A DNA stretch of 64,000 nucleotides from Bacteroidia bacterium. GTDB lineage: Bacteria > Bacteroidota > Bacteroidia > AKYH767-A > OLB10. Positions 1-64,000 of this stretch are shown piece after piece. The position numbers and the translations under genes are program-made. The notes under the pieces were generated by a model. The model saw only the letters and a program-made list of their open reading frames with translations. It ran no database searches and was not told where the DNA came from. The DNA is taken from positions 4,241 to 68,240 of the forward strand of contig JBBRAW010000005.1 in assembly GCA_038206385.1 (NCBI GenBank). The letters run 5' to 3'. Every line of letters starts with the position of its first letter. Within the stretch, counting starts at the first letter, position 1.

Positions 1-2
1 CA

Positions 3-3000
3 TTCAATGCACATCGTATTGATGTTCCAGTTCCAGTTCAAACGGTAGCAGATTTACGAGAACTAGCAAAAAAAACCAATACCAGTTTTGTTACAATTAT
101 GCTCAGCATCTTTGAGACGTTTTTATACAAAGTGACAGGTCAAAAGGAGTTAGTAGTAGGACTCCCATCATCTGGACAAAGCGCTGAAGGACTTTATAAT
201 TTGGTTGGTCATTGCGTGAATTTATTACCTATCAGAACTAGCTTAGATCCCCAAATGACCTTTCTAGAGTATCTAAAGGAGAGACGAGGCTACCTTTTTG
301 ATGCTTTTGATCATCAACAATTTACCTTTGGGAATCTAGTGCGTAAATTAAATATAAATAGAGACCCTTCCCGAATACCATTAGTGCCAGTAGTGTTAAA
401 TGTTGATATCGGTTTTACAGATGGATTTCAGTTTAGCGGTCTTACCTTTGACTTCTCAACAAACCCACGTTTTTATGAGAATTTTGAGCTGTTTCTAAAT
501 GCTTCAGGAAATGGTAATAATTTATTATTAGAATGTACTTATAATATTGATTTATTTGAAACATCGATGATGGAATTGCGCATGCAAGAATTCATCCATG
601 TAATGCAACAAGTGATTACGAATTCCACACAACAGATTGCAAAGATTTCTGCCATGACAACAAAAGAACAGGTTGTATTAAGTACTCTGAATTTGAATAT
701 TAAAGACTATCCAACAAGTAAAGGGATACATGAATTATTCTCAGAGAAAGCGACCTTATTCCCAAATAGAATTGCTACTTCTAGCAATGCCAATAGTTAC
801 TCTTATAGTAGAGTAGATCGTTTATCAACTGCGATTGCAGCTCAACTACAACAACGAGGTGTAAAGCCAGGTGATTTTGTTGGCGTTTGCCTTCCGAGAG
901 TTGTCGAACTACCAATGGTGCTTCTTGCAATCATGAAAACAGGCGCCGCTTATGTTCCATTGGATCCGAATTTTCCTGCCGATCGATTACGATTAATGTT
1001 AGATGATTCACAAGCAGGAATAGTAATAGCAACAAAAAAATTAGCAGCAGATCTTGAATTAACTTCTGAACAAGTATTTTATTTTGATGAAGAAGAACTA
1101 AAAAATTTCACTACCGATTTATTTGTTCCAGTACCTTTTTCTGCGGATCAATTAGCGTATGTACTTTATACTTCTGGATCAACAGGAAAACCAAAAGGTG
1201 TAATGGTAAAACATAGTGGGGTAGTAAATCTCATGACTGATTTACAAACAACTTTTAACTTTAAACCTGAAGATACCTTACTAGCAATAACAACTATTTC
1301 ATTTGATATTTCTGTTCTTGAATTCTTTTTACCACTTCTTAGTGGAGCAGGTGTACATCTTGCAACTAGAGAACAAGCAATGGATGCTACTTGGCTAGAT
1401 AAAACAATTCAAGAATATCCAATTACATATATGCAAGGTACTCCCGCAACATGGGAATTACTTTTAACATCTGGATGGAGAGGTGCAAAACATTTAACAG
1501 TTTTATGTGGAGGAGAAGCTTTACGTGTTGAACTAGCAGAAAAACTTTTTGGTAAAAATTTAGCTGTTTGGAATTTATACGGACCAACAGAAACAACTAT
1601 TTGGTCGACTATAAAAAAAATAGAGATAAGTGATTTTCATAATACACGTAATGGTGGAGTTAGCATTGGTAAAGCTGTTGCCAATACACAATTATATATT
1701 GTAGATGAATTCGGACAACCTTGTCCATTAGGTGTTGCTGGAGAATTATGGATTGGTGGGGATGGTGTTTCAACTGGATACCTCAACCGACCAGAATTAA
1801 ATGCGGAAAAATTTATTCCGAATACTTTTACTTCAGGAATGATTTATCGTACTGGTGATAGAGTATCGGTTGATACAGAAGGAAATCTTCATTTCTTAAA
1901 TCGCCTTGATCATCAAGTAAAAATACGTGGTTACCGAATTGAGTTAGGAGAAATTGAAGCTGCACTAAATAAATCACCAGGTATTCGTCAAGGTGTTGTT
2001 GTAGCACGACAAAATCAATCGGGAGATAATTTTCTTGCTGCCTATTTTATTGCAGAAACGAATGGCATTGAAATTCCTAAATTAGATCTTCAGAAAAAAT
2101 TGATTCAAGCATCACGCGAAAGCATGTCATCAATTTTACCAGATTACATGATTCCTACTGCTTGGATGTTATTGGATAAATTTCCACTTACACCAAATGA
2201 TAAGATCGACAGAAAGGCATTGCCTGATCCACAAATAAATCGTGAAATAACAAGAAGTAATGTATCCGAAGAATCGTTTAGTAAAATTGAAAAAATAATT
2301 GCTGACGTTTGGAAACAAATTCTAAATGTTCAAGAAATAGCACTCGATGATGATTTCTTTAAGTTAGGCGGTCACTCATTACTTGCTGTACGAATGATGG
2401 TTGATTTGGAACATATTACTGGAATAAAATTACCGCTTGCAGTATTATTTACCAATCCTACTATTGGTGCACTGAGTAAATTATATGAAACACCACCAGA
2501 AGATTTAATTTGGAATCCTTTAGTTATCATTAAAGAAACAGGAAGTCGTAAACCATTGTATTTTTCACATGGAATTAGTGGCAACGTTTTCAAGTATCAT
2601 GCATTAGCACAACTGCTCGACAATGATCAACCAAGTTATGGATTACAAGCTATTGGATTAAATGGAAAAGATGAGCCACTATCAGTAATGGAAGATATTG
2701 CAGCACATCATGTAAAAGAAATTATTTCGTTTCAGCCAGAAGGTCCTTATGCACTAGCAGGAGGTTCCTTTGGTGGTTATCTCGCTTACGAAATGGCGTT
2801 GCAATTAAGAGCTCTTGGAAAAGAAGTTAGCTTCTTATGCTTATTCGATTTAGATGCAGCATCAGAACTTGAATTCTTATCAAAAGGAATGAAACAAATA
2901 AAAGGAGCCCAACTTTTTGCTCAAAGATTTGTGAAACGCGCAGTAAGTTTTATAAGTGCTGATAAAGAAGAACGTCAAAAATATCTTCAAGCCAAGATGC

Positions 3001-3371
3001 GAAATAAAAGTAAACAAGGTGCTGGAAATGTTGATTATGATTTAGAATCGTGGCTCGACAAACATAAAATGGTTGAGTTAATAGGTGAAGAGTCCGCTGC
3101 TTATTTCCGAAATATTGAAGAGGCTTGCTACAAAGCTATGACTGATTATAAAATAAAAAAATATGATCGCGACATCACCTTAATACGTGCGCAAGAAGGA
3201 TATTTCAACAATACTTACGCACATGATTTAGGATGGAAACATTTCACAAGTGGAAAAGTGGATGTTCATGTTGTACCTGGTGATCATAACTCGATTTTCT
3301 GGGAACCAAATGTTTTTGAATTAGCTAAAACAGTTAACAAACCCCTTAATCATCTTGCCAAGAAAAAATAA
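3..3371 (+). CDS. NRPS terminal module, 5'-truncated by the window: (C)-A(Gly-type)-T-TE
   Basis: Frame is open from position 3 (FNAHRIDV...), so the gene starts upstream of the window. A-domain motifs YTSGSTGKPKG, FDISVLE, NLYGPTETT, GELWIGG, YRTGD, QVKIRGYRIELGEIE. T domain LGGHSLL. TE motifs GGSFGG and PGDH. Manual specificity code DILQLGLIWK. Confidence 0.93.
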   Translation, partial: FNAHRIDVPVPVQTVADLRELAKKTNTSFVTIMLSIFETFLYKVTGQKELVVGLPSSGQSAEGLYNLVGHCVNLLPIRTSLDPQMTFLEYLKERRGYLFDAFDHQQFTFGNLVRKLNINRDPSRIPLVPVVLNVDIGFTDGFQFSGLTFDFSTNPRFYENFELFLNASGNGNNLLLECTYNIDLFETSMMELRMQEFIHVMQQVITNSTQQIAKISAMTTKEQVVLSTLNLNIKDYPTSKGIHELFSEKATLFPNRIATSSNANSYSYSRVDRLSTAIAAQLQQRGVKPGDFVGVCLPRVVELPMVLLAIMKTGAAYVPLDPNFPADRLRLMLDDSQAGIVIATKKLAADLELTSEQVFYFDEEELKNFTTDLFVPVPFSADQLAYVLYTSGSTGKPKGVMVKHSGVVNLMTDLQTTFNFKPEDTLLAITTISFDISVLEFFLPLLSGAGVHLATREQAMDATWLDKTIQEYPITYMQGTPATWELLLTSGWRGAKHLTVLCGGEALRVELAEKLFGKNLAVWNLYGPTETTIWSTIKKIEISDFHNTRNGGVSIGKAVANTQLYIVDEFGQPCPLGVAGELWIGGDGVSTGYLNRPELNAEKFIPNTFTSGMIYRTGDRVSVDTEGNLHFLNRLDHQVKIRGYRIELGEIEAALNKSPGIRQGVVVARQNQSGDNFLAAYFIAETNGIEIPKLDLQKKLIQASRESMSSILPDYMIPTAWMLLDKFPLTPNDKIDRKALPDPQINREITRSNVSEESFSKIEKIIADVWKQILNVQEIALDDDFFKLGGHSLLAVRMMVDLEHITGIKLPLAVLFTNPTIGALSKLYETPPEDLIWNPLVIIKETGSRKPLYFSHGISGNVFKYHALAQLLDNDQPSYGLQAIGLNGKDEPLSVMEDIAAHHVKEIISFQPEGPYALAGGSFGGYLAYEMALQLRALGKEVSFLCLFDLDAASELEFLSKGMKQIKGAQLFAQRFVKRAVSFISADKEERQKYLQAKMRNKSKQGAGNVDYDLESWLDKHKMVELIGEESAAYFRNIEEACYKAMTDYKIKKYDRDITLIRAQEGYFNNTYAHDLGWKHFTSGKVDVHVVPGDHNSIFWEPNVFELAKTVNKPLNHLAKKK

Positions 3372-3566
3372 TTTATACAATTCGTACGTTATAATTATGT
3401 TTAGATGATTCACAAAAGCATCTGCAATTTATTTAATATGGAAACAGTATAAATTTATTAATTCAAAAACAATAGTTAGTTAAATCGAGTTAGATATTTT
3501 ACCAATACTGAATATCAATTCGACAATCAATAATCACCCATTAAAAATTGCATTACGATTTCTAAC

Positions 3567-6305
3567 ATGACAACAAATGAAGTGAGTGTATTAAATGCGC
3601 TCAATTTAAATATTAAACCCTATCCCTCCACAAAAGGGATACATGAATTATTTTCAGAAAAGGCATTAGCATTTTCAAATAAAATTGCCACTTCGAGTAG
3701 TATCCAAAATTATACGTATGCTCAATTAGATTCTCTTTCAACAGCACTCGCTGCATTATTACAACAACGTGGAATTAAACAAGGTGATTTCGTAGGAGTG
3801 TGTCTTCCACGTATTGTAGAGTTACCAATGGTGCTAATTGCAATTATAAAGGCTGGTGCAGCATACGTTCCCCTTGATCCTAGTTTCCCTGCTGATCGTT
3901 TGCGATTAATGTTGGATGATTCACAAGCACCAATTGTTATTACAACAAATCAATTAGCCGTTGATTTAGAATTAACAACCGAAAGAATATTAAATTTTGA
4001 TGTTACTGCATTAGAGAAAATTCCAAACGGATCTTTTAAACCAGTACCTGTTGTTGAAAATCAATTGGCTTATGTACTATATACATCTGGCTCGACAGGA
4101 AAACCAAAAGGTGTAATGGTAAAACATAATGGTGTTGTAAATCTTATGGTGGATTTAAAAGAACGCTTCAACATAAAACCTGAAGATACATTACTTGCGA
4201 TCTCTACTATTTCTTTTGATATTTCAGTGCTTGAATTCTTCTTGCCATTGCTAAGTGGTGCACGTGTACATCTTGCAACAAGAGAAGAATCAATGGATGC
4301 TACATGGCTTGATAAAACAATTCAAGATTTTCCAATTACTTATTTGCAAGGAACACCAACAACGTGGGAACTGCTTTTAGCATCTGGGTGGAAAGGCGCC
4401 AAACATTTAAATGTTTTATGTGGAGGTGAAGCGTTACGTTTTGAACTTGCAGAAAGATTATTTGGAAATAATTTAGCTGTATGGAATTTATATGGCCCAA
4501 CTGAAACATCTATTTGGTCAACTATAAAAAAGATTGACGAAACAGATTTTAAAAATATCGTGAATGGAGGAATGAGCATTGGTAAAACAATTGCAAATAC
4601 TTTATTATATATTGTTGATGAAACAGGAATACCTTGTCCATTAGGAGTGGCGGGAGAATTATGGATTGGTGGTGATGGTGTATCTGCCGGCTATTTAAAT
4701 CGTCCTGAATTAAATGCTGAAAAATTTACTCCTAATCCCTTTGATGAAGGAAATATTTATCGAACAGGTGATCGTGTAATCGTTGATCCCAATGGAAATT
4801 TACATTTCTTAAACCGCTTAGATCATCAAGTTAAAATACGTGGATACCGAATTGAATTAGGCGAAATTGAAGCCGCATTAAATAAAACTCCAAACATTCG
4901 TTTAGGTGTTGTAGTAGCTCGTCAAGGATCTACTGGTGATAGTTATCTTGCATCTTATTTTATTTCCGATTTAAACGATGGAAGTATCTCCAAAAATGAA
5001 TTACAAAAAAAATTAGCAACTGCTGCTAGAGAAAGTATGTCGACATTTTTACCCGACTACATGATTCCAAATACATATACACTATTAGATAAATTTCCAC
5101 TTACACCGAATGAAAAGATTGATCGAAAAAATTTACCAGATCCACAAATAAATTTCGATCTGATAAAAAAATCATTAAAAGAACAAGCCTTTAATGATAC
5201 AGAAAAAATTATTGCAGAAGTTTGGAAACAAATTCTCAATATTCATGATATTACTCTTGATGATGATTTCTTTAAGTTGGGAGGGCATTCCCTTTTAGCA
5301 GTTCGTATGATGGTAGAACTTGAACATCTTACAAAGGTGAAATTACCACTTGCCGTTTTATTTACGAATCCTACAATTGGATCGCTAAGTAAACTTTATG
5401 ATACACCACCTAGTGATTTAATTTGGAATCCGCTTGTTGTCATTAAAGAAACAGGAACTAGAAAGCCGTTATATTTTGCTCATGGTATTAGTGGAAATAT
5501 CTTCAAGTATTATGAACTTGCTCAACTATTGCACCCTGATCAACCTAGTTATGGATTACAGGCAATAGGTTTGAATGGAAAAGATGAACCACTGTCTAAC
5601 ATGAAAGAAATTGCAGCACATCACATAAAAGAAATTATAAAGTTTCAACCAGAAGGACCTTATGCATTAGCAGGAGGTTCATTTGGTGGTTACCTCGCCT
5701 ATGAAATGGCATTGCAATTAAAAGCACTTGGAAAAGAAATTAGCTTTCTTTGTTTATTTGATGTAGAAGCCGTTTCTGAATTGGAATTTTTATCTACTGG
5801 AATGAAACAAATTAAAGGTGTTCAGTTGTTTGCAGAACGGCTTATTAAACGTGCTGCAAATTTTATCGCATCCGACAATGAAAAACGTCAACAGTACCTT
5901 CAATCTAAACTGAATAAAAAAACAAATCAAAGTGGAAGTCATCAGGAAACTGAACTAGAATCGTGGCTTGATAAACATAAAATGGTAGAACTTATTGGCG
6001 AAGAATCTGCTGCAAGTTTTCGAAATATTGAAGAGGCTTGTTACAAAGCGATGATTGATTATAAAATTGAAAAGTTTAATATAGATCTAACACTTGTTCG
6101 TGCTCAAGAAGGTTTTTTTAACAATACTTTTTCACATGATTTAGGATGGAAACATTTTACCAACGGAAAAGTTGACGTACATGTCATTCCCGGTGATCAT
6201 AATTCTATTTTCTGGGAGCCTTATGTTTTTGAGCTCGCAAAAATTGTTAATGAATCATTATCACATGTTGCTAAAAGAAATGCAATCCGCCGCGTTGAAA
6301 ATTAA
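3567..6305 (+). CDS. Stand-alone NRPS A(Gly-type)-T-TE protein, paralogue of the preceding module
   Basis: Same A/T/TE motifs and same code DILQLGLIWK. Colinear with the previous ORF from its internal MTT.. onward. No C domain. Confidence 0.92.
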   Translation: MTTNEVSVLNALNLNIKPYPSTKGIHELFSEKALAFSNKIATSSSIQNYTYAQLDSLSTALAALLQQRGIKQGDFVGVCLPRIVELPMVLIAIIKAGAAYVPLDPSFPADRLRLMLDDSQAPIVITTNQLAVDLELTTERILNFDVTALEKIPNGSFKPVPVVENQLAYVLYTSGSTGKPKGVMVKHNGVVNLMVDLKERFNIKPEDTLLAISTISFDISVLEFFLPLLSGARVHLATREESMDATWLDKTIQDFPITYLQGTPTTWELLLASGWKGAKHLNVLCGGEALRFELAERLFGNNLAVWNLYGPTETSIWSTIKKIDETDFKNIVNGGMSIGKTIANTLLYIVDETGIPCPLGVAGELWIGGDGVSAGYLNRPELNAEKFTPNPFDEGNIYRTGDRVIVDPNGNLHFLNRLDHQVKIRGYRIELGEIEAALNKTPNIRLGVVVARQGSTGDSYLASYFISDLNDGSISKNELQKKLATAARESMSTFLPDYMIPNTYTLLDKFPLTPNEKIDRKNLPDPQINFDLIKKSLKEQAFNDTEKIIAEVWKQILNIHDITLDDDFFKLGGHSLLAVRMMVELEHLTKVKLPLAVLFTNPTIGSLSKLYDTPPSDLIWNPLVVIKETGTRKPLYFAHGISGNIFKYYELAQLLHPDQPSYGLQAIGLNGKDEPLSNMKEIAAHHIKEIIKFQPEGPYALAGGSFGGYLAYEMALQLKALGKEISFLCLFDVEAVSELEFLSTGMKQIKGVQLFAERLIKRAANFIASDNEKRQQYLQSKLNKKTNQSGSHQETELESWLDKHKMVELIGEESAASFRNIEEACYKAMIDYKIEKFNIDLTLVRAQEGFFNNTFSHDLGWKHFTNGKVDVHVIPGDHNSIFWEPYVFELAKIVNESLSHVAKRNAIRRVEN

Positions 6306-6978
6306 ACCCTATCATCCAACGGCAAATAACCCATTGCTATTTAATCCAGTGTTGGAAAATATATTAGTAATTGTAAAATTAAATTCGACAAGATTAGAAT
6401 ACTATAATTTAACCACTATCGAAAATCTTCATGCAACAAAATACCATCAACAAAAAGATGTGTTATCTTATTCTTGGAGACATCATTTATTGAATACTTG
6501 GTTAAGTAATTATTGCAATAAACCATTTGATCAATTAAACCTCAAAACTACAAAAGAAGGAAAAAATTATTTGGATACATTACCATTCCATTTCAACATT
6601 AGCAAATCAACAACCTACTTAGCCTTTAGTTTTGGGCCTAATCCCATCGGAGTTGATATAGAAACCATAAAAGACTTTAAGCCTTTCATGCCGATTGCAG
6701 ACCAGCATTTTCATGAGAATGAGCAATTACTTTTATCAGAAGAAAAATCGCCATTATCTTTTTTCTCAATCTGGACAAGAAAGGAAGCGCTTCTAAAGGC
6801 AAATGGATCTGGAATTAATGATAACCTAAAAAACTTGGATACAACATCAGAAAGCCATCAAATGGATTCAAGAATATATCAATTGGAAACTTACGCAAAT
6901 GATGAATTTATTGTGAGTCTTGCATATCAAAGTACAGATCCTCTTCTATTAAAAATATGTAATTATAACATTCTATAA
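6280..6978 (+). CDS. 4'-phosphopantetheinyl transferase (Sfp/AcpT-like)
   Basis: GVDIE and WTRKEALLKANGSG motifs. Start placed at ATG 6280, overlapping the NRPS stop; the ORF track start at 6172 is probably too long. Confidence 0.88.
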   Translation: MQSAALKIKPYHPTANNPLLFNPVLENILVIVKLNSTRLEYYNLTTIENLHATKYHQQKDVLSYSWRHHLLNTWLSNYCNKPFDQLNLKTTKEGKNYLDTLPFHFNISKSTTYLAFSFGPNPIGVDIETIKDFKPFMPIADQHFHENEQLLLSEEKSPLSFFSIWTRKEALLKANGSGINDNLKNLDTTSESHQMDSRIYQLETYANDEFIVSLAYQSTDPLLLKICNYNIL

Positions 6979-7098
6979 AGTACAACGTTATAAATGTGCG
7001 AAATTGCTCTCTCTTTGCTTACTGTAATTGTGTAGGCTTTCGTATACTTGCTGTAAAAATAAATACCATTCTTCCATTAGATTTAAAATCGAAACTTA

Positions 7099-8721
7099 AT
7101 GGAAATGTCGAAAAATATGAAACTAAAAATTAATTTAAAGTTCCTTGCCTTTGTGTTCGGACTTACCTTTTGTTTGAATGTACCTACAGTGAAAGCTCAA
7201 AGTACAGAGCAAGGACAAAAGTTTGATGCATTGTTGAACATGATTCAATATGCTTATGTGGATTCTGTTGACCAGAAAAAAATATCAGAAGATGCTATTC
7301 GTGCTTTGCTGAAAGAATTAGATCCGCATTCTATTTATATTTCTGCTGATGATTTAAAAGAAACAAACGAGCCGTTAGTTGGAAAGTTTGAAGGTGTCGG
7401 TATACAATTTAATATTTTGGATGATACCATTATGGTTACACAAACTATTTCTGGTGGACCATCCGAAAAATTAGGTATTCGTGCTGGTGATCGCATTGTA
7501 AAAATTGATGATGCAAAAGTCACCAACATCGGTATAAAAAATAATGATGTATTAAAAAAATTGCGTGGAGATAAAGGAACAAAAGTAAAAGTTGCTATTG
7601 CTCGTCGAGGTAGCCCAGAATTATTGGATTATACGATTACGCGCGATAAAATTCCTTTGTTTAGTGTCGACGCAACATACATGGCTTCACCAACAATTGG
7701 CTATATAAAAATTAGCAAATTTGCTGATAGCACCGTTGATGAATTTAAAGAAGGATTAGCAAAACTTAAAGAACAAGGAATGAAAAGTATTATCCTTGAC
7801 TTAACAGGTAACGGTGGAGGATATTTGAATAGAGCCATTGAACTAGCTGATGAGTTTTTATCAAATGGAAAACGAGTTGTATATACCGAAGGTAGAAATT
7901 CTGTTCGCCAAGATTCGTATGCAACAAGTGCAGGTGGTTTTGAAACAGGAAAAGTAATTGTATTAGTTGATGAAGGCTCCGCTTCTGCAAGTGAAATTGT
8001 TACGGGCGCTTTACAAGATTGGGACCGAGCATTAGTGATTGGACGTAGAACATTTGCTAAAGGATTAGTACAAAAACCATTTCCATTACCTGATGGCTCT
8101 GCTGTTCGACTTACTATCGCTCGTTATCATACACCATCAGGAAGATGTATTCAAAAACATTATGAGCCCGGTGATGAAAACTATGAAATGGATTTAAGCA
8201 ATCGTTTTACTCATGGTGAATTATATAGTCCTGATAGCATTAAATTTATCGACTCTTTAAAATACAATACCAATGCAGGTAGAATAGTTTACGGTGGTGG
8301 TGGAATTATGCCTGATGTATTTATTCCTTTAGATACAAGTATGAGCAGCAAATATTATGATAATTTAAGAAGAGAAAGTGTATTGAATGATTTCACGTAT
8401 GCGTATGTTGATGAACATCGTGCTGAACTTTTAAAATCATACACTGATGTTTTTGCTTTCAAACAAAACTTTATACTTACTGATGAATTCATGAACAAAT
8501 TCATGGCTTTAGCTGAGAAGAAAAATGTGAAAAAAGACGAGAAAGGATATGCAACTTCGGAGAAGTTAATCAAGACACAATTACGTGCATTGATTGCAAG
8601 AGACCTTTGGAACACCAATGCATATTATGTTATCATCAATGATATCAATCCTTTCCTAATTAAAGCAATGCAAGCATTCGATGATCATACATTTGAAAAG
8701 ATGAAAATAGCAGGAAACTAA
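7099..8721 (+). CDS. S41 family C-terminal processing peptidase with PDZ domain
   Basis: Signal peptide, LDPHS, GVGIQF PDZ entry, DLTGNGGG, DEGSASASEIV, GRRTFAKG. Confidence 0.92.
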   Translation: MEMSKNMKLKINLKFLAFVFGLTFCLNVPTVKAQSTEQGQKFDALLNMIQYAYVDSVDQKKISEDAIRALLKELDPHSIYISADDLKETNEPLVGKFEGVGIQFNILDDTIMVTQTISGGPSEKLGIRAGDRIVKIDDAKVTNIGIKNNDVLKKLRGDKGTKVKVAIARRGSPELLDYTITRDKIPLFSVDATYMASPTIGYIKISKFADSTVDEFKEGLAKLKEQGMKSIILDLTGNGGGYLNRAIELADEFLSNGKRVVYTEGRNSVRQDSYATSAGGFETGKVIVLVDEGSASASEIVTGALQDWDRALVIGRRTFAKGLVQKPFPLPDGSAVRLTIARYHTPSGRCIQKHYEPGDENYEMDLSNRFTHGELYSPDSIKFIDSLKYNTNAGRIVYGGGGIMPDVFIPLDTSMSSKYYDNLRRESVLNDFTYAYVDEHRAELLKSYTDVFAFKQNFILTDEFMNKFMALAEKKNVKKDEKGYATSEKLIKTQLRALIARDLWNTNAYYVIINDINPFLIKAMQAFDDHTFEKMKIAGN

Positions 8722-8737
8722 TTTTTTTATAGAAAAT

Positions 8738-8773
8738 AAAAAAGGGTTCTTCTTAATGGAAGAACCCTTTTTT
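8738..8773. terminator. Bidirectional intrinsic terminator
   Basis: AAAAAAGGGTTCTTC-TTAATG-GAAGAACCCTTTTTT between the convergent S41 and yceI genes. Confidence 0.85.
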
Positions 8774-8812
8774 ATTAAAATTTAGCGTAAGAATATCTGC
8801 TCTAATAAAAGA

Positions 8813-8838
8813 CCCGATGAAAATTACTCTTCATCGGG
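8813..8838 (-). terminator. Probable yceI terminator
   Basis: CCCGATGAA/TTCATCGGG stem followed by TCTTTT on the minus strand. Confidence 0.6.
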
Positions 8839-8880
8839 GAATCAAACGCATTGCTATTTTTTTCAATAGCCCTCTACACA

Positions 8881-9417
8881 TTATTTTTGTTTTACTAATT
8901 GTATTTCTGCATGTAACTTCACTTCTTCGCTCAATAATAATCCACCCGTTTCCATGGTGCCATTCCATACTAAACCAAAATCTTTGCGATTAATTTTTCC
9001 CGTTACAGTAAATCCGGCTTTTGTATTTCCATAAGAATCATTTGCAATACCACCAAATTCAAGATTTAGTTGAACTGGTTTCGTAACATCACGAATTGTT
9101 AAATCACCATTTAAACTATAATTTCCGTTGGCATCAAGTTTCTCCGAATTACTTGCTTTGAATTTCATTTGCGGAAATTTTTCAGCATCAAAAAAATCTG
9201 GTGCTAATAAATGACCATCTCGTTTTTCATTTCCCGTATCAACTGAATTTATTTCCGCAGTGAAATCAATTTTTGCATTTTGAAAATCATCATTTGCTGC
9301 TTCAGCTTCAACGTTGAACTTGCCAAAATTTCCTGAAACATTGGTAATCATTAAGTGCTTTATTTTAAAGCCAATTTCTGAATGTGTTGGATCTGAGATC
9401 CATTTTGTTGTAGACAT
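8881..9417 (-). CDS. YceI family protein
   Basis: DPTHSEIGFKIKHLMITNVSG, RDGHL, GDLTIRDVTKPV, INRKDFG. Confidence 0.93.
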   Translation of the reverse strand: MSTTKWISDPTHSEIGFKIKHLMITNVSGNFGKFNVEAEAANDDFQNAKIDFTAEINSVDTGNEKRDGHLLAPDFFDAEKFPQMKFKASNSEKLDANGNYSLNGDLTIRDVTKPVQLNLEFGGIANDSYGNTKAGFTVTGKINRKDFGLVWNGTMETGGLLLSEEVKLHAEIQLVKQK

Positions 9418-9465
9418 TTTTTTGCGTTTTAAATTGTGTAAGTAATTTATTTATGTGTAGATTTT

Positions 9466-9697
9466 TTAAGCTTTAATAACTCCATTTAATATAGGATAAT
9501 CTGTATATCCCTTTTCTGCTATTTCACCAGTTGAATACAAAGTAGACTATTGAGAATATTCATTGAACTGTTATTTAAGAATCTTTCTAGTAAATCAATA
9601 TTCACAAAAAAATACATGCCATTCGAAATCATATTTGAATGCCCATTCTGTTTTTTAATACCATATTCTTAAGGGAAATTTCTTGTAGTAGTTTCAT
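9466..9697 (-). pseudogene. Internally deleted Old Yellow Enzyme (alkene reductase) remnant
   Basis: Manual translation gives an N-terminus MKLLQEISLKNMVLKNRM joined to C-terminal fragments ISNGMYFFVNIDLLERFLNN and LYSTGEIAEKGYTDYPIL. Only about 230 bp remain, with frameshifts. Confidence 0.7.
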
Positions 9698-9763
9698 TTT
9701 TTTATGCCTTTGATTAAGCAAAACGATTAACGATTGTTTCTATTTTACTTTTCATAACATTAA

Positions 9764-9802
9764 TTGTATATACAAATATACTACAAACTATTGTATATAC
9801 AA
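9764..9802. promoter_or_regulatory. Two perfect 12-bp palindromes TTGTATATACAA (probable repressor operators)
   Basis: Copies at 9764-9775 and 9791-9802, upstream of the decayed OYE-yceI unit. Confidence 0.7.
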
Positions 9803-9896
9803 CTGTTTAGGATTGTTAGAGCATCAAAGGTCTGACTGTAAGTATTATAAGATCTACATTTTAAGAGCAACCACTAAAACAAAAGGGTTTAATGCT

Positions 9897-10568
9897 CTAT
9901 TCTTTACCAGAAACAACAACAACGATTTCTCCTTTAACCGTTTTTTGTGAAAAATAAATCTTTAATTCTTCTACCGTTCCACGTTTATTTTCTTCAAACA
10001 TCTTGGTGAGTTCGCGTGAAACAGAAGCTATTCTTTCTGGACCAAAATATTCACAACATTCTTCTAAAAGCTTTACTAATCTGTGTGGTGATTCATAAAA
10101 AACGATAGTACGACTTTCTTCTTTTAATGCTGATAATCGGGTATGTCTTCCTTTTTTTTGTGGTAAAAATCCTTCAAACACAAAACGGTCGCAGGGAATT
10201 CCGCTCATCACTAATGCAGGTACAAAAGCAGTTGCACCCGGCAAACATTCTACTGGAACATCTTCACGTACACATTCTCGAATCAATAAATATCCAGGAT
10301 CACTTATGCCAGGCGTACCAGCATCACTAACCAAGGCAATACTTGTTCCCTCTTTCAATAAGCGTATTACTTCTTTCAATGCTTGATGTTCATTGTGCTG
10401 ATGATGAGAAAGAATTCGTTTCTCAATACCATAATGTTGCAATAAAAATTTAGAAGTGCGTGTATCTTCTGCCAAAACAATATCAACAGACTTTAGAACT
10501 TCAAGCGCCCTCAATGTAATATCTTGAAGATTTCCAATTGGGGTTGGCACTATGTATAACTTCGACAT
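9897..10568 (-). CDS. rsmI: 16S rRNA (cytidine1402-2'-O)-methyltransferase
   Basis: LYIVPTPIGNLQDIT, AEDTR, SDAGTPGISDPG, FYESPHR, RELTK, KGEIV. Confidence 0.96.
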   Translation of the reverse strand: MSKLYIVPTPIGNLQDITLRALEVLKSVDIVLAEDTRTSKFLLQHYGIEKRILSHHQHNEHQALKEVIRLLKEGTSIALVSDAGTPGISDPGYLLIRECVREDVPVECLPGATAFVPALVMSGIPCDRFVFEGFLPQKKGRHTRLSALKEESRTIVFYESPHRLVKLLEECCEYFGPERIASVSRELTKMFEENKRGTVEELKIYFSQKTVKGEIVVVVSGKE

Positions 10569-10656
10569 CGTTGCAAAATTGCCAAAAGAAAACTACTTTT
10601 TACCGAATAGCTTCAATATTTTATTTACTTTCATCAAACTAATCAACATACTAATT

Positions 10657-13600
10657 ATGAGAAAATTTATTTTCGGCTTGCTCATCCTTACGATGATCTC
10701 TTCAAATCCTCTTTCTGCACAACAGGATTATCGTATTAAACTTCAAAGTGGAGCAATTCAACCATCATCCAACCTTGAACAATTCTTGCTTTCACCAAAA
10801 GCTAAAGATGTTTATAACGGATATTATTACCGCTTCATTCAGTTTGAAAGTTTGCCGAACGTTGCACAAAAAGAATCGATCAAAAAAAGTGGATTACTCT
10901 TATTGGATTATATTCCTTCCAATACTTTTATGGTGGCAATCCCTAAAGGGTATGATAGAAAACAATTACGAAATTTCAATATTCGTTCTATCATTCAACA
11001 AGAAGCAAAACAAAAAATAAGTACACATATTGCAGGTGGTTTTTCTTCTTATGCCGTGAATGAAAAAAATACTGTTGATATAATTGTTCAATATCAAAAA
11101 AATATTTCTAGTGATGCGGCAAAAGCTACTGCAATGAATCATGGAAAAATTCTTAGTGTGAATCCAACAAATCATACAATTACTTTACGCATCAACAATA
11201 AAAATTTAAATACATTAGCGGCAGAGAGTTGGGTTTTTTATATTAATTCTATTGCTGCACCAGCTACTCCAGAAGATACTAAAGGCAGAAGTCTTCATCG
11301 TTCCAATGTAATTAATAGTGATTATGCAACAGGTCGTCATTACGATGGTAGTGGAGTTGTTGCGGGATTAGCAGATGATGGAGAAGTAGGTCCGCATATT
11401 GATTTTCAAGGACGATTAACCAATCATCTTGTTGGCACTGGTGGCTCTCATGGAGATATGACAATTGGAATTCTTGCTGGAGGAGGTAACCTTGATCCAA
11501 CAATTCGTGGAATGGGTACAGGCGCTTATTTACATGTTTATGATATCAATGGTTATCCACACATCATCAATGCAGTAAATAATTTTGATACTTTAGGAAC
11601 TATCATTTGCTCTACTTCTTATTCACAAGGGTGCAACGAATATTCTACTGACACACAATTTGGTGATCAGTTGTTACATGAAAATCCGCAATTAGAATTT
11701 GTTTTTTCTGCAGGAAATAATGGTGGTGGTGATTGTCAATATGGTGCTGGTGCTGGTTGGGGAAATATAACCGGCGGATATAAAACTGGAAAAAATGTTA
11801 TTTCATGTGGTAACTTAAGTGCGCTTGAAATACTTGACAACTCAAGTAGTAGAGGTCCCGCATCTGATGGTCGTGTTAAACCTGATATTTGTTCGAATGG
11901 TTTAGGTCAACTTTCAACCGATCAAGATAACACCTATCAAGTTGGTGGAGGAACATCTGCTGCATCTCCAGGAATTGCAGGAATCCTTACTCAACTTTAT
12001 CAAGCATACAAATCATTAAATGGAAATCAAAATCCAAATGCTGCATTAATAAAAGCTAGTTTATTAAATAGTGCAGAAGACATTGGAAATCCTGGTCCTG
12101 ATTATACTTACGGTTGGGGCAGAGTAAATGCATTACGTGCTTTAAAAACAATTGAAGACGGTAGATATATTTTAGATAGTATTTCAAACGCAGGAGTTAA
12201 TACGCATACCATAACAGTTCCTGCTGGAGTGAATCAAATGCGTGTTATGGTTTATTGGAATGATCCAGAAGGCACAGCGCTTGCATCAAAAGCTTTAGTA
12301 AATGATCTTGATATTACTTTATCCGATCCATCATCTGCTATTTTTAATCCATGGATATTAAATCCTACACCCAATGCAATTACTTTAAATGATCCTGCTG
12401 TTCGAGGTGTTGATACCTTAAACAACATGGAACAAGTTACGATTGATAATCCATCAGCAGGAGTTTATACTCTCAATGTAAATGGCACCTCTATTCCGCT
12501 TGGTCCGCAACAATATTATATCGTTTATGAATTTCGAACAAGTGATATAACATTAACATATCCTCAAGGCGGTGAAGGTTTTGTTCCAAATGAAACTGAA
12601 GTAATTCGTTGGGATGCTGTTAAAGGATTAGGAAATTTTACACTTGAATTTTCAACTGACAATGGCGGTTCGTGGAATACTATTGCAGCAGTAAATGATC
12701 AAACGTTACAATATGAATGGACTGTTCCAAATACCTTAACTGGTGATGCATTAGTACGTGTAAGTCGTGGTAGTTTTATCGACGTTAGTGATACTACTTT
12801 TACTATTATGAATCTTCCGCAAAATATTATTGTCGATTGGGCTTGTCCTGATTCAATTAGACTCACTTGGGATCCTGTTGTAGGTTCCACAGGATATACG
12901 GTTTATAGTTTGGGAACAAAATATATGGATCCAATAGCAAATCCAATTTCTAATTCCATTGTACTTTATAATACCAATCCAACATTAGATTATTGGTATA
13001 GTGTAAGTGCAAAAGCATCAAACGGTTCTAATGGTCGTCGCGCTTTAGCGATACAAAAAGTAGCTGGTGTTTTTAATTGTCCATTAGCTTTAGATGTTCA
13101 AATAAATTCCATCAATCCAGGACCAGGAACTTTACTAGATTGTCAAATCAATAGTGCTTTATTTGTTAACATAGAAATAAAAAATTCAGGGCAAACTGCT
13201 ATTAATAATATTCCAGTTAGTTTACAATTGGATGGAAATTTTGTTGTTTCTGATATTGTTCCTGTAACAATTGCACCAAACTTAACGACTAATTGGACTT
13301 TCACTGTTCCGATAAATATTACAACTGCTGGATTGCATACTATTAAAACTTGGGCCACTTACTCTGGCGATCTTAATAGTTTTAATGATACGCTTACAAC
13401 AAATATTACTGTTATTAACGGAACACTTTCTACTATTCCATTACTGGAAGATTTCGAATCTTTTACGCTATGTAATACCACGACCGATTGTGGCGTTACT
13501 ATATGTGGATTAAATGATGGTTGGATAAACTCAGTAAATGGAATTGAGGACAACATCGATTTTCGTACTAATGAAGGTCCCACTCCTTCTGCAAATACGG

Positions 13601-14256
13601 GCCCTGATGTTGATCATACTTTAGGTACAGCAACAGGAAATTATATTTACTTAGAAGCATCTGGTGGATGTGATCAACAATTAGCAATTTTAACAAGTCC
13701 GTGTATTGATTTAACAAATGTTTTAAATCCTAATCTATCATTTTGGTATCACATGTATGGAACTAATATGGGAGAATTACACTTAGATGTATATGCAGAT
13801 GGCAATTGGACAAACGATGTAATGATTCCTATTTCTGGTGATCAAGGTAACCAATGGTTAGAGGGTAATTTATCATTGTCAAACTATACAAGTAAAATTA
13901 TCAATATTCGTTTCAGGGGAATAACAGGTGTAGGATTTCAAAGTGACTTATCTCTTGATGACATCAGCATACAAAATACCGTAGGGCTTACTCCAACAAC
14001 TAATTTAAATGGAACTGTAACGTTGTTCCCAAATCCATCATCAGGAATTTTTAATCTCGAATTAAAAAATGTGGATACACATAATTTATCCATTTCGGTA
14101 TTGGATGTTTCTGGGAGAACTATTTGGCAACAAAAAACTTCACAGATAACAAATGAAAAACAATTAATAGCTCTTCACAATTTACAGAAGGGGATTTATT
14201 TTTTACAACTTCGTAATGGTAACGCAATTCGACAAATTAAATTAACAATAATTTAG
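10657..14256 (+). CDS. Secreted S8 (subtilisin-like) peptidase with Ig-like and MAM-like domains and T9SS C-terminal sorting domain
   Basis: Signal peptide from ATG 10657. Catalytic D (ADDG), H (SHG) and S (GGTSAASP); GRVKPDI. MAM-like segment (YIYLEAS, LSFWYHMYG). C-terminal FPNPS...GIYFL. Confidence 0.9.
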   Translation: MRKFIFGLLILTMISSNPLSAQQDYRIKLQSGAIQPSSNLEQFLLSPKAKDVYNGYYYRFIQFESLPNVAQKESIKKSGLLLLDYIPSNTFMVAIPKGYDRKQLRNFNIRSIIQQEAKQKISTHIAGGFSSYAVNEKNTVDIIVQYQKNISSDAAKATAMNHGKILSVNPTNHTITLRINNKNLNTLAAESWVFYINSIAAPATPEDTKGRSLHRSNVINSDYATGRHYDGSGVVAGLADDGEVGPHIDFQGRLTNHLVGTGGSHGDMTIGILAGGGNLDPTIRGMGTGAYLHVYDINGYPHIINAVNNFDTLGTIICSTSYSQGCNEYSTDTQFGDQLLHENPQLEFVFSAGNNGGGDCQYGAGAGWGNITGGYKTGKNVISCGNLSALEILDNSSSRGPASDGRVKPDICSNGLGQLSTDQDNTYQVGGGTSAASPGIAGILTQLYQAYKSLNGNQNPNAALIKASLLNSAEDIGNPGPDYTYGWGRVNALRALKTIEDGRYILDSISNAGVNTHTITVPAGVNQMRVMVYWNDPEGTALASKALVNDLDITLSDPSSAIFNPWILNPTPNAITLNDPAVRGVDTLNNMEQVTIDNPSAGVYTLNVNGTSIPLGPQQYYIVYEFRTSDITLTYPQGGEGFVPNETEVIRWDAVKGLGNFTLEFSTDNGGSWNTIAAVNDQTLQYEWTVPNTLTGDALVRVSRGSFIDVSDTTFTIMNLPQNIIVDWACPDSIRLTWDPVVGSTGYTVYSLGTKYMDPIANPISNSIVLYNTNPTLDYWYSVSAKASNGSNGRRALAIQKVAGVFNCPLALDVQINSINPGPGTLLDCQINSALFVNIEIKNSGQTAINNIPVSLQLDGNFVVSDIVPVTIAPNLTTNWTFTVPINITTAGLHTIKTWATYSGDLNSFNDTLTTNITVINGTLSTIPLLEDFESFTLCNTTTDCGVTICGLNDGWINSVNGIEDNIDFRTNEGPTPSANTGPDVDHTLGTATGNYIYLEASGGCDQQLAILTSPCIDLTNVLNPNLSFWYHMYGTNMGELHLDVYADGNWTNDVMIPISGDQGNQWLEGNLSLSNYTSKIINIRFRGITGVGFQSDLSLDDISIQNTVGLTPTTNLNGTVTLFPNPSSGIFNLELKNVDTHNLSISVLDVSGRTIWQQKTSQITNEKQLIALHNLQKGIYFLQLRNGNAIRQIKLTII

Positions 14257-14282
14257 TCTAATAATTAAGCATATTAAATTTT

Positions 14283-14309
14283 AGGGGGACAGATTTGTCT
14301 CCCTTTTTT
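14283..14309 (+). terminator. Intrinsic terminator
   Basis: AGGGGGACA-GATT-TGTCTCCCT stem followed by a T6 run. Confidence 0.75.
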
Positions 14310-14341
14310 GCTTCTACTAAAATTTTTATTTACTTTGCTAC

Positions 14342-16066
14342 ATGTCTAAATTAAAAACGCTAATCGTACTTCTTGGACATCTCTTTTTTGTTACTCTTTT
14401 TATATTGGCTTTACTTTTTTTCAAAGAGCGCCATTCGTACGATGCAGCACATTACCTCTTGGAATTAATAAATACGAAAACATTTTTCATTGCGCACTTG
14501 CGACCGATAGCCATTGTTTCTCAAGTACTACCACTAATTGGAATTCATTTAAATAGTTCATTGGTTCATCTCCTAATGCTTTATAGTTTTGGCGATATAC
14601 TTTATTATTATGCTTTATTTCTATTTGCTATCTACTATTTAAAAGATGTTTATTGCGGACTAGGAATCATTCTTACGTTGAGTGTCGCTGTTACGTATTC
14701 TTTCTTTTGTCCCGTTACCGAACTTTTACAGGGACTAGCATTCCTTCCTATTTTCAACGCATTACTTTATAGAGATTTTCGTTTTAAAAATAGTGCAATT
14801 GTGCTTTCGCTATTGATATTAATTTTTTCTCACCCTTTACTATTTTATCCTGTTGCAGTTATTCTTAGCTATTGGACATTCGAACAACGTGCTATTAAAA
14901 CTACATTCTTTATTTGGATTGGTTTTATTGTTTTATGCATTCTAAAATTTATGATGCTTGATAAATATGATCAACAGAAAACATTCTATCCAGTTATCTT
15001 TAATGATTATGGACAATTTAAAAATTTAACAGATCTCAATTATGTTTTTTCATTTTTAATGCTGTTCATACGCGACCTAAAAGGGCTCGTAACTTTATTC
15101 TTTCTTACAACAATAATCCTTTGGAAAGAAAAGAAAGTAGTAGTCGCTTATTTGAGTAGCATTTTCATTTTTTTAATTATTATCCTATGTACACATCATT
15201 TCCAAGTAGTCACAAATTATTCGGAGCGTATGTTACTTCCACTTACAAGTCTGATTGTTATTCCCTTTACCTATGGTTTAACGAAGTTGAAAAATAAAGT
15301 GTTTTTATTTTCTAGCTTATTGCTCTCTATGGTGATTGTTATCATTCACATCAACAACATAACACTTGCAGCAATACCTTTTACGCTACGAATTAAACAG
15401 CTTGAAAATTTATGTTCAACCAGTAGATTGTTAGGGTTACAAAAAGTAATTGCTAAAGACGAAAACGTGGAGCAGGTCCCTTTTGCAAATACAGGCTGGT
15501 GTACATCAATTGAATCAACAATATTTTCATCACTTAAAGGTGCTGATTCGTGTGTTAGCATTGTTATGCAAGAGGCACATATTGATAGAATTAAAGTGCT
15601 AGGAACTAAATTAGACTCCACAAGTTGGATAAAATGGACCGAAATTATTTTAAATCAAAATACACTTAACAGACACTATTTTAATTTCAAAAATGAATTG
15701 TATTCCCCTTTAATAGGCAACAGTTTTGATAGTTTAACACTTACACATTCATTCCAACTTATACTTGATGATACGCTAGTGGATTACAATAACACATTAA
15801 AATTTATTCGTGTCAATTTAATTGCTGATGGTGGCCGTATTTCTACGAACAACTTAGAATATCAAGTGAACTTTTATAAAAATAATATTTTGGATTCCTT
15901 TTCCACCTGTCATTACAAATTGGAATCTGATTTTAAAAACCATGTTCAACAACTACTTCCTATTGCTAAAAATAATCTTAACAACGCCGATAAGTTAGAA
16001 GTAATAGTAACTGATATTCGAAATAAAAAGTTTGCGATTTGCAAGAGTGAGTTACTACTTAAATAA
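14342..16066 (+). CDS. Polytopic membrane protein, function unknown (possibly GT-C-like)
   Basis: About 10-11 hydrophobic segments followed by a soluble C-terminal region; no motif recognised. Confidence 0.6.
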   Translation: MSKLKTLIVLLGHLFFVTLFILALLFFKERHSYDAAHYLLELINTKTFFIAHLRPIAIVSQVLPLIGIHLNSSLVHLLMLYSFGDILYYYALFLFAIYYLKDVYCGLGIILTLSVAVTYSFFCPVTELLQGLAFLPIFNALLYRDFRFKNSAIVLSLLILIFSHPLLFYPVAVILSYWTFEQRAIKTTFFIWIGFIVLCILKFMMLDKYDQQKTFYPVIFNDYGQFKNLTDLNYVFSFLMLFIRDLKGLVTLFFLTTIILWKEKKVVVAYLSSIFIFLIIILCTHHFQVVTNYSERMLLPLTSLIVIPFTYGLTKLKNKVFLFSSLLLSMVIVIIHINNITLAAIPFTLRIKQLENLCSTSRLLGLQKVIAKDENVEQVPFANTGWCTSIESTIFSSLKGADSCVSIVMQEAHIDRIKVLGTKLDSTSWIKWTEIILNQNTLNRHYFNFKNELYSPLIGNSFDSLTLTHSFQLILDDTLVDYNNTLKFIRVNLIADGGRISTNNLEYQVNFYKNNILDSFSTCHYKLESDFKNHVQQLLPIAKNNLNNADKLEVIVTDIRNKKFAICKSELLLK

Positions 16067-16201
16067 TTGTTGTGATTCTTAAATTAGTATTCCCATTTTA
16101 AATACTACTAAAAATATTCGATTTTATTTTAGAGATGGATTCAAGTTTCTAATACACCACTATACTATTTTAATGATGTATTAGAAACTTGATCCGAAGT
16201 T

Positions 16202-17551
16202 TTAATTCTTGATAATCACAACTTTTTTAGTGGTTACTACATTGCTATTTGAAATCTTTACCAGGTATTGACCGCTGTATAAAGTTTTGGTGTCAAAATA
16301 AGCAATGGTGCTGCCTTGCAACAAACTCGTGGTTTCGATCAATTTTCCACTGATGTCCAACAACTCCACTTTTAAATTTTCTTTATTGATGTTTATTAAT
16401 TGAATAATTAAAAGTTCGCTAGTAGGATTTGGAAACATATTTATTTGCGCAGCATTTAAATCAATACTTGGTATTCCAACAGTTGAAGTATAAGTGGTAG
16501 TTCCACTAGGAACGGAGGTAACCTTTGCAGCTACTTTTGTTCCGTAAAAAGTTGGACCTACAACATAGGGATAAGTTGAATTCCAATTAGCATCAACTGT
16601 GCAAAAATAACAATAGATGCCTGAAGGATATTCAGGAGTAATACAAAATCTTCCATTGTGTTCATCAAGGTAATCAGGAGTTCCTGCTGATGTTGCTGTG
16701 TAATGATAATCTTCTCTGAAATATCCTAATGGATATGTTGTGCTTACATTCGGACCTAATGCTCTTGTAGTTCCTGTATTGAGAGAATAACTTGATTTCA
16801 TTCTTACAATACCTCCAGTGCCATTTACATTTTGATATCCATAAACACCATAAATTGGAAAGCCATCGTACGCAAAACCAATTAGCGGTGAATGAACAGT
16901 GCTATCAATAGCATATAATCCATCTGCATTATACAAATTACAAATAGTTGAAATCACAACCAAGTCTAAATTAAATGCACTTGGGTTTTGGTGATGATGG
17001 TAATTACCCATTGCAGGGTGAGCCTTTGCACAATCAAAGCCGCCTCTTTCAGCAAGTATTGCATCTCTGTTCCAAGCTAGTGTCGCTCCCATTCCACCTG
17101 AGCACGGTGGGTTACCAGGTCCGCCACACAATGACATCGTTGTGTTGTTCCAAGCAACGCCGTCTCTGTAATCAAATAAAGCAACACCATTGATAAACAC
17201 GCCAATATTTCCTCCTGTCGTTGCTGTGGGAGTTCCAGTATTTTGAACAGGATTTAAAGGGAATTTAAATATAGCATTTTGATTTGTAGCCAATGAAGGA
17301 TTGCCATCTAAAAATGGACCTGTAACATAACTTGGCAAACCCGTAGTGGTTACATAAACATTGGTTGCGTTATACTGCACCTGTTGGCAATTTACAAGTG
17401 AAGCATCGTTAATCACAGTTGAACTTCCCGATACATAATGCCTTGCAGTAATAGTGTTGTTTTGCAACCAACCTTTTATGGCTGGATTGGTTTGTGCATT
17501 TGCCAATGTTATAAAAAACATTGTTGCGATTGTTAGAAATGTATTTTTCAT
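16202..17551 (-). CDS. YHYH protein with T9SS C-terminal domain
   Basis: GNYHHHQ, SPLIGFAYDGFPIYG, YFREDYHY, LDEHNGRF..TPEYPSGIYCYF. C-terminal FPNPT...GQYLV. Confidence 0.88.
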   Translation of the reverse strand: MKNTFLTIATMFFITLANAQTNPAIKGWLQNNTITARHYVSGSSTVINDASLVNCQQVQYNATNVYVTTTGLPSYVTGPFLDGNPSLATNQNAIFKFPLNPVQNTGTPTATTGGNIGVFINGVALFDYRDGVAWNNTTMSLCGGPGNPPCSGGMGATLAWNRDAILAERGGFDCAKAHPAMGNYHHHQNPSAFNLDLVVISTICNLYNADGLYAIDSTVHSPLIGFAYDGFPIYGVYGYQNVNGTGGIVRMKSSYSLNTGTTRALGPNVSTTYPLGYFREDYHYTATSAGTPDYLDEHNGRFCITPEYPSGIYCYFCTVDANWNSTYPYVVGPTFYGTKVAAKVTSVPSGTTTYTSTVGIPSIDLNAAQINMFPNPTSELLIIQLININKENLKVELLDISGKLIETTSLLQGSTIAYFDTKTLYSGQYLVKISNSNVVTTKKVVIIKN

Positions 17552-17605
17552 TTTTTTATTTTGATACGTACTATTTAATTAATAAGATTGAATAGTACAA
17601 AATGG

Positions 17606-17634
17606 TTAGACGATTTAATTTTTTGAATCCTTCG
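17606..17634 (-). promoter_or_regulatory. Putative ECF sigma promoter CGAAGG-N16-CGTCTAA upstream of the YHYH gene
   Basis: Identical boxes and spacing recur at 20064-20092. Confidence 0.7.
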
Positions 17635-17648
17635 CATCCCAAAGAAAT

Positions 17649-18647
17649 TTATTTGGGATATTGAAATTGGGGATTGAAAACAAATTCTTTATCTGAAAGG
17701 GTAAGTAGAAAATTAATAATGTCAACCTTTTCGTTTGAGGTAAGCACAATGTTATTCTTTAATTGTGGTGCTAAGGTTTTTGACTGATGAATTCCTTTGG
17801 TGTAATGGTTCAAAACATCAGATAATTTTTTGAATCTTCCATCGTGCATGTAAGGATAGGAATATTCAATATTTCGGAGTGAGGGCACTTTAAATTTTAA
17901 TGAATCATCAGATTGCTTTGTTACTTTCACCCTACCGATATCCATCAACAATGAATCCATTTGCAAACCATTATTTTCAAAATTGCCATTCGTAAATAAG
18001 GGTTCAGTATGGCATGAAGAACAATTTTTTTTGAATAGCAAATAGCCCCTTTCTTCCTGTTCTGTAAAACTCATTTCCTTACGCATTATTTGATCATATT
18101 TTGAATTAGCACTTACCAAAGTGAGCATGAATTGCGAAATGGATTTCAATGTTTTTTCACCTGTTACAGCACTATCTCCAAATGCATTATAAAATAATTT
18201 TCGATATTTAACAGAGGCATTTAACTTAGCAATTACTTCATTAATAGAGCTCCCCATTTCGGCTGGATGTGAGATGGGTGCCAATGCTTGCATGTCCAAA
18301 TTGTTGACTGCTCCATCCCACATAAAAGATTTTTGCCAAGCCAAATTCATTAACGCCGGTGAATTTCGTTTGCCGATGCTGTCATGTATTCCATGGCTTA
18401 AAGCATGGTCAATATGTGTGAAGGCAGAAAATTGTGAATGACAACTTTCGCACGAGATTGTATTACTTTTTGAAAGCATTGGTTCATAAAATAAAGTTCT
18501 ACCAAGCAGAATTTTATTTTCCGTTAATGGATTATTAGAAAAATCGTAAACTGGTTTTGGGAAATTTTCCGGAACACTAAAATAACTTTCTTTTATTACA
18601 AAAGCGAAAAGAATAAAACAATAAAAAAAGATAGCATACTTTCTCAT
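17649..18647 (-). CDS. Di-heme cytochrome c peroxidase family, MbnH-like
   Basis: Two CxxCH motifs (CESCH, CSSCH), RNSPALMN, FMWDG, FKVPSLRN, PYMHDG. Adjacent to an MbnP-family gene. Confidence 0.9.
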   Translation of the reverse strand: MRKYAIFFYCFILFAFVIKESYFSVPENFPKPVYDFSNNPLTENKILLGRTLFYEPMLSKSNTISCESCHSQFSAFTHIDHALSHGIHDSIGKRNSPALMNLAWQKSFMWDGAVNNLDMQALAPISHPAEMGSSINEVIAKLNASVKYRKLFYNAFGDSAVTGEKTLKSISQFMLTLVSANSKYDQIMRKEMSFTEQEERGYLLFKKNCSSCHTEPLFTNGNFENNGLQMDSLLMDIGRVKVTKQSDDSLKFKVPSLRNIEYSYPYMHDGRFKKLSDVLNHYTKGIHQSKTLAPQLKNNIVLTSNEKVDIINFLLTLSDKEFVFNPQFQYPK

Positions 18648-19333
18648 TTTACACTAAAACAATTTGCAAGTTGCTTTGAAAAAATTACCGCATCAACACA
18701 AGGCGACATAATGTACTTTTGCGTTGTCAAATCAATAGCAGTGAAAAATTTATTGAGTTCCAAAATTATTTTGAGATTCGTTTTTGAACTTGTTTTCAAC
18801 TCTATTTTTTGCAATGAATTAAATGGATACTGATAGCCTCCTAAATGAAATTCGAAATCATTTTTTGGTGGCATGCAAGCAGTACTAGTTCCTTCCATTT
18901 TGAAATTTACATAACCACTTTGCCACGTCCAATACATTCCTTTCGTTGGATCCAAATCACCACCCATCACACCAGAAACGTTAGTGATGCTATCAATTCC
19001 AAGATTGAATTTTATTTTATTGAAATTAATTCTATGTGGTGGATTTAAAAAAATGTTTTGCGATGATGTATCAGAAACATCAATTAAGTGAAAGCTGTTT
19101 GGCTCGGAGTAAACATCAACATCATTTTGGAATAACTGAATGTTCGAAATATAGAATTTAAGGGTTTCAAATTTTATAGTGTTTCCATTTTCAATAGGAT
19201 AAACGGATTCGTGCAAAATGATGGGGATATTTTTAAATCTTTCATGCCATGAAATTTTTATACTTCCCGTTTCCTGACAAAAAGTATTCAACGAGAAGAG
19301 AAGTAAAAAGAATGAAAGGAATAGTTTTTTCAA
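18644..19333 (-). CDS. MbnP family protein
   Basis: LDPTKGMYWTWQSGYVNFKMEG (WxW motif) and FHLGG. Confidence 0.85.
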   Translation of the reverse strand: MKKLFLSFFLLLFSLNTFCQETGSIKISWHERFKNIPIILHESVYPIENGNTIKFETLKFYISNIQLFQNDVDVYSEPNSFHLIDVSDTSSQNIFLNPPHRINFNKIKFNLGIDSITNVSGVMGGDLDPTKGMYWTWQSGYVNFKMEGTSTACMPPKNDFEFHLGGYQYPFNSLQKIELKTSSKTNLKIILELNKFFTAIDLTTQKYIMSPCVDAVIFSKQLANCFSVK

Positions 19334-19782
19334 TGCTTTGCTCTTTGGCCTGGTTTTGCAAAAAGTTGAGCCAAATCTTTTACCAAGTCATCATAATATG
19401 TTAATTGATTTTCTTTGCAAAGCTTTTTGATTTCTAAAAAGTGATTGTAGTTAATTTCTTCTATATCCATTTGCAATTGTCCCAATTTTTTTTCAAGGGA
19501 ATCTTTAAGTGCTAAATTATTTGAAGTGATACAACCATACAATTTGTTTTTCGCTTGACGAATTAAGGAGTCATTTGTTTTTATTTCAACTCTATGCACT
19601 GCTATAAGTTTATCGTAATCGGCTGTTTGCTTTTTGTCAAAATGAAGTCGTTCAGCTATAATTTTTTTGGGTCCTTCATGAAGATGTGCGTTTGGTTGAA
19701 TAAAAAAGATAAATCCAATCAACATTAGATTTGTTATAAGTAATCCAATTGCTAGGTAGGTAATTAGCTTATTCTTGTTCAT
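19330..19782 (-). CDS. Periplasmic CpxP/Spy-like heavy-metal sensor protein
   Basis: N-terminal TM helix followed by a helical, His-containing domain; typical position after an ECF/anti-sigma pair. Confidence 0.6.
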   Translation of the reverse strand: MNKNKLITYLAIGLLITNLMLIGFIFFIQPNAHLHEGPKKIIAERLHFDKKQTADYDKLIAVHRVEIKTNDSLIRQAKNKLYGCITSNNLALKDSLEKKLGQLQMDIEEINYNHFLEIKKLCKENQLTYYDDLVKDLAQLFAKPGQRAKH

Positions 19783-20039
19783 TTGTAAAGGTTGTTATCA
19801 GGCATAAGTTGGAAAGCTTGCGCAATATTAGCTTCTTCCTTTGATGAAAGATTTTGCTGAAACATCGTAAATGCATTTATGGAAAGTAAAATAACAAATG
19901 AGGCGGCAATAGAATACACCAATTTCATCGATACATGATTGTCAAACTCATTTTGTATTCGTTGCTGAATTCGGGTAAATAAAAATGGCGGCGCTTCTAC
20001 TTGCTTAATATTTTCAAGTGGTTTTAAAAAGTCTTCCAT
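19779..20039 (-). CDS. Small single-TM protein, probable anti-sigma factor
   Basis: EAPPFLFTRIQQRI followed by one TM helix; directly after the ECF sigma gene. Confidence 0.6.
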   Translation of the reverse strand: MEDFLKPLENIKQVEAPPFLFTRIQQRIQNEFDNHVSMKLVYSIAASFVILLSINAFTMFQQNLSSKEEANIAQAFQLMPDNNLYK

Positions 20040-20063
20040 GTTTTTCCTATTTGATTATTTCAA

Positions 20064-20092
20064 TTAGACGACATTATTTTTAATTTCCTTCG
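20064..20092 (-). promoter_or_regulatory. Putative ECF sigma promoter CGAAGG-N16-CGTCTAA overlapping the sigma stop codon
   Basis: Same boxes and 16-nt spacer as 17606-17634. Confidence 0.7.
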
Positions 20093-20604
20093 TTAGCTTT
20101 TAATCTTTTAGTAAGATTTGTTTTGGCTCTTTGTAAAAGCGATTCAACTGCTTTGGTACTCAGGTTCATTATTTCGGAAACCTCTGTTTGGCTTTTCTGC
20201 TCTATCTTACTCAAAATCAAAACGGTTTTTTGATTGTCTGGTAGTGCATTAATATGTTTAAATAAACTTGCTAAGCCTTCCTTTTGTTCCAACAAAATGC
20301 CAGGATGATTAAAATGATGACTTAGATTAATTTGTTCGTTGCCGTCATCGTGAAACAAAGATGTTATCAATGCAAATCTCTTTTTGCGGTTTTTTGCTTT
20401 TATAAAATCTAATGATCTATTAATTGTGATTCGATAAATCCATGTTTGGATTTCTGAATTTTGTTGAAACTTATTTCGCGATTGATGAACCGAAACAAAA
20501 ACATCTTGTGTAATTTCTTCTGCGTCTTCAGTGTTTTGCACATACTGCAATGCCAAGTTAAAAACCAACTTGCTGAACTTGCTGTATGTCTCTTCAAAAG
20601 TCAC
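20080..20604 (-). CDS. ECF RNA polymerase sigma-70 factor
   Basis: DAEEITQDVF, TWIYRITINRSLD, region 4 EVSEIMNLSTKAVESLLQRAK. Confidence 0.93.
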   Translation of the reverse strand: MTFEETYSKFSKLVFNLALQYVQNTEDAEEITQDVFVSVHQSRNKFQQNSEIQTWIYRITINRSLDFIKAKNRKKRFALITSLFHDDGNEQINLSHHFNHPGILLEQKEGLASLFKHINALPDNQKTVLILSKIEQKSQTEVSEIMNLSTKAVESLLQRAKTNLTKRLKANEGN

Positions 20605-20726
20605 TTATGATTTAACTGTTAGTTGAGTTCGTAATTTGGATTTTTGCATGAAGCTAATTGTTCTTTTAAAACTTTGATTTATACATGGCTTGAGTGGCTT
20701 AAAAATATGCTTTCGCTATATGATTG

Positions 20727-22214
20727 CTATTTTGTATTTAATGCCAACATGATTTCTCTAAAACTTGCAAGACCTGATTCTAAGTTTTCGATAATATCAT
20801 TTGCCAATACATCAGGATCCGGCAAATTATCGAGATCAGCAAGTGATTTATCTTTTAACCAAGTAATATCCAAACTAGTTTTATCTCTAGAAATAATTTC
20901 ATCATATTTAAACTTTCTCCAACGACCTTCAGGGTTTGTATCTGTGTTGTATGTCTCTTTTCTTTTGTTTCTATTCTCAGGTTTATAACAAGCTATGAAG
21001 TCTTTTAGTACTTCGATATTCAATGGATTCTTCTTTAAAGTGTGATGGATATTCGTTCGATAATCATACACCCATATTTCTTTTGTACAAGGGTTTTTAC
21101 TTGCTGGTTTATTGTCGAAGAAAATAACATTTGCTTCTACTCCTTGAGCATAAAATATTCCTGTTGGTAAGCGTAAAATTGTATGCAGATCGGTTGTTTC
21201 CAACAATTTTTTACGAACTGTTTCACCTGCCCCGCCTTCAAACAAAACATTATCGGGTAATACAACGGCTGCCATTCCAGTTGTTTTTAGCATGGAACGA
21301 ATGTGTTGTACAAAGTTCAATTGCTTGTTACTTGTTGTTGCCCAAAAGTCCTGACGGTTATACGTTAAATAATCTTTCTCTTGCTCGCCTTCGTCATTAG
21401 TAAAGGTTTGAGAGCTCTTTTTCCCGAATGGTGGATTAGCTAAAACATAATCGTAAGTTGAAGGAGAAGCAGCAATTAATGCGTCTGCAGGCGAAATAAA
21501 ATTATCGCTTTCGATATCGCCAATGTTATGCAAGAATAAATTTATTAATGCTAATCGTCTTGTGCCTGCAACAATTTCATTTCCGAAAAACGTTTCCAAT
21601 TTCAGAAACTTATTTTGTGCTTTATCAAGTTTATTATTTTCTACAATATAATCATAAGCAGCTAAAAAGAATCCGCCTGTTCCACAACTTGGATCTGCAA
21701 TAGTTTTCATGGGTTGTGGTTGAATACATTCTACCATTGCACGAATTAAAGGACGTGGTGTGAAGTATTGCCCTGCACCACTTTTAACATCTTGTGCGTT
21801 TTGTTCTAATAGTTTTTCATAAATATCTCCTTTTACATCGGCACCCATTACCAACCATTGTTCGCTATCAATCATATCTATGATTTTAGCAAGCATAGCA
21901 GGATCCTGAATTTTATTTTGGCTCTTAGTAAATATTTGCCCTAGTATTCCTTTCGCAGTGCTTAACTCACGTAACAACGTAGCATAATGCAATTCAAGTT
22001 CTGCTCCCTTTTTACTAGTTAAGCTTTCCCAATTGTATCCTTTAGGAATTGGTAGTTTACGATTATGCGGAGGCTTTGCATATTCATCTGCCATTTTCAA
22101 AAACAGTAAATACGTTAACTGCTCTAAATAATCTCCATACCCCACGCCTACATCACGTAGTGGATTATAGAAAGACCATACTTTGGAGACTATGGAAGAG
22201 GTGTTGTTGCTCAT
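20727..22214 (-). CDS. hsdM: Type I restriction-modification methyltransferase subunit (N6-adenine)
   Basis: YLEQLTYLLFLKM, AGQYFTPR, DPSCGTGGF, ANPPF, LRLPTGIF. Reading frame is intact. Confidence 0.94.
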   Translation of the reverse strand: MSNNTSSIVSKVWSFYNPLRDVGVGYGDYLEQLTYLLFLKMADEYAKPPHNRKLPIPKGYNWESLTSKKGAELELHYATLLRELSTAKGILGQIFTKSQNKIQDPAMLAKIIDMIDSEQWLVMGADVKGDIYEKLLEQNAQDVKSGAGQYFTPRPLIRAMVECIQPQPMKTIADPSCGTGGFFLAAYDYIVENNKLDKAQNKFLKLETFFGNEIVAGTRRLALINLFLHNIGDIESDNFISPADALIAASPSTYDYVLANPPFGKKSSQTFTNDEGEQEKDYLTYNRQDFWATTSNKQLNFVQHIRSMLKTTGMAAVVLPDNVLFEGGAGETVRKKLLETTDLHTILRLPTGIFYAQGVEANVIFFDNKPASKNPCTKEIWVYDYRTNIHHTLKKNPLNIEVLKDFIACYKPENRNKRKETYNTDTNPEGRWRKFKYDEIISRDKTSLDITWLKDKSLADLDNLPDPDVLANDIIENLESGLASFREIMLALNTK

Positions 22215-22219
22215 GATTT

Positions 22220-22768
22220 TTATATTGATATGGGTAAAGAATGAATATAGTCTAAATGATTTGAAGTTCTGTGTAATACATTTAGATATTCATTGAGCTT
22301 AGGAGCAAATTGAATGTAAAAATCTTCATGCAGCTTGTTTTTAAAAATTGTAATGGCTTTTTTAATAAACAGATAAACCTGTTGATTATATCTGGTGAAA
22401 CAAGTTGTAAAATGATTGGTGGACATCGAAAATGGTATTTCCAACACCAACATTATCAATTCCATTTCCAACAATTTATCTTTGCATACCTTGGCAAACT
22501 CATTGATTTTTTTGTTGCAAGTAGCCAACATGTTTGCTAATTGCAATTCTTCAGAAAAGCCTTTGTAATTTTTACTGAATAATATTTCTAATTCTTTTTT
22601 AGTCTGTTCAAAAAGTTCATTTTCTCCATTAACTTTATCAATATAGTTAATAATCAAATAATCGTGAAACTGCCTATTGTTTGATGCAGCTTTTATAACC
22701 AATTTTTCCAAATCGGTTTTTGAAAGCCGTGAAATCTCCTCTTTCACAAATGAATCAATTTTTGCCAT
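22220..22768 (-). CDS. Hypothetical helical protein
   Basis: 182-aa intact ORF ending 5 bp before hsdM; no motif recognised. Confidence 0.6.
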   Translation of the reverse strand: MAKIDSFVKEEISRLSKTDLEKLVIKAASNNRQFHDYLIINYIDKVNGENELFEQTKKELEILFSKNYKGFSEELQLANMLATCNKKINEFAKVCKDKLLEMELIMLVLEIPFSMSTNHFTTCFTRYNQQVYLFIKKAITIFKNKLHEDFYIQFAPKLNEYLNVLHRTSNHLDYIHSLPISI

Positions 22769-22769
22769 G

Positions 22770-22945
22770 CTTAATTTCGTTTTTCACTTTTATTTCCTGC
22801 GTTTTACCTTTCATTGCTCCATGTGGTGTGGTATATTAAAAAATGAAACTAACCACCTCTTCCTGCACTTCGCCTGTTTCAAAAATGTTTTTGAGATGCT
22901 TGGTTATGGCAGGTTGTTACACCCCAAATAATTCAGCTATTTTTT
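22770..22945 (-). pseudogene. RhuM-family (virulence/DNA-binding protein) fragment
   Basis: Manual translation QKIAELFGV*QPAITKHLKNIFETGEVQEEVVSFIF*YTTPHGAMKGKTQEIKVK: two in-frame stops and truncated. Confidence 0.7.
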
Positions 22946-22956
22946 GCTTTTTTCAT

Positions 22957-23097
22957 TTGTCTGAATTAGGATTTATTGATTTTAGGATTTTTGTTTGCAT
23001 TATAATTGGCAATATTAAATAATTGTAGGATTTTATTTTGGTTTTTAATATTGATAATCTTATCATCCTAACATCTTAAAAATCCTAATTCAGACAA
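22957..23097. repeat. Palindromic element copy A (about 141 bp, 18-bp perfect terminal inverted repeat)
   Basis: TTGTCTGAATTAGGATTT ... AAATCCTAATTCAGACAA. Confidence 0.85.
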
Positions 23098-23179
23098 TTT
23101 CCCCTCAAACGTCTTCTTCAAAATATTCTGCATTAATGTTTCTGCTTGTTGCAAACTTTGGCTAATTGTTTCTTCTATT

Positions 23180-23533
23180 TTAAACATATAAACTTTTGTT
23201 TGATAAATCAATTACTAAGTCACTAATTTCATAATTAAACCATTCTTTAAATAGTTTGAATGTTATTTTTTGAGGCCAATCATTTTCATCTATCCACATT
23301 CCTTCTAACTCAATTTCAAAAATATCTTTATAATATTTCTTCGCTATTTTTTCGGGATTGTCAAATAACTCATTGGTAAGATAGGTCTTTGATTCACCCA
23401 ACATATTTTCTTCCAAAGTCATGTCTGGTGTTAAATTATTATTCCAATCAATGAAAGGTTTTTTATATGAAATTGTAATTGCACTTCTACTTAATATATT
23501 CATACGATTAGATTTTATTTTACTTCTCTTCAA
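23180..23533 (-). CDS. Small acidic conserved-looking hypothetical protein (passenger cassette)
   Basis: SRSAITISYKKPFIDW...IFEIELEGMWIDENDWP...LFKEWF. Flanked by about 225-bp direct repeats. Confidence 0.7.
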   Translation of the reverse strand: MKRSKIKSNRMNILSRSAITISYKKPFIDWNNNLTPDMTLEENMLGESKTYLTNELFDNPEKIAKKYYKDIFEIELEGMWIDENDWPQKITFKLFKEWFNYEISDLVIDLSNKSLYV

Positions 23534-23540
23534 ATACCAA

Positions 23541-23688
23541 TGTCTGAATTAGGATTTTTAGGATTAATTGATTTTAGGATTTTTGTTTGCATTATGATTG
23601 GCAATATTAAATGATTGCCTGATTTTATTTTGGTTTTTAATATTGATAATCTTATCATCCTAACATCTTAAAAATCCTAATTCAGACA
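23541..23688. repeat. Palindromic element copy B (148 bp, 20-bp perfect terminal inverted repeat)
   Basis: TGTCTGAATTAGGATTTTTA ... TAAAAATCCTAATTCAGACA; interior nearly identical to copy A. Confidence 0.85.
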
Positions 23689-23689
23689 A

Positions 23690-24960
23690 GTTTCCCCTCA
23701 GAAGCCATTTCAAAATACTCTGCCTTAATGTTTCTGCTTGTTGTAAACTGTTTGTAATTGTATCTTCTATTTTATCGCATACGGTGAGTTTACTTTCTAA
23801 TTCGGAGACGATGAGTTGTTGTTCTTTGAGAGGAGGAATAAATAACGGATAGTTTTTAAAGAATTTGATTCAATGCTTTCCACTGTAGTTCCGTCTTTAC
23901 TACATTTCTGCCTGATTTAATTATTATATGCTTTTATGAACCAATAAATAAATTCAGAAGTCGCTAATTCATTAGGACTCAATGTTTGTAAATCTTGATT
24001 AACTGTTAGAGTTTTTCCTGCAATAGCTACTGGGAAAGTGTGCCTTAGAATTCCACTTCTCATTACAAATAAAATTGCACCTTTTGGAATTCTATTCGCA
24101 GAAGATTTTAATATTGCTTAATCTGTTATCTTATTTATGGAATCATTGATGACTCCAATTTTCATATCCTTAGAAGTGACCCATAGATTTGTACCATTCT
24201 CCCAATATTTATTTACTTGTTTACTAGGTGTACCACCACCTTTCCAAGAACCTAAATCAGATAATTTATATAACTTCCAACCCTTCGGCAATTCCCCTTT
24301 GTCTGAACTAGGATTTTTAGGATTAGAAGATTGTAAGATTTTTTTCTTCTCTCTTCTTTGATTTTTTAAAATCGTATCATCCTTAAATCCTAGGGATCCT
24401 AATTCAGACGATGTAAGTTTCCCTTCAAAAGCCCATTTCAACAAACTTTGGCGGTAAACTTTTAATTGTGCTTGCGCGGTTTTTAGTTGGGATATACCGT
24501 TATCTAATTCGCTGAAGAGTTCTTCAATTTTTGCTACAATAGCTTGTTGTTCGTTGAGGGGTGGGAGCGGAAGTTCAATTTTTTGCAAATCGGTTTTCGC
24601 TAAACTTGGAATAGTGGTACTTTTGTCAAGTTTTTGAAAATTAAAACTCTGGCAAAAGAAAAATAAAAATTTGCTTTCTAATAATTCGTTGAAGGGTGAA
24701 AAACCAAATGCGGTATCAACATTCCAAAATTTTGTTTTCACATAAATTGGTCTATTTATAGTTCCTTTTCTTCCAATAATTGTTGCTCCTTCGTTACATA
24801 AATACTCATCTGCATAACCCATTATTCCTGCACTTCCATATATTGGATATTTTCCATTTGGATTAACAACCGCTTTCTGGTTTTTTCCATTTCTAATGTC
24901 ACATACTTCTCCCAACTTCTTTCTCTGCCAACCCTTCGGCAATTTTATTTCTTCACTCAT
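23690..24960 (-). pseudogene. hsdS: Type I R-M specificity subunit, disrupted in TRD2
   Basis: LPKGW..KLGEVC and PLPPLNEQQAIVAKIEELFSELD...RQSLLKWAFEGKL. Stop at 24118, then further stops and frameshifts in the second TRD and conserved region (PPLKEQQLIVSELESKL...QQAETLRQSILK). Confidence 0.88.
24300..24410. repeat. Palindromic element copy C (111 bp), read in frame inside the hsdS linker
   Basis: TGTCTGAACTAGGAT ... ATCCTAATTCAGACG; translates as SSELGSLGFKDD...SSNPKNPSSDK. Confidence 0.8.
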
Positions 24961-24968
24961 ATTTCGTT

Positions 24969-25112
24969 TCAGTCAAATAGCCATCAAATACATTATTGCT
25001 TGTTGGTCAATGCTTTTTAAAAATTTTCTTTTCCTTTTTTAGTTTCTAGTCAAATAGGCCAAAACTTTCAATTGTTGATAACTTGTCTGTTCAGTCAAAT
25101 AACCATCAAATA
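24969..25112. repeat. Intergenic direct repeats TCAGTCAAATA(G/A)CCATCAAATA
   Basis: Copies at 24969-24990 and 25091-25112; partial copies near 25048 and 25170. Confidence 0.6.
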
Positions 25113-25182
25113 AAGAAATTATTGAAAACCAGTTATTTAACTACATTTTAGGTGTTGTGTAATTGTTCACAGTCAATTAAGA

Positions 25183-26634
25183 TTAAGCCCAACTTGGAAT
25201 GTATTTTACAAATTTTCGTGATGTGTTTTCAGGGTCAACTTCCTTTATTAAACCTGCTTCAAAAGTATCTTTAATAATTCTTGAAACCATTGCAGTATTT
25301 TCATCAGCAATTTTAAATCGCTGCCTTAAACTTTGGTTGGTCATAATTTCATTGGTTACAAATTTCAAACAAGTATGTTGATAGCAAGCTCTTATTCTGT
25401 CATTCTTATCCATATCTGCAAATTTTTGATACGCATATAAAATTACTTTAGTATGTTTCTCTTGGATATGCACATCGTAAGCAGGTAGCTGAAACAATTC
25501 AATATTGAAAACTACTTTATCAATACCGCTTCCTCGTTCTTCACAAATACGAAACCTTCGCATAATAGATGCTAAATCTTCATTACGACTTTGGTATTCA
25601 TCAATAAAACAATTGGGAGTAATTAAGGGTAACCCGGGGTTTGAAATTTCAATACGGTCAGAAAAAATTTCAACCATTGGTCCAGTTCCTATCTCTTCAA
25701 AATCCTAATGGATAATAGAATTGCCAACTAATTCACGAATTGCTATTTCGGGATACATGGTTACGGCATCTCTTAATGCTTGTCCAATAATTTCATTGCT
25801 TGGCAATACATCATTGATATATTTTAACAAGCGTTCAAAACCTACCGCATAACCAAATTTACCTTCTTGGTCTTTTAATGTTTTAATTTTTCCTTTCCCA
25901 TCATATTGAATTACTCTTACTGCTTTTCGTTTTACAGAATCAAATGCCTGTATGTCTTTTGCAAAAAGTAAAGCACCCAAATTGGTAATGCTGTAGCCGT
26001 TTAAAGTTTGCTTAATAAATTTTTCGCTTTCAAATTTTTCAATTACGGCATCACGAGTTGTTGGGTAAGGAACTTTCAATAAATCAAAGTAGCATTGTGT
26101 ATCTAACATTCTTACAACATCAGCCGCCGTCGCAACTTGCAATGATATTACCTTTTCAAAAACATGCTTGGGAAATTTTGTCCAAATCTTTTTTTCTTTC
26201 TCTGGAAAATCTTTTAGTGTTCGAGTAATACTGCCTACCCTCACATAATCATGATTAGAAAAACAAGTTGGTTGGCCATGTGCTGCTTGTATTTGAAAAA
26301 CTGTTAATGCCTTCTCATGATAAACCGTTTCCTGTATTGAAATTTCAATTCGTGGTGAAAGACGTTGTAAAAGCCAGTGCTCTAATTCTTCATTGCCAAC
26401 TTTGTGCAAAGATGCTTTAAAGGTAGTGCCTTCGGGTAAAAGTGTAATATCACTAATTCCAAAAACTAAATAGCCAAACGGTTCATTTTGCAAACAAACA
26501 CCATTGCTTAATGCAGAAATATATTTTCCGATTTCTTCTTCGGTTTTAAGATTGAGTTTAAACTCCGCCCACTCGCATTCTTTGGGAAGCCTAAGTAACC
26601 GTTTAATTGTTTTATTTAATTCGTATTCGGTCAT
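25183..26634 (-). pseudogene. AlbA_2/Schlafen-like DNA-binding plus RecG-C/HATPase-like ATP-binding protein, split by one nonsense codon
   Basis: ECEWAEFK, IGKYISALSN, GYLVFGI, IRELVGNSIIH*DF (TAG at 25705 in frame), EISNPG, RICEERGSG. Confidence 0.82.
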
Positions 26635-26635
26635 T

Positions 26636-26690
26636 TTATGCTTCTAATGCGTCATTTAATTCGTTAACAATTCTTTTCATCACTTCTTAT
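26636..26690 (-). repeat. Orphan copy of the hsdR 3' end
   Basis: TTATGCTTCTAATGCGTCATTTAATTC matches 28303-28329 at 26/27 nt; encodes ...ELNDALEA* versus ...ELNDALAA*. Confidence 0.75.
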
Positions 26691-26727
26691 TTTTAAGAAA
26701 AACTTCAAAATTTTCTCTAAAATAAAT

Positions 26728-27843
26728 TTAATTCACCATATACTTCTTCTCAATCAACTCCAACACATTTTCATTATACATAGCTTGGTTGTTATAAGAA
26801 ATTCTTTTTGCATGCGCTAACTTACCAATAATTATTGCCGGATGTATTTTATATTCTGCAGCACATTCTTCTACTTTACTTGCCGATAAATATCCTAAGT
26901 TAGCATTCAGATATTCCAATATTTCGCAATGCATTAATTTTTGTGAAGCCAGCTCATTAGCTTCTTTTTCCATTGTATTTAACGCTCCATCTTTTAAGTT
27001 ATCTAAAACAAAGCTCACTTCATCATCAAGATGTTTTAATACATGGGCTATTTCATGAGCAACAGTAAACCAAAAATTATCGATTCGTTTATATCTGCCT
27101 GTATAAACAATAACTGGATTTCCTTTGTACAAAAAAGCAGCTCCATCTAAATATGTTTTCTGCAAATGTGGCAATACAAAAAATACAACACCAACTTTGG
27201 AAAGTTCCCTTATAAAAATATTAATTCCGTCTTTTGTGTTGGTGTAAGTATGAATGTTATTATAAAGTTTTTCAAGTTTCTCTTTGTCGAAATTTGTCGT
27301 TTTAACTTTCGCTGCTTCGTTCCTAGCTTTCTGGTACCATGTTATCGCATAGGAGGCATTAAATTGGTTAAAAGCTTCCGATTTGCGTGTAAGGCAAGGC
27401 AAATAATCCTTATCAAGTATTGTGAAATCAAGTTTGTCCCAACTCCAAAATTTAAGCACTTGTTGTTCGAGTTCTTTTGCGGTGCCAAAGGGTTTTAACC
27501 AATTCTTTTTAAGCATGTCTTTTATTGGCATGCGTTCGTAAATAAGACTTTTTAAATCCGCGTCAATTTCATTTTGAGTTTTATCTTGCGCTAACCAAAG
27601 CCGATATCCAGTATCAATATTTATCCAGTATTCAGCAGAAGTATTAAATACCTCTCCAAGTACTCTTGCCATTTCTAAAGTGAGCGCTTGTTTATCCTGA
27701 AGAATTTTATTGAGGTGCTTAACTGTTATACCAATTACTTCGGCTAAATCATCTTGCGTCCAATCACGCAAGTCCATTTGCTCACGAATAAAATATCCGG
27801 GACCAAATTTCTTTGAAGCTTTTAATGCAGTTGTTTGTATCAT
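26728..27843 (-). CDS. higA: HigA-type HTH antitoxin fused to an ImmA/IrrE (M78) metallopeptidase domain
   Basis: GPGYFIRE...WTQDDLAEVIG HTH; RIDNFWFTVAHEIAH (HExxH); EKEAN. Confidence 0.85.
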   Translation of the reverse strand: MIQTTALKASKKFGPGYFIREQMDLRDWTQDDLAEVIGITVKHLNKILQDKQALTLEMARVLGEVFNTSAEYWINIDTGYRLWLAQDKTQNEIDADLKSLIYERMPIKDMLKKNWLKPFGTAKELEQQVLKFWSWDKLDFTILDKDYLPCLTRKSEAFNQFNASYAITWYQKARNEAAKVKTTNFDKEKLEKLYNNIHTYTNTKDGINIFIRELSKVGVVFFVLPHLQKTYLDGAAFLYKGNPVIVYTGRYKRIDNFWFTVAHEIAHVLKHLDDEVSFVLDNLKDGALNTMEKEANELASQKLMHCEILEYLNANLGYLSASKVEECAAEYKIHPAIIIGKLAHAKRISYNNQAMYNENVLELIEKKYMVN

Positions 27844-27864
27844 GATGAACAGTTTTACTTTGTA

Positions 27865-28176
27865 TTAATCGGAATAGTGATTTGATATTTCTTGAAGATA
27901 GAACTTTCCTATTGTTTGATTTTCGTTAATCCACTCAACTTCCATTTCAAGTCTGTATTTATCATTTAGTCGAACAGAATATCTGTTGTTGCTTCCTTGC
28001 AACTTTTTAAATCGCAAGCCTCTGTCCGCTAAAAGATCGTTAATATTTGTTGCAGCTTCTATTTTTTGTATTGTAGCCAAAAAATTTTCAATTATATATT
28101 TCGGCAGCGAAAGTTTCTTCGACTTCCCTGTTAAATATAGTTTTTCAAGCTCTTTGTTATCAATATAAACGACCAC
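27865..28176 (-). CDS. higB: HigB/RelE-like toxin (plasmid maintenance killer family)
   Basis: LEKLY..G, LRFKKLQG, RYSVRLNDKYRL; directly upstream of higA. Confidence 0.85.
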   Translation of the reverse strand: MVVYIDNKELEKLYLTGKSKKLSLPKYIIENFLATIQKIEAATNINDLLADRGLRFKKLQGSNNRYSVRLNDKYRLEMEVEWINENQTIGKFYLQEISNHYSD

Positions 28177-28202
28177 TTTATCAAAATGTTTTACGAAAAT
28201 AC

Positions 28203-28248
28203 ACCTATTAGGTTAATATAACAACTATGATTTACCAAAGAGGTTAAT
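28203..28248. promoter_or_regulatory. Two ACC-N4-AGGTTAAT boxes, candidate HigA operators
   Basis: ACCTATTAGGTTAAT (28203) and ACCAAAGAGGTTAAT (28234), upstream of higB. Confidence 0.45.
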
Positions 28249-28302
28249 TATCAACTCGTTTTTGTTGTACACTATGTAATTAATTCACAAAATATCAATT
28301 AC

Positions 28303-31080
28303 TTATGCTGCTAATGCGTCATTTAATTCTAATAAAATATTTTCATAATCTTCCTTAAACAATTGATAAAACTTACCTAAACCACCGTTTCTGTTAAAAG
28401 GATCTAGATCAAAATCCTCCTTTTCAATATGAAAACTATTCGTCACATAATCTTTAATCATTCTAAGCTAGGCCATTTGATCTTCCGTAAAGCGGTTATG
28501 CTTGCCGGCATTTTTCTTAAAAATCCATTTTTTAAAATTCTCGTCTACAATCGTATCAAAAGCTGTTAGCGTAGCATCTAAACCGCTCACTTTACGGATG
28601 AGCGAAACAATTGCTGTTAATTCATTTCGCACTGAACCATTACATTGCCCTAAAACCTCATAAGCTCTCCACACATTTAGTGGTGCTAATGCAGGATTAT
28701 CACTTTGTAGTTTTTCCAACACTTCTTGAATCATTTTAAAGGTAAGTTCTCTTCTACGAAAAGGTTGATTATAAAAAATCTGCAATGCCATTAATTCATC
28801 TTTGTGTTGTTGCATCCACTCAGTAAACGATTTAATTATTTCAGTTGCTTTGTCTTTGTTTTCTTTATCCCAACCAACATTAATTATTTCATCAGGATTT
28901 GACATATCTACTTTTTGTTCATGAGCTTTACGAACATTTTCAATGTATTCATTTAGTTCTCCAGTGAATACTCTTGCTGCTTCATTCTGTATTTTTTCTA
29001 ACTCAACTTTAATTGCAGCTTCAATTTCTAATGGAGAAGATCCTACTTTTTCATTCTTAATTTTTAATTCTACATTTTCTATCACATCTGGATTAAAAGC
29101 ATTCAACAATTCTTTCACTACTTGTGAAACAGATTTCCCGTTGGCTTTTTCTGCAAATTGCTTTTTTTCTTTCTCTGTAATTTGCTTATCTAATCGAGTA
29201 AGTCTGTTTGCTAATGAAGTAAACAATTCTTCTTCTCTAGCTCCAACTGCAACAGCTTGCAATAAATCTTTTAGCGGTACGCCCGGTTTTTTCTCTAGTG
29301 CTCGGCTATCTGTCTTTAAACTTTTTGTTACACCTATCGCATCGATAATTACAAAATGATCTTTAGTATGTTTGGCGGTAGGAGTTACTTTTTGCAAACT
29401 ATCTAAATCAATCGTTCGTGTTCCGCGACCTTTCATTTGTTCAAAGTAGTTTTTACTTTTCACATCGCGCATAAACAGTAAACATTTTAAAGGCTTTACA
29501 TCTGTACCTGTAGCAATCATATCTACTGTAACTGCAATTCGTGGATAGTAAGCATTTCTAAATTCCGACAATGTACCTTTTGGGTCATCGGCATTGTATG
29601 TAATTTTTTTGTAGAATTTATTTTCCTCTGCAAATTCTTGTCTTACTATATCAATGATATCATTTGCATGACTATCTGTTTTTGCAAAGATTAATGTTTT
29701 CGGTACTTCAAAAATTCCGTTCTTATCAAAACGATCATTAAAAATATTGGGGAGGTTTTCTTTAAATGATTTAATGATAGTTCGAATTTGATTTGGGTTC
29801 ACAACATCTTTATCCAATTGCTGTTTGGAATAATTTTCATCTTCATCTTGCAACTCCATTCGCTTTTTTCTGCTTAAGCGTTCGCGATGTTCTACATATT
29901 CCCCTTTCCAAATTGTAGCACCTTGTTGAGTTATTTTGGTATCAATAATAAAAACTTCATAGCCAACATTTACTCCATCAGCAACAGCCATTTCATGGGA
30001 ATATTCACTCACTAAATTTTGATTGAAATAGCCAATTGTACGTTTATCGGGTGTAGCTGTTAATCCAATTCCAAAAGCATCATAATATTCTAACACTTGT
30101 TTCCAAAGATTATAAATACTTCGATGACATTCATCTATTACAATAAAGTCAAAAAACTCAATTGGCATTTTTGAATCGTATTCAATTGGAGGAATTTCCT
30201 TTGGTTGCCAGTTGCGTTCGTTCGGGTTTTCTTCTTCCTCTTTTTCATCTAATTCTTTACCTTTTAAAACCGAATATAAACGTTGAATAGTACTAATACA
30301 AACCTGGCTATCTGAAGCGATGTAACTTGATTTCAATCATTGCACGCTATATAATTCTGTGAACTTGCGGTTATCATCATTCGGTATGAACGACATAAAT
30401 TCTTGCTCTGCTTGTTCACCTAAATTTTTTGTGTCTACTAAAAATAAAACTCGTTTTGCTTTAGCGAATTTTAGTAATCTATAAATATAAGTGATTGCAG
30501 TAAAAGTTTTACCTGAACCTGTTGCCAATTGAATTAGTGCTCTAGGTCGGTTTTCTTTAAACGATATTTCAAGATTATTAATCGCATTAACTTGGCATTC
30601 TCTCAGTCCTTCATTATTCAATTTTGGCAAATCAAATACCCTTTTGCGAAGTGATTTATTTGTAGTTAACGAATCCCTAAGTGTTTCAGGTTTATGAAAA
30701 TTAAAAACTTCTCTTGCTCTTGGTTTCGGATCTGTAAAATCTGTGAATCTCGTTACCTCACCTGTACTGATATAAACAAAAGGCAAAGGCTCATTTTTAA
30801 GATGTTTCAATTTTGCGTTTGCGTATTCTTAACCTTGTCCTTCGTGAACATTCATTCGATGTCCTTCTTCTTCCCGCTTCGCTTCAATTACACCACAAGG
30901 TTTACCATCAACAAATAATACATAATCTGCAGGACCATCATCTGTCAGATATTCTTTTACCGCTACACCAATTCCAGCATTCAAATTTATCTGTTTAATG
31001 TTTTGAATAACCCAACCGCAAGCTGTCAATTGCTTGTCGATATTATCTCTTGCTATTTGCTCCGGATTTTAATTTGTCAT
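28303..31080 (-). pseudogene. hsdR: Type I restriction endonuclease R subunit (EcoAI/EcoEI-like) with four in-frame stops
   Basis: One 926-codon frame from ATG 31080. Stops at 31069 (TAA), 30829 (TAA), 30337 (TGA) and 28468 (TAG). Motifs IEAK, ATGSGKT, DECH, GLTATP, QMKGRGTR. Confidence 0.92.
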
Positions 31081-31185
31081 TCATTAAAGCCAATAAAAAT
31101 TCTTGGTTAAAATAGCTATTTTAATAATTGAAGCGTTTAGTATTAATCTGCTTTAGGTTTTTTAGCATAAAATAAATCCTAAATT

Positions 31186-31201
31186 TCCTCCACGTGAAAC
31201 A
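31186..31201. promoter_or_regulatory. parS site (14/16 match)
   Basis: TCCTCCACGTGAAACA versus consensus TGTT(T/C)CACGTGAAACA. Confidence 0.65.
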
Positions 31202-31226
31202 TTGCAAGTTTTTTTCCTCCCAACAG

Positions 31227-32117
31227 TTACTTCTTCCTCATTACATACAACAAACTTGAATTCGCATCAATATTTTTTCTTCCTTTTAAAGTTGTTTGTA
31301 ATCCAATAAGCGTTGCTTTTATCGGATTTTTCCAACCACCTTTATATTTCTCACTAAGTAATGAAATGTAAAATGGATCATAAAATAAAGAAGACACAGA
31401 TTCTACCTTAAAACCGTTCATTTCCATCAATTTGCTCATGTCTGCGCGTGTAAAATGATACAGATGACGTGGAACATCATAAGCAGCCCAAAACTCTTTA
31501 TAATGCGCCGCATCGTGGGATTTAGCATTCGGTACTGCGATTATCAGAATCCCCGCAGAACTTAAAATTTTATGGAACTGAGTTATCGTTTCTTGCAGTA
31601 AATGAACATGTTCGAGTACATGCCAAAGGGTAATTACACCGAACTGACCTGTTTCAAACGACTGTAAATCAGAAGGTTGACCGATATTTAATTCATTGTT
31701 AGCAATTGCAAGTTTTCTAGCATCCGGATCTGGCTCCAAGCCGGCCGCAACCCACCCTGCAGCCTTTGCTTTTGCTAAAAACTCTCCTGTTCCGCAGCCA
31801 TAATCTAAAATGGCCTTAGGTAATGGACCAAATGATTCTATTAAGGCCAATTTTTTATCAATCGCACGACGACGAATAGTTTGATAGAGTGAATTAATTA
31901 TCCCTTTTTTAGAATTTGTATGTGAGATGTAAGTCTCTGATTTATAATAATTTCCGATATCATTTACTCCTGGACGAGGATTCGTAAATAAAAAGCCACA
32001 CGTGGAACATCCTTGAACGGAAAACTGCTGATGAGTTACAGTGAAATCGGTACACTCGAAGGCCTTTGATAACTGATTGGAAGAACATATTGGGCAAGTG
32101 GCTAATAATTCAGACAT
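31227..32117 (-). CDS. Class I SAM-dependent methyltransferase with N-terminal Zn-ribbon
   Basis: CPIC...CSTC, ILDYGCGTG, ITLWHVLEH, WAAYDVPRHLYHF. Confidence 0.88.
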   Translation of the reverse strand: MSELLATCPICSSNQLSKAFECTDFTVTHQQFSVQGCSTCGFLFTNPRPGVNDIGNYYKSETYISHTNSKKGIINSLYQTIRRRAIDKKLALIESFGPLPKAILDYGCGTGEFLAKAKAAGWVAAGLEPDPDARKLAIANNELNIGQPSDLQSFETGQFGVITLWHVLEHVHLLQETITQFHKILSSAGILIIAVPNAKSHDAAHYKEFWAAYDVPRHLYHFTRADMSKLMEMNGFKVESVSSLFYDPFYISLLSEKYKGGWKNPIKATLIGLQTTLKGRKNIDANSSLLYVMRKK

Positions 32118-32211
32118 ATAGAAGAGACAATTTTAAGCAAAAATAGAAGGATTTTGGGTTGGTTATGAGGTAGTAATATTGATTATTAATACTTAAGTCG
32201 GCGTATTTGTC

Positions 32212-32227
32212 AGTTCCACGTGAAACA
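32212..32227. promoter_or_regulatory. parS site (15/16 match)
   Basis: AGTTCCACGTGAAACA just downstream of the mnmG stop. Confidence 0.8.
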
Positions 32228-32228
32228 A

Positions 32229-34100
32229 TTATCTCCCTAAATACACCATTAATACTGACAAATCGGAAGGAGTTACACCAGAAATACGAGAAGCCTGACC
32301 AAGTGTTCGAGGTCTGATTTTAGTTAATTTCTGGATAGCTTCAGAAGAAAGTGAATTGATCACAGAGAAATCAAGATTTTCTGTGATGCTTATATATTCC
32401 AAACGATTTACCTTTTCTGCTAACTCAGATTCCTTTTCAATATAACCTTCATATTTAATGTTGATCTCTGCTTGCTCCATAAACTCATTCGTTGCTCCAA
32501 TATCAGAAAGTTTGTTTGCTAGATTAGGGAAGGCTTCTATCATCGATTTTAAGGTAATTTGCGGACGCCCTAACAAATTATGAAATCTCGCTTTCTGTCT
32601 TATATGATCCGTTCCTACGGATTCAAGCCATGGATTTGCCTCTTCTGGAGTTATACTTGCATTTTTCAGTAAATCAATAACTAGTTGATTGCCAACTACT
32701 TTAGCATTTGCTCGCTCCAATCTCTCTTTGCTAGCAAGCCCTATTTCGTATCCAAGTGGAGTTAAACGGATATCCGCATTATCTTGTCGTAATAATGTTC
32801 TAAATTCTGCCCTACTAGTAAACATGCGATACGGTTCATCAGTTCCCTTTGTAATTAGATCATCAATTAAAACTCCAATATAAGCTTCAGATCTACCTAA
32901 AATAACTGGCTTTAAATCATTAATTTTTTGATGCGCATTTATTCCAGCCATCAAACCTTGGCAAGCTGCTTCTTCATATCCAGTGGTTCCGTTGATTTGT
33001 CCGGCGAAATATAAGCCATCAATCAACTTTGTTTCTAACGTATGATTTAATTGAATTGGTGGAAAATAATCGTATTCAATAGCATATCCAGGACGAAACA
33101 TTTTTACGTTTTCAAAACCTTCAATACTTCTCAAAGCCATGTATTGAACATCTTCTGGCAGTGACGAGGAAAATCCATTCAAATATATCTCAACAGTATC
33201 CCATCCTTCAGGTTCTACAAAAAGTTGGTGACGATCACGCTCAGAAAAACGGGTTATTTTATCTTCAATTGATGGACAATAACGTGGGCCGAGTCCTTGA
33301 ATTCTTCCAGTAAACATAGGGGATTGCTCAAAGCCAGTTCTCAATATTTCATGCACCTTTTCATTGGTGTATGCCATAAAACAACTCTTTTGATTCACCA
33401 ATTTAGGCGTATCGGTATAAGAAAACTTGCTAGGGTTTTCATCGCCAAATTGCTCTTCCATTTTACTATAATCAAGCGATCTACCATCTAATCTTGGAGG
33501 TGTACCAGTCTTCATACGACCACTTTCGAAGCCTAATTCAACTAATTGTTCAGTGATACCTGTAGATGCTTTCTCTCCTGATCGTCCTCCACCAAATTGC
33601 TTTTCTCCAATGTGAATAATGCCATTTAAAAAAGTTCCATTAGTGAGTACAACTGCTTTCGCCCTATACGATAATCCCATAGAGGTATTAACACCAGTAA
33701 TCTTACCATTTTTATGGGTTAAGCTGCTTACCATGTCTTGAACAAAGTCGACATTAGGCGTTTGTTCTAGCATCTTCCTCCATTCAGCAGCAAATAGCAT
33801 ACGATCATTTTGAGCTCTAGGGCTCCACATAGCTGGACCTTTTGAACGGTTGAGCATTCGGAACTGTATTGCGCTTCGGTCGCTTACAATGCCTGAATAG
33901 CCTCCTAATGCGTCAATTTCTCGAACTATTTGCCCCTTTGCTATCCCGCCCATTGCAGGATTGCAACTCATTTGTGCAATATTTTGCATGTTCATGGTGA
34001 TTAAAAGCACCTTTGAACCCATATTTGCAGCTGCTGCAGCTGCTTCACAGCCAGCGTGACCAGCACCAACAACGATCACATCGTAATCTGGATATTTCAT
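32229..34100 (-). CDS. mnmG: tRNA uridine-5-carboxymethylaminomethyl(34) synthesis enzyme MnmG (GidA)
   Basis: VIVVGAGHAGCEAA, MSCNPAMGG, GPRYCPSIEDK, AGQINGTTGYEEAA. Start placed at ATG 34100; the MFHVEQ extension is the parS sequence. Confidence 0.97.
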   Translation of the reverse strand: MKYPDYDVIVVGAGHAGCEAAAAAANMGSKVLLITMNMQNIAQMSCNPAMGGIAKGQIVREIDALGGYSGIVSDRSAIQFRMLNRSKGPAMWSPRAQNDRMLFAAEWRKMLEQTPNVDFVQDMVSSLTHKNGKITGVNTSMGLSYRAKAVVLTNGTFLNGIIHIGEKQFGGGRSGEKASTGITEQLVELGFESGRMKTGTPPRLDGRSLDYSKMEEQFGDENPSKFSYTDTPKLVNQKSCFMAYTNEKVHEILRTGFEQSPMFTGRIQGLGPRYCPSIEDKITRFSERDRHQLFVEPEGWDTVEIYLNGFSSSLPEDVQYMALRSIEGFENVKMFRPGYAIEYDYFPPIQLNHTLETKLIDGLYFAGQINGTTGYEEAACQGLMAGINAHQKINDLKPVILGRSEAYIGVLIDDLITKGTDEPYRMFTSRAEFRTLLRQDNADIRLTPLGYEIGLASKERLERANAKVVGNQLVIDLLKNASITPEEANPWLESVGTDHIRQKARFHNLLGRPQITLKSMIEAFPNLANKLSDIGATNEFMEQAEINIKYEGYIEKESELAEKVNRLEYISITENLDFSVINSLSSEAIQKLTKIRPRTLGQASRISGVTPSDLSVLMVYLGR

Positions 34101-34101
34101 T

Positions 34102-34117
34102 TGTTCCACGTGAAACA
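34102..34117. promoter_or_regulatory. parS site (perfect)
   Basis: TGTTCCACGTGAAACA immediately 5' of mnmG. Confidence 0.88.
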
Positions 34118-34318
34118 TATTGTTTTAATAATTGATAAATATACATTAAATATCTGAATATCAACATAATACCCCAATATCTTATCAGGAAAGGACTGTG
34201 TAAAATCAGGTAAAATGGGGCCCGCCATCTTACGTCACGTACAATGAATGATTACAATTGAATAGACATCTCATATAGATGAAATGGAGCTCTTATATAA
34301 TTGTTGTATTAAGTTGAT

Positions 34319-34747
34319 TTATAAAAACTTGCGCAAAGATAAATAGAAATCTTCCTTGTCCGACATAATCCCTTTATCAGAAAGCATTTTATCCTTATAC
34401 CCACAAACATGCAAGAGCCCATGTACGATCACACGATGCAGTTCATTTAAAATTGTAGATTTTTGTGACTTGGCATTATCACGAATTCTATCAATACTGA
34501 TATATAGTTCAGCATTAATAAGTGACGCAACTGTAGATTGGTCAAAAGTGATAATATCAGTATAGGTATCATGCTTTAAAAACTGCATGTTCATTTTATA
34601 GAGATACTCATCAGAACAAATAATTATGTTCAAAGAATCAATCTTATATCCCTCATTTTTAGCAGTAGCAACAAGCCATGAACTTAACTCATTCTTACTC
34701 TTAATCGTATACCGAGTCTTTGTATTAAAAAAATCGATATTCATCAA
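34319..34747 (-). CDS. ybeY: rRNA maturation RNase YbeY
   Basis: HDTYTDIITF, ELYISID, RVIVHGLLHVCGYKD. Confidence 0.93.
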   Translation of the reverse strand: MMNIDFFNTKTRYTIKSKNELSSWLVATAKNEGYKIDSLNIIICSDEYLYKMNMQFLKHDTYTDIITFDQSTVASLINAELYISIDRIRDNAKSQKSTILNELHRVIVHGLLHVCGYKDKMLSDKGIMSDKEDFYLSLRKFL

Positions 34748-34778
34748 CAGAAGAGTTAAGATAATTAGTTATCGCCTA

Positions 34779-35222
34779 TTAACCTTCAATATGGCCAGTG
34801 GTCTTGAAGTAAAGTTCTACCACTTTACCATTATCCGAAAAGATAATTTGATCAGCAAGATGCTTCATTAAAAAGACTCCTCTTCCCGTTGGTTTTTCCA
34901 AATTATCTGGATCGGTTGGATCAGGAATATTTAAGTAATCAAAACCTGCACCTTCATCGCTCACCGTAAAAGAAATTTGATCGGCATCGACCTCGTAAGC
35001 GATATTCACCTTACGATCGGCATCATATTTATTTCCATGCTGAATAGCATTATTAACTGCTTCTGTAACTGCTACAAGCATATTGCCATAGCATTCCTCT
35101 TGGATATTGTAATCTGCTTTAATTTCATCAATTAGCTTTTCCACTAAATTGATACTTTCAGGCTGTGATACAATCTGTAGGTTGAATGTTTGCTTCTCTG
35201 TATTCATCGTGTCAATCTTCAA
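34779..35222 (-). CDS. RsbW-like HATPase_c (anti-sigma / Ser kinase-type ATP-binding protein)
   Basis: AVTEAVNNAIQHGN, VSDEGAGFD, GRGVFLMKHLAD. Confidence 0.88.
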   Translation of the reverse strand: MKIDTMNTEKQTFNLQIVSQPESINLVEKLIDEIKADYNIQEECYGNMLVAVTEAVNNAIQHGNKYDADRKVNIAYEVDADQISFTVSDEGAGFDYLNIPDPTDPDNLEKPTGRGVFLMKHLADQIIFSDNGKVVELYFKTTGHIEG

Positions 35223-38200
35223 TACTTTGGAAGTACGAATTAACTAAGTTTTTATAGAATGTTGTGAAGGATGGCGGGATGGTTTTCAACAACTCCGTTT
35301 CCCTCATTTTTAATCGCTTGTATTCTTCAAATTGAGGTGGAGTTCTCGTTATGTCTTTTGCCTCACTTGACTCTCTACGCTCCTCTTTCTCTCGTTCACG
35401 TTCTGCTTTTTCCGACTCTAACAATCTCGTCAAAATCTCTTGCTGACGGTTCAATGTCATATCAGAAATACGCTTATTCACAATGTCTTTTTCCGTTTCT
35501 TCCATTTGTTGGGCGATTTTATTGAGATCCCCAAGCTTTCCTTGACCGTCTTTGTTGTCGTTTTGATTCATCTGTTGAATCGCATTTCTTAGTGCTCCTT
35601 GCTGTGCCGCAAGTCTTGCTAATTGTTCACTCATCCCTGCACCCTGACCTTCACCTGGTTTTTTACCATTAGGCATTTTACCTTGTTTGTCAAGCTTCTC
35701 TTTCATGTCTTTCAATTGCTGACTCAACTTCTCCTGCATCTTTTTTATATCACCAGCGCTAGGTCCAGGCGAAGGCTTACCTTTCTTACCTGGTTTTTTA
35801 CAAGATCCGCTACCAGGCATATTTGACTCCTGTTGCATCTTATCAAGTGATTCACTTAACATCAAAGCTAAGTTATTTACTGCTGTCATCACAAACTGCT
35901 GGTTAGCACGCGCCTGAGGAACTATTCGATCCTGAAGGTTATCTAATGCCTTTTCCGTATTGTCATTAATATCAGTGATCTGTTCATTTACAGAAGAAGA
36001 AATTTGTGCAACACGTTTACTAAGTGCCAACAGTGAATCTTCTAAAACCTTTGCATCATCCTTAAGCTTACGTTGTACTTGCGCCATTTTTAAATAACGA
36101 GGATTATTAATGTCGACAGTTTTTAAGTCTTCCATTAATGCTTCTTGATCAAACGAAAAATGAATTAAGTTTTCAAGTAATGCTCTTAGTGCCTGTTCAT
36201 CTTCTTCTGCTTGCTCTTCCTTCGCTGATTGTTGTTGCGCTTTCATTTTATCTGAAAGCTCTTTCATCTTTTTAGCAGCACTCTTTTGAGGTTTAGATGC
36301 CTTTCCGCTTTTTCCTTGTTTTAACTCCTCCTTGCTATCTTTCATATCCTTATCGATAGCCTCTTCCTCTTTATCAAAACTCTTAAGATCTTCTGAAAAA
36401 TCCAGTTCTTCATTTTTCTTTTCTATATCATCTAAATCCTTTTTAACATCTTCAAACTCTTTGTTCAATGAATCTTGTTGATCTTTTAACTTATCGGTAT
36501 CGGAATTCTTTTCATCACTTTTATCGGCAAGCTTATCTTGTTTCTTTGAAAGTTCGTCCAAATTATCAGCGGTCTCTTTTAACTTTTTATCCAGTTCCAT
36601 CTGCTTGAAAAGTTCAAGTGTTCGGTCCAGTTGTTTTTCAAGATCCTTGTTGTCGAGCTTCATTTTATCCATCATCTCCTGAAGCTTCTGCTTATCCACT
36701 TCCGCCATCAACTTCTCCATCTCTGCCATCATCTTTTTCATTTCTGGCGACATCAACTTATCGAAGAGCTCCTCCAATTGTCGTTGTTTCTCAGCTATAT
36801 CTGGATCAGTTTTCTTGAACTCGTTTTGTTGCTTGGTATTCTGCTGATTTTGTTTTTTGATGTCTTCAATCTTTTTCTCTAACTCCTTTTGTTCTTTCAA
36901 AACATCACTCATCTTTTTACGATCATCAAAGTCTAAACTCTTTTTATTGAGCAAATCCTTATTGAGGTCATTTAATCTTTTTTGAAGTTCTTTAGCCTTG
37001 TTCATGCTTGCCTCTAAATCATCTTTTAGGGCTTTGTTTTTATCATCTGCATCCTTAGCCAATTCATTTGTTGAAGGAGCCTTAAAAACATTCGATTGTG
37101 AGCGTGCCGACTTCGGTCCTTGAACGCCATCATTATCCCATACTTCAAAATAATATTCTAACTCATCACCAGGTTTAATTTCTAAGGCGCTTAAATCCCA
37201 ATAGTGAAAAAATTGCTCTGATGTAGCATTTCTATTAATGGTAATCGGAGTTGCGAGAGGTTGCTCGTTTACTTCTTGTCCATCGCGTTTAATGAAACGA
37301 TAACGGAACATTAGTTTACTCAAGCCGTAATCATCATGCGCAAGGCCGCGGAAATACATACGTTGGTAAGATGCAGAATCTTGCTGTTGTTCTACCTGAA
37401 TCGTAGGGAATTGATCAGGAATTACGATGATACTGTATTGCATAGAATCTTTCGAATCCATGTATTTATTAGAAGTGCGAATACTGTATTGAGAACCTTG
37501 TAAAAATCGCTTTTGAAACTCATATTTATTTTCTTCCAAATTAGCTAGTGCATACGTTGTATCTGTAAAACGTAATCGCAATGAACTTGTATTTTGTGTA
37601 CCGAAGTTCCATGTGATGCGCGTGCCTGCAGGGATAATTAAGTCGCCGGTATTTTTAAGCTCTTCGTTTTTCTTGCCCAGATAGGAAGGGTAATCTAATT
37701 TGATACTGAAATTAACCAATACTGGATTAGGAACAGCATGTAAAGTGAATTCGGAAGAGCTGTAACCATCAGCCAATAATTTGAACTCTGTATCAGATTG
37801 TACATTTCTAAATGCATAATGGAAATTCACAATATTTTCCTTCTCCAAACGAAATTGATTTTCTCCAATCTGAATAAAAACTTCTTGAGGAATTTCTTTA
37901 CCGCTAAGCTTTACATCAAGCGTAAAATCATCGAACTGTACAACTTGCAATTTTTTATTTCGAATATTAAAATCGAAAGGTGCAGGTTTACTGAATGTAG
38001 TGTTGTGTTGTAATAAACGCTTTGTAGGATCTGTAATTAAGCTGGGTGCTGCAACGAGAACAACAAGAAATATCACGGCAGGAATTGCTGCAAATTTTAA
38101 ATATTTACGATTACTACTTAAGTCGATTGCAGAGGTAAAAGGGATTGGACGAAGCTCTTCGCTTTTCTGGTTGATACTCGCATGAATTAATGAAATCTGA

Positions 38201-38583
38201 TCTTGATTTTGATCAGCTAAATCATGAAGTTGTAACGTATTTAAAAGCTTATCTTTTATGTGCGAAAAATGTTCTCCAATTATATTTGCAGCAGTAGTAT
38301 GGCTAATGACTGGTCCAAGGCGATAAAGTTTTGATAAAGGAATAAATACCAATCGCCAAAGCACAATTGCTGTTGCTGATAGGTAACAATAAAATAAAAT
38401 AGAACGAACAGCGGTATTAAACCAAGCAAAAGATTCGAGGAGTGCTACTGCGAGATAAAATCCTAACAGTAATGTGAAGGCATAAATTCCACCACGAATT
38501 AATTGATTGATATAATATTTCCTGATGAACGCATCGAGCTTAATTAATAGTTCGCGGTAGTTGGAATCGGTTGATTGCATCAT
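35212..38583 (-). CDS. DUF4175-like membrane-anchored long coiled-coil protein
   Basis: N-terminal TM segments, Ig-like middle, K/E/Q-rich coiled coil, ending RQQEILTRLLE..KAERER; usual neighbour of ybeY in Bacteroidota. Confidence 0.78.
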   Translation of the reverse strand: MMQSTDSNYRELLIKLDAFIRKYYINQLIRGGIYAFTLLLGFYLAVALLESFAWFNTAVRSILFYCYLSATAIVLWRLVFIPLSKLYRLGPVISHTTAANIIGEHFSHIKDKLLNTLQLHDLADQNQDQISLIHASINQKSEELRPIPFTSAIDLSSNRKYLKFAAIPAVIFLVVLVAAPSLITDPTKRLLQHNTTFSKPAPFDFNIRNKKLQVVQFDDFTLDVKLSGKEIPQEVFIQIGENQFRLEKENIVNFHYAFRNVQSDTEFKLLADGYSSSEFTLHAVPNPVLVNFSIKLDYPSYLGKKNEELKNTGDLIIPAGTRITWNFGTQNTSSLRLRFTDTTYALANLEENKYEFQKRFLQGSQYSIRTSNKYMDSKDSMQYSIIVIPDQFPTIQVEQQQDSASYQRMYFRGLAHDDYGLSKLMFRYRFIKRDGQEVNEQPLATPITINRNATSEQFFHYWDLSALEIKPGDELEYYFEVWDNDGVQGPKSARSQSNVFKAPSTNELAKDADDKNKALKDDLEASMNKAKELQKRLNDLNKDLLNKKSLDFDDRKKMSDVLKEQKELEKKIEDIKKQNQQNTKQQNEFKKTDPDIAEKQRQLEELFDKLMSPEMKKMMAEMEKLMAEVDKQKLQEMMDKMKLDNKDLEKQLDRTLELFKQMELDKKLKETADNLDELSKKQDKLADKSDEKNSDTDKLKDQQDSLNKEFEDVKKDLDDIEKKNEELDFSEDLKSFDKEEEAIDKDMKDSKEELKQGKSGKASKPQKSAAKKMKELSDKMKAQQQSAKEEQAEEDEQALRALLENLIHFSFDQEALMEDLKTVDINNPRYLKMAQVQRKLKDDAKVLEDSLLALSKRVAQISSSVNEQITDINDNTEKALDNLQDRIVPQARANQQFVMTAVNNLALMLSESLDKMQQESNMPGSGSCKKPGKKGKPSPGPSAGDIKKMQEKLSQQLKDMKEKLDKQGKMPNGKKPGEGQGAGMSEQLARLAAQQGALRNAIQQMNQNDNKDGQGKLGDLNKIAQQMEETEKDIVNKRISDMTLNRQQEILTRLLESEKAEREREKEERRESSEAKDITRTPPQFEEYKRLKMRETELLKTIPPSFTTFYKNLVNSYFQSIED

Positions 38584-38665
38584 AACAAAGTTACGGAGAA
38601 GGATCCGTTAAACAGATAACGGTAATAGTACTATTTTCTTACGTTGAAGGAGGGTAAATGTTAGT

Positions 38666-39580
38666 TTAAATAGCTAATCTTCCAAATACACCTAGTGGTA
38701 GCTGTACTTTTGATGTTGCATCGAGGTAAATCTCACCATATTGGGCTTTATTCATTCGTTTTGGAAAGGCCTCTGCGAGAAGATTACGGATGATCATTGC
38801 TGAGAAGCCAAGTGAATAGGTATTTAGGACGAGAAAAGAATTTTCTGGCTCGAGTAAATCAGCAACTATATGAATCATACCATTGATCATTTCTTCTAGC
38901 TTCCAATTTTCGCCATTTGGGCCGTGACCGAAAGCTGGGGGATCGAGAATGATTCCGTTGTACTTTTTGCCTCGTTTTTGTTCTCTCTTTACAAAGGTTG
39001 TAGCATCTTCCACAAGCCAGCGAATGTCTTTTAAATTCGAGTACTCCATGTTTTCCTTCGACCATGAAACAACTTGCTTGATGGAGTCGAGGTGAATTAC
39101 ATCTGCGCCAGCTGCCTTTGCCGCTAATGATGCGCCACCAGTATAAGCGAATAAGTTGAGAACACGTGGAACAGGAACTTCCTTTTTTATCTCAGTAATC
39201 TGATCATAGATAAAATCCCAGTTAACAGCTTGTTCGGGGAAAATTCCTACATGCTTGAAGGAGGTTAGTCCGAGGCGAAAAACGATTTCTGCATTCGATC
39301 GTCCGCCAACTGCGTATTTTATTTTCCACTGATCAGGCATCTCTTTCTTGAGTTTCACCCAAATGCCTGAAGAACTTGACTTGGATTGAAACTTTACATG
39401 CGCAATCTTATTCCATTCTACTGTTGACATTTTCTTTCGCCAAACAGCTTGGGGCTCAGGACGAATGGTAATATAATTTCCAAATCTTTCCAGTTTTTCG
39501 AAATCACCGCAATCGATTAATTCGTAATCTGTAAATTTTTGAGGAGAGAGAAGTAGCATGTGGCGCGAAGATAAATACAA
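38666..39580 (-). CDS. SAM-dependent methyltransferase (RlmI/RlmK-like)
   Basis: DYELIDCGDFEKLERFG, HVGIFPEQAVNW, VLNLFAYTGGAS, IILDPPAFG. Confidence 0.88.
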   Translation of the reverse strand: MYLSSRHMLLLSPQKFTDYELIDCGDFEKLERFGNYITIRPEPQAVWRKKMSTVEWNKIAHVKFQSKSSSSGIWVKLKKEMPDQWKIKYAVGGRSNAEIVFRLGLTSFKHVGIFPEQAVNWDFIYDQITEIKKEVPVPRVLNLFAYTGGASLAAKAAGADVIHLDSIKQVVSWSKENMEYSNLKDIRWLVEDATTFVKREQKRGKKYNGIILDPPAFGHGPNGENWKLEEMINGMIHIVADLLEPENSFLVLNTYSLGFSAMIIRNLLAEAFPKRMNKAQYGEIYLDATSKVQLPLGVFGRLAI

Positions 39581-39634
39581 TTGGTTGTAGGTGAGATTCG
39601 AATTTGCAATTGAGTTGAATCAATCATCAACATC

Positions 39635-41977
39635 TTACCATCTACTTTTTTTTGATTTACCTTTTGACTTATCTTTCGATTTACCTTTGTGTTTCTTTTC
39701 TGGTTTACTTCCATGATTTGGTTTAAAACTAGATTCTCCAAAATGTTTAAAATTGGAATTGGATGCTCCGCGTGAAAAAGAATCTGGTAAACGACTAGGA
39801 TCATCAATGATAAAGTCGATTTGTTTACGTGCAAGATCAGCAGTCTTTAATTGAACCTTAACACTATCACCTAATTGAAATTTTCGATGATTCTTTCGTC
39901 CGATTAAGCAATAATTTTTTTCATCAAGATCATAAAAATCATCATCAAGATCACGAACACGAATTAAACCTTCGCATTTATTTTCTACTAATTCAACATA
40001 CAAACCCCATTCAGTAACGCCAGAAATTAAGCCATCGAATACTTCACCTTCATGGCCAATCATGTATTGCACTTGTTTGAATTTAATTGATGCACGTTCT
40101 GCTTCAGAAGCGCGAATTTCCATGTCGGTACTGTGCTTGCATTGCGCTTGAATCTCATCCGCTTTAACGGGTTTTCCATTGTGTAAATAATGATCGAGTA
40201 AACGATGCACCATCACATCAGGATAACGCCGAATAGGAGAAGTAAAATGAGTATAGTAATCAAATGCTAATCCGTAGTGACCAATATTATTTGTTGTATA
40301 AATTGCTTTTGCCATGGTGCGAATAGCTAATTGCTCAAGCACATTTTGCTCCTTCGTACCTTTAATTTCTTTCATCAATTTATTTAGAGAATGCGCAATG
40401 TCTTTATCAGATTTTGTATTGATGCTATGTCCGAAACGACCAGCGAAAACAGAGAAGTTAGCAAGTTTTTCAGAGGAAGGTGAATCATGGACGCGATAAA
40501 CGAAAGGATATTCTTTTCCTTTTTCTTGCGCTAATTTCTTTCCAACAAATTCTGCTACGCGACGATTAGCAAGCAACATAAAATCTTCGATGAGCTTGTT
40601 ACTGTCTTTGCTTTCTTTAAGATAAACACCGATAGGCATTCCTATTTCATCGAGCTTGAATTTCACTTCTACCTTATCAAAAGTTATCGCGCCATTTTGA
40701 AAACGTTTTTTACGAAGTAATAGCGCTAATTTTTGAAGTGTTTGGATTTCTTCGAGCATATCGCCTTCACCTGTTTCGATAACAAGTTGTGCTTCTTCAT
40801 AGGAGAATCTACGTTGTGAATGAATCACAGTTCTGCCAAACCATTCGTTGATGATTTCTGCATCTTCGGCAATTTCAAAAACTGCGGAGTAGCATAATTT
40901 ATCTTCACCAGGACGTAAAGAGCAAACCATGTTACTTAATTTTTCTGGCAGCATTGGGATCACACGATCAACGAGGTAAATAGACGTTGCGCGATTAAAT
41001 CCTTCGATGTCGAGCAGTGTTCCGGGCTGAACATAAAAAGATACATCAGCAATATGGATTCCTACTTCATAATTTCCGTTAGGTAATTTCTGAACAGAAA
41101 GTGCATCATCAAAATCTTTTGCATCAACTGGATCAATAGTAAATGTTGGAACCTTTCTAAAATCTCTACGCGATGAAAGTTCTTTCTTCGGAATTTTATA
41201 AGGAATTTCTTCTGCTTCTTTTTCAACATCGGCAGGGAACGAAAGTGGAAAACCATATTCGATAAGAATTGCATCCATCTCAGCATTATTCTCACCAGGA
41301 AAGCCGAGCACTTTTATGATTTCTCCAGAGGGGTTTTTAGCTTCTGGATTCCATTCAATAATTTTTGCAACAGCTTTTGCTCCTTGAGTAGCTCCGTTAA
41401 GTTTATTTAGTGGGATAAAAATATCTACCTTATTACGAGGGTTATCAGAGGTAAGAAATGCGAAGCGATCTGAGATTTGCATAGTACCTACGAACTCCGT
41501 TTTAGCGCGTTCAACAACTTCCACTACTTCACCTTCTGAACGATTACCTTTTTTACGTGCGCTGATGCTAACCTTTACGAGATCGCCATTCATTGCATTT
41601 AACGTATGTGTTTTAGGAATAAAAATATCCTCTTCAAATTCTTCGTTAATCACATAAGCATTTCCGTTGGAAGTGATATCAATTCGTCCATTAATAAAAT
41701 GCTCAGTAGGAAAAAGTCTAAACTTACCACGATCGGTTTCTTCAAGTTCACCAGCGATAGCGAGTTCTTCGATGCAATTGATAGTAAGTTTTCGAAGATG
41801 ATCTTCCTCGAGAGCGGCAAGAAAAACGGCAGCCTCTTCGAAGAAAGGTTCTTGTTGAAATTTCTTAATAATTTGTTTGTAGTTGTATGATTTGTAAGGA
41901 TGCTCTTTAAAAACATCGATGCTGATGCGTTTGATGTCCTTAGAAAAATCGGTGTTGGTTGATTTGTTTTTTTTCAT
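39635..41977 (-). CDS. rnr: Ribonuclease R
   Basis: TIDPVDAKDFDDA, HIADVS, EDFMLLAN, HFTSPIRRYPD, S1 domain, basic tail. Confidence 0.96.
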   Translation of the reverse strand: MKKNKSTNTDFSKDIKRISIDVFKEHPYKSYNYKQIIKKFQQEPFFEEAAVFLAALEEDHLRKLTINCIEELAIAGELEETDRGKFRLFPTEHFINGRIDITSNGNAYVINEEFEEDIFIPKTHTLNAMNGDLVKVSISARKKGNRSEGEVVEVVERAKTEFVGTMQISDRFAFLTSDNPRNKVDIFIPLNKLNGATQGAKAVAKIIEWNPEAKNPSGEIIKVLGFPGENNAEMDAILIEYGFPLSFPADVEKEAEEIPYKIPKKELSSRRDFRKVPTFTIDPVDAKDFDDALSVQKLPNGNYEVGIHIADVSFYVQPGTLLDIEGFNRATSIYLVDRVIPMLPEKLSNMVCSLRPGEDKLCYSAVFEIAEDAEIINEWFGRTVIHSQRRFSYEEAQLVIETGEGDMLEEIQTLQKLALLLRKKRFQNGAITFDKVEVKFKLDEIGMPIGVYLKESKDSNKLIEDFMLLANRRVAEFVGKKLAQEKGKEYPFVYRVHDSPSSEKLANFSVFAGRFGHSINTKSDKDIAHSLNKLMKEIKGTKEQNVLEQLAIRTMAKAIYTTNNIGHYGLAFDYYTHFTSPIRRYPDVMVHRLLDHYLHNGKPVKADEIQAQCKHSTDMEIRASEAERASIKFKQVQYMIGHEGEVFDGLISGVTEWGLYVELVENKCEGLIRVRDLDDDFYDLDEKNYCLIGRKNHRKFQLGDSVKVQLKTADLARKQIDFIIDDPSRLPDSFSRGASNSNFKHFGESSFKPNHGSKPEKKHKGKSKDKSKGKSKKSRW

Positions 41978-42211
41978 TGTGTTATATGACTAAATTAAAA
42001 ACTCGAATGCTGTGGAGGATTACGAGTAAGTTATTGGAAGCTGTCGGGCTTATCTTACGAAAGTAAGGTTAATAAAATATTGAAAAGCAATTTTACGATA
42101 AAGAAATCCTCTGTAAAGTGTTAACAAATGTGCTAGATTTTCAATACTTAATTATTTCTTATTATATTCGAATTAAATTACTTGAAATAATTCTTGTTAA
42201 CACTAATAATT

Positions 42212-43678
42212 ATGAATTTACTAAAACTATTTACAGCATTACTTTTTGTAACAAGCACTACAGCGCTTTTAGCTCAACAAGACGTTAAAACAGTTGATAT
42301 GAATAAGATCAATGGAATGAAGAAAGCTGGTAAATTAACGGGTAAAGAGCATTTTGTAAATTACGATGCAAAGGGTTTACACCCCTTTAAAATCACGAAT
42401 AAGGTTGCACACAATGCAACTAACGGATGTAATTGTTGGATCGATCGTGATTCAACATGGAACGTAGTATCGTTTGATGGATCGGGAGTAAATGGTGGTC
42501 CTGGTGCGCCTCCAGAATATAGAAATGATGATTGGTCATCAGATGTTATAGGTCTTCCTTTTACCTTTTGTTTTTATGGTGATCCAATAAATGATGTCTA
42601 CATTAATAATAACGGAAACTTATCAATGCTTAATCCATATCCAGATTATACATCAACGCCATTTCCTAATTCTTTGTACGAGATGATTGCTCCATTTTGG
42701 GCAGATGTTGATTCGCGTGATTTAACTAGTGGATTAGTGTATTATAAACTAACAAATTCATCTCTCCTTATTCAGTGGGAAAACGTTGGGTATTACGACA
42801 CCCATTCTGATTTAGTAAATTCATTTCAGATGGTTATCACCAATAACACTGATTCAATAATTCCTGATAGCGATAATGTTTCTTTTTGCTATAAAGATAT
42901 GCAATGGACAACCGGAGATGCATCGATTGGTATTAATGGATTTTATGGCACACCAGCAACAGTTGGTATCAATAAAGGAAATGGAATTGAATATATTCAG
43001 ATAGGGCAATTCGATCAACCGGGAAATGCATTTGATGGTCCTTTTGGAAATAATGATGGAATTGATGCTTTGGATAATCAATATTTTTATTTCAATGTTT
43101 GTGCTGCTGGCAATAATGTTCCTCCAATAGTAAATTTACCTATTGGATGCGACACTGTTACAATTTCACCTTTAGATACATTTGCTTTAAAGATCAATTT
43201 TCTTTCACCGGAACAAAATCAATTTACAACAATTACATATAATGCTCCAGGAATAAATGGATTAACGGATGTAATTAACCCCGGAAATTTTGCCTCAATA
43301 GAATTTCGTGCGCCAGGAAATTTAAACGCTGGTAACAAAACTATACATGTATATGCTACTGATAATGGAACGCCTCCTGCAACATCAGCTGCAACAATAA
43401 ATCTCAATTTCACTTCTGCGACTGGAATATATGATCTTTATTCGACAAATAAAAATATTACAGTTACAAATCCAGTATCCGACATCTGTACGATAAATTC
43501 ATCAAGCTATACTAATTCTACATTGAAAATTTTTGATTTTATGGGAAGAGTTCTCATTCAAGAATATTTTAATGTAAAAGCAACTGTTAATGTAAATATG
43601 TTGAGTAAGGGAATTTATATTATTGAGCTATCAGATAAAAAAGGAAATAAATCACAACAAAAATTTGAAAAACTGTAG
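42212..43678 (+). CDS. Secreted protein with nidogen-like (NIDO) domain and T9SS C-terminal domain
   Basis: Signal peptide. LPFTFCFYG..YINNNG..IAPFWADVD..IQWENVGYY..NSFQ NIDO-type pattern. C-terminal KGIYIIEL...KFEK. Confidence 0.75.
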   Translation: MNLLKLFTALLFVTSTTALLAQQDVKTVDMNKINGMKKAGKLTGKEHFVNYDAKGLHPFKITNKVAHNATNGCNCWIDRDSTWNVVSFDGSGVNGGPGAPPEYRNDDWSSDVIGLPFTFCFYGDPINDVYINNNGNLSMLNPYPDYTSTPFPNSLYEMIAPFWADVDSRDLTSGLVYYKLTNSSLLIQWENVGYYDTHSDLVNSFQMVITNNTDSIIPDSDNVSFCYKDMQWTTGDASIGINGFYGTPATVGINKGNGIEYIQIGQFDQPGNAFDGPFGNNDGIDALDNQYFYFNVCAAGNNVPPIVNLPIGCDTVTISPLDTFALKINFLSPEQNQFTTITYNAPGINGLTDVINPGNFASIEFRAPGNLNAGNKTIHVYATDNGTPPATSAATINLNFTSATGIYDLYSTNKNITVTNPVSDICTINSSSYTNSTLKIFDFMGRVLIQEYFNVKATVNVNMLSKGIYIIELSDKKGNKSQQKFEKL

Positions 43679-43726
43679 AAGTTCAAGAACTTTTTTGCAA
43701 CAATAAAATATAATATTTTTAATACT

Positions 43727-44083
43727 TTAATTTGTAGTAATTATAACCACGGCTTTCCCAAGCTGTCCATTTACAGGTGGATTAAACTTGGTAACTGCAA
43801 CTCGAATCTGTGAACAAGTTGGATAAATTTGTTGAAGACGATTTAAAATTCTTCCGGCTACGTGTTCTATTAATTTACTGCGAATCGCCATTTCTTCACG
43901 AACCATACTATGTAAGACAACGTAATTGGCTGTGAATTGTAAATCATCCGTTTCAACTGCTTTTGAAAAGTCTAATGTGAGATCAAGATCGACTGAAAAG
44001 CGACTTCCAATTTTTCCTTCCTCTTCGATGCATCCATGATACGCATGGCATTCGATATTATGAATATGTAATTCGTGATTCAT
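43727..44083 (-). CDS. folB: Dihydroneopterin aldolase
   Basis: HAYHGCIEEE, FSVDL, SKLIEHVA, VTKFNPPV. Start overlaps the glnS stop (TAATG). Confidence 0.92.
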   Translation of the reverse strand: MNHELHIHNIECHAYHGCIEEEGKIGSRFSVDLDLTLDFSKAVETDDLQFTANYVVLHSMVREEMAIRSKLIEHVAGRILNRLQQIYPTCSQIRVAVTKFNPPVNGQLGKAVVIITTN

Positions 44084-45753
44084 TAATCTTTTTTCTGCTC
44101 TTTCGACCAAGCATCTTTTAAGGTAACCGTTCTATTAAACACTAAATTATTTTCTGTTGTGTCTTTATCAATACAGAAATAACCTTTGCGCATAAACTGA
44201 AAAAACTGTCCTTCTTTTGCATCTTTGAGTGAAGGTTCCATCATTGCATTTTTAATGATGTGCAAACTATCAGGATTAATGTATTCTTTGAAATCACCTT
44301 CTTCACTTGATGGATCTTCTACTTTAAAAAGACGATCATACAAACGAATTTCTGCAGGAATAGCATGCGTAACACTAGCCCAATGAATAGTGCCTTTTAC
44401 CGTCATTCCAGAAGTATCATTACCACTTTTACTTTCAGGAATATAACGACAATGTACTTCTAAAATATTTCCTTCTGCATCCTTTTTGAAATCATCACAA
44501 GTAACGATGTATGCACTCTTTAAACGAACAGACAAACCAACACCTAAACGGAAAAATTTCTTTGGTGCATTTTCCATAAAGTCATCACGCTCGATCCAAA
44601 GTTCATTGGAGAATGGTAAGTCGCGTGTGCCACCATGGTTTTCTGCTTCAGGATTATTTTCAGCAGGTAGCATTTCGATTTTTCCTTCAGGATAATTTGT
44701 GATGATTAGTTTTATTGGATCCAAAACTGCCATCACACGATTTGCTTTTTTGTTGAGATCTTCACGAATACAAAATTCAAGAAGACCAACATCAATCATA
44801 TTTTCACGACGAGCAACACCTACTTTATCAGTAAAATTACGAATGCTTTCGGGAGTATAACCGCGACGACGCAAAGCAGAAATTGTTGGCATACGTGGAT
44901 CATCCCAACCTGAAACATGTTTCTCATTCACGAGTTGTAAAAGTTTGCGTTTACTCATCACCGTATAGTTTAAATTAAGGCGCGCAAACTCATATTGATG
45001 ACTAGGAAATAAATTTAATTGTTTGATGAACCAATCGTAAAGCGGTTTATGCACTTCGAATTCTAGCGTGCAAATTGAATGCGTTATTTCTTCAATAGCA
45101 TCACTTTGTCCGTGTGCAAAATCATACATTGGATAGATGCACCACTTATCACCTGTGCGATGGTGATGAACATGTTTGATACGATACATTAATGGGTCGC
45201 GCAAATGCATGTTAGGAGATGCCATATCAATTTTTGCACGTAAAACTTTTTCACCTTCTTTGAACTCGGCATTACGCATACGTGTGAAGAGATCTAAATT
45301 TTCTTCAACGCTCCGATAGCGGAATGGACTTTCTTTTCCTGCTTCTGTAGGTGTTCCTTTCATCGCAGCAATTTGCTCTGCAGAAGAATCATCAACATAA
45401 GCCAAACCTTTTTTTATTAGTGTTACTGCAAACTCATAAATTTTATCGAAATAATCGGAAGCATAAAATTCATTTGCCCAATTATATCCTAGCCAACGAA
45501 TATCTTTTTTTATACTTTCAACATATTCTGTTTCTTCCTTTTCAGGATTTGTATCATCGAAACGCAAATTTGTTTTTCCATTAAACTCATTTGCCAATCC
45601 AAAATTTACAGCGATAGATTTCGAATGACCAATATGTAAATAACCATTTGGTTCGGGAGGAAAACGCGTTAAAACTCTTCCGTTATTTTTTCCGTTTGCG
45701 ATATCTTCGCTAATAATTTCTTCAAGAAAATTGGGACCTTTTTCAGTACTCAT
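44083..45753 (-). CDS. glnS: Glutamine--tRNA ligase
   Basis: [46 protein letters not shown]. Confidence 0.97.
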
Positions 45754-45804
45754 AATTTATAAATTTAAATCTGTTTAAACAGAAAATTATTTTATTAATG
45801 TTTT

Positions 45805-47358
45805 TTAATCAGCAGCAACTGATGGCAAAGTATTTACAGCGAAATTTATTCTTGTTAACACTTCTTCCTTTCCAAGCAAAGCAACCATTCCAAAAAGGTC
45901 AACTCCTGAAGCTTGTCCTGATAAAATCATACGAAACAATGGTAATACTTCGCCAGGTTTAATTCCATTTTCCGTTGCAAGATTTTCGAAAGATGATTTG
46001 CAAGTAAATGCATCAAATGTTGTTAACGATTTATAAACTTCTACTAATTTATTTAAGAACAATGCAGCCGGTGCATTCCATCTTTTTGCAATTACTTTTT
46101 CATCGTATGTTGAAGGTGCTTCAAATAAATAATGTCCTTTCTCATAAAATTCACTTTCAAAATGTACGCGCTCTTTTAAAAGATTTATTGCAGCAATTGC
46201 ATACTGGAAAGTAGATCGATGATCGGAAATCTTTAACTGTTTTTTGATAAGAGGAATAAAACGTTGAGCAAGATCAGCATCATTCTCCATTCTTAAATAT
46301 TGTTCATTGAACCATTTTGCTTTTTCAGGATCGAAACGTGCTCCAGCTTTATGAACACGTTCAAAAGTGAAACTCTCTATCAATTCATCCATCGAAAAAA
46401 TTTCTTTTTCCGTACCAGGATTCCATCCTAAGAAAGCTAACATATTTACAAATCCTTGCGCGTAATATCCTTTTTCTCGGTAGCCTGATGAAACTTCACT
46501 TGTAGCAGGGTCTTTCCATTCGAGAGGGAAAACAGGAAATCCTAATCGGTCACCATCACGTTTACTAAGTTTTCCATTGCCTTCTGGCTTTAGTAATAAA
46601 GGTAAATGTGCATAACGTGGCATTTTATCCTTTAAGCCTAAGTATTGATAAATTAAAATGTGTGCAGGTGCTGATGGCAACCATTCCTCTCCACGAATTG
46701 CGTGTGTGATGTCCATCATGATATCATCCACAACATGTGCAAGATGATATGTTGGCATTCCATCGGCTTTAATTAACACCTTATCATCAACCAAATTACT
46801 TTCGAAAGTAACATCGCCACGAATCATATCATTAAAAGTAATATGTTGATCGGGTTCTACTTTTAAACGGATTACATGAGCTTCATTTGTGGCGATACGT
46901 TTTTGTACATCATCTGCAGAAAGCGATAAAGCATTTTGCATTGCGCCACGAGTTTTAGAATCATACTGCCATCCTTGATTTCCGGAAGCTTCTGCTTGCT
47001 TACGAGCTGCATCCAATTCTTCCGTTTTATCAAAAGCATAATATGCATGACCAGATGAAATTAATTGTTCAGCATATTGCTGATAATAACCTTTTGATTT
47101 GCGCTCACTTTGACGATATGGTTCATGTGTTCCACCAAAACTTACACCTTCATCGGGAATAATATTACACCACGTTAATGCCTCTATAATGTACTCTTCT
47201 GCACCTGGGACATATCTATTTTGATCGGTATCTTCAATACGAAGAATGAACTGACCTTTGTGTTGTTTAGCGAAAAGGTATGCGTATAATGCGGTGCGAA
47301 CGCCTCCCATGTGTAATGGTCCTGTGGGACTTGGTGCAAATCGAGTTCTAACAATCAT
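45805..47358 (-). CDS. gltX: Glutamate--tRNA ligase
   Basis: RTRFAPSPTGPLHMGG, LRIEDTD, IRGEEWL, KLSKRDG. Confidence 0.97.
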   Translation of the reverse strand: MIVRTRFAPSPTGPLHMGGVRTALYAYLFAKQHKGQFILRIEDTDQNRYVPGAEEYIIEALTWCNIIPDEGVSFGGTHEPYRQSERKSKGYYQQYAEQLISSGHAYYAFDKTEELDAARKQAEASGNQGWQYDSKTRGAMQNALSLSADDVQKRIATNEAHVIRLKVEPDQHITFNDMIRGDVTFESNLVDDKVLIKADGMPTYHLAHVVDDIMMDITHAIRGEEWLPSAPAHILIYQYLGLKDKMPRYAHLPLLLKPEGNGKLSKRDGDRLGFPVFPLEWKDPATSEVSSGYREKGYYAQGFVNMLAFLGWNPGTEKEIFSMDELIESFTFERVHKAGARFDPEKAKWFNEQYLRMENDADLAQRFIPLIKKQLKISDHRSTFQYAIAAINLLKERVHFESEFYEKGHYLFEAPSTYDEKVIAKRWNAPAALFLNKLVEVYKSLTTFDAFTCKSSFENLATENGIKPGEVLPLFRMILSGQASGVDLFGMVALLGKEEVLTRINFAVNTLPSVAAD

Positions 47359-47457
47359 TTTCTATGACCCATTAATTTATTGGATTGCAAAGATAGTTTT
47401 ATGATTACTGATAAAATAGCATCGCTATAGAATTTCAACTAAACATTTTATGTTGTT

Positions 47458-49179
47458 TCATTTAAAATAAGAAGCGCTTACGGTTACACTGTCCGCGCGA
47501 ACAATTTTAAAACCAGAACTCAAATCGGTACCGCGAAGTTGAATAGAATTATATAATCGTGGTGTACAAGGAATAGGTTGATTCCAGCATCGCCGATTTC
47601 CAACAGGCATTGAAATAAGAAAACCATTCAAATTTTTCTCAACAACCACAATAGGTTTGTATTTAATTTCTGGATAAATTAAATGTTGCTTCAAATTAAT
47701 TTCACCAAAAGCAATCATTTTAATTGGCCAAATACTAGAATATCCTGCAAATAAAATTAATAGAATTACAATACTGTTATGAATCATTTTTTTATTGAAC
47801 ATGAAAATCTCTAAACAATAAAAAATAATAATTGCAATACAAACAAAAATATAAGCTTGTCCGAATCTAAATGCGGGCGCCATCATAAACCAAAATAAGA
47901 TACAAAGTAAATAAGTGACTCCGAAATAAAACAACGAGCGAGATGCGATTTTACCAAGAACTTTTTTCGTAAAAATAATCAAACTTAATACTATCATTCC
48001 AACAACTGCAATTAATAATGAAATCACGTTTACCCAAAGTTGATTTCCAAACCAAATTGGAAACCACTGTTTAAATGTTAGCTGGAAATCATCGTACTGC
48101 TCAAGAATTCTAGCATGCGAACAAATCCAACTTTTTGTAATTACAGCTTCGTTATATGGAACTTTCCAGTCGTAATTGAACACATCAATTGATGGATATG
48201 GGAAGACTAAATAACCAGAGAGAATTACATTTCTTACAAGCCAAGGAATTATTACAATTAGAGTGAAAAAGCACAGTGTAAATAAGTGTTTTGCCTTTAT
48301 AATATTTCTTGCATAAAAAAGCATTAGTGGCAAAACAAAAATTACTGGTAATGCTGATAATTTTGTTGTGATACAGGTAAGTATTATTAAACAAATTATT
48401 AAACTTTTAAAATCAAATTTTTGCAAGGAATTGCTTTTAATCTTTTCCATGATTACCATAAACACAAAAATTTCAAGAATATAAATTATTATATCTGGAT
48501 ATGGTAATGCTGCATCAAGTTTAAAAAAATAAAATGTTGGTATTACTAAGAATGCATAAATAGCATTTCTATATTCCTTTCCATTTATATTTTGTATTAG
48601 ATAAACCAATAGTATTAGAAGAAAATAACTATTTAAAACATGGTATGAAAAATCTTTCAAGAATGTAAAACTGAAAAGAGCAGATGAGATAAAGAAGCTA
48701 GAGTTAAAAGCATAATTAGGATATAGATTACCTAGTCCTGGAATAGCAGGATATTTTTCAATCCATTGGATAACTTGTGCATGATAAAGACCAGTATCGC
48801 TATCGAAATAAACACCCTTAATATTCATAAAAAGAACATTAAAAATGATGATTAAAAATATGAAAAGTTGTTTCGCATTAATTTCCTTAATCTTTTGTAC
48901 TCCTGATTGAAACATTACCATAAATTGTTTCTTAAAAATAATGCAGCCAATTACTTCAGAAAGTATGAGAAATAAATTTGCTACAAGTGCAACTTTAAAA
49001 AATAGTGCATAAATACTTATTGCTGCAGTAATAATACAGTATCCAATTACACTTAATAAAATAGGATTACTAAATGACTGTTCTTTAAAGTTGTTTTTAT
49101 AAATTGTTACTTGCAATAAAAAACCAGCAACACTAGTAAGTACAAAAATATAGATCCAAATTAAAAGTATGGATAACAT
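47458..49179 (-). CDS. Polytopic membrane protein (GT-C-like / LIC_10190-like)
   Basis: More than 12 hydrophobic segments; DTGLYHAQVIQW, PGLGNL, GYLVFP..DW motifs. Confidence 0.65.
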   Translation of the reverse strand: MLSILLIWIYIFVLTSVAGFLLQVTIYKNNFKEQSFSNPILLSVIGYCIITAAISIYALFFKVALVANLFLILSEVIGCIIFKKQFMVMFQSGVQKIKEINAKQLFIFLIIIFNVLFMNIKGVYFDSDTGLYHAQVIQWIEKYPAIPGLGNLYPNYAFNSSFFISSALFSFTFLKDFSYHVLNSYFLLILLVYLIQNINGKEYRNAIYAFLVIPTFYFFKLDAALPYPDIIIYILEIFVFMVIMEKIKSNSLQKFDFKSLIICLIILTCITTKLSALPVIFVLPLMLFYARNIIKAKHLFTLCFFTLIVIIPWLVRNVILSGYLVFPYPSIDVFNYDWKVPYNEAVITKSWICSHARILEQYDDFQLTFKQWFPIWFGNQLWVNVISLLIAVVGMIVLSLIIFTKKVLGKIASRSLFYFGVTYLLCILFWFMMAPAFRFGQAYIFVCIAIIIFYCLEIFMFNKKMIHNSIVILLILFAGYSSIWPIKMIAFGEINLKQHLIYPEIKYKPIVVVEKNLNGFLISMPVGNRRCWNQPIPCTPRLYNSIQLRGTDLSSGFKIVRADSVTVSASYFK

Positions 49180-49213
49180 AAATTAGTGGTTTATCTTTAT
49201 GCAAATATTCATA

Positions 49214-50749
49214 CTATTTACCTTCTACTTTTACTCCATCCAATTTTTTCAGATCACCATTTTGATACGTTGAAGAAAGCATTAATATTCCATCTACATC
49301 AAACGATTTCCAAACACCATCTTTTAAACCTAATCGATAATTTCGTTCCTCTTTAACTTTACCATTATCATAATAATATTTATGGATACCATTTTCTTGT
49401 CCTTCAAAATAGTCACCTTCAAAAGCAAGTTTACCATTTAAATAAAATTGTTTCCATGGTCCGTCCATATTTCCTTCTACATAATTACCCTCGGCATTGT
49501 ATTCTCCATTACGGTATTTCCAAGGACCTTCACGTAAACCATTTGAATAATTTCCTTCTGCAATTAAAGTATTGTTAATATCGAATTCTTTACTGTGTCC
49601 TTCTTCTTTTCCATCCTTATACGTTTCTTCTCTTAGCGTTTTTCCATCTTGATAATACCATTTCCAAATGGAATTAGGAAGATTATTTTTGTACGATCCT
49701 TGTTGTTGAATTTGTTGATTTATATAATAGAACGTCCACATACCATCACGTTTCCCGTCTTTAAATATACCTTCCGACTTTACCATGCCATTTGAATAAA
49801 AATATTTCCATGAACCTTGTTGCAATCCGCTTGCATCAATTATTCCACCTTCGGCAATCACTTTATCATTATCATACAATTTTGAGGAAGTGATCGTTCC
49901 CTTAGTATCATATTCACGATATACACCTTCTTTAATTCCATTGATAAGATTTACAGAAGATTTTGGATGACCATTATTAAAGTAGTCTCGTTTAATATCA
50001 AGTTTTATATTGACAGCTTCATCGGCAACTAATTCACCATTTTTATAAATCTCCATTTGTTTAACAATACCATCATCTGTAAACGTTCTAAAAACGCCAT
50101 TCTTCTTATCGTCTTTCCAAGAACCTTCCGTTGATACATTTCCTGATTTAAAAAACTCTTTCCATGTACCTTGTTTAAAACCGAATTTATCAAAGCGATT
50201 TATTTTTTCTTCTTTTACAAAGAAACCATTTTTATATTTTGTTAAAGTTATAATCCTTCCATCTTCTGCAAACTCTTTTGCTGTTCCATCTTCTGCACCA
50301 TTTTTTAAGAAAATAATTTTTTCAAGATACCCTTGAGGACTATAATATTTTGCAATACTATCAGGAATTCCATTATTTATCCAACGTTCCAATGCTAATT
50401 TTCCATCTGGAAAAAAATCGTTTTCCATTCCATTTTTAATTCCATTAACGTAAGTATATTCGGTAGTTTTATTTTCTTTTTCATCATAAAATTTCCAAAT
50501 ACCATCAAGCTTACCATTTACACGATTTCCTTCCGATTTTAATTTTCCATTGTCGTAATACGCTTTCCAAATCCCATCAGGTTGATTATTCACAAAATTA
50601 CCTTCAGAAGAAACTTTACCATTTGAATAATAAAATTTCATTGGACCATTTTTAGGAAGTTCTGTTACCTGAGCAAAAACAGAATTGCTAAAAAATGATA
50701 AACAGATAAAAAAGAATATATTTATTTTAATTAATCGCATAGTTAACAA
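49214..50749 (-). CDS. Secreted MORN-variant repeat protein (YwqK-like)
   Basis: Signal peptide followed by many G.WK.YY.NG...EG.Y.NG repeats. Confidence 0.85.
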   Translation of the reverse strand: MLTMRLIKINIFFFICLSFFSNSVFAQVTELPKNGPMKFYYSNGKVSSEGNFVNNQPDGIWKAYYDNGKLKSEGNRVNGKLDGIWKFYDEKENKTTEYTYVNGIKNGMENDFFPDGKLALERWINNGIPDSIAKYYSPQGYLEKIIFLKNGAEDGTAKEFAEDGRIITLTKYKNGFFVKEEKINRFDKFGFKQGTWKEFFKSGNVSTEGSWKDDKKNGVFRTFTDDGIVKQMEIYKNGELVADEAVNIKLDIKRDYFNNGHPKSSVNLINGIKEGVYREYDTKGTITSSKLYDNDKVIAEGGIIDASGLQQGSWKYFYSNGMVKSEGIFKDGKRDGMWTFYYINQQIQQQGSYKNNLPNSIWKWYYQDGKTLREETYKDGKEEGHSKEFDINNTLIAEGNYSNGLREGPWKYRNGEYNAEGNYVEGNMDGPWKQFYLNGKLAFEGDYFEGQENGIHKYYYDNGKVKEERNYRLGLKDGVWKSFDVDGILMLSSTYQNGDLKKLDGVKVEGK

Positions 50750-50847
50750 GTATAAATCAAAAATAAATTGATCATAGTTTGACGAAGTTAAGCATCAATA
50801 CTCAACCACGAATCATTAGTACGTAAAAACGATACAATCTGTTTTAT

Positions 50848-51852
50848 TTAAAGGCCAAGTTGGGCTGAAATTTCGAGCATCCGTTTTAAAGGACGTAAGG
50901 CATCTTCACGTATTGACTCTTGAATTAATACTTCTGGTTTTTCATGTTTCATGCAGAGATACACTTTTTCCAGCGTATTTAATTTCATGTGTGGACAATC
51001 ATTGCATGCACAATTATTATCCGGTGGGGCGGGTATAAAAGTCTTATTAGGTGAATCCTTTTGCATTTGATGGAGGATACCGCTTTCCGTTGCTACGATA
51101 AAGGATTGGGCTTTATTTTCCTTTGTAAATTTTAAAAGTGCCGTTGTTGAACCTATAAATTCGGCCATTTTTAAAACGGCTTCTTCACATTCTGGATGAG
51201 CAATAATTACTGCTTGAGGATTACGTATTTTAAGTTGAGCAATTTTTTGCTGTGAAAAAATCTCATGGACCATACAGGTACCATTCCATAATACTAAATC
51301 GCGACCTGTTTTTTTAGCCACATAAGCACCTAAATTTTTATCAGGAGCAAAAATTATGGGTGTTTCTTTAGGGATAGAATTAACAATTTGTACTGCGTTG
51401 CTAGAGGTACAAATAATATCACTAAGTGCTTTAATGGCAGCAGTGCAGTTGATATAACTGATCACAATATGATTGGAATGTGCATCTCTAAATCGCTTAA
51501 AATCAGCTGGTGGGCAAGAATCTGCTAAAGAACATCCAGCTCTGAAATCGGGCATAACCACTTTTTTGCTTGGATTCAGCAATCGGGCAGTCTCCGCCAT
51601 GAAGTGAACACCAGCGAAAACGATCATATCTGCTTTCGTTTTTTCAGCTTGTTGAGCTAGACCTAGGCTATCTCCGATATAATCGGCAACATCCTGAATG
51701 TCAGAATCTTGGTAGTAATGAGCAAGGATGACAGCATTTTTCTCAATTTTAAGCTTCTTAATTTCCTCGAAAAGATCTAATCTAGGATCAACTTTTTCAC
51801 GGACAAAACCAGTCGTTGCGAAGTCGAAATCAGCTGAAGCGTTCATATCCAT
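50848..51852 (-). CDS. nadA: Quinolinate synthase
   Basis: [45 protein letters not shown]. Confidence 0.96.
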
Positions 51853-51959
51853 TTTTTTTGTTCGTTGGCCATATTCAGGGGAGAAGTCTGAAAGCCAACG
51901 GAGACAAAGGTCGGAGATTTCAGAGATAAAAATATTTTTTTTCGAATAAACTAATGAAC

Positions 51960-52450
51960 CTTTTAGATCTTAACAGCTATTATATTTATTTAAATATTTT
52001 TAAAATAATTAATGTTAATAATAGGCTGTTAGTTTGGTTTATAAAATAGTGTTGAAATGCTTGTTGCTAACGATTATTAGAGTGGGTTAAAGAGTAATCA
52101 ACATGTTATTAGCGCTTAAGTAATTGATATTGTAATTAAGTTCATTGTTATTAACAGATGCTTATAACCTCAACTTTTTAGTGATTGTTATTTACTAATT
52201 GGTCGATTTGGTGTATAAAAAAGTTAACAAGAAATGATAACGAAATATAAAAAATCATGCCGTCGTATTGGTTTAAATATAAGCCAGCTATTAAATGAGA
52301 TTCCAAATTAACTTGTGATAGAGATATGAACAGGTAAAAAGGTTATTAACACAAGTACTAACAATTATTAGCGGGGAGAATAAGTATAAATAACTAAATA
52401 ATGCGGCGTAAAAGTTGTCATTTTTATTCATGTAGATAATCTATTTTTGG
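51960..52450. other. Candidate replication origin (oriC)
   Basis: Divergent AT-rich gap of about 670 bp. TTATTAACA boxes at 52013 (reverse), 52148 and 52343, plus variants. Almost pure A/T tract near 51978-52021. Gene strand switches here; parS cluster lies about 18-21 kb away. Confidence 0.5.
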
Positions 52451-52523
52451 AAAGAGTAAATTTAAATATGATTTAATGCATATTTGAAACTTGAAATTAA
52501 TAGTAATGTAAAAGCGGAATAGT

Positions 52524-53711
52524 ATGCATATTTTAATAATACCATCATGGTATAAATCATATCCAGGAGATGTACTTGGAAGTTTTTTTGAGGAGCAGGC
52601 GAGAGCTTTAAAAAAGAATGGACATCAGGTGGGAATATTATTTCAGATATTTTTCCCTTTCTCAGATATATTTAAGAAGAAGTTAAAATATCCAGGTTAT
52701 TATGATGATAATGGAATTCCTACAATAGTATATGGTATTCAAGGATTCGTTCCACGATCAAGAAAATTTAATGATGCTTATGAAACGTATGTTACAAATA
52801 GAAAATTTAAACAATATGTAAAGCAATTTGGAATACCAGATATTATTCATGCGCATTCTATATTTGATGCAGGTCTTTTTGGTATTGATCTTTCAAAGAG
52901 ATACAATATACCTTTAGTAATAACGGAGCATCTAACACATTATATTACAGGAAAATTATCATTAGATCACGACATTCCTTTAGCACGAAAAATTTTTAGT
53001 GAAACAGATTGTTGTTTAGTTGTTGGTACTTTATTTAAAGAAGAATTAGCAAAAGCGGTGAATTTACCTTCATCAACATTTAAGGTAGTTTACAATATGG
53101 TTTCTGATTTATTTTTTACGAATGTTAAAGAAAAAAAATATCAGCAAGGAGAAGAATTTATTTTTTTTACTAATTCTTTTTTGAATCCACGAAAGAACCA
53201 CCAACTACTATTTAAATCGTTAAAAAAAATTCTTGATAAGGGATTTAAAGCAAAATTAATTGTTGGAGGATTTGGTGAAACAGAACAATATTTAAAGGAG
53301 CTAGTTCAAGAATACGGACTTCAGCAAAATGTAGAATTTACAGGATCGTTAAGTAGAGATCAAGTGAAGGAGAATATTGATAATTGCCATGCTTTTTTAT
53401 TAGCAAGTACGTATGAAACATTTGGAGTAGTATTGATAGAAGCTTTAGCAGGTGGAAGACCAATTATTACTACTGATTCTGGCGGACCGAGGGATATTAT
53501 AAAAAGTGAAACACTTGGTTTCTTATTAAAATCATTTGAGATAGAAGAGTTCGCTTCCGCAATGGAATATATGATAACGAATTATTCAGCGTATAATCAA
53601 TTAGAAATTAGTAAATATGCTTTTGAAAATTTTTCTGAAAATGTTATTTCACAACAGTTGGTGGATATTTACAAAGAGTTGATTCAAAAGAAAGCGAAAG
53701 CTATTGAGTAG
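52524..53711 (+). CDS. Glycosyltransferase family 4 (GT-B)
   Basis: PDIIHAHS, VITEH, ETFGVVLIEALAGGRPIITTDSGGP. Confidence 0.92.
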   Translation: MHILIIPSWYKSYPGDVLGSFFEEQARALKKNGHQVGILFQIFFPFSDIFKKKLKYPGYYDDNGIPTIVYGIQGFVPRSRKFNDAYETYVTNRKFKQYVKQFGIPDIIHAHSIFDAGLFGIDLSKRYNIPLVITEHLTHYITGKLSLDHDIPLARKIFSETDCCLVVGTLFKEELAKAVNLPSSTFKVVYNMVSDLFFTNVKEKKYQQGEEFIFFTNSFLNPRKNHQLLFKSLKKILDKGFKAKLIVGGFGETEQYLKELVQEYGLQQNVEFTGSLSRDQVKENIDNCHAFLLASTYETFGVVLIEALAGGRPIITTDSGGPRDIIKSETLGFLLKSFEIEEFASAMEYMITNYSAYNQLEISKYAFENFSENVISQQLVDIYKELIQKKAKAIE

Positions 53712-53712
53712 A

Positions 53713-53750
53713 AAAAAAGCGTCCGTTCCTGGTTAAGAAACGGACGACAA
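53713..53750. terminator. Hairpin terminator, U-tract on the minus strand
   Basis: CGTCCGTT/AACGGACG stem preceded by A7. Confidence 0.55.
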
Positions 53751-53917
53751 AATCAATGATAGTTACAGGAACATTAAAGTTGAAAAGTTAGAATAAATCA
53801 TTGGATTGTAAGTTATCGTGGACAAGGTTTATTTTCTATGGACTTTTCCAATTAATTTAATATTTTACAAAAGTCGGTTCTGTTAAAGCGTTAAAAAAGG
53901 GTGAAACCTGCAAATTA

Positions 53918-53951
53918 GGGGGGTATTTTACCCCCCGTGTAAAATACCCGT
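53918..53951. promoter_or_regulatory. GGGGGGTA-TTT-TACCCCCC palindrome plus a third TACCC half-site, candidate response-regulator site
   Basis: Perfect 8-bp arms; GGGTATTTTAC (53921) is also inverted at 53939. Striking GC patch in an AT-rich promoter. Confidence 0.6.
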
Positions 53952-54109
53952 TTATAAATGGTTTAAATCGTTTTCATTTGTATGACAAATCCATAACTAC
54001 TTATATGAGAGTTCAACGATGCCCAGAAGCAAATACTGGAGAATAAGGAAGTCAGATAAATACTAATAATATAAGTGCATGGCCCATTCCAGCTACGGAT
54101 AGAAATTTA

Positions 54110-54808
54110 ATGTACTCCTCTCGTTATGAGGCGATGACCCAAAGTGATAATAATGAATTATTATTTATTGATAGCATTGTTAATGTGAAAATATTAATTG
54201 AGTATTATAAAAGTTATGAAAACAGTTTGTTTTTAGGATTGCGTTTTTACCCAGGTTACGATAATAGCAATACCATTTTTTCTGTTTTATGCCTTTCAAG
54301 TGAAACCGAAGCACCAGATGCAGATCATATATTGTTAGGAGATACCAATATAATAACAACTCTTATTCCAACCACAGCTACCATTGCAAGATCATATATA
54401 AACCAATATTGGACGAATGTATTTATTGATGGTCAGCCACAATCATTATTGAACAGGTATTATAAAAAATCGAGGTACTTCTCATGGGAAACTATTTTAA
54501 TTTATTTATCTGCCAACATCCCAAATTTTGATGCAAATGACCCTCTTACATTTGAGAATTATTCGTTAAATTTTGAACATGCATTTTGTAACACAACAAT
54601 GGCAGAGCGATTTATAGGTTATGGCATAAACTTATTTCCTGGAATGGTTGCTATTGATTTATGTGGATATGCGATAATGATGCAAGTTTTAGATCAACAA
54701 TATAATTCATTGATTGATCCTAATGCAATTTATCAAGAGGGAAATTATGCAGGGAGGCATTTGGAAATAGCAAAACCATGCCCTCCATTTTGCGGTGACA
54801 CCTTTTAA
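54110..54808 (+). CDS. Hypothetical protein ending in PCPPxC (possibly starting at 54005 with a nonsense codon at 54044)
   Basis: GLRFYPG motif and C-terminal LEIAKPCPPFC. The upstream in-frame ATG 54005 is interrupted by one TAA. Confidence 0.7.
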   Translation: MYSSRYEAMTQSDNNELLFIDSIVNVKILIEYYKSYENSLFLGLRFYPGYDNSNTIFSVLCLSSETEAPDADHILLGDTNIITTLIPTTATIARSYINQYWTNVFIDGQPQSLLNRYYKKSRYFSWETILIYLSANIPNFDANDPLTFENYSLNFEHAFCNTTMAERFIGYGINLFPGMVAIDLCGYAIMMQVLDQQYNSLIDPNAIYQEGNYAGRHLEIAKPCPPFCGDTF

Positions 54809-54855
54809 CTCAATAAAAAAAATTATCTTGTTGCCTTTAATCAATAAAGGTAAAT

Positions 54856-55524
54856 GTGTTAAAACTACTCTTTTATTTATGTAAGGATGCGACTATTCCG
54901 TTAGCAATAATTACAAGTCTTTTATTATTATTGCTATTAAAGAAAATCTATAAAAACGAAATAAATATTCTTTTAATAGTTCTCTGCTATACCATAACAG
55001 AAATTACAGCTGGAACACTTGGTTTTCATCATCAATATAATTTATGGTTTTATAATTTAACGATTTTACCTACTTATTATTTATACGCTTATCTATATTA
55101 TAAAAATTTAAACAATGAAAGGTTAAAGAAATCAATAAAAGTAGCATCAATTTTATTTACAATAGTATACTTTATAAATAATAAATACGGACAAGGCGAA
55201 ACAGGATTTAACACCTTAACTTATATACCTGCAAATACATTTGTTGCAATTATCGCATTCATGTATATGAAACAATTTGTTGAAACCAGAGATGAAAATC
55301 CATTCTCAGATTTATTATTTTGGTTTTCGTTAGCAACAGTTCTTGATCTTACAGGATCGATACCGACATTGTGTACATTGTCGACAATTGATTTTGCAAA
55401 AGAAGAAATAGTTGTAAATTTTAATAAAATGCTTGCCTGGGTAGAATATTTGTGGTTTATAATAATAATAATTGGTTCAATATGGACAAAGGCAAGAGTG
55501 AAATTGCCATCTTCATTATCTTAA
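54856..55524 (+). CDS. Integral membrane protein with about 6-7 TM helices
   Basis: Hydrophobic throughout; YNLWFYN, FNTLTY, LLFWFSLA. 3' end overlaps the kinase start. Confidence 0.75.
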   Translation: MLKLLFYLCKDATIPLAIITSLLLLLLLKKIYKNEINILLIVLCYTITEITAGTLGFHHQYNLWFYNLTILPTYYLYAYLYYKNLNNERLKKSIKVASILFTIVYFINNKYGQGETGFNTLTYIPANTFVAIIAFMYMKQFVETRDENPFSDLLFWFSLATVLDLTGSIPTLCTLSTIDFAKEEIVVNFNKMLAWVEYLWFIIIIIGSIWTKARVKLPSSLS

Positions 55525-56276
55525 CAACTTTTGTTATTTTATTGATGATTCTTATGTTAGTTAACTTACTGCTTTCTGGTAGGAATAAACGACTAAGATT
55601 CAAAAGTGAATTAGCTGAAATGAAGACGCAGTTAGAAATGGAATTAGCAAAGACAAGAGTAGAAGTTGCTGAAAGTACTTTAAACGATGTTGCGCGCGAC
55701 TTGCATGATGATGTAGGACAACAAATAAGTTTTAGTATAATACAACTCAATAATTTTTTACAAGTTGCGGATCTAAATACAAACAAAACACTTGCTGAAG
55801 CAAAAGAAAGTATGCATGATGCATTACAATCTGTTCGATCAATTTCGAAAGTTTTAAGTCATGATTATATTAGTTCCTTTGGAATTAATAATGCGATAGA
55901 ACAATTATTTTCAGGACTAAAAAGAAAGGGAATCATTCAAACATCTTTAGATTTTTCGAATGAAATACATTTTATATCAGCATCAAATGAGATTTTTGCT
56001 TTTCGCATAATTCAAGAATGTATTAGCAATACCATTAAGCATGCAGAGGCTGATCATTTATCACTTTTTATTCGTGAGGAGAATAATATTATTACAATAA
56101 CATATAGTGATAATGGAAAGGGGATAAATTTCGAAATGATAAATAACGACTTCAAAAAATTCTCGATGGGATTTAGTAATCTCATCAAGCGAGCGGAATT
56201 GATGAAAGGAACAATAACGTTTTTACCTGCAGAAAATGGTGGTCTTAAAACAGTATTAATTTTTCCAAATATTTAA
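55482..56276 (+). CDS. Histidine kinase (HisKA_3 / NarX-type) with one TM helix and no sensor domain
   Basis: VARDLHDDVGQ, FRIIQECISNTIKHA, YSDNGKG, MGFSNL. Confidence 0.93.
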   Translation: MDKGKSEIAIFIILTTFVILLMILMLVNLLLSGRNKRLRFKSELAEMKTQLEMELAKTRVEVAESTLNDVARDLHDDVGQQISFSIIQLNNFLQVADLNTNKTLAEAKESMHDALQSVRSISKVLSHDYISSFGINNAIEQLFSGLKRKGIIQTSLDFSNEIHFISASNEIFAFRIIQECISNTIKHAEADHLSLFIREENNIITITYSDNGKGINFEMINNDFKKFSMGFSNLIKRAELMKGTITFLPAENGGLKTVLIFPNI

Positions 56277-56286
56277 ACGGAGCATT

Positions 56287-56961
56287 ATGGAAATCAAAAT
56301 TGGATTAGTAGATGATCATCATTTGATACGTAAGGGGATACGATCATTGTTAGGAAATTTAAACAATTACGAAGTAGTTCTTGAGGCATCGAATGGAAAA
56401 GAAATGATTCAACAATTGGAGACAGCAGAAATACTACCTGAAATAATTTTGATTGATGTGAACATGCCTGTGATGGGCGGTGTTGAAGCAGTAAAAATAG
56501 TTACAGATAAATTTCCAGAAATTAAAATGATAGCATTATCGGTGAGTGATGATGTTAAGACTATAAAAGAGATGATTGGTGCTGGGGCAAAGGCATATCT
56601 CTTTAAAGATTCATCACCGGAATTATTTTTAAATGTTTTAGTTCAGGTGAAAGAAAACGGTTTTTTTTATGATAAAGTTGTTATTGAAAGTTTAATGTTG
56701 GCGAATAAACCACCATCATGGGAAAACAAGAAAAAGGATAATTATAAATCGCAGCTTCAAGTACAAGAACTCACTTTAAGAGAAATAGAGTTTATCCAAT
56801 ATTGTTGTAGCGAACTTACCTATAAAGAAATCGCGGAAAAAATGAAATTGAGTTATCGTACTATTGATGGACATCGAGAAGCAGTTTTTACCAAGCTAGA
56901 AGTAAAATCCAGAACGGGGTTGGTAATTTTTGCTATTTATTTGGGTCTAGTAAAATTATAG
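56287..56961 (+). CDS. NarL/LuxR-family response regulator
   Basis: LVDDH, ILIDVNMPVMGG, GAKAYLFKD, LTLREIE...TYKEIAEKM.LS.RTIDGHR. Confidence 0.94.
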   Translation: MEIKIGLVDDHHLIRKGIRSLLGNLNNYEVVLEASNGKEMIQQLETAEILPEIILIDVNMPVMGGVEAVKIVTDKFPEIKMIALSVSDDVKTIKEMIGAGAKAYLFKDSSPELFLNVLVQVKENGFFYDKVVIESLMLANKPPSWENKKKDNYKSQLQVQELTLREIEFIQYCCSELTYKEIAEKMKLSYRTIDGHREAVFTKLEVKSRTGLVIFAIYLGLVKL

Positions 56962-57009
56962 GATTTTGATTGGTAAAAGATAATATCTTCGAAAGACAAA
57001 AGCGTTATA

Positions 57010-57771
57010 ATGATTCGTCAAAATTTAACTAAAAAGAAGGCGGCACGTCGTCATATTAAATGGCGTGGACATGATATTTTACGAATAGAAAGTTTTAGCG
57101 ATGCCATCTTCGCTTTCGCAATGACATTACTTGTGGTTTCATTAGAAGTGCCTAAAACATTTGTGGAATTAAAGATGGGAATGTCTGGCGTGCCTGGATT
57201 TGCAATATGTTTTAGTTTATTATTTTTTATTTGGCATGATCAATATATTTTCTTTCGTCATTATTATTTGAATGATACGCGAACAATATTTTTAAATGCG
57301 ATATTATTATTTACAGTTTTATTTTATGTGTATCCATTAAAATTTCTTTTCTCGTTATTGATAGATGGAAATACGTTTATGGAAAATGGTGTGGCGCATG
57401 AGAAATTAACATCATACACTCAGCTACGAGATTTGATGGAAATTTATGGATTAGGATTCTTCTTTATCTATTTTGTTTTTCTGTTATTGTACATGAATGC
57501 GATGCGACATAAAGAAAAATTGCAACTCAACAACATCGAAATTTATCATACCAAAACAGAAATGTACAAACAAGGTTTCATGATGTTTTTTGGTTTATCG
57601 AGTGCCATTGCCGCCTACCTCGTTCCCGATATATACACAGGAACCACCGGATTTTTTTACATGCTCATTGGCCCCGTATTAGTATTCTTATTCAAATTCC
57701 GATTTGCTCGAATGAAAAAAATATTTTCACAAAGCGAGATGGAGGAACATGATGTTTGGGTGGCGGGATGA
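57010..57771 (+). CDS. TMEM175 (DUF1211) family potassium channel-like protein
   Basis: RIESFSDAIFAFAMTLLV signature, W..H/Q..FF motif, about 6 TM helices. Confidence 0.85.
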   Translation: MIRQNLTKKKAARRHIKWRGHDILRIESFSDAIFAFAMTLLVVSLEVPKTFVELKMGMSGVPGFAICFSLLFFIWHDQYIFFRHYYLNDTRTIFLNAILLFTVLFYVYPLKFLFSLLIDGNTFMENGVAHEKLTSYTQLRDLMEIYGLGFFFIYFVFLLLYMNAMRHKEKLQLNNIEIYHTKTEMYKQGFMMFFGLSSAIAAYLVPDIYTGTTGFFYMLIGPVLVFLFKFRFARMKKIFSQSEMEEHDVWVAG

Positions 57772-57883
57772 GTGGAACTACTAAAATTTAATTTAATTTG
57801 ATAACAAGACAAGTTAATTAACAAGAAAAGGCGGGGTTGCTGAAAACGGAGTAGAGTAGGCGACAATAATTTATTCTAAAGTT

Positions 57884-58150
57884 ATGAAGAAAAACAAGCT
57901 AATTAAATTTGTGTTGCTGATATTAGCAATTACATTAGTGACATCATGTTCAAAAATGTATCAAGTTTTTGAAACTAGTTCTGCGGATACGAAACTTGAA
58001 AGGGATTCATATTTATTTGAAAACGCTGACATTAAAATCAGCTACAATTTTTGGGCTGATGCTGGACAAGTTTCATTCGTGCTTACTAACAAACTTGATT
58101 CATCTATTTATATTGATTGGGATAAATCACATTTAATCACTAAGGGTTAA
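57884..58150 (+). pseudogene. Lipoprotein, probably truncated by the IS insertion
   Basis: Lipobox LVTSC; ORF ends at the IS left end and no continuation was seen after the IS. Confidence 0.55.
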
Positions 58151-58688
58151 TTCCCCGCCCCTTGGGGCGAATGTATAAATTTGTGGATGTCAGAAAGTAA
58201 ATATATTCATAAGTCACAAAATGTTTCGGTTTTGTTGTATCATTTTGTATGTCGAGCAAAATATAGAAGAATTGTATTCAGTGAAGAGGTAGACAAAACG
58301 ATGAAAGAAATATGATTAGAAATAAGTAAGCGCTATGAAGTACATTTTTTAGAAATAGGCACAGACCAATTCCACGTTCATTTTTTGTTACAATCGGTTC
58401 CTAAGACTAGCCCTACACAAATAATAACAATGATAAAAAGTTTAACAGCGAAAGAGATATTCAAGAAACATCAGGAAGTGAAAAGAATTTTGTGGGGCGG
58501 AGAGTTTTGGTCAGATGGATATTTTGTGAATACTGTAAGTAAATTTGGCGATGAACAAACGATATCAAAATATGTGAGTGAACAAGGAGTAGAGAAGGAA
58601 TATAGAATCTTACACAAGGAAAAACAGTTAAGATTGTTTTAGACAAACAAAAAGATACCCCGCTGCTCTGCGGCGGGGAGATTCATTG
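58150..58688 (+). mobile_element. tnpA: IS200/IS605-family element (tnpA only), transposase inactivated
   Basis: ATG 58187 to TAG 58642: YHFVCRAKYRR, HVH (HUH), LWGGEFWSDGYF, KYV. In-frame TGA at 58313. End hairpins CGCCCC-TT-GGGGCG (58156) and CCCCGCTGC-TCT-GCGGCGGGG (58658). Confidence 0.88.
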
Positions 58689-58748
58689 TTTGAATAAATT
58701 TTTTTTTTAAGCATTACAATTTGATATTTCCTTTTTGCGTTTGAATAC

Positions 58749-59093
58749 CTATTTAAAATTATCCGTAATTCTTTTCTTGTCTTCATGTTCCTTGTCGTTT
58801 TTGTGATACAATTCGATGAATGTAATTTTTTGTTCAACAGGAAAGAGAGCATATATTAATCTCAATCCTGAATTTACTCCTTTTCCTTTTAATGACTTAC
58901 ACGCAATTTTTTTAACCTTTATGATACAGGTTTCTAAACCCAAATTATAAATACGAAAACTAAACGGTGGTCTTTCATCGGGTGTAACTTTCAACACACG
59001 TTTTACCACGTCTAAATCATCATTTAATGTTCTGAATTTTTTTAAAAGAGTTTTTAAATCCTTTTTAAATTCGGACAATTCATCAAAGGTCAT
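58749..59093 (-). CDS. RelE/ParE-like putative toxin
   Basis: EFKKDLKTLLKKFRTL, IIKVKKIACKSLKGKGVNSGLRLIYA; overlaps the antitoxin stop. Confidence 0.7.
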   Translation of the reverse strand: MTFDELSEFKKDLKTLLKKFRTLNDDLDVVKRVLKVTPDERPPFSFRIYNLGLETCIIKVKKIACKSLKGKGVNSGLRLIYALFPVEQKITFIELYHKNDKEHEDKKRITDNFK

Positions 59094-59905
59094 TGTGCTT
59101 CAATTTCATCTCCATAGTTTCTTACAGAGAAAGGAGCATCTCTATAAAAAGCTAATTCATAATTTATTTCTTCTCCTTCTTTTGAAGCCAACCAAGGCAT
59201 ATCCTTATGAGAATAGTTGCTTATTGCAGCAGCAGACCAATCACTCATTTGCACAATTACTCTGTCGATGATTTCCTTTTCACTTGCTCTTAGTTCAGTT
59301 AAATCAGCTTTCTCTAAAGGTAAATAACGAATTTGAGGATAACCATGATAATCTGTTTTTACTCTTTTCAATTGCACCTTATCAATCATTTGATTAATGA
59401 TTGTATCAAACTTTTGTGGCACTGGGCCAAAAGGTAATTTACGATACTTAGCGCCTGTTAAATGTTCTTCATACAATTCATAATAGTTGAAGTCGGAAAA
59501 ATAAAGCAACTTGTAAAGAACAGTTTCACCAACATTGGGCTTACCTGCACAGCGTTCAAGAATATACAACAAAACATTTTTAAACTTATTTACTTGCAGC
59601 GTCGCAACAGAAATTCGTTCTTCTACTTTCTTTGTCTTTTTTTTTTCTTTTGCATCAATATCTTGATCTCGATAATTTTCGGCAGAGAAATCTTTAGACA
59701 TAAAATCATCCAATGAAAACGCTAAAATCATTGACAGTTTTTGCAATTCGAGAATATCAACACTTCTGTTTCCTAATTCAATTTGAGCCAGCGACGGTCG
59801 AGAAATTTTGACAGTTTTAGCCAAATCTTCCTGCGACAACCCCTTCATTTTACGAAGCACAGTTATCCTCTGACCTATTTGCTTTTGTGACAATTTTATG
59901 CTCAT
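59090..59905 (-). CDS. XRE-HTH plus DUF4065 (Panacea/SocA-like) antitoxin
   Basis: LSQEDLAK..ISRPSLAQIELG HTH; KLLYFSDF, YRKLPFGPVP, ISNYSHKDMPW. Confidence 0.85.
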   Translation of the reverse strand: MSIKLSQKQIGQRITVLRKMKGLSQEDLAKTVKISRPSLAQIELGNRSVDILELQKLSMILAFSLDDFMSKDFSAENYRDQDIDAKEKKKTKKVEERISVATLQVNKFKNVLLYILERCAGKPNVGETVLYKLLYFSDFNYYELYEEHLTGAKYRKLPFGPVPQKFDTIINQMIDKVQLKRVKTDYHGYPQIRYLPLEKADLTELRASEKEIIDRVIVQMSDWSAAAISNYSHKDMPWLASKEGEEINYELAFYRDAPFSVRNYGDEIEAQ

Positions 59906-59946
59906 ACCAATTTATGTTACACAGTTTAACAAGACAAAGATCCCTA

Positions 59947-59988
59947 TTGTTTTAATATAAAACAAATAGTTGTTTCAAATTAAAACAA
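59947..59988. promoter_or_regulatory. Two tandem 19-bp palindromic operators TTGTTT(T/C)A-N3-TAAAACAA
   Basis: Copies at 59947-59965 and 59970-59988, upstream of the HTH-Panacea gene. Confidence 0.7.
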
Positions 59989-60233
59989 TTGTCAAGTGAA
60001 AAACAAACGTTATTTGTAAGTGCTATTTATAATCGCACAACTTGTCTGGATAATTTCGCATAATCTAAAGCAAGACGATTTTTCATCAATAAAAACAATT
60101 TTTCAAGTGTCTGCTTTAAAATAAAAATAACCTGAATGCAACAGCAGCCGAGACCATAAAATACTACTTCCAAGCACAAATAAAATTATTGCGAAAAAAC
60201 ATTACTTTTGCGACATAAAGTAGATCTAAACGC

Positions 60234-60740
60234 TTGAAAAAAGTTAGTTGCATTGCATTTCTTTTAATCATTCTGATGCAGTCAGGTGGATTGTTATTGA
60301 TTTACAAAATCCAACAAAGCTGTGTGCAGATTGAAATGTTGCAGGAAATAAATAGCAAACAGGTAAAATTTCAAAAATTAACGCTTACACTTTCCGAATT
60401 TCAAAAATGTAAAATCAATTCAAACGAACTTTCTTTGAATGAAAAAATGTATGATTTTACATCAGCAGTTGTTACGGGCAATACCGTTCAACTTCTTGTA
60501 GTCAACGACAGCAAAGAGGAAGACATCTTGGAAAAAATTAAAGTGGTCACGCATAATTCTAGTCAACAAAACAATCAATTACCCAATCAAATCTCAAAAT
60601 TTTTAATGCTTACTTATATTTTTCCAACTGTTGAGAAACAATTTTACTTTCAAGAACAACAAAATATTTTTCTACCTTATTGTATAAACATCGTTTCATT
60701 TACAAGCGATATTTTATCTCCCCCACCAGAGTTAGTTTAA
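60234..60740 (+). CDS. Hypothetical protein upstream of a TonB receptor, N-terminal hydrophobic helix and C-terminal SPPP
   Basis: TTG start, signal/TM-like N-terminus, ends ILSPPPELV 87 bp before the receptor gene. Confidence 0.6.
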   Translation: MKKVSCIAFLLIILMQSGGLLLIYKIQQSCVQIEMLQEINSKQVKFQKLTLTLSEFQKCKINSNELSLNEKMYDFTSAVVTGNTVQLLVVNDSKEEDILEKIKVVTHNSSQQNNQLPNQISKFLMLTYIFPTVEKQFYFQEQQNIFLPYCINIVSFTSDILSPPPELV

Positions 60741-60827
60741 CACAATCCATTTTTTAAACTTTGCTGATGTTGCATCATTTATTGGTGTGCATTCCTAATT
60801 CCTATATTACTGTATAAAAATAAAAAA

Positions 60828-63266
60828 ATGAAACTTATAAAAATTAAGTTACTAGTAGTGTTAATTCTATTCTCACAATTCATATACGCACAAAATTCTT
60901 TGAGTGGAAAAATTACCGATAATGTAACTCATGTATCAATAAATAATGCTTTTGTTTATATTCCTGATTTAAAATTGGGAGCCAATACAAATGCAGAAGG
61001 AAATTATATTATAAAAAACATTCCTAATGGAACATACCTAGCAGTAGCAAGTCTTATTGGTTATGCTTCTCAAACAAAAGAAATAGCACTTAAAGAAACA
61101 GCCACTTCCGATTTCGCTTTAGAGCAATCTACTTCCGAATTAAAAGAAGTAATTGTTACGGGCGTTTCTTCTGCTACCGAGCAACAGAGCAATCCTATTC
61201 CTGTTAGTGTAGTTACCTATAGTGACCTGCTTCAAAATAGCGCAACAAATATTATTGATGCAATTTCTATTTCTCCAGGCGTTTCACAAATTACAGTTGG
61301 TGCAAGTATTTCAAAACCTATCATTCGCGGATTAGGATACAATCGTGTTATCACTATGAATGATGGCGTTCGTCAAGAAGGGCAACAATGGTTTGATGAA
61401 TTTGGTGAAGAGATTGATGAATACTCTGTGAATAAAGTTGAAATATTAAAAGGACCAGCAAGTTTAAGTTATGGTTCGGATGCAATGGCAGGTGTAATTA
61501 ATATGTTAGATGCACCCTCTTTATCTGATGGAAAAATTAAAGGAAATATTTTAGCAAACTACCAAACCAATAATGGATTGATTGCAGAATCATTTAATCT
61601 AGCTGGTAATCAAAAGGGATTTATTTGGGATGTTCGTTACAGCAATAAAATGGCGCACGATTATAAAAATAAATATGATGGCTACGTTTGCAATTCAGCG
61701 TATGCTGAAAGTAATTTTAAAGCATTGCTTGGCATCAATCAAAAGTGGGGATTTTCACACTTAACGCTTTCTTCTTTTGATATGGAATTAGGAATTATAG
61801 AAGGCATTCGTGATAGTGCAACAGGAAAGTTCTTACAACATTTTCTTATCGACGGACCCGATGATAGTTTAGGTATCGCACCAGAAAGTAGTTTTAAAAA
61901 ATATAATAATTTCCCAGTTATTCATCAACACATTCGTCATTACAAAGCAGTATTAGATAACAGTTTTGCGATTAGTAATGGTCGGTTAAATTTGCTTTTA
62001 GGATTTCAACAAAACCTTCGTCAGGAAGCAAATGATTTAACGCAAGGAGATGTTTACAATAATTTTTTTCACCTCAATACAATTAATTATGATGCACGAT
62101 TTATTTTCCCCGAAAAAAATCATTTAGAAAGATCAATTGGTGTAAATGGAATGCAACAAAGTTCTATCAATAAAGGAACGGCATTTGTAATTCCCGAATA
62201 CGATATATTTGATATTGGAGTGTTTGTTTTCGCAAAAAAAATGTTTAATAAACTTTCAATTAGTGGTGGCTTACGTTACGATTCTCGAATGTTAAAAGGG
62301 AAAGAATTATGGGTAGATTCTACGGGAGCAAGGTTGCCGGGTAATCAAGTGGGAGCGATAGCAGATTTTACTCCTTATACATCCAACTTTTCAGGACTTT
62401 CGGGCAGCATAGGTGCTACTTATGATTTCACTGAACTTGTTTACGGAAAAATAAATTTAGCAAGAGGATATCGTGCACCAACAGCAGCTGAAAGTGGAGC
62501 AAATGGTATTCATGACGGCACTCCTTTTTACGAAATTGGAGACCATAATCTCAAAGCAGAAAACAGTTTACAATTTGATGCAACAATTGGTATCAACTCT
62601 AAAGATGTTTTAGCAGAAGTAACAGGTTTCATAAACAATATTGACAATTATATTTTTGCAGAAAAACTGATAAGTGTATTTGGCGGAGATTCTCTTAGAG
62701 GCGATCCTGCACTTGCATTAGCAGAAGGACCCGCTTTCAAATATGTACAAGGAAACGCAGTACTTTCAGGAGGTGAGTTTGTTTTAAATATTCATCCTCA
62801 CACAATCAAATGGCTGCAATTTGATAATAGTTTGTCATTGGTTAATGCTATTCAAAAGAATCAACCCGATTCAACTAAGTATTTACCTTATACCCCACCT
62901 GCTAAATATAGAACAGAATTAAAATTTGTTTGTCCTAAAGGCAAGACCATAAAAAATGGATATGTAAAAGTAGGTTTAGATTATTATTTCGAGCAGAATA
63001 AAATTTATTATAAATACGGGAACGAAACTGTTACACCCTCATATTCTTTAATAAATGTTGGCATAGGTGGAGATGTTTGTGTTCACGATAAAGCATTATT
63101 TTCACTTTATATAAATGCATCAAACCTTGCCGATGTTGCTTATCAAAGTAGCATGAGTCGTTTAAAATATGCCGATACCAATCATGCAACAGGACGAGTA
63201 GGCGTTTATAATATGGGACGAAATATTATTATTAAACTTCTTATCCCTATTGATATTAAAAAGTAA
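60828..63266 (+). CDS. TonB-dependent outer-membrane receptor
   Basis: Signal peptide, carboxypeptidase-regulatory-like N-domain, LKEVIVTG, plug KPIIRGLGYNRV and VEILKGPASLSYGSDAMAGVIN, beta-barrel ending MGRNIIIKLLIP. Confidence 0.94.
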   Translation: MKLIKIKLLVVLILFSQFIYAQNSLSGKITDNVTHVSINNAFVYIPDLKLGANTNAEGNYIIKNIPNGTYLAVASLIGYASQTKEIALKETATSDFALEQSTSELKEVIVTGVSSATEQQSNPIPVSVVTYSDLLQNSATNIIDAISISPGVSQITVGASISKPIIRGLGYNRVITMNDGVRQEGQQWFDEFGEEIDEYSVNKVEILKGPASLSYGSDAMAGVINMLDAPSLSDGKIKGNILANYQTNNGLIAESFNLAGNQKGFIWDVRYSNKMAHDYKNKYDGYVCNSAYAESNFKALLGINQKWGFSHLTLSSFDMELGIIEGIRDSATGKFLQHFLIDGPDDSLGIAPESSFKKYNNFPVIHQHIRHYKAVLDNSFAISNGRLNLLLGFQQNLRQEANDLTQGDVYNNFFHLNTINYDARFIFPEKNHLERSIGVNGMQQSSINKGTAFVIPEYDIFDIGVFVFAKKMFNKLSISGGLRYDSRMLKGKELWVDSTGARLPGNQVGAIADFTPYTSNFSGLSGSIGATYDFTELVYGKINLARGYRAPTAAESGANGIHDGTPFYEIGDHNLKAENSLQFDATIGINSKDVLAEVTGFINNIDNYIFAEKLISVFGGDSLRGDPALALAEGPAFKYVQGNAVLSGGEFVLNIHPHTIKWLQFDNSLSLVNAIQKNQPDSTKYLPYTPPAKYRTELKFVCPKGKTIKNGYVKVGLDYYFEQNKIYYKYGNETVTPSYSLINVGIGGDVCVHDKALFSLYINASNLADVAYQSSMSRLKYADTNHATGRVGVYNMGRNIIIKLLIPIDIKK

Positions 63267-63293
63267 GATTATTTTTTTCAAACAGTTGAGTTT

Positions 63294-63323
63294 AAAAGGC
63301 AGCCATTTTATGGCTGCCTTTTT
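63294..63323. terminator. Intrinsic terminator
   Basis: AAAAGGCAGCCAT-TTT-ATGGCTGCCTTTT. Confidence 0.88.
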
Positions 63324-63590
63324 ATTTGGAAATAAACAAACTCTTTGTATGTTTATTAACCCCAATCTATAGAAGGTTAATTTCTAAAGATTGTTTCCAT
63401 TTCTAAAATACATTTGATTATTGTTTATTGATGACAATTTTTTTATATAAATTGACACCTTCTAATGTTAACAATTTTTTCTTCGTTAGAGTTTATATAT
63501 TTGATCTTACAAAGGATTTGTTTTACTCTTTGACGTTGGTGGTAATACTGGAGGAGCTCGAAGAATTCAACAGTAAAAAAAATTAAGTTA

Positions 63591-64000
63591 ATGAATAAAA
63601 GAGAACAAAATGTAGGAGGAGTAATTAGCTATTTTGTAATAGTTCTTTTTCTAATTTATGTAGCATTTTCCATTTTGGGTTTCGACAACGAAGTTAAAAT
63701 TTTAACCTCCTTAGGAATAATATTTATAAGCACATTTTTTTTATGCTTTTTTGTGTTGCGAACTTATAGGAGAAACAATAGTGTAAATGAAATCGACTAC
63801 TTGAACAGTGGAACACAGCGATATCTTTTAGCATTATTCATGATATTTTATGGGCTACCTAAAATATTTGGTACTTTTTTCGACTACCAACTTTTTGCAT
63901 TAGACTCAAAACTAATTGACGTTTCAGATTTTGAATTGGCCTGGTATTACTTTGGAAAAAATAGATGGCAAGAATTATTTGCAGGTTTTATGGAATTAAT
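63591..64000 (+). CDS. DoxX-like membrane protein, runs off the window end
   Basis: Not in the ORF track. Manual translation MNKREQ...RYLLALFMIFYGLPKIFG...LDSKL..VSDFELAWYYFG...LFAGFMEL is open to the end. Confidence 0.65.
   Translation, partial: MNKREQNVGGVISYFVIVLFLIYVAFSILGFDNEVKILTSLGIIFISTFFLCFFVLRTYRRNNSVNEIDYLNSGTQRYLLALFMIFYGLPKIFGTFFDYQLFALDSKLIDVSDFELAWYYFGKNRWQELFAGFMEL

Follow-up and report, generated by a model that had tools for sequence, protein, structure and literature searches.

Why should an NRPS operon end in two tandem termination units of the glycine type, the second of them without a condensation (C) domain? Assembly lines are thought to grow through module duplication, and a C domain is normally required for a duplicate to be useful. 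The question is raised by the first genes of the window (the whole 64,000-nucleotide stretch of DNA analysed here), which comes from an uncultured member of the Bacteroidia.

Domain content of the two termination genes

All the genes concerned lie on the plus strand. ORF1 (positions 1 to 3371, in frame from window base 3) is the 3' 3.4 kb of a predicted C-A(Gly)-T-TE gene. The window edge falls inside the C domain, and the full gene (G000:C5:3520-7611, 1363 aa, C-A-T-TE) has its 5' end outside the window. After an AT-rich spacer of 195 nucleotides (3372 to 3566) comes ORF2 (3567 to 6305), which encodes a stand-alone protein of 912 aa, predicted A(Gly)-T-TE, that duplicates ORF1 residues 218-1122 (window numbering) in tandem and occurs in this genus only. 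In the window part of ORF1, Pfam recognises the C-terminal half of a Condensation domain (PF00668, profile positions 224-453; 6 to 674), followed by AMP-binding (adenylation or A domain, core plus C-terminal subdomain, 738 to 2204), PP-binding (carrier or T domain, 2298 to 2480) and Thioesterase (TE, 2553 to 3302). Only the last three are found in ORF2, with the adenylation core at 3654 to 4697, the carrier domain at 5211 to 5393 and the thioesterase at 5466 to 6209.

The first-pass annotation had described this pair as two glycine-type termination units, the second a duplicate without C domain, and both the Pfam domains and the shared pocket code bear this out. By BLASTP, ORF2 aligns without gaps to the C-terminal 904 residues of ORF1 (688/904 identical, 76%), while nucleotide identity is 75% and falls to 57% at third codon positions. 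As had been proposed, the start of ORF2 corresponds to an internal methionine of ORF1: M218 (MTTKEQVVL) pairs with M1 of ORF2 (MTTNEVSVL), and the two are colinear from there to both C-termini. ORF1 has everything expected of an NRPS termination module, that is, adenylation motifs A3-A10, the carrier serine and the TE Ser/Asp/His. In the full gene its C domain spans residues 28-467 by the match to PF00668 (E = 1.8e-90), and the HHxxxDG motif occurs as HHIICDGWS in the part upstream of the window. The retention of the T-domain serine and of the TE serine and histidine in both copies, also claimed earlier, was verified by locating the motifs: the T-domain serine (GGHSL) is residue 792 in ORF1 (codon at 2376) and 575 in ORF2 (5289); the TE serine (GGSFGG) is residue 922 (2766) and 705 (5679), the aspartate (LCLFD) 949 (2847) and 732 (5760), and the histidine (GDHNS) 1095 (3285) and 878 (6198).

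Motif anchoring and HMMER alignment to solved structures return the pocket code that had been read by hand, DILQLGLIWK, for both copies. In ORF2 it is encoded at 4218 (D235), 4347 (Q278), from 4416 (L299/G301), from 4512 (I330/W331) and at 5115 (K517). The code is identical to that of 5u89 at every aligned pocket position and shows two conservative differences, L322V and I330V, from AB3403/4zxh (DILQLGVVWK); we take the A domains of both these structures to be glycine-activating. A literature search for the pocket code strings gave no matches. Judged by their pocket residues, the A domains of ORF1 and ORF2 are both of the glycine type. AB3403 (ABBFA_003403 of Acinetobacter baumannii, PDB 4zxh/4zxi) is also the best structural relative of the ORF2 adenylation core and TE, and shares with ORF1 the domain order C-A-T-TE. 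It is, however, one gene that no C-less duplicate follows, and its upstream partners are different, with no A(Pro)-T-KS-AT-ACP-aminotransferase gene among them.

The C-less tri-domain order of ORF2 is also that of the quinone and furanone synthetases, which use aryl alpha-keto acids. Those enzymes lack Asp235, to which the alpha-amino group binds, whereas ORF2 has a complete glycine pocket and keeps this aspartate, as the first-pass annotation had noted (residue 218, in FDISV, which is present in all orthologues as well). ORF2 is thus not an NRPS-like enzyme for alpha-keto acids.

Has a condensation domain been lost, or is one supplied from elsewhere? ORF2 begins at the C-A linker, and a whole-genome scan found a single C domain match, that of ORF1, in a genome that is 94% complete, so that a second one may lie in the missing part. 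The spacer holds no C-domain remnant (best local score 22, against up to 33 in shuffled controls). It matches no Rfam family and folds with a z-score of -1.5, which led us to reject a riboswitch or structured RNA. A scan that does not cover Bacteroidota promoters found neither a terminator nor a convincing sigma-70 promoter in it, and its sequence varies among species. Read-through from ORF1 into ORF2 to give a fusion protein was considered and rejected: the two frames are the same here, but the spacer contains five further in-frame stops, and the corresponding spacer of G001 measures 173 nucleotides, which is not a multiple of three. Nor is this a tandem TE-TE arrangement, as the ORF2 TE comes with A and T domains of its own in a separate gene past a stop codon and a spacer. 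In the tandem TE-TE systems of lysobactin, teixobactin and Pseudomonas lipopeptides (PMC8949500), by contrast, one T domain is followed by both TEs within the same polypeptide.

A compact hybrid NRPS-PKS operon

The two termination genes belong to the 3' end of a compact operon that combines NRPS and PKS parts. Pfam and NCBIfam read its genes, from first to last, as A(Pro)-T-KS-AT-ACP-aminotransferase, C-A(Gly)-T-TE (ORF1), A(Gly)-T-TE (ORF2) and an Sfp-type 4'-phosphopantetheinyl transferase (PPTase). The gene before ORF1 encodes about 2230 aa and ends 6-12 nucleotides from it. In the present assembly it is split over two contigs, C161 (A-T-KS) overlapping the start of C5 by 21 nucleotides; in relatives it is one ORF of 2227-2246 aa, which supports the C161/C5 junction. 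TycB1 and GrsB1, both proline modules, are nearest to its loading A domain and share its pocket, DVQLIAHVVK.

In the mycosubtilin and iturin synthetase subunits MycA and ItuA, the order is KS-AT-ACP-aminotransferase-C-A-T. Pfam finds the same succession of KS-AT-ACP, class-III aminotransferase and C-A-T across P0007, P0005 and P0006, and by domain order a PKS extension would here too be followed by an in-line class-III aminotransferase, giving a beta-amino acyl thioester for the C domain. The present line differs in that its starter unit is a proline-type A-T pair and not a fatty-acyl-AMP ligase, that one amino acid module follows, and that it is split over two genes. We know of no MycA/ItuA-like system in Bacillus with a duplicated termination unit.

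An N-acyl-glycine product, suggested at first, does not survive this context: the ORF1 C domain lies directly 3' of the A(Pro)-T-KS-AT-ACP-aminotransferase gene, so ORF1 does not stand alone as a single-module synthetase whose C domain takes a lipid starter. We predict that its product is instead a beta-amino acid derived from proline and linked to glycine. This prediction is uncertain, since the pyrrolidine nitrogen is free in the predicted intermediate and might lead to early cyclisation.

The PPTase gene (6280 to 6978, 232 aa) overlaps the ORF2 stop, as reported earlier, by 26 nucleotides if its start is taken as ATG 6280. The longest ORF begins at TTG 6172, but comparison with a 232-aa orthologue makes the ATG the most likely start. 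The protein qualifies as an Sfp-type PPTase by its ACPS domain (PF01648, 5.2e-14) together with an N-terminal AASDHPPT half; the match to PF22624 (AASDHPPT_N, 6.6e-05) lies under the gathering score, and that to the AusB-like NCBIfam model (5e-20) under the cut-off.

One ancient duplication, kept by selection

The termination module is present in 46 of the 83 species genomes of the family, where the operon is flanked by htpG and an S41 peptidase gene; every genome that carries it is a MAG of an uncultured organism. To the question of whether relatives have one copy or two, the answer is one throughout the family and two only in genus g1 (G000, G001 and G003, with G002 as a fragment). In the sister lineage P0014, C-A-T-TE is followed directly by the PPTase. 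The single-module operon is inherited vertically at its fixed htpG/S41 peptidase site.

Some clusters of the family are damaged. That of L020 has decayed, its PKS gene being deleted and its C domain broken while the A-T-TE frame after it is still open, and those of G081, G082 and G005 contain stop codons. Two candidates for an independent stand-alone A-T-TE were rejected, P0015 because it is what remains open in a cluster that has decayed, and P0017 because a contig end cuts it.

The tandem pair occurs in four independent assemblies, with ORF2 intact in all of them. Together with the 75% nucleotide identity, a divergence at which an assembler cannot have made the pair, this dismisses the earlier concern that ORF2 might be an assembly duplication. 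Copy 2 sequences form one clade (support 100/98), in which the species branch as they do for copy 1. The paralogues are separated by a dS of 1.2-1.6, and we saw no gene-conversion tracts between them, synonymous codon identity being flat along the genes. These observations describe one ancient tandem duplication of A-T-TE, starting from the C-A linker, in the ancestor of the genus. Both copies have since remained intact in their catalytic residues, with an unchanged glycine pocket and under strong purifying selection: between G000 and G003, copy 2 has a dN/dS of 0.058 and copy 1 one of 0.039, and across members the ORF2 value is 0.06-0.16 with every catalytic residue kept. There was no burst of change, since just 12 differences between the copies are fixed. 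The A core evolves at an equal rate in both, whereas T, linkers and TE are 1.6-2.5 times faster in copy 2; in the T domain, differences number 6/68 in copy 1 and 16/68 in copy 2 (about 2.5 times, p = 0.03). An extra copy that stays intact under such long selection is useful to its host, and this long-term purifying selection makes full redundancy of ORF2 unlikely, which had been suggested at first beside two release points, in-trans use of the C domain and Gly dimerisation.

Which role for the second copy?

The best explanation of the whole, to which we give a probability of roughly 0.6, combines the hybrid operon and the ancient duplication with an ORF2 that loads glycine for the same pathway. 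ORF2 is predicted to be an expressed, PPTase-primed, glycine-loading protein. If its Gly-thioester were only hydrolysed, ATP would be wasted and the gene lost, so ORF2 probably feeds the pathway in which it is embedded. How it would do so is more tentative. The mechanism we favour, while giving it somewhat less than an even chance, is that ORF2, itself C-less, adds one extra glycine to the product of the single-copy relatives. Either the amine of Gly-S-T2 would attack the chain on the ORF1 TE, or the ORF2 TE would move its glycyl group to a free amine of the ORF1 product. That duplication of a C-less A-T-TE has thereby created a new elongation step, with the TE of ORF1 or ORF2 making a peptide bond in trans between paralogues, is a bolder proposal that we hold to be unlikely; we know of little direct precedent for TE-driven elongation in trans. 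The faster T and TE of copy 2 make it slightly less likely that this copy still docks to the C domain, although they could reflect simple relaxation instead of adaptation to a new partner.

Several known systems share parts of this arrangement. The miramide/rimosamide/detoxin pathway (MirE, KR-T-TE; MirF, A-T-C-A-T-KS; MirG, C-A-T-TE) also has a carrier-bound proline, a KS extension with malonate and two TEs in one pathway, and the TE of its C-A-T-TE protein has been proposed to ligate an acyl group to an intermediate on another carrier (PMC9503745). There, however, the ketone is reduced by a KR and not transaminated, the TE proteins are not paralogues, other amino acids are used, and the mechanism is likewise only proposed. 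Stand-alone A-T modules such as SyrB1, Alb04 and those of ramoplanin and enduracidin supply an aminoacyl thioester to the main line in trans (PMC8949500), but they have no TE and serve a module with a missing or dead A domain, whereas ORF2 has a TE and its main line has its own active-type A domain.

Could the duplicate simply do again what ORF1 does? The T domain of ORF2 may serve the ORF1 C domain in trans as a second, parallel glycyl acceptor, the ORF2 TE then releasing the same product, so that the duplicate would only raise loading and release flux. The same pocket codes and the very similar TEs would fit equally well with both modules sharing one chemistry. All motifs are common to the two copies, the helix that follows the T-domain serine (SLLAVRMMV) is invariant across both, the genome has one C domain, and the fixed differences are merely 12. 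Yet a T domain in trans competes poorly with a covalently linked T in cis, which would make the gain small, redundancy is rarely retained over a dS above 1.2 at a dN/dS of about 0.06, and the acceleration of the copy 2 T domain agrees with one docking partner having been lost. We regard such a dosage effect as unlikely. A decaying, unexpressed relic or an assembly artefact is very improbable indeed: clusters of this family do decay, as described above, but the nucleotide divergence, the four assemblies and the constrained, catalytically complete ORF2 in each of them all speak against it.

Alternatively, ORF2 may act apart from the assembly line, as a transferase or oligomerase that activates glycine, perhaps glycylating a lipid, a sugar polymer or a small amine, or making a Gly-Gly diketopiperazine. 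Other Bacteroidota encode C-less A-T-TE proteins that likewise stand alone, about 880 aa long (for instance 876 aa in Mucilaginibacter), with the code DILQLG(L/M)IWK and 40% identity over 98% of ORF2; they adjoin a GT2 glycosyltransferase gene in polysaccharide-type neighbourhoods without a C domain, and to our knowledge none has been characterised. The faster evolution of the copy 2 T and TE would also suit such a change of function. However, ORF2 originated separately from this GT2-linked family, in all four species it still lies between ORF1 and the PPTase gene, with no terminator, and no new partner gene stands beside it. An independent function thus appears quite improbable.

Implications

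The analysis defines a compact orphan Pro-malonate-aminotransferase-Gly cluster that an uncultured Bacteroidia family keeps at a fixed place in the chromosome; its length of about 14 kb would allow it to be synthesised and expressed in another host. Within it, a C-less A-T-TE copy has been kept by purifying selection across a genus, with the single-copy sister lineages as natural controls. Should the copy merely raise flux, it would be a modest curiosity. If it adds a residue, carrier-TE cross-talk between paralogues can create an elongation or tailoring step, which would be useful for NRPS engineering. Were the TE of ORF1 or ORF2 to form the extra peptide bond in trans, nature would have gained a module here by letting a thioesterase stand in for a condensation domain, and the genus would make a glycine-extended version of the family metabolite.

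Two glycine-type termination modules in tandem

The first-pass annotation had proposed two tandem NRPS termination modules, the second colinear with the first from an internal methionine, and BLASTP, Pfam and the catalytic residues bear this out throughout. Within the window, ORF1 (3..3371, + strand, its frame running past the window edge) carries the Pfam domains Condensation (C-terminal half), AMP-binding, PP-binding and Thioesterase, and ORF2 (3567..6305, + strand, 912 aa) carries AMP-binding, PP-binding and Thioesterase. The two proteins align without a single gap (688/904 identities, 76%): M1 of ORF2 (MTTNEVSVL) pairs with M218 of ORF1 (MTTKEQVVL) and the alignment reaches the C-terminus of each. 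At the nucleotide level, the 904 aligned codons are 75% identical (first codon position 80%, second 89%, third 57%). The carrier serine and the thioesterase Ser, Asp and His are kept by both; in ORF2 the two serines are Ser575 (carrier) and Ser705 (thioesterase).

We read the ten specificity positions of the adenylation domains in two ways, by anchoring on the A4/A5 motifs and by HMMER alignment to solved structures. Both returned D-I-L-Q-L-G-L-I-W-K for ORF1 and ORF2 alike, the code initially assigned to them. The best structural match of the ORF2 A core is AB3403 (4zxh), and a comparison of the two pockets shows only L->V at 322 and I->V at 330; 5u89 also aligns to this core, with an identical pocket wherever the alignment shows a position. 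We take the AB3403 and 5u89 proteins to be glycine-activating. Text searches of the literature for the pocket codes gave no match. Asp235 is present, which excludes an A-T-TE enzyme of the alpha-keto-acid type, in line with the first-pass annotation.

Operon context and predicted product

The window corresponds to G000:C5:4241-68240, and ORF1 extends on the contig beyond its upstream edge; the complete gene encodes a 1363-aa C-A-T-TE protein in which the HHIICDGWS motif is intact. A gene encoding a KS-AT linker, AT, ACP and class-III aminotransferase (AMT) stops 6-12 bases ahead of it and is itself truncated by the contig end. Another contig of the same genome, C161, terminates within an A-T-KS gene, and its final 21 nt are the first 21 nt of the window's contig, C5; this overlap lies ahead of window base 1, where the PKS-NRPS gene encodes its KS-AT linker. 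Joined, the two contigs yield a single ORF of ~2228 aa, in agreement with the single-ORF orthologues of relatives (2227-2246 aa), and the break is one of assembly, not of biology. The loading A domain aligns best with the proline modules TycB1 and GrsB1 and has the identical pocket, DVQLIAHVVK. The contig join, the domain content and this proline-type loading domain establish the operon order as A(Pro)-T-KS-AT-ACP-AMT, C-A(Gly)-T-TE, A(Gly)-T-TE, PPTase, with a divergent htpG upstream and an S41 peptidase gene downstream; the four operon genes together span about 14 kb.

The PPTase ORF (6172/6280..6978, + strand, ACPS-type in Pfam) overlaps the stop of ORF2, as first noted. Between the ORF1 stop and the ORF2 start, the coordinates leave a spacer of 195 nt, in which we found no terminator, riboswitch or conserved element. 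Given this terminator-free spacer and the PPTase/ORF2 overlap, the genes are probably co-transcribed.

The gene upstream of ORF1 resembles MycA/ItuA, but its starter is proline. As in MycA/ItuA, the ORF1 C domain receives its chain from a PKS-aminotransferase unit; it is an elongation C domain and not a lipid starter, and the suggestion of an N-acyl-glycine product therefore falls. From colinearity we infer a chain in which proline would be extended with malonate, transaminated to a beta-amino acid and joined to glycine.

As an NRPS termination module ORF1 is ordinary, and its nearest structural relative is AB3403. In the open-access literature text we found no description of a C-A-T-TE gene that has a C-less A-T-TE paralogue of its own directly behind it. 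Tandem TE-TE didomains and stand-alone A-T complementing modules (PMC8949500) are arranged differently from ORF1/ORF2.

Elsewhere in the window (10552-14256, + strand), a gene encodes a secreted protease of 1234 aa that combines subtilase S8, PPC and MAM domains with a C-terminal sorting tail of the T9SS type. MAM domains are known chiefly from animal proteins, which makes this one unusual in a bacterial S8 protease.

Distribution among relatives

A homologue of the termination module was found in 46 of 83 species-representative genomes of the window's family, and in none of the order's other families, for which 24 genomes were searched. The number of copies in relatives, which the first-pass annotation had singled out for checking, is one in the family's other carriers and two only in the window's genus (G000, the window's own genome, G001 and G003; G002 is represented by a 3.5-kb contig fragment). 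Four assemblies, each independent of the others, contain the tandem pair: G000, G003 (a GenBank MAG), G001 and a Logan contig. Its carriers are, without exception, uncultured Bacteroidia MAGs. In the family genomes G021 and G010, the locus matches that of G000 in place and gene order, minus ORF2: htpG, a 2240-aa gene, a 1350-aa gene, the PPTase and then the S41 peptidase, with a ferritin-like gene between the last two in G010. Immediately downstream of the closest outgroup protein, P0014, from a sister lineage, likewise comes the PPTase.

Termination-module fragments with internal stop codons were found in three other genomes of the family (G081:C44:97195-98358, G082:C29:23044-24195 and G005:C14:802371-804062), so that the cluster, though syntenic in most genera, has been repeatedly lost in some. 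A decayed copy is seen in another lineage of the family (L020:2335-6035; GCA_029981735.1, JARVMI010180777.1), where htpG is followed by ~950 bp of C-domain remnants full of stops, an intact A-T-TE frame of 914 aa and the PPTase; the large PKS-NRPS gene is absent. This A-T-TE frame is either newly orphaned or kept for its own sake; a near relative, P0018 (1357 aa), keeps the complete C-A-T-TE.

Mucilaginibacter-like and other Bacteroidota genomes contain stand-alone A-T-TE proteins of a separate family (L026:8701-12631 and L027:8713-12658), which are 876-885 aa long, share 40% identity with ORF2 and have the Gly-type pocket DILQLG(L/M)IWK. These genes lie directly 3' of a gene for a 395-aa GT2 glycosyltransferase, within a polysaccharide-synthesis neighbourhood in L026, and no C domain was found near them. 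The pair may serve to transfer glycyl groups to a glycan or a lipid.

An old duplication under purifying selection

In a maximum-likelihood tree of the A-T-TE columns of 25 sequences, copy 2 (ORF2 and its orthologues) forms one clade (100/98), nested in a clade (100/99) that holds only the genus's copies 1 and 2 and has P0014 as its sister. The species topology is the same for both copies. Together, clade structure and matching topologies indicate a single duplication predating the divergence of the genus's species; no burst of change is seen on the copy 2 stem. Nei-Gojobori estimates give a dS of 1.2-1.6 between paralogues. Between G000 and G003, dS is 0.58 for copy 2 (dN/dS 0.058) and 0.40 for copy 1 (dN/dS 0.039), and deeper orthologue pairs have a dN/dS of 0.09-0.16. 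Synonymous codon identity is even along the genes, hence there was no recent gene conversion. These estimates mark ORF2 as an old gene that purifying selection has maintained.

Only 12 alignment columns show fixed differences between the copies, half of them derived in copy 2: T213S, A265T (GrsA position 282), T315S (GrsA 329, adjoining pocket residue 330), T502N, H649Y and A650E. The A core evolves at an equal rate in both (103 vs 115 differences per 400 residues, G000-G001). In three of four pairs, copy 2 is 2.2-2.7 times faster in the T domain (6 vs 16 in 68, p = 0.03) and 1.6-2.5 times faster in the TE domain (45 vs 82 in ~272, p = 0.0002), and its linkers are faster too; in the fourth pair, G001-L021, acceleration is slight at most (1.25-fold for T and 1.3-fold for TE, both non-significant). 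Glycine activation is thus under equal constraint in the two copies, and in copy 2 the domains for carrying and release are either relaxed or following a different partner. The 17-residue A-T linker (ORF2 531-547, window 5157-5207, and its ORF1 counterpart) is the sole segment with a dN/dS near 1 (0.6-1.1 in each copy; 24-35% identity between paralogues) and behaves like a free spacer.

What does ORF2 do?

In the G000 genome (94% complete), the Condensation domain of ORF1 is the only one, and no other NRPS was found. A glycine-loading A-T-TE limited to hydrolysis would burn ATP and be lost, and we therefore infer that ORF2 is productive in ORF1's pathway. Our leading, though tentative, proposal (probability about 0.4) is that it adds an extra glycine.

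Could the second carrier domain (T2) instead be used in trans by the ORF1 C domain, leaving the product unchanged? This is rather unlikely, since T2 evolves fast and would face competition from the cis carrier T1. The likeness of ORF2 to the GT2-linked, Gly-type A-T-TE family of other Bacteroidota speaks for an independent glycyl-transferase, a reading we consider less probable still. That this conserved gene is a relic or an artefact appears very improbable.

Addition of an extra glycine could follow two routes: the chain on the ORF1 TE would be captured by Gly-S-T2, or the ORF2 TE would pass its glycyl group to a free amine of the ORF1 product. The scheme proposed for miramide/rimosamide, in which two proteins have a TE and ligation takes place onto an intermediate bound to another carrier (PMC9503745), is a partial precedent for a tandem pair that would extend its product by one glycine.

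Follow-up and report, generated by a model that had tools for sequence, protein, structure and literature searches.

The two direct repeats of about 225 bp that bracket a small gene behind hsdS in this restriction-modification (R-M) operon are probably composite, an insertion scar and a hairpin element of different age lying side by side. We analyzed a window of 64,000 nucleotides from a Bacteroidia bacterium (contig JBBRAW010000005.1), to which all coordinates refer unless a related locus is named. Each direct repeat consists of an hsdS C-terminal helix tail and a hairpin element of 141 or 149 nt. The features of the locus are as follows.

20727..22214, minus strand: hsdM, intact, 495 aa, last gene of the operon (Pfam N6_Mtase and HsdM_N)
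22220..22768, minus strand: ORF182, conserved cargo gene (91 homologues; matches no family)
22776..22956 (about), minus strand: RhuM gene fragment, truncated at both ends, with internal stop codons (tblastn to the RhuM of L029)
22957..23097, no strand: hairpin element copy A, 141 nt, terminal inverted repeat (TIR) TTGTCTGAATTAGGATTT (repeat search, 15-mer count, folding)
23098..23182, minus strand: tail A (T'), displaced copy of the hsdS C-terminal helix, beginning at the ORF107 stop
23180..23503, minus strand: ORF107, conserved 107-aa cargo gene, likely start ATG 23503
23541..23689, no strand: hairpin element copy B, 149 nt (repeat search, 15-mer count, folding)
23690..23774, minus strand: tail B (T), the actual hsdS 3' end, with an apparent 1-nt deletion
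23775..24298, minus strand: second target-recognition domain of hsdS, pseudogene with two in-frame TAA codons and a frameshift
24299..24411, no strand: hairpin element copy C, with in-frame readthrough from the central helix (..FEGKLT) to KGELPKGW
24412..24960, minus strand: first target-recognition domain and central conserved helix of hsdS (Pfam Methylase_S)
25183..26634, minus strand: AlbA_2/HATPase_c_4 cargo gene, frame split by an in-frame TAG
26636..26662, minus strand: displaced copy of the hsdR 3' end (..ELNDALEA and stop), abutting the ATG of the AlbA_2 gene
26728..28176, minus strand: higB-like toxin gene (28176-27865) and HTH/M78 antitoxin-like gene (27843-26728), both bracketed by hsdR tails
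28303..31029, minus strand: hsdR pseudogene, one frame, with stops TAA 30831, TGA 30339 and TAG 28470

The hsdR, hsdS, AlbA_2 and RhuM genes are all broken, and the R-M operon is decaying in this genome, dead or dying. Stop-codon recoding was rejected as the cause of the in-frame stops, because TAA, TGA and TAG are all present and TAA ends intact genes. The RhuM fragment lies directly after copy A, as the preliminary description of the locus had stated, and its ATG abuts the element; it matched residues ~33-64 of a PF13310 RhuM protein in L029 (50% over 32 aa, E 2e-6, tblastn), with no Pfam match of its own. Scans for promoters and terminators gave matches no more numerous than in shuffled sequences. 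Pfam scans found no recombinase among all ORFs from hsdM to hsdR or in the 11 kb beyond hsdR.

The repeat search recovered both direct repeats (22957-23182 and 23541-23774) around the one small ORF, whose TAA (23180-23182) shares bases with the start of repeat A, confirming the earlier reading of this interval. The two hairpin elements claimed there are both present, but the count was too low, since a third lies at 24299-24411, in frame inside hsdS. In the repeat search, the element part (22966-23104 vs 23558-23696) showed 94% identity and the tail part (23117-23182 vs 23709-23774) 88%. Read on the minus strand, tail A gives KIEETISQSLQQAETLMQNILKKTFEGKL and tail B gives KIEDTITNSLQQAETLRQSILKW..EGKL, with the apparent 1-nt deletion in B. 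Elements A and B were identical at 133/138 positions (96%) plus a 9-nt indel, whereas the tails matched at 66/89 ungapped positions (74%; about 85% in the best local alignment). The difference was significant on the ungapped count (Fisher p = 1e-5), indicating that the elements probably arose after the tail duplication. Logan contigs of run X1, which is probably the source sample, matched the region at 100%, at a depth of only 3-5x.

The tail duplication is not peculiar to this genome. The arrangement tail-ORF107-tail' recurred in L139, L144/145, L147, L150, L231/232 and L233, and also in the partial contigs L153, L157, L151 and L158; at least nine related type I R-M loci have it at the same junction with no hairpin element. 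Using a tail HMM, we detected tail and tail' around ORF107 in 9/11 loci of this hsdS type. The stretch from 23533 to 23099 (ORF107 and tail A) was colinear with L139, L144/145, L231 and L233 at 80-83% identity, and the hairpin element was absent from the ORF107 and tail' site in these loci. Tail A aligned with the tail' of L139, L144, L147, L231 and L233, and the junction between the ORF107 stop and tail' was identical in both ORF107 subclades. These comparisons show that the tail duplication around ORF107 is old, having arisen in an ancestor of a whole family of Bacteroidota type I R-M operons. They also argue against the earlier proposal that the hairpin is part of a cassette unit, since in relatives the tails are duplicated where no element is present. 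Palindromes are known to provoke rearrangements, the locus is full of lesions, and the closely similar element copies are confined to it, all of which would suit a single tandem duplication or unequal crossover restricted to this genome, with the hairpin as its possible trigger. The preliminary description had set such an event, together with a lack of association between the element and variable passenger genes elsewhere, beforehand as its refutation. However, the tail duplication is common to many independent assemblies and metagenomes, which rules out a one-off event for the tails; as an account of the whole repeat it is scarcely credible, and it could apply at most to the element part.

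T and T' of the same locus had a mean identity of 88.6% (range 84-94%), compared with 77.5% for T'/T' and 80.9% for T/T between loci. In L231, T and T' have in common a 48-nt perfect core that carries locus-specific variants. The higher similarity within a locus than of tail' between loci indicates that the tails keep recombining. An empty site, in which the hsdS tail is joined directly to the downstream gene, was found in none of the related loci examined, and we therefore infer the direction of the event, insertion with duplication.

Alternatively, tail' could be the remnant of a second hsdS or half-hsdS after ORF107, left when an array of several hsdS genes lost its recognition domains or had them replaced. 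Such an origin would fit the composition of hsdS itself from repeated domain-plus-helix units and the half-size hsdS genes in L230; cargo loss that spares a 3' tail also occurs, as the AlbA_2/HATPase_c_4 gene has been reduced to its 3' tail in L139 (3114-3402) and L233 (2405-2566). However, no recognition-domain sequence was found between ORF107 and tail' in any relative, the ORF107 stop overlapped the first tail' bases in every locus, and the hsdR tails around the higBA and GxxExxY units would demand several hsdR genes. We consider a second hsdS unlikely.

The conservation of tail' could also reflect a function, either as a relay frame or junction adaptor for translational coupling or as a free HsdS-helix peptide. 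In the window, L139, L144 and L147 the ORF107 stop is overlapped by an ATG (ATGnTTrA), from which a frame of 31-39 codons runs through tail'; in L139 and L144 this frame ends at the next ATG or no more than 5 nt from it. In the window, however, the frame runs into the hairpin and the dead RhuM gene, L231 has no start codon for tail', which follows the stop in frame 0, and tail' is decayed in L150, L151 and L158. A search for tail' micro-ORFs among called proteins gave no candidate. Conversion from the real tail explains the conservation equally well, and we regard a retained function as improbable.

The bracketing of cargo by tail copies is not limited to ORF107. The preliminary description had proposed that genes are stacked in the R-M operon as gene plus target-gene tail plus hairpin element, and the gene-plus-tail part of this arrangement recurs in relatives, with serial units in L157 and L151, which read ORF107 - tail' - 115/123-aa gene - tail'' - ORF182. 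At hsdR, the window has higBA between an hsdR tail and an hsdR tail', and in L230 three hsdR tails surround two TIR-GxxExxY units. The flanking repeats were ~85 nt for hsdS tails, 27-35 nt for hsdR tails in the window and 70 nt for those in L230. The cargo behind tail' varied, comprising ORF182, a 407-aa protein, SIR2_2, GxxExxY, GmrSD, an AAA ATPase, a 23S_rRNA_IVP four-helix protein and UDG. Gene-plus-tail stacking as a probable habit of this R-M operon family is supported by these sequence arrangements.

ORF107 had 88 homologues (54-84% identity), and a start at TTG 23533 is less likely than at ATG 23503. It had no Pfam, NCBIfam, PADLOC or PHROG match, and its AF2 model (pLDDT 75) had no PDB fold match at E <= 0.001; ORF182 and gene Y belonged to no NCBIfam, PADLOC or PHROG family and likewise gave no fold match. 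ORF107 lay directly 3' of hsdS in L139, L142, L144, L147, L150, L158, L231 and L233, and its upstream neighbours (n=29) included 7 Methylase_S and 3 Fic genes, with RhuM, AlbA_2 and YgjP among the others. As embedded cargo, it is co-oriented between hsd genes and recurrent in such contexts. ORF182 occupied the same place in L139, L151 and L230 and was found outside R-M loci in L227-L229. ORF107 or ORF182 occurred without tail duplication in L140, L142, L159 and L227-L229, indicating that the tails are not needed for their spread. The absence from L140, L142 and L227-L229 led us to reject the duplication as a general property of the two genes.

The terminal 15-mer of the hairpin element, TGTCTGAAYTAGGAT, was present six times in the window, against no occurrence in 100 shuffled sequences. 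The inverted arms at 22957-22974 and 23080-23097 are 18 nt long and 100% complementary; the arms of the element can be taken as 18 nt perfect or as 41 nt at 78%. The element ends read TTGTCTGAA...TTCAGACAA, and each of the three elements (A 141, B 149 and C 113 nt) folded into a long hairpin (DNA fold z-scores -6.4, -7.1 and -4.6, respectively). Within the operon family, elements were located at the ends of both hsdS helices, in the hsdR tail and at the hsdM start, and the copy C site was also occupied in L158 and L159. Their preference for gene junctions and extreme 3' ends was a modest enrichment, and no target-site duplication or common target motif was evident at the junctions read. Long flanking duplications, which among 46 pairs were seen only in L230 and one tandem array, were rejected as a general property of the element.

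When the element was searched more widely, as the preliminary description had proposed, the outcome went against a tie to hsdS. Element ends were found in more than 119 genome loci of many phyla, 0/119 with an hsdS tail of this type, and the repeat family spans Bacteroidota and other phyla, almost always outside hsdS. Multiple copies were present in a Chitinispirillales MAG, a Cytophagales MAG and L095, while the Logan contigs of run X1, one low-depth run, held only the three window copies at >=80% likeness. In about 10 loci GxxExxY genes lay no more than 150 nt from the inverted repeats, and full TIR-GxxExxY-TIR units were found in L122 and L230. The linked gene encodes a 125-aa PD-(D/E)xK protein (GxxExxY, PDDEXK_3), which to our knowledge is not a known transposase. 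These contexts show the hairpin to be a putative MITE-like derivative of a TIR-flanked GxxExxY (PDDEXK_3) nuclease unit. By the same contexts, it is separate from the tail duplication and appears to be a widespread mobile repeat. Rfam contained no family for the hairpin, plasmid BLAST gave no match, and 19 single-end matches in viral contigs were taken as chance. Our literature search found no paper on GxxExxY mobility or on the hairpin repeat.

MITEs, mobile insertion cassettes and the in-frame Rickettsia palindromic elements offer a basis for comparison. Features in common are the small size (111-149 nt), the lack of coding capacity, the terminal inverted repeats and the folding into one long hairpin. 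Longer relatives with the same ends carry a passenger gene, and copy C is read through in frame, as are the Rickettsia elements. The differences are that the 125-aa GxxExxY protein gene is the sole linked gene and a transposase partner is not known, that the junctions read gave no sign of a target-site duplication, and that only three copies, all at one locus, were found in this genome (low-depth run X1).

The preliminary description had likened the locus to a cassette array without an integron integrase, with gene, tail and hairpin as the unit; in such a system the hairpin would be an attC-like site for a recombinase encoded elsewhere, and cassettes would excise as circles. As in integron cassette arrays, the genes are co-oriented and look promoterless with an imperfect palindrome behind each; the three hairpins fall within 1.5 kb, each after an FEGKL-coding helix end, and an element occupies the same hsdS-tail position in L159 and lies within the hsdR tail in L230. 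However, the element ends TTGTCTGAAYTAGGAT ... ATCCTARTTCAGACAA lack the attC core (RYYYAAC ... GTTRRRY), and no IntI or other integrase was found in the locus or the scanned flank. The palindrome is dispensable in relatives, being missing from the units in L139, L144, L147, L157, L231 and L233, where a piece of the neighbouring gene tracks the cargo instead. The hairpin family is overwhelmingly found outside hsdS and beside GxxExxY genes, and elements A and B resemble each other significantly more closely than the two tails do. The excised circles that the preliminary description had suggested looking for did not appear either: the reads of run X1, at 3-5x depth, contained no excision or deletion joint. 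An integron-like system is very unlikely.

An insertion scar with the hsdS tails as homology arms, to which hairpin elements were added later, is the likely explanation of the locus. Recombination would have put a small cargo gene of the ORF107 family into the final ~85 nt of hsdS, so that the hsdS C-terminal helix was then present twice, once on either side of the insert. The upstream copy T (tail B) would complete hsdS, and the downstream copy T' (tail A) would be the displaced end, apparently still carrying the old next-gene junction in relatives. The two tails may serve as homology arms that exchange sequence by gene conversion, and RecA-type recombination between similar tails could move cargo from one operon to another; gene-plus-tail units would thereby accumulate with no need for a dedicated recombinase. 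We infer such transfer by homologous recombination from concerted evolution alone, and intralocus gene conversion gives the same pattern. Hairpin copies A and B would be later than the tails: an element may have been copied locally to the equivalent position in the second tail, or two operon alleles that each had a tail and an element may have recombined. The far sides of elements A and B have no homology for simple conversion.

We read the locus as a probable variant of insertion with long target duplication, in which the genes affected are those embedded in R-M operons. Insertion of this kind without mobility genes was described by Nobusato et al. 2000, as cited in Furuta, Abe & Kobayashi 2010 (PMC2853133). 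According to that paper, the inserted DNA lies between direct repeats of >30 bp that copy the target, which often overlaps a gene 3' end. Direct repeats of >30 bp likewise flank the insert in the window, with no mobility gene in the scanned region, and neither system has a transposase or integrase in the material compared (PMC2853133). In the cases described there, a whole R-M system enters the chromosome and empty sites prove it (PMC2853133), whereas here small cargo genes would enter the R-M operon at a conserved hsdS or hsdR end, units are stacked, the repeats show concerted evolution and none of the related loci examined gave an empty site.

The term 'guilt-by-embedding' has been applied to genes lying within type I R-M, BREX, DISARM and Hma systems (Payne et al. 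2024, bioRxiv 10.1101/2024.01.29.577857). As in those systems, and in EcoprrI with PrrC, co-oriented foreign genes lie between hsd genes here: higBA, AlbA_2, RhuM, ORF107 and ORF182 in the window, and GmrSD, SIR2_2, Fic and UDG in relatives. Payne et al. catalogued embedded genes, with no recombination mechanism in the passages searched (bioRxiv 10.1101/2024.01.29.577857), whereas the duplicated gene tails here are a sequence-level trace of embedding. Phase-variable hsdS shufflons, described as epigenetic invertons (PMC7672463), likewise have extra partial hsdS copies beside hsdS. These are inverted hsdS repeats with an invertase that swap recognition domains (PMC7672463); in contrast, the repeats here are direct and bracket unrelated genes, with no spare recognition domains and no recombinase found.

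Embedded defence genes in R-M, BREX and similar operons guide the discovery of immune systems. Duplicated hsd ends around cargo, evolving in concert in many uncultured Bacteroidota, offer a testable mechanism in which the tails act as homology arms, and copies of hsd tails provide a sequence signature for cargo boundaries. More speculatively, hsd ends might form a recombinase-free cassette system in which cargo is inserted, stacked, swapped and popped out by homologous recombination, and the hairpin might at the same time represent an undescribed TIR-GxxExxY mobile family with MITE derivatives that settle at gene ends, supply stops, are read in frame and maybe make the seeding breaks; we hold this combined view only tentatively. 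If hsd ends do act in this way, they would explain the embedding of defence genes in type I R-M operons, and the shared scar would record how extra genes enter these R-M operons. The tie of widely scattered GxxExxY genes to an inverted-repeat element family would explain their multi-copy, junction-hugging distribution.

The genes of the R-M region are all encoded on the minus strand and are listed here, together with the elements and tail A, in reading order:

31029-28303, minus: hsdR
28176-26728, minus: higB and higA-like genes
26634-25183, minus: AlbA_2/HATPase_c_4 gene
24960 down to 23690, minus: hsdS
24299-24411: element C, inside hsdS
23541-23689: element B, between hsdS and ORF107
23503-23180, minus: ORF107
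between ORF107 and element A: tail A, the displaced copy of the hsdS 3′ end
22957-23097: element A, between tail A and the RhuM fragment
between element A and ORF182, minus: RhuM fragment
22768-22220, minus: ORF182
22214-20727, minus: hsdM

A repeat search reproduced the two direct repeats reported in the preliminary description, with 94% identity in the element part and 88% in the tail part. The terminal 15-mer of the element occurs six times in the window and never in shuffles, which defines three elements, A, B and C. Each folds into a long imperfect hairpin, and element C is read through in frame within hsdS. As had been described, the TAA of the bracketed ORF (ORF107) overlaps the start of repeat A, and right behind copy A comes a RhuM fragment, a stretch similar to the N-terminal region of a bona fide RhuM protein from L029. 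This RhuM fragment is truncated on both sides and contains stops; its position directly behind copy A shows that at least one untidy deletion also occurred. A 143-nt piece consisting of element B and 15 nt of flank (23526-23668) is identical in X2, a soil metagenome run from another study, which places this strain, or one very close to it, at a second site.

The operon is decaying. In hsdR, one frame persists across 2.7 kb and contains in-frame TAA, TGA and TAG stops (30831, 30339 and 28470), the AlbA_2 gene is interrupted by TAG (about 25680), the second recognition domain of hsdS carries two TAA (24118 and about 23917) and a frameshift, and tail B, the real hsdS 3′ end, has an apparent 1-nt deletion. 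hsdM, ORF107, ORF182 and higBA are intact. Stop-codon recoding was excluded because three different stop codons occur in frame. An independent set of contigs from the probable source run, X1, matches the region base for base at 3-5x depth. Six of the operon's lesions are in-frame nonsense codons (TAA, TGA, TAG) rather than frameshifts, and at a depth of only 3-5x some are possibly assembly errors. A 23-nt direct repeat (96%; 24968-24990 and 25090-25112, 122 nt apart) lies just upstream of the hsdS start.

The segment comprising ORF107 and tail A (23533-23099) is colinear, at 80-83% identity, with ORF107 plus an approximately 85-nt hsdS tail copy in the related loci L139, L144/145, L231/232 and L233. 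There, the real hsdS tail stops 1-5 nt ahead of the ORF107 start, the second copy (tail′) starts at the ORF107 stop, and the hairpin element is absent at both tail positions. In a tail profile search, tail and tail′ flanked ORF107 in 9 of 11 loci of the window's hsdS type; decayed tail copies are found in L150, L151 and L158. In L157 and L151, tail′ is followed by a second cargo gene (115-123 aa), a further tail and then ORF182. The gene behind tail′ varies by locus: ORF182, a 407-aa protein, SIR2_2, GxxExxY, GmrSD, an AAA ATPase, a 23S_rRNA_IVP-type four-helix protein or a UDG-family protein. The tail-ORF107-tail′ loci and the serial units of L157 and L151 support the part of the earlier proposal in which genes are stacked with a target-gene tail behind each.

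The ends of hsdR are repeated as well. In the window, the hsdR 3′ end is present on both sides of higBA (26636-26662 and 28303-28329): its final 27 nt are found again after higA, right up against the ATG of the gene that follows. L230, whose operon resembles the window's most closely, has three 70-nt hsdR tails, spaced at a 555-nt period, that separate two TIR-GxxExxY-TIR units (TIR, terminal inverted repeat; 2240-3435). The third of these tails extends into the hsdS start, and a 54-nt piece from an hsdS 5′ end comes before the array. Another palindromic repeat (TTATTAGGTTTAAACCTAATAA-like, several copies) lies behind the hsdR stop at L139:1520-1650 and L230:550-640. In two relatives (L139:3114-3402 and L233:2405-2566), the AlbA_2/HATPase_c_4 gene is reduced to its 3′ end, between cargo and hsdS; when cargo is lost, its tail and the junction with the following gene also tend to remain.

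Within one locus, tail and tail′ share a mean identity of 88.6% (range 84-94%), compared with 77.5% among tail′ copies and 80.9% among real tails across loci. Both ORF107 subclades have the same ORF107/tail′ junction, a sign of a single, ancient tail duplication. Because independent divergence after one old duplication would yield the opposite identity pattern, these values suggest that the tails keep recombining. In L231, both tail copies have in common a 48-nt perfect core carrying locus-specific variants. The pattern fits either of two processes: gene conversion within a locus, or recurrent re-insertion by recombination in which the tails serve as arms. As a reading frame, tail′ is inconsistent among loci: four have an ATG overlapping the ORF107 stop, in L231 tail′ lies in frame 0 behind the stop and has no start, and three carry decayed copies.

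Elements A and B are identical at 133 of 138 positions with one 9-nt indel, and the adjacent tails at 66 of 89 ungapped, a count inflated by the 1-nt deletion in tail B (85% over 82 nt by best local alignment; Fisher p = 1e-5 for elements versus tails, on the ungapped count). Because the elements are more alike than the tails, they are probably younger than the tail duplication. The whole of run X1, at its low depth, gave nothing at least 80% like copy B beyond the window's three copies, which makes it unlikely that A and B are drawn from a large homogeneous family in this genome. L159 also has an element behind its hsdS tail, no more than 1 nt off the position seen here. The central in-frame hsdS site of element C is also filled in L158 (2256-2387, same right junction) and L159 (1670-1813), and the frame is open in both of these hsdS genes and across element C in the window's otherwise broken hsdS. 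The repeat type at this site goes by locus, GGAT-rich in the window and TGAT-rich in L158 and L159, like each locus's other copies. Such matching would be unexpected from a single old insertion. Two routes would fit A and B: either the element was copied locally into the matching place in the second tail, or a tail-element-ORF107-tail′ allele recombined with a tail-element-RhuM allele, in which case the right crossover would lie between tail′ and tail.

ORF107 is a member of a conserved protein family about 107 aa in length (88 matches); it has no known domain, and its AlphaFold model (pLDDT 75) matched no solved fold. It lies directly 3′ of hsdS in L139, L142 and L144/145, in the layout hsdR ... 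hsdS - ORF107 ... hsdM. At the 29 family loci with a close co-directional upstream gene, that neighbor was Methylase_S in seven, Fic in three, PDDEXK_3 in two, and RhuM, AlbA_2/HATPase_c_4, YgjP-like, DNA methylase and ParE in one each. These neighbors mark ORF107 as typical cargo of R-M and defence neighbourhoods. Genes of the ORF182 and ORF107 families are also found singly, away from R-M operons, with housekeeping genes as neighbors and no duplicated tail (L227:5001-5549, L228:5001-5549, L229:258-806, L140:6001-6324). Both are families of roaming small genes.

The preliminary description had likened the arrangement to a cassette array without an integron integrase, whose units include the hairpin. 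Its observation was confirmed and extended, and the stacking of gene and tail stood, but the hairpin as a cassette component is unsupported: gene-plus-tail units occur without it, its ends differ from attC cores, no recombinase is present in the locus or 11 kb beyond hsdR, and the reads, at low depth, show no joint of the kind that excision or deletion would leave.

A scan covering one genome per species for one end of the element (GTCTGAAYTAGGAT, a 0-12 nt gap and TAGGAT) found at least 119 loci. Hosts among the matches listed include Chitinophagales, Cytophagales, Saprospiraceae, Bacteroidales, Sphingobacteriaceae, Ignavibacteria, Chitinispirillales, Spirochaetes and others. Among these matches, a FEGKL-type tail preceded none of 140 ends, none of the 119 loci had an hsdS tail of the window type, and 10 of the 119 had a GxxExxY gene (PF13366 / TIGR04256), mostly within 150 nt of the inverted repeats. 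Several ORF107 loci also have a GxxExxY gene. In L122 and L230, the gene lies between a left end (TTGTCTGAAC, then TAGGATT/TGATT repeats) and a right end (AATCCTA/AATCA repeats, then GTTCAGACAA). GxxExxY genes between the same TIRs as the hairpin, with TAGGATT or TGATT subterminal repeats, are:

L122:4123-4679
L230:2329-2810 and 2884-3365
L159:2411-2997
L053:2024-2747
L139:7499-7938

The 111-149-nt elements look like TIR-GxxExxY-TIR units minus the gene, and the full unit looks like a mobile element not described before, from which MITEs derive; a literature search for it gave no match, and the hairpin itself matched no Rfam family, plasmid or paper. Across the element family, a long ORF runs into the element end, stopping within -6 to +45 nt, at 14% of ends versus 6.4% of random positions (p = 0.0015). 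The TGA of GTCTGA serves as the stop in seven cases, and the element also supplies the stop at the L159 hsdS tail (EGKLV*) and the L230 hsdR tail. The GxxExxY link is a separate lead worth pursuing.

In insertion with long target duplication, as described in PMC2853133, the duplicated target often overlaps a gene 3′ end; such insertions involve no mobility genes and are found mostly in naturally competent species. Here, in contrast, the cargo of the R-M operon is itself flanked by long copies of the operon's gene ends. Embedded genes are common in type I R-M, BREX, DISARM and Hma operons (Payne et al., bioRxiv 10.1101/2024.01.29.577857), and the passages of that preprint that were searched give no embedding mechanism. 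The window-type units are stacked and their duplications evolve in concert. The window case joins long target duplication with embedded R-M cargo, and we infer that the mechanism is one in which the tails act as homology arms.

Follow-up and report, generated by a model that had tools for sequence, protein, structure and literature searches.

How a histidine kinase that has no sensor obtains its input is a general question, and a specific answer from comparative genomics is suggested by a four-gene signalling operon of about 3 kb, located in a 64-kb stretch of Bacteroidota DNA (hereafter the window, to which all coordinates refer). The operon comprises, in this order, ORF1 (a protein with a Cys-Pro-Pro-x-Cys tail), ORF2 (a seven-TM protein), a sensor-less kinase and a NarL-type regulator, with a conserved DNA motif 5' of all four, and every one of these elements was found at the coordinates that a first-pass annotation of the sequence had assigned to it. 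The module matters because two unnamed protein families, those of ORF1 and ORF2, seem to supply the sensor which the kinase itself is missing.

A conserved operon around a sensor-less kinase

The kinase (55482-56276, plus strand; 264 aa, ATG at 55482) begins with an external stub of 7 aa and a single TM helix (approximately residues 8-31), followed by a coiled-coil linker, HisKA_3 and HATPase_c. Pfam places HisKA_3 at residues 69-126 (1.9e-09) and HATPase_c at residues 170-262 (9.4e-11) and finds no other domain, in agreement with the original description of a kinase having one N-terminal TM helix and no sensor; a single hydrophobic helix is present in all lineages. The phosphoacceptor His75 lies in an H-box (ARDLHDDVGQ) that is conserved in seven lineages, and the seven-lineage alignment also shows conservation at the end of the TM helix and in the juxtamembrane segment (NLLLxxRNxRL), as well as a conserved EVxExTL. 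The regulator (56287-56961, plus strand; 224 aa) is a NarL/LuxR-class response regulator with a REC domain and a GerE helix-turn-helix (Pfam Response_reg, 1.4e-21; GerE, 8.8e-13), and its best NCBIfam similarities are to MctR and NarL, both below the equivalog cut-offs. Judged by the profile-assigned domains of both partners, the pair is a HisKA_3/NarL-class two-component system.

The start of the kinase lies 43 nt inside ORF2, within the conserved I-W-T-K codons of the latter, so that the reported placement of the start codon inside the last codons of a TM protein is correct, and that protein has seven TM helices. The overlap amounts to 25-43 nt in the seven lineages measured, where the kinase ATG falls in the conserved W-T-K codons of ORF2, and, since the kinase start codon is embedded in the last codons of ORF2, the two proteins are probably made together. 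Two frames overlapping by 43 nt could also be taken for a pseudogene or an assembly error, in which a frameshift has split a single polytopic kinase gene. This explanation is very improbable, as the split with overlap occurs in all 16 lineages and in independent assemblies, the longest of the 101 family representatives measures 239 aa, and the predicted topology, with the ORF2 C-terminus on the inside and the kinase N-terminus on the outside, is incompatible with a simple fusion.

Conservation of the arrangement was assessed across 16 lineages recovered with the ORF2 family (ORF2 identity to the window, 19-35%), 15 of which have the 5' flank needed for ORF1 and 11 the flank for the regulator. 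A CP[PST]xC-tailed protein is encoded 5' of the ORF2 homologue in 15/15 lineages, a single-TM HisKA_3 kinase overlaps the ORF2 homologue in 16/16 and the REC-GerE regulator is present in 11/11. The gene order was thus rightly recognised as recurring in Bacteroidota, for all 16 lineages possess the module wherever flanks exist; only two of the loci carry taxon names (a Bacteroidota MAG and a Chitinophagaceae MAG). Since gene order, Cys motif, ORF2/kinase overlap and core DNA motif recur in independent, highly diverged loci, the association is more than chance. The four-gene operon is real, strictly conserved and, to date, uncharacterised: as the annotation had supposed, literature searches turned up no description of the module. 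Word-indexed homology searches (ORF1, 2; ORF2, 1; ORF2 profile, 3) gave matches nearly all from the same species, a metagenome scan using the ORF1 alignment gave no matches and a scan of genome contigs with six sequences gave two loci. The sequencing runs found to hold the locus are DNA metagenomes only, with no RNA run among them. Directly 3' of the module lies a gene for a TMEM175-like (DUF1211) membrane protein (57010-57771, plus strand; Pfam), a homologue of which occurs 1.5 kb from the module in lineage L008 and does not adjoin it in L012, L013, L015, L022 and L025; it is probably outside the core module.

Two unnamed families as candidate inputs

ORF2 (54856-55524, plus strand; 222 aa) is modelled by AlphaFold2 with seven TM helices (pLDDT 93, pTM 0.90), in an N-out/C-in topology derived from the K/R bias. 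An exhaustive search yielded 101 cluster representatives of its family, all of them stand-alone proteins of 98-239 aa, so that no relative is fused to another domain. Because ORF2 is never fused, is always overlapped by the kinase start and accompanies a kinase devoid of an input domain, it is the strongest candidate for the input that the kinase lacks, as was anticipated when the TM protein was described as a split-off receptor. The conserved motifs NxWxYN, NPFxxFxFWFS and GLxWT are found in the family, in which only N62, W64, N67, W156, P170, G207 and W210 are invariant or nearly so, and the conserved residues include no set pointing to a particular ligand. The external loops are very short, with the conserved polar residues N62, W64, N67 and Q113 near the outer helix ends. 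No invariant His, Cys, Ser or Asp of the processing-peptidase type occurs in the family alignment; ORF2 is not an AgrB-type peptidase, since an invariant His, Cys or Ser is lacking.

Profile and structure libraries place ORF2 in no named family: no Pfam match at E <= 0.1 recurs among 32 members, NCBIfam gave no match and a PDB sequence search gave nothing significant. A match to Ceramidase (E = 0.003) was rejected as chance, being seen in 1/32 family members. Foldseek returned TM-scores of up to 0.62, to thermophilic rhodopsin, with all E-values >= 0.1, and no Lys is conserved in helix 7 across the family alignment. The modelled resemblance to GPCRs or rhodopsins is that of a generic 7-TM bundle only.

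ORF1 (54110-54808, plus strand) encodes a soluble alpha/beta protein of 232 aa, whose family has no name. Its C-terminal tail, LEIAKPCPPFCGDTF, ends in KPCPPFCGDTF, the Cys motif being encoded at 54776-54793 and CPPFC itself at 54779-54793. The Cys-Pro-Pro-x-Cys tail noted at the outset is therefore real, but the protein does not end at LEIAKPCPPFC, for the second Cys is followed by four more residues; likewise, the strictly conserved core of the proposed PCPPxC motif is C-P-[PST]-x-C, while the leading Pro is usual and not invariant. In homologues the tail follows a conserved LEIG strand at the extreme C-terminus, with a short variable extension after it, and it holds the sole invariant cysteines of the protein (invariant residues in the family alignment: R122, G186, P223, C224, P225 and C228). 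Homologues are 232-387 aa long, and the protein forms a conserved folded domain (about 200 aa) rather than being a short precursor. Its predicted structure (pLDDT 74.7, pTM 0.76) includes a low-confidence tail, which is probably flexible. ORF1 has no Pfam or NCBIfam match and no significant PDB relative by sequence or fold search. Compared with a sister strain, it carries 12 synonymous versus 6 non-synonymous changes and is, by this count, under purifying selection. For neither the ORF1 nor the ORF2 family was a Pfam or NCBIfam name, a solved structure or any literature found.

The export signals of ORF1 differ between lineages. A Sec or lipoprotein signal is predicted in 6/10 lineages and none in 4/10, the window included, and no remnant of a signal peptide occurs in any frame of 53712-54110. 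The 267-aa version of ORF1 annotated in sister strains probably does not apply to the window, where an in-frame TAA occurs at 54044 and the gene starts at a new ATG (54110). Given six lineages with an export signal and four without, a single site of action of ORF1 relative to the membrane is not evident; a flipped ORF2 topology in the lineages without an ORF1 signal peptide was considered and rejected by topology analysis. Since ORF1 of the window and of three other lineages lacks a signal peptide, a periplasmic or quorum-like role of ORF1 is doubtful here.

This distribution bears on the proposal that the Cys-Pro-Pro-x-Cys tail is itself a ligand, as a tethered disulfide loop or a released peptide, sensed by the 7-TM protein in a quorum-like or redox circuit. 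The position of the only invariant-Cys element in a probably flexible C-terminus would suit such a role, as would short external loops and outer polar residues in ORF2, like those of a pocket receptor, and the predicted export of ORF1 as a (lipo)protein in six lineages. However, ORF1 is a folded domain, the locus has no conserved peptidase, transporter or modification gene, ORF2 lacks the residues named above and has no Pfam AgrB or AgrD match, and a disulfide is not expected in the cytoplasm, where the four unexported forms would reside. The absence of an export signal in the window weakens the proposal here, and it is regarded as unlikely. Slightly more doubtful still is a bacterial GPCR-like unit, wherein ORF2 would be a receptor activated from outside by a rigid Cys tail of ORF1 acting as a tethered agonist, the redox, metal or haem state would gate docking, and a lateral helix-to-helix relay would reach the single-pass kinase. 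If true, it would represent a new input principle for two-component systems along with two new protein families.

ORF1 could also be an output of the system rather than an input, that is, a regulated effector or protective protein (comparable to liaIH, which precedes liaFSR), leaving ORF2 alone to modulate the kinase. In the operon it comes first after the conserved motif, its export status differs among lineages while the topology of ORF2 is constant, and a small gap usually separates ORF1 from ORF2 whereas an ORF2/kinase overlap is present in every case. Nevertheless, adjacency in every flanked lineage combined with an invariant Cys tail points to a tighter functional tie than that of a typical regulon member, ORF2 would otherwise be the sole candidate input, and in L022 ORF1 overlaps ORF2 by 7 nt. 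Among the alternatives this one deserves the most weight, though it stands well behind the assignment of ORF1 as a partner of the sensing machinery.

The upstream motif and the proposed circuit

Upstream of ORF1 lies a GC-rich palindrome (53918-53951), a putative operator made of two inverted GGGTRTTTTWCAC copies at 53921-53933 (plus strand) and 53937-53949 (minus strand). It reads GGGTATTTTAC-N7-GTAAAATACCC at 53921-53949, includes a nested GGGGGGTA/TACCCCCC pair at 53918-53936 and is unique within the window; with 11-nt arms that are 100% complementary, the palindrome flagged by the annotation is genuine. Its likening to NarL-type sites through a TACCC half-site did not survive comparison. 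NarL operators are TACYYMT heptamers; the TACCCCC of the window is strain-specific, as sister strains (94-97% identical) have the inner TACCCCCC arm replaced, and it is not conserved in other lineages, which share GGGTRTTTTWCAC instead. The GGGTRTTTTWCAC core lies 5' of ORF1 in at least eight lineages (the window, L008, L011, L012, L013, L015, L019 and L022), in an inverted arrangement in the window, L008 and L019, as direct repeats in L011 and L022 and as a single copy in L013; the upstream regions of L014 and L025 hold different G-rich repeats. Exact matches number 6 in 107 kb versus 0.01 in shuffles, a statistic inflated by the derivation of the pattern from the very loci in which it was counted, and all of them fall within 200 nt upstream of ORF1 and nowhere else. 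An unbiased k-mer search recovered GGTGTTTTT as common to 5/7 upstream regions, whereas in the control no 8-mer reached five lineages in 200 draws.

The same element might act as an RNA hairpin (a terminator or attenuator) or as the site of an unlinked factor. A T-run (GTTTTTT) follows the hairpin in sister strains, L008 has a 70-nt perfect hairpin, and between strains the stem is kept while the loop sequence changes or inverts. Conversely, neither the four direct repeats in L011 and L022 nor the single copy in L013 can fold as a hairpin, Rfam has no match in the leader, and the regulator of the module is the sole DNA-binding protein that co-varies with the motif. Scans of the leader for sigma-70 promoters and terminators were uninformative, and the palindrome was not called as a terminator. 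An RNA element or a foreign factor is thus improbable, and the palindrome is treated here as a putative operator of the module's own regulator. A shared operator fits the recognition-helix segment RT(V/I)DG(Y/H)RE(S/A)VF, which is almost invariant among the regulator homologues compared. Further downstream, TTCATTTG (53973-53980, plus strand), about 25 nt upstream of an ATG at 54005, may be a -7 promoter box of the Bacteroidota type (consensus TAnnTTTG); in L008 the same word precedes the ORF1 start by 23 nt, and its 8-mer is common to 3/7 upstream regions. The location of a conserved motif upstream of ORF1 makes the autoregulated circuit envisaged by the annotation plausible.

Taken together, the module is likely to be an autoregulated, accessory-protein-dependent two-component system of four co-inherited genes. 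ORF2 would be the membrane partner of the kinase, detecting or relaying the stimulus, and may adjust the balance between kinase and phosphatase activity by contacting the kinase TM helix and the juxtamembrane NLLLxxRNxRL segment. The phosphorylated regulator would then occupy the GGGTRTTTTWCAC repeats that precede ORF1 and, from there, control transcription of the whole operon, closing a feedback loop. ORF1 would be a third, indispensable partner that most likely works with ORF2 as a co-sensor or modulator, as SaeP and SaeQ do for SaeS, and a response to redox state, metal or haem could reside in the two thiols of its tail. If the Cys tail is such a signal-responsive element, it would constitute a new redox, metal or haem-sensing motif. 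Being compact and carrying its own conserved candidate operator, the module could be moved into a reporter host.

Relation to known multi-component systems

Several known designs share individual features with the module. NarX/NarQ-NarL is set apart by the kinase, which has a 7-aa external stub, no periplasmic P-box sensor and no HAMP, and scores 51-74 bits with NarX and NarQ versus cut-offs of 553-578. Intramembrane-sensing histidine kinases possess two TM helices, a loop under 25 aa and no other input domain; the kinase shares the last feature but has one hydrophobic helix in all lineages. The agrBDCA system likewise combines, in this gene order, a Cys-containing product, a polytopic membrane protein, a kinase and a regulator under autoregulation, but there the precursor AgrD is 46 aa long, AgrB is a peptidase with His and Cys, AgrC carries a polytopic sensor of its own and AgrA belongs to the LytTR regulators, whereas in the module ORF1 is folded (232-387 aa) and ORF2 lacks an invariant His or Cys. 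The 7TMR-DISM proteins, in which the receptor module is fused to the output, illustrate a seven-helix membrane module as the input of bacterial signalling proteins, although the ORF2 family has no Pfam match to them (32 members, E <= 0.1) and no extracellular DISMED domain, and ORF2 is in every case a polypeptide of its own.

In NlpE-CpxA and RcsF-IgaA-RcsCDB, a kinase receives its signal from a lipoprotein sensor with functional cysteines. The exported lipoprotein, whose cysteines are essential, informs an inner-membrane partner about the envelope or about redox conditions, as might apply to the exported forms of ORF1, and RcsB is a NarL-class regulator like that of the module. Nevertheless, their components are not in one operon, their kinases have large sensor domains and no homology was detected. 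LiaFSR and VraTSR of Firmicutes envelope stress pair a NarL-class regulator with a HisKA_3 kinase that has no sensor outside the cytoplasm, as the module does, and the gene directly 5' codes for a membrane accessory protein; their operon is autoregulated, as that of the module may be. A distinctive cytoplasmic domain forms the C-terminus of LiaF, and LiaS possesses HAMP besides two TM helices; the module contains no LiaF/YvqF-type or HAMP domain (Pfam, NCBIfam), ORF2 is an all-helical 7-TM protein without a soluble domain, and a CP[PST]xC protein is present in addition.

SaePQRS of Staphylococcus aureus resembles the module in having four genes, with an exported (lipo)protein, a polytopic membrane protein and a two-component pair, as well as a kinase without a real sensor domain (SaeS is intramembrane-sensing). 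A SaeR-dependent promoter drives the lipoprotein SaeP and the membrane protein SaeQ, which associate with SaeS as a ternary complex (PMC5083920). By the conserved motif, the accessory genes of the module would likewise sit behind a promoter with sites for the regulator. SaeQ has four and SaeS two TM helices, compared with seven in ORF2 and one in the kinase, and SaeP lacks the Cys-tail motif of ORF1. Furthermore, SaeP is a lipoprotein, whereas ORF1 of the window and of three lineages has neither lipobox nor signal peptide, in contrast to six lineages that carry one or the other. Sae is a HisKA/OmpR-class pair, and profile libraries (Pfam, NCBIfam), which give no family for ORF1 or ORF2, detect no relationship between the two systems. 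The best reading of these likenesses is that the module is analogous to, and probably not homologous with, SaePQRS or LiaFSR. It would add Bacteroidota to the Firmicutes and Proteobacteria, from which most multi-component two-component systems are known.

Organisation and recurrence of the four-gene module

Reading of the region 53700-57200 confirmed four genes on the same strand. ORF1 (54110-54808, 232 aa) ends in the cysteine tail ...GRHLEIAKPCPPFCGDTF, lacks a hydrophobic N-terminus and matched no family in Pfam and NCBIfam searches, while ORF2 (54856-55524, 222 aa) is hydrophobic along its full length. For the kinase (preferred start ATG at 55482, end 56276; 264 aa), Pfam recognises just two domains, HisKA_3 (residues 69-126) and HATPase_c (170-262). 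Residues 1-68 comprise a stub of 7 residues, a single TM helix and a linker of coiled-coil type, and the start codon sits 43 nt within ORF2. The regulator (56287-56961) is composed of REC and GerE domains (Pfam). The first-pass annotation had described four genes, a Cys tail, an overlap and a palindrome, and all of these elements were read in the window.

All loci retrieved by word-indexed searches came from the window's own species; they are 94-97% identical and share its synteny. Genomic context for 16 diverged lineages carrying the ORF2 family (including the window's own) was obtained by a scan of GTDB genomes, a metagenome scan and exact-sequence look-ups; the recovered lineages share 19-35% identity with the window's ORF2, and the only named taxa are a Chitinophagaceae MAG and a Bacteroidota MAG conspecific with the window. 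In all 15 lineages with flanking sequence, the product of the gene 5' of ORF2 carries a C-terminal C-P-[PST]-x-C motif (for example, LEIGKPCPPKCGLMF..., EVGCPCPPKCPNSNPK, EIGNPCPPRCLK, GGRPCPPHCP, VAEPCPTNCGIINTENF and SRKCPPLC). A single-TM HisKA_3 kinase begins within the end of ORF2 in 16/16 lineages, with an overlap of 25-43 nt in the seven measured, and a REC-GerE regulator comes next in 11/11. The gene order, which the first-pass annotation had expected to recur in Bacteroidota while naming no characterised case, is strictly recurrent. A literature search found no published description of the module, and public sources hold no names for its proteins.

Directly 3' of the module in the window lies a gene for a TMEM175/DUF1211-type putative K+ channel (57010-57771). 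In the Chitinophagaceae MAG (L008, one of the recovered homologous loci; 5759-6385, minus strand) such a gene lies at a distance of 1.5 kb and in the opposite orientation to the module, and it does not adjoin the module in five others with enough downstream sequence (L012, L013, L015, L022 and L025). Further downstream in the window, an IS200-like Y1 transposase is split into two ORFs (58181-58315 and 58385-58642, corresponding to PF01797 positions 2-31 and 57-121), probably a decayed insertion-sequence copy. On the minus strand, an HTH and SocA/Panacea antitoxin-like gene (59090-59905) overlaps a family-less ORF of 114 aa (58749-59093), and the two may constitute a toxin-antitoxin pair.

The membrane protein and the Cys-tail protein

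ORF2 was compared exhaustively with 1.84 billion cluster representatives by phmmer, which yielded 101 matches at E <= 1e-3 (31 at E <= 1e-10), all 98-239 aa long; the family is genuine and small, and fusion to a kinase was never seen among these matches. The AlphaFold2 model, built on a 32-sequence alignment, is a seven-helix bundle (pLDDT 93, pTM 0.90), and from the distribution of Lys and Arg the N-terminus is predicted to lie outside, with the C-terminus inside. Conserved elements of the alignment are NxWxYN, QG, NPFxxFxFWFS, P170 and GLxWT; it contains no conserved set of His, Cys, Ser or Asp, and no conserved Lys in helix 7. In fold searches the TM-score reached at most 0.62 to microbial rhodopsin, with GPCRs also retrieved and all E-values >= 0.1, the model thus resembling generic 7-TM bundles only. 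The sole library match, a sub-threshold one to Ceramidase, is attributed to chance, since just 1/32 family members show it.

Residues R122, G186, P223, C224, P225 and C228 are invariant in the aligned ORF1 homologues, which have no Pfam family and in which no cysteine outside the tail pair is conserved. ORF1 was modelled with moderate confidence as an alpha/beta domain (pLDDT 74.7, pTM 0.76), its tail being of low confidence, and searches of the PDB by structure and by sequence gave no significant relative. Comparison with one sister strain of the same species revealed 12 synonymous and 6 non-synonymous changes, which marks ORF1 as a maintained gene.

A clear Sec or lipoprotein signal is carried by the ORF1 homologues of six lineages, namely L008 (ORF1 at 1147), L012 (3060), L014 (1715), L015 (2739), L019 (2611) and L025 (2658). 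These signals end, for example, in ...LSYSC (L012), ...LHFSC (L015), ...MQFSC (L019) and ...AWSAC (L025), and long Pro/Thr/Gln-rich linkers follow in lineages such as L019 and L012. Four lineages, the window's (54110), L011 (786), L013 (1363) and L022 (2785), are devoid of a signal, and no signal-peptide remnant exists in any frame of 53712-54110. Since the window's ORF1 has neither export signal nor remnant, the picture of a periplasmic, disulfide-closed ligand is doubtful for the window. The topology of ORF2 is the same in lineages with and without the ORF1 signal. Either ORF1 can work on both sides of the membrane, or it is exported by another route, or it is an output instead of a co-sensor.

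The ORF1 called in the sister strains is 267 aa long and begins at the ATG corresponding to 54005 (window 54005-54112). In the window an in-frame TAA (54044-54046) interrupts this extension, and position 54110 reads ATG, as compared to TTG in the sister strains; the region looks like a nonsense mutation combined with a start further downstream that is new or has been strengthened. Within the 35-residue extension, the strains differ by 2 synonymous and 4 non-synonymous changes.

A conserved candidate operator upstream of ORF1

The palindrome GGGTATTTTAC-N7-GTAAAATACCC (53921-53949) occurs once in the 64-kb window, with the hairpin GGGGGGTA/TACCCCCC nested at 53918-53936. Strains 94-97% identical retain the outer arms GGGTATTTT/AAAATACCC, while the inner TACCCCCC arm is substituted and the spacer essentially inverted; the NarL-like TACCC half-site proposed earlier is therefore strain-specific. 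With respect to spacer orientation (window 53932-53938; L001 5065-5093; L007 4065-4093), the minus strand carries the full ACAC-ending copy of the motif in the window and L007, the plus strand in L001-L006, which suggests flipping between the two arms.

Common to distant loci, in the 450 nt upstream of ORF1, is the word GGGT(G/A)TTTT(T/A)CAC. It is found as two inverted copies in the window's lineage, four copies in a 70-nt perfect palindrome in L008, four direct repeats in L011 (period 23-26 nt) and L022 (period 21-24 nt), and one copy in L013. L012 and L015 carry variants one base off, L019 has an inverted pair of GTATTTTCC, and L014 and L025 harbour other repeats with a G-run and AT-rich sequence. 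At <=1 mismatch, no other site exists in the 64-kb window or in loci L001-L017. Exact matches numbered 6, against 0.01 in shuffles (nine lineages, 107 kb), for a pattern drawn from the same loci in which it was counted; hence, an unbiased k-mer count was run as well. It identified GGTGTTTTT as common to 5/7 upstream regions; none of 200 control draws yielded an 8-mer present in five lineages. As the word is not confined to hairpins, being present also singly and in direct-repeat form, and Rfam gave no match, the element is better read as a protein-binding site than as an RNA structure.

In L025, a marginal member of the ORF2 family (E = 1e-4), a different G-run word, GGGG(C/G)(T/A)ATTATTAG, is present twice upstream (2560-2600), which is consistent with co-divergence of operator and regulator. 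Separately, a hairpin with an 11-bp stem (53720-53746) lies just 3' of a GT4 glycosyltransferase gene. With its T-run on the minus strand it is terminator-like for a leftward transcript, yet 53747-54110 holds no minus-strand gene; it may terminate transcription in both directions or be the mark of an unannotated leftward transcript.

Proposed mechanism and comparison with known systems

The kinase begins within the conserved I-W-T-K codons of ORF2, which was never found without the kinase. Overlapping, always-paired genes typically mark proteins that are subunits of the same complex. Since the kinase has no sensing part and its start always lies inside ORF2, it would be unable to sense alone, with ORF2 serving as its input or adaptor module; the earlier proposal of a split-off input holds up on this gene arrangement. 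ORF2 would act via the kinase TM helix and the segments NLLLxxRNxRL and EVxExTL, which are conserved in the kinase. ORF1 would be an obligatory third component, at best guess a modulator working with ORF2, and its rigid dithiol tail could, speculatively, be a redox-, metal- or haem-responsive element. The regulator would exert feedback on the operon by way of the GGGTRTTTTWCAC repeats. Such autoregulation, as the first-pass annotation had suggested, is probable and can be inferred on good grounds, because this regulator is the only DNA-binding protein travelling with the conserved upstream motif and its recognition helix, RT(V/I)DG(Y/H)RE(S/A)VF, is nearly invariant.

The module, which is compact and lends itself readily to testing, is a multi-component two-component system of two unnamed protein families with a conserved candidate operator. 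A peptide circuit of the agr kind is unlikely, since ORF1 is large and folded, ORF2 is without catalytic His/Cys and no transporter is linked. The earlier proposals of a Cys-tail ligand and of a quorum-like circuit gain no support here. LiaFSR/VraTSR, NlpE-Cpx and RcsF-IgaA are further analogues, and saePQRS is the closest functional precedent. In that system, two accessory proteins, one a lipoprotein and the other a polytopic membrane protein, are produced from a promoter that depends on the regulator; they bind SaeS, a kinase lacking a sensor, and activate its phosphatase function (PMC5083920). Judged by sequence and domain searches of the profile libraries, the module belongs to none of these systems, and its relation to them is thus one of analogy, not homology.
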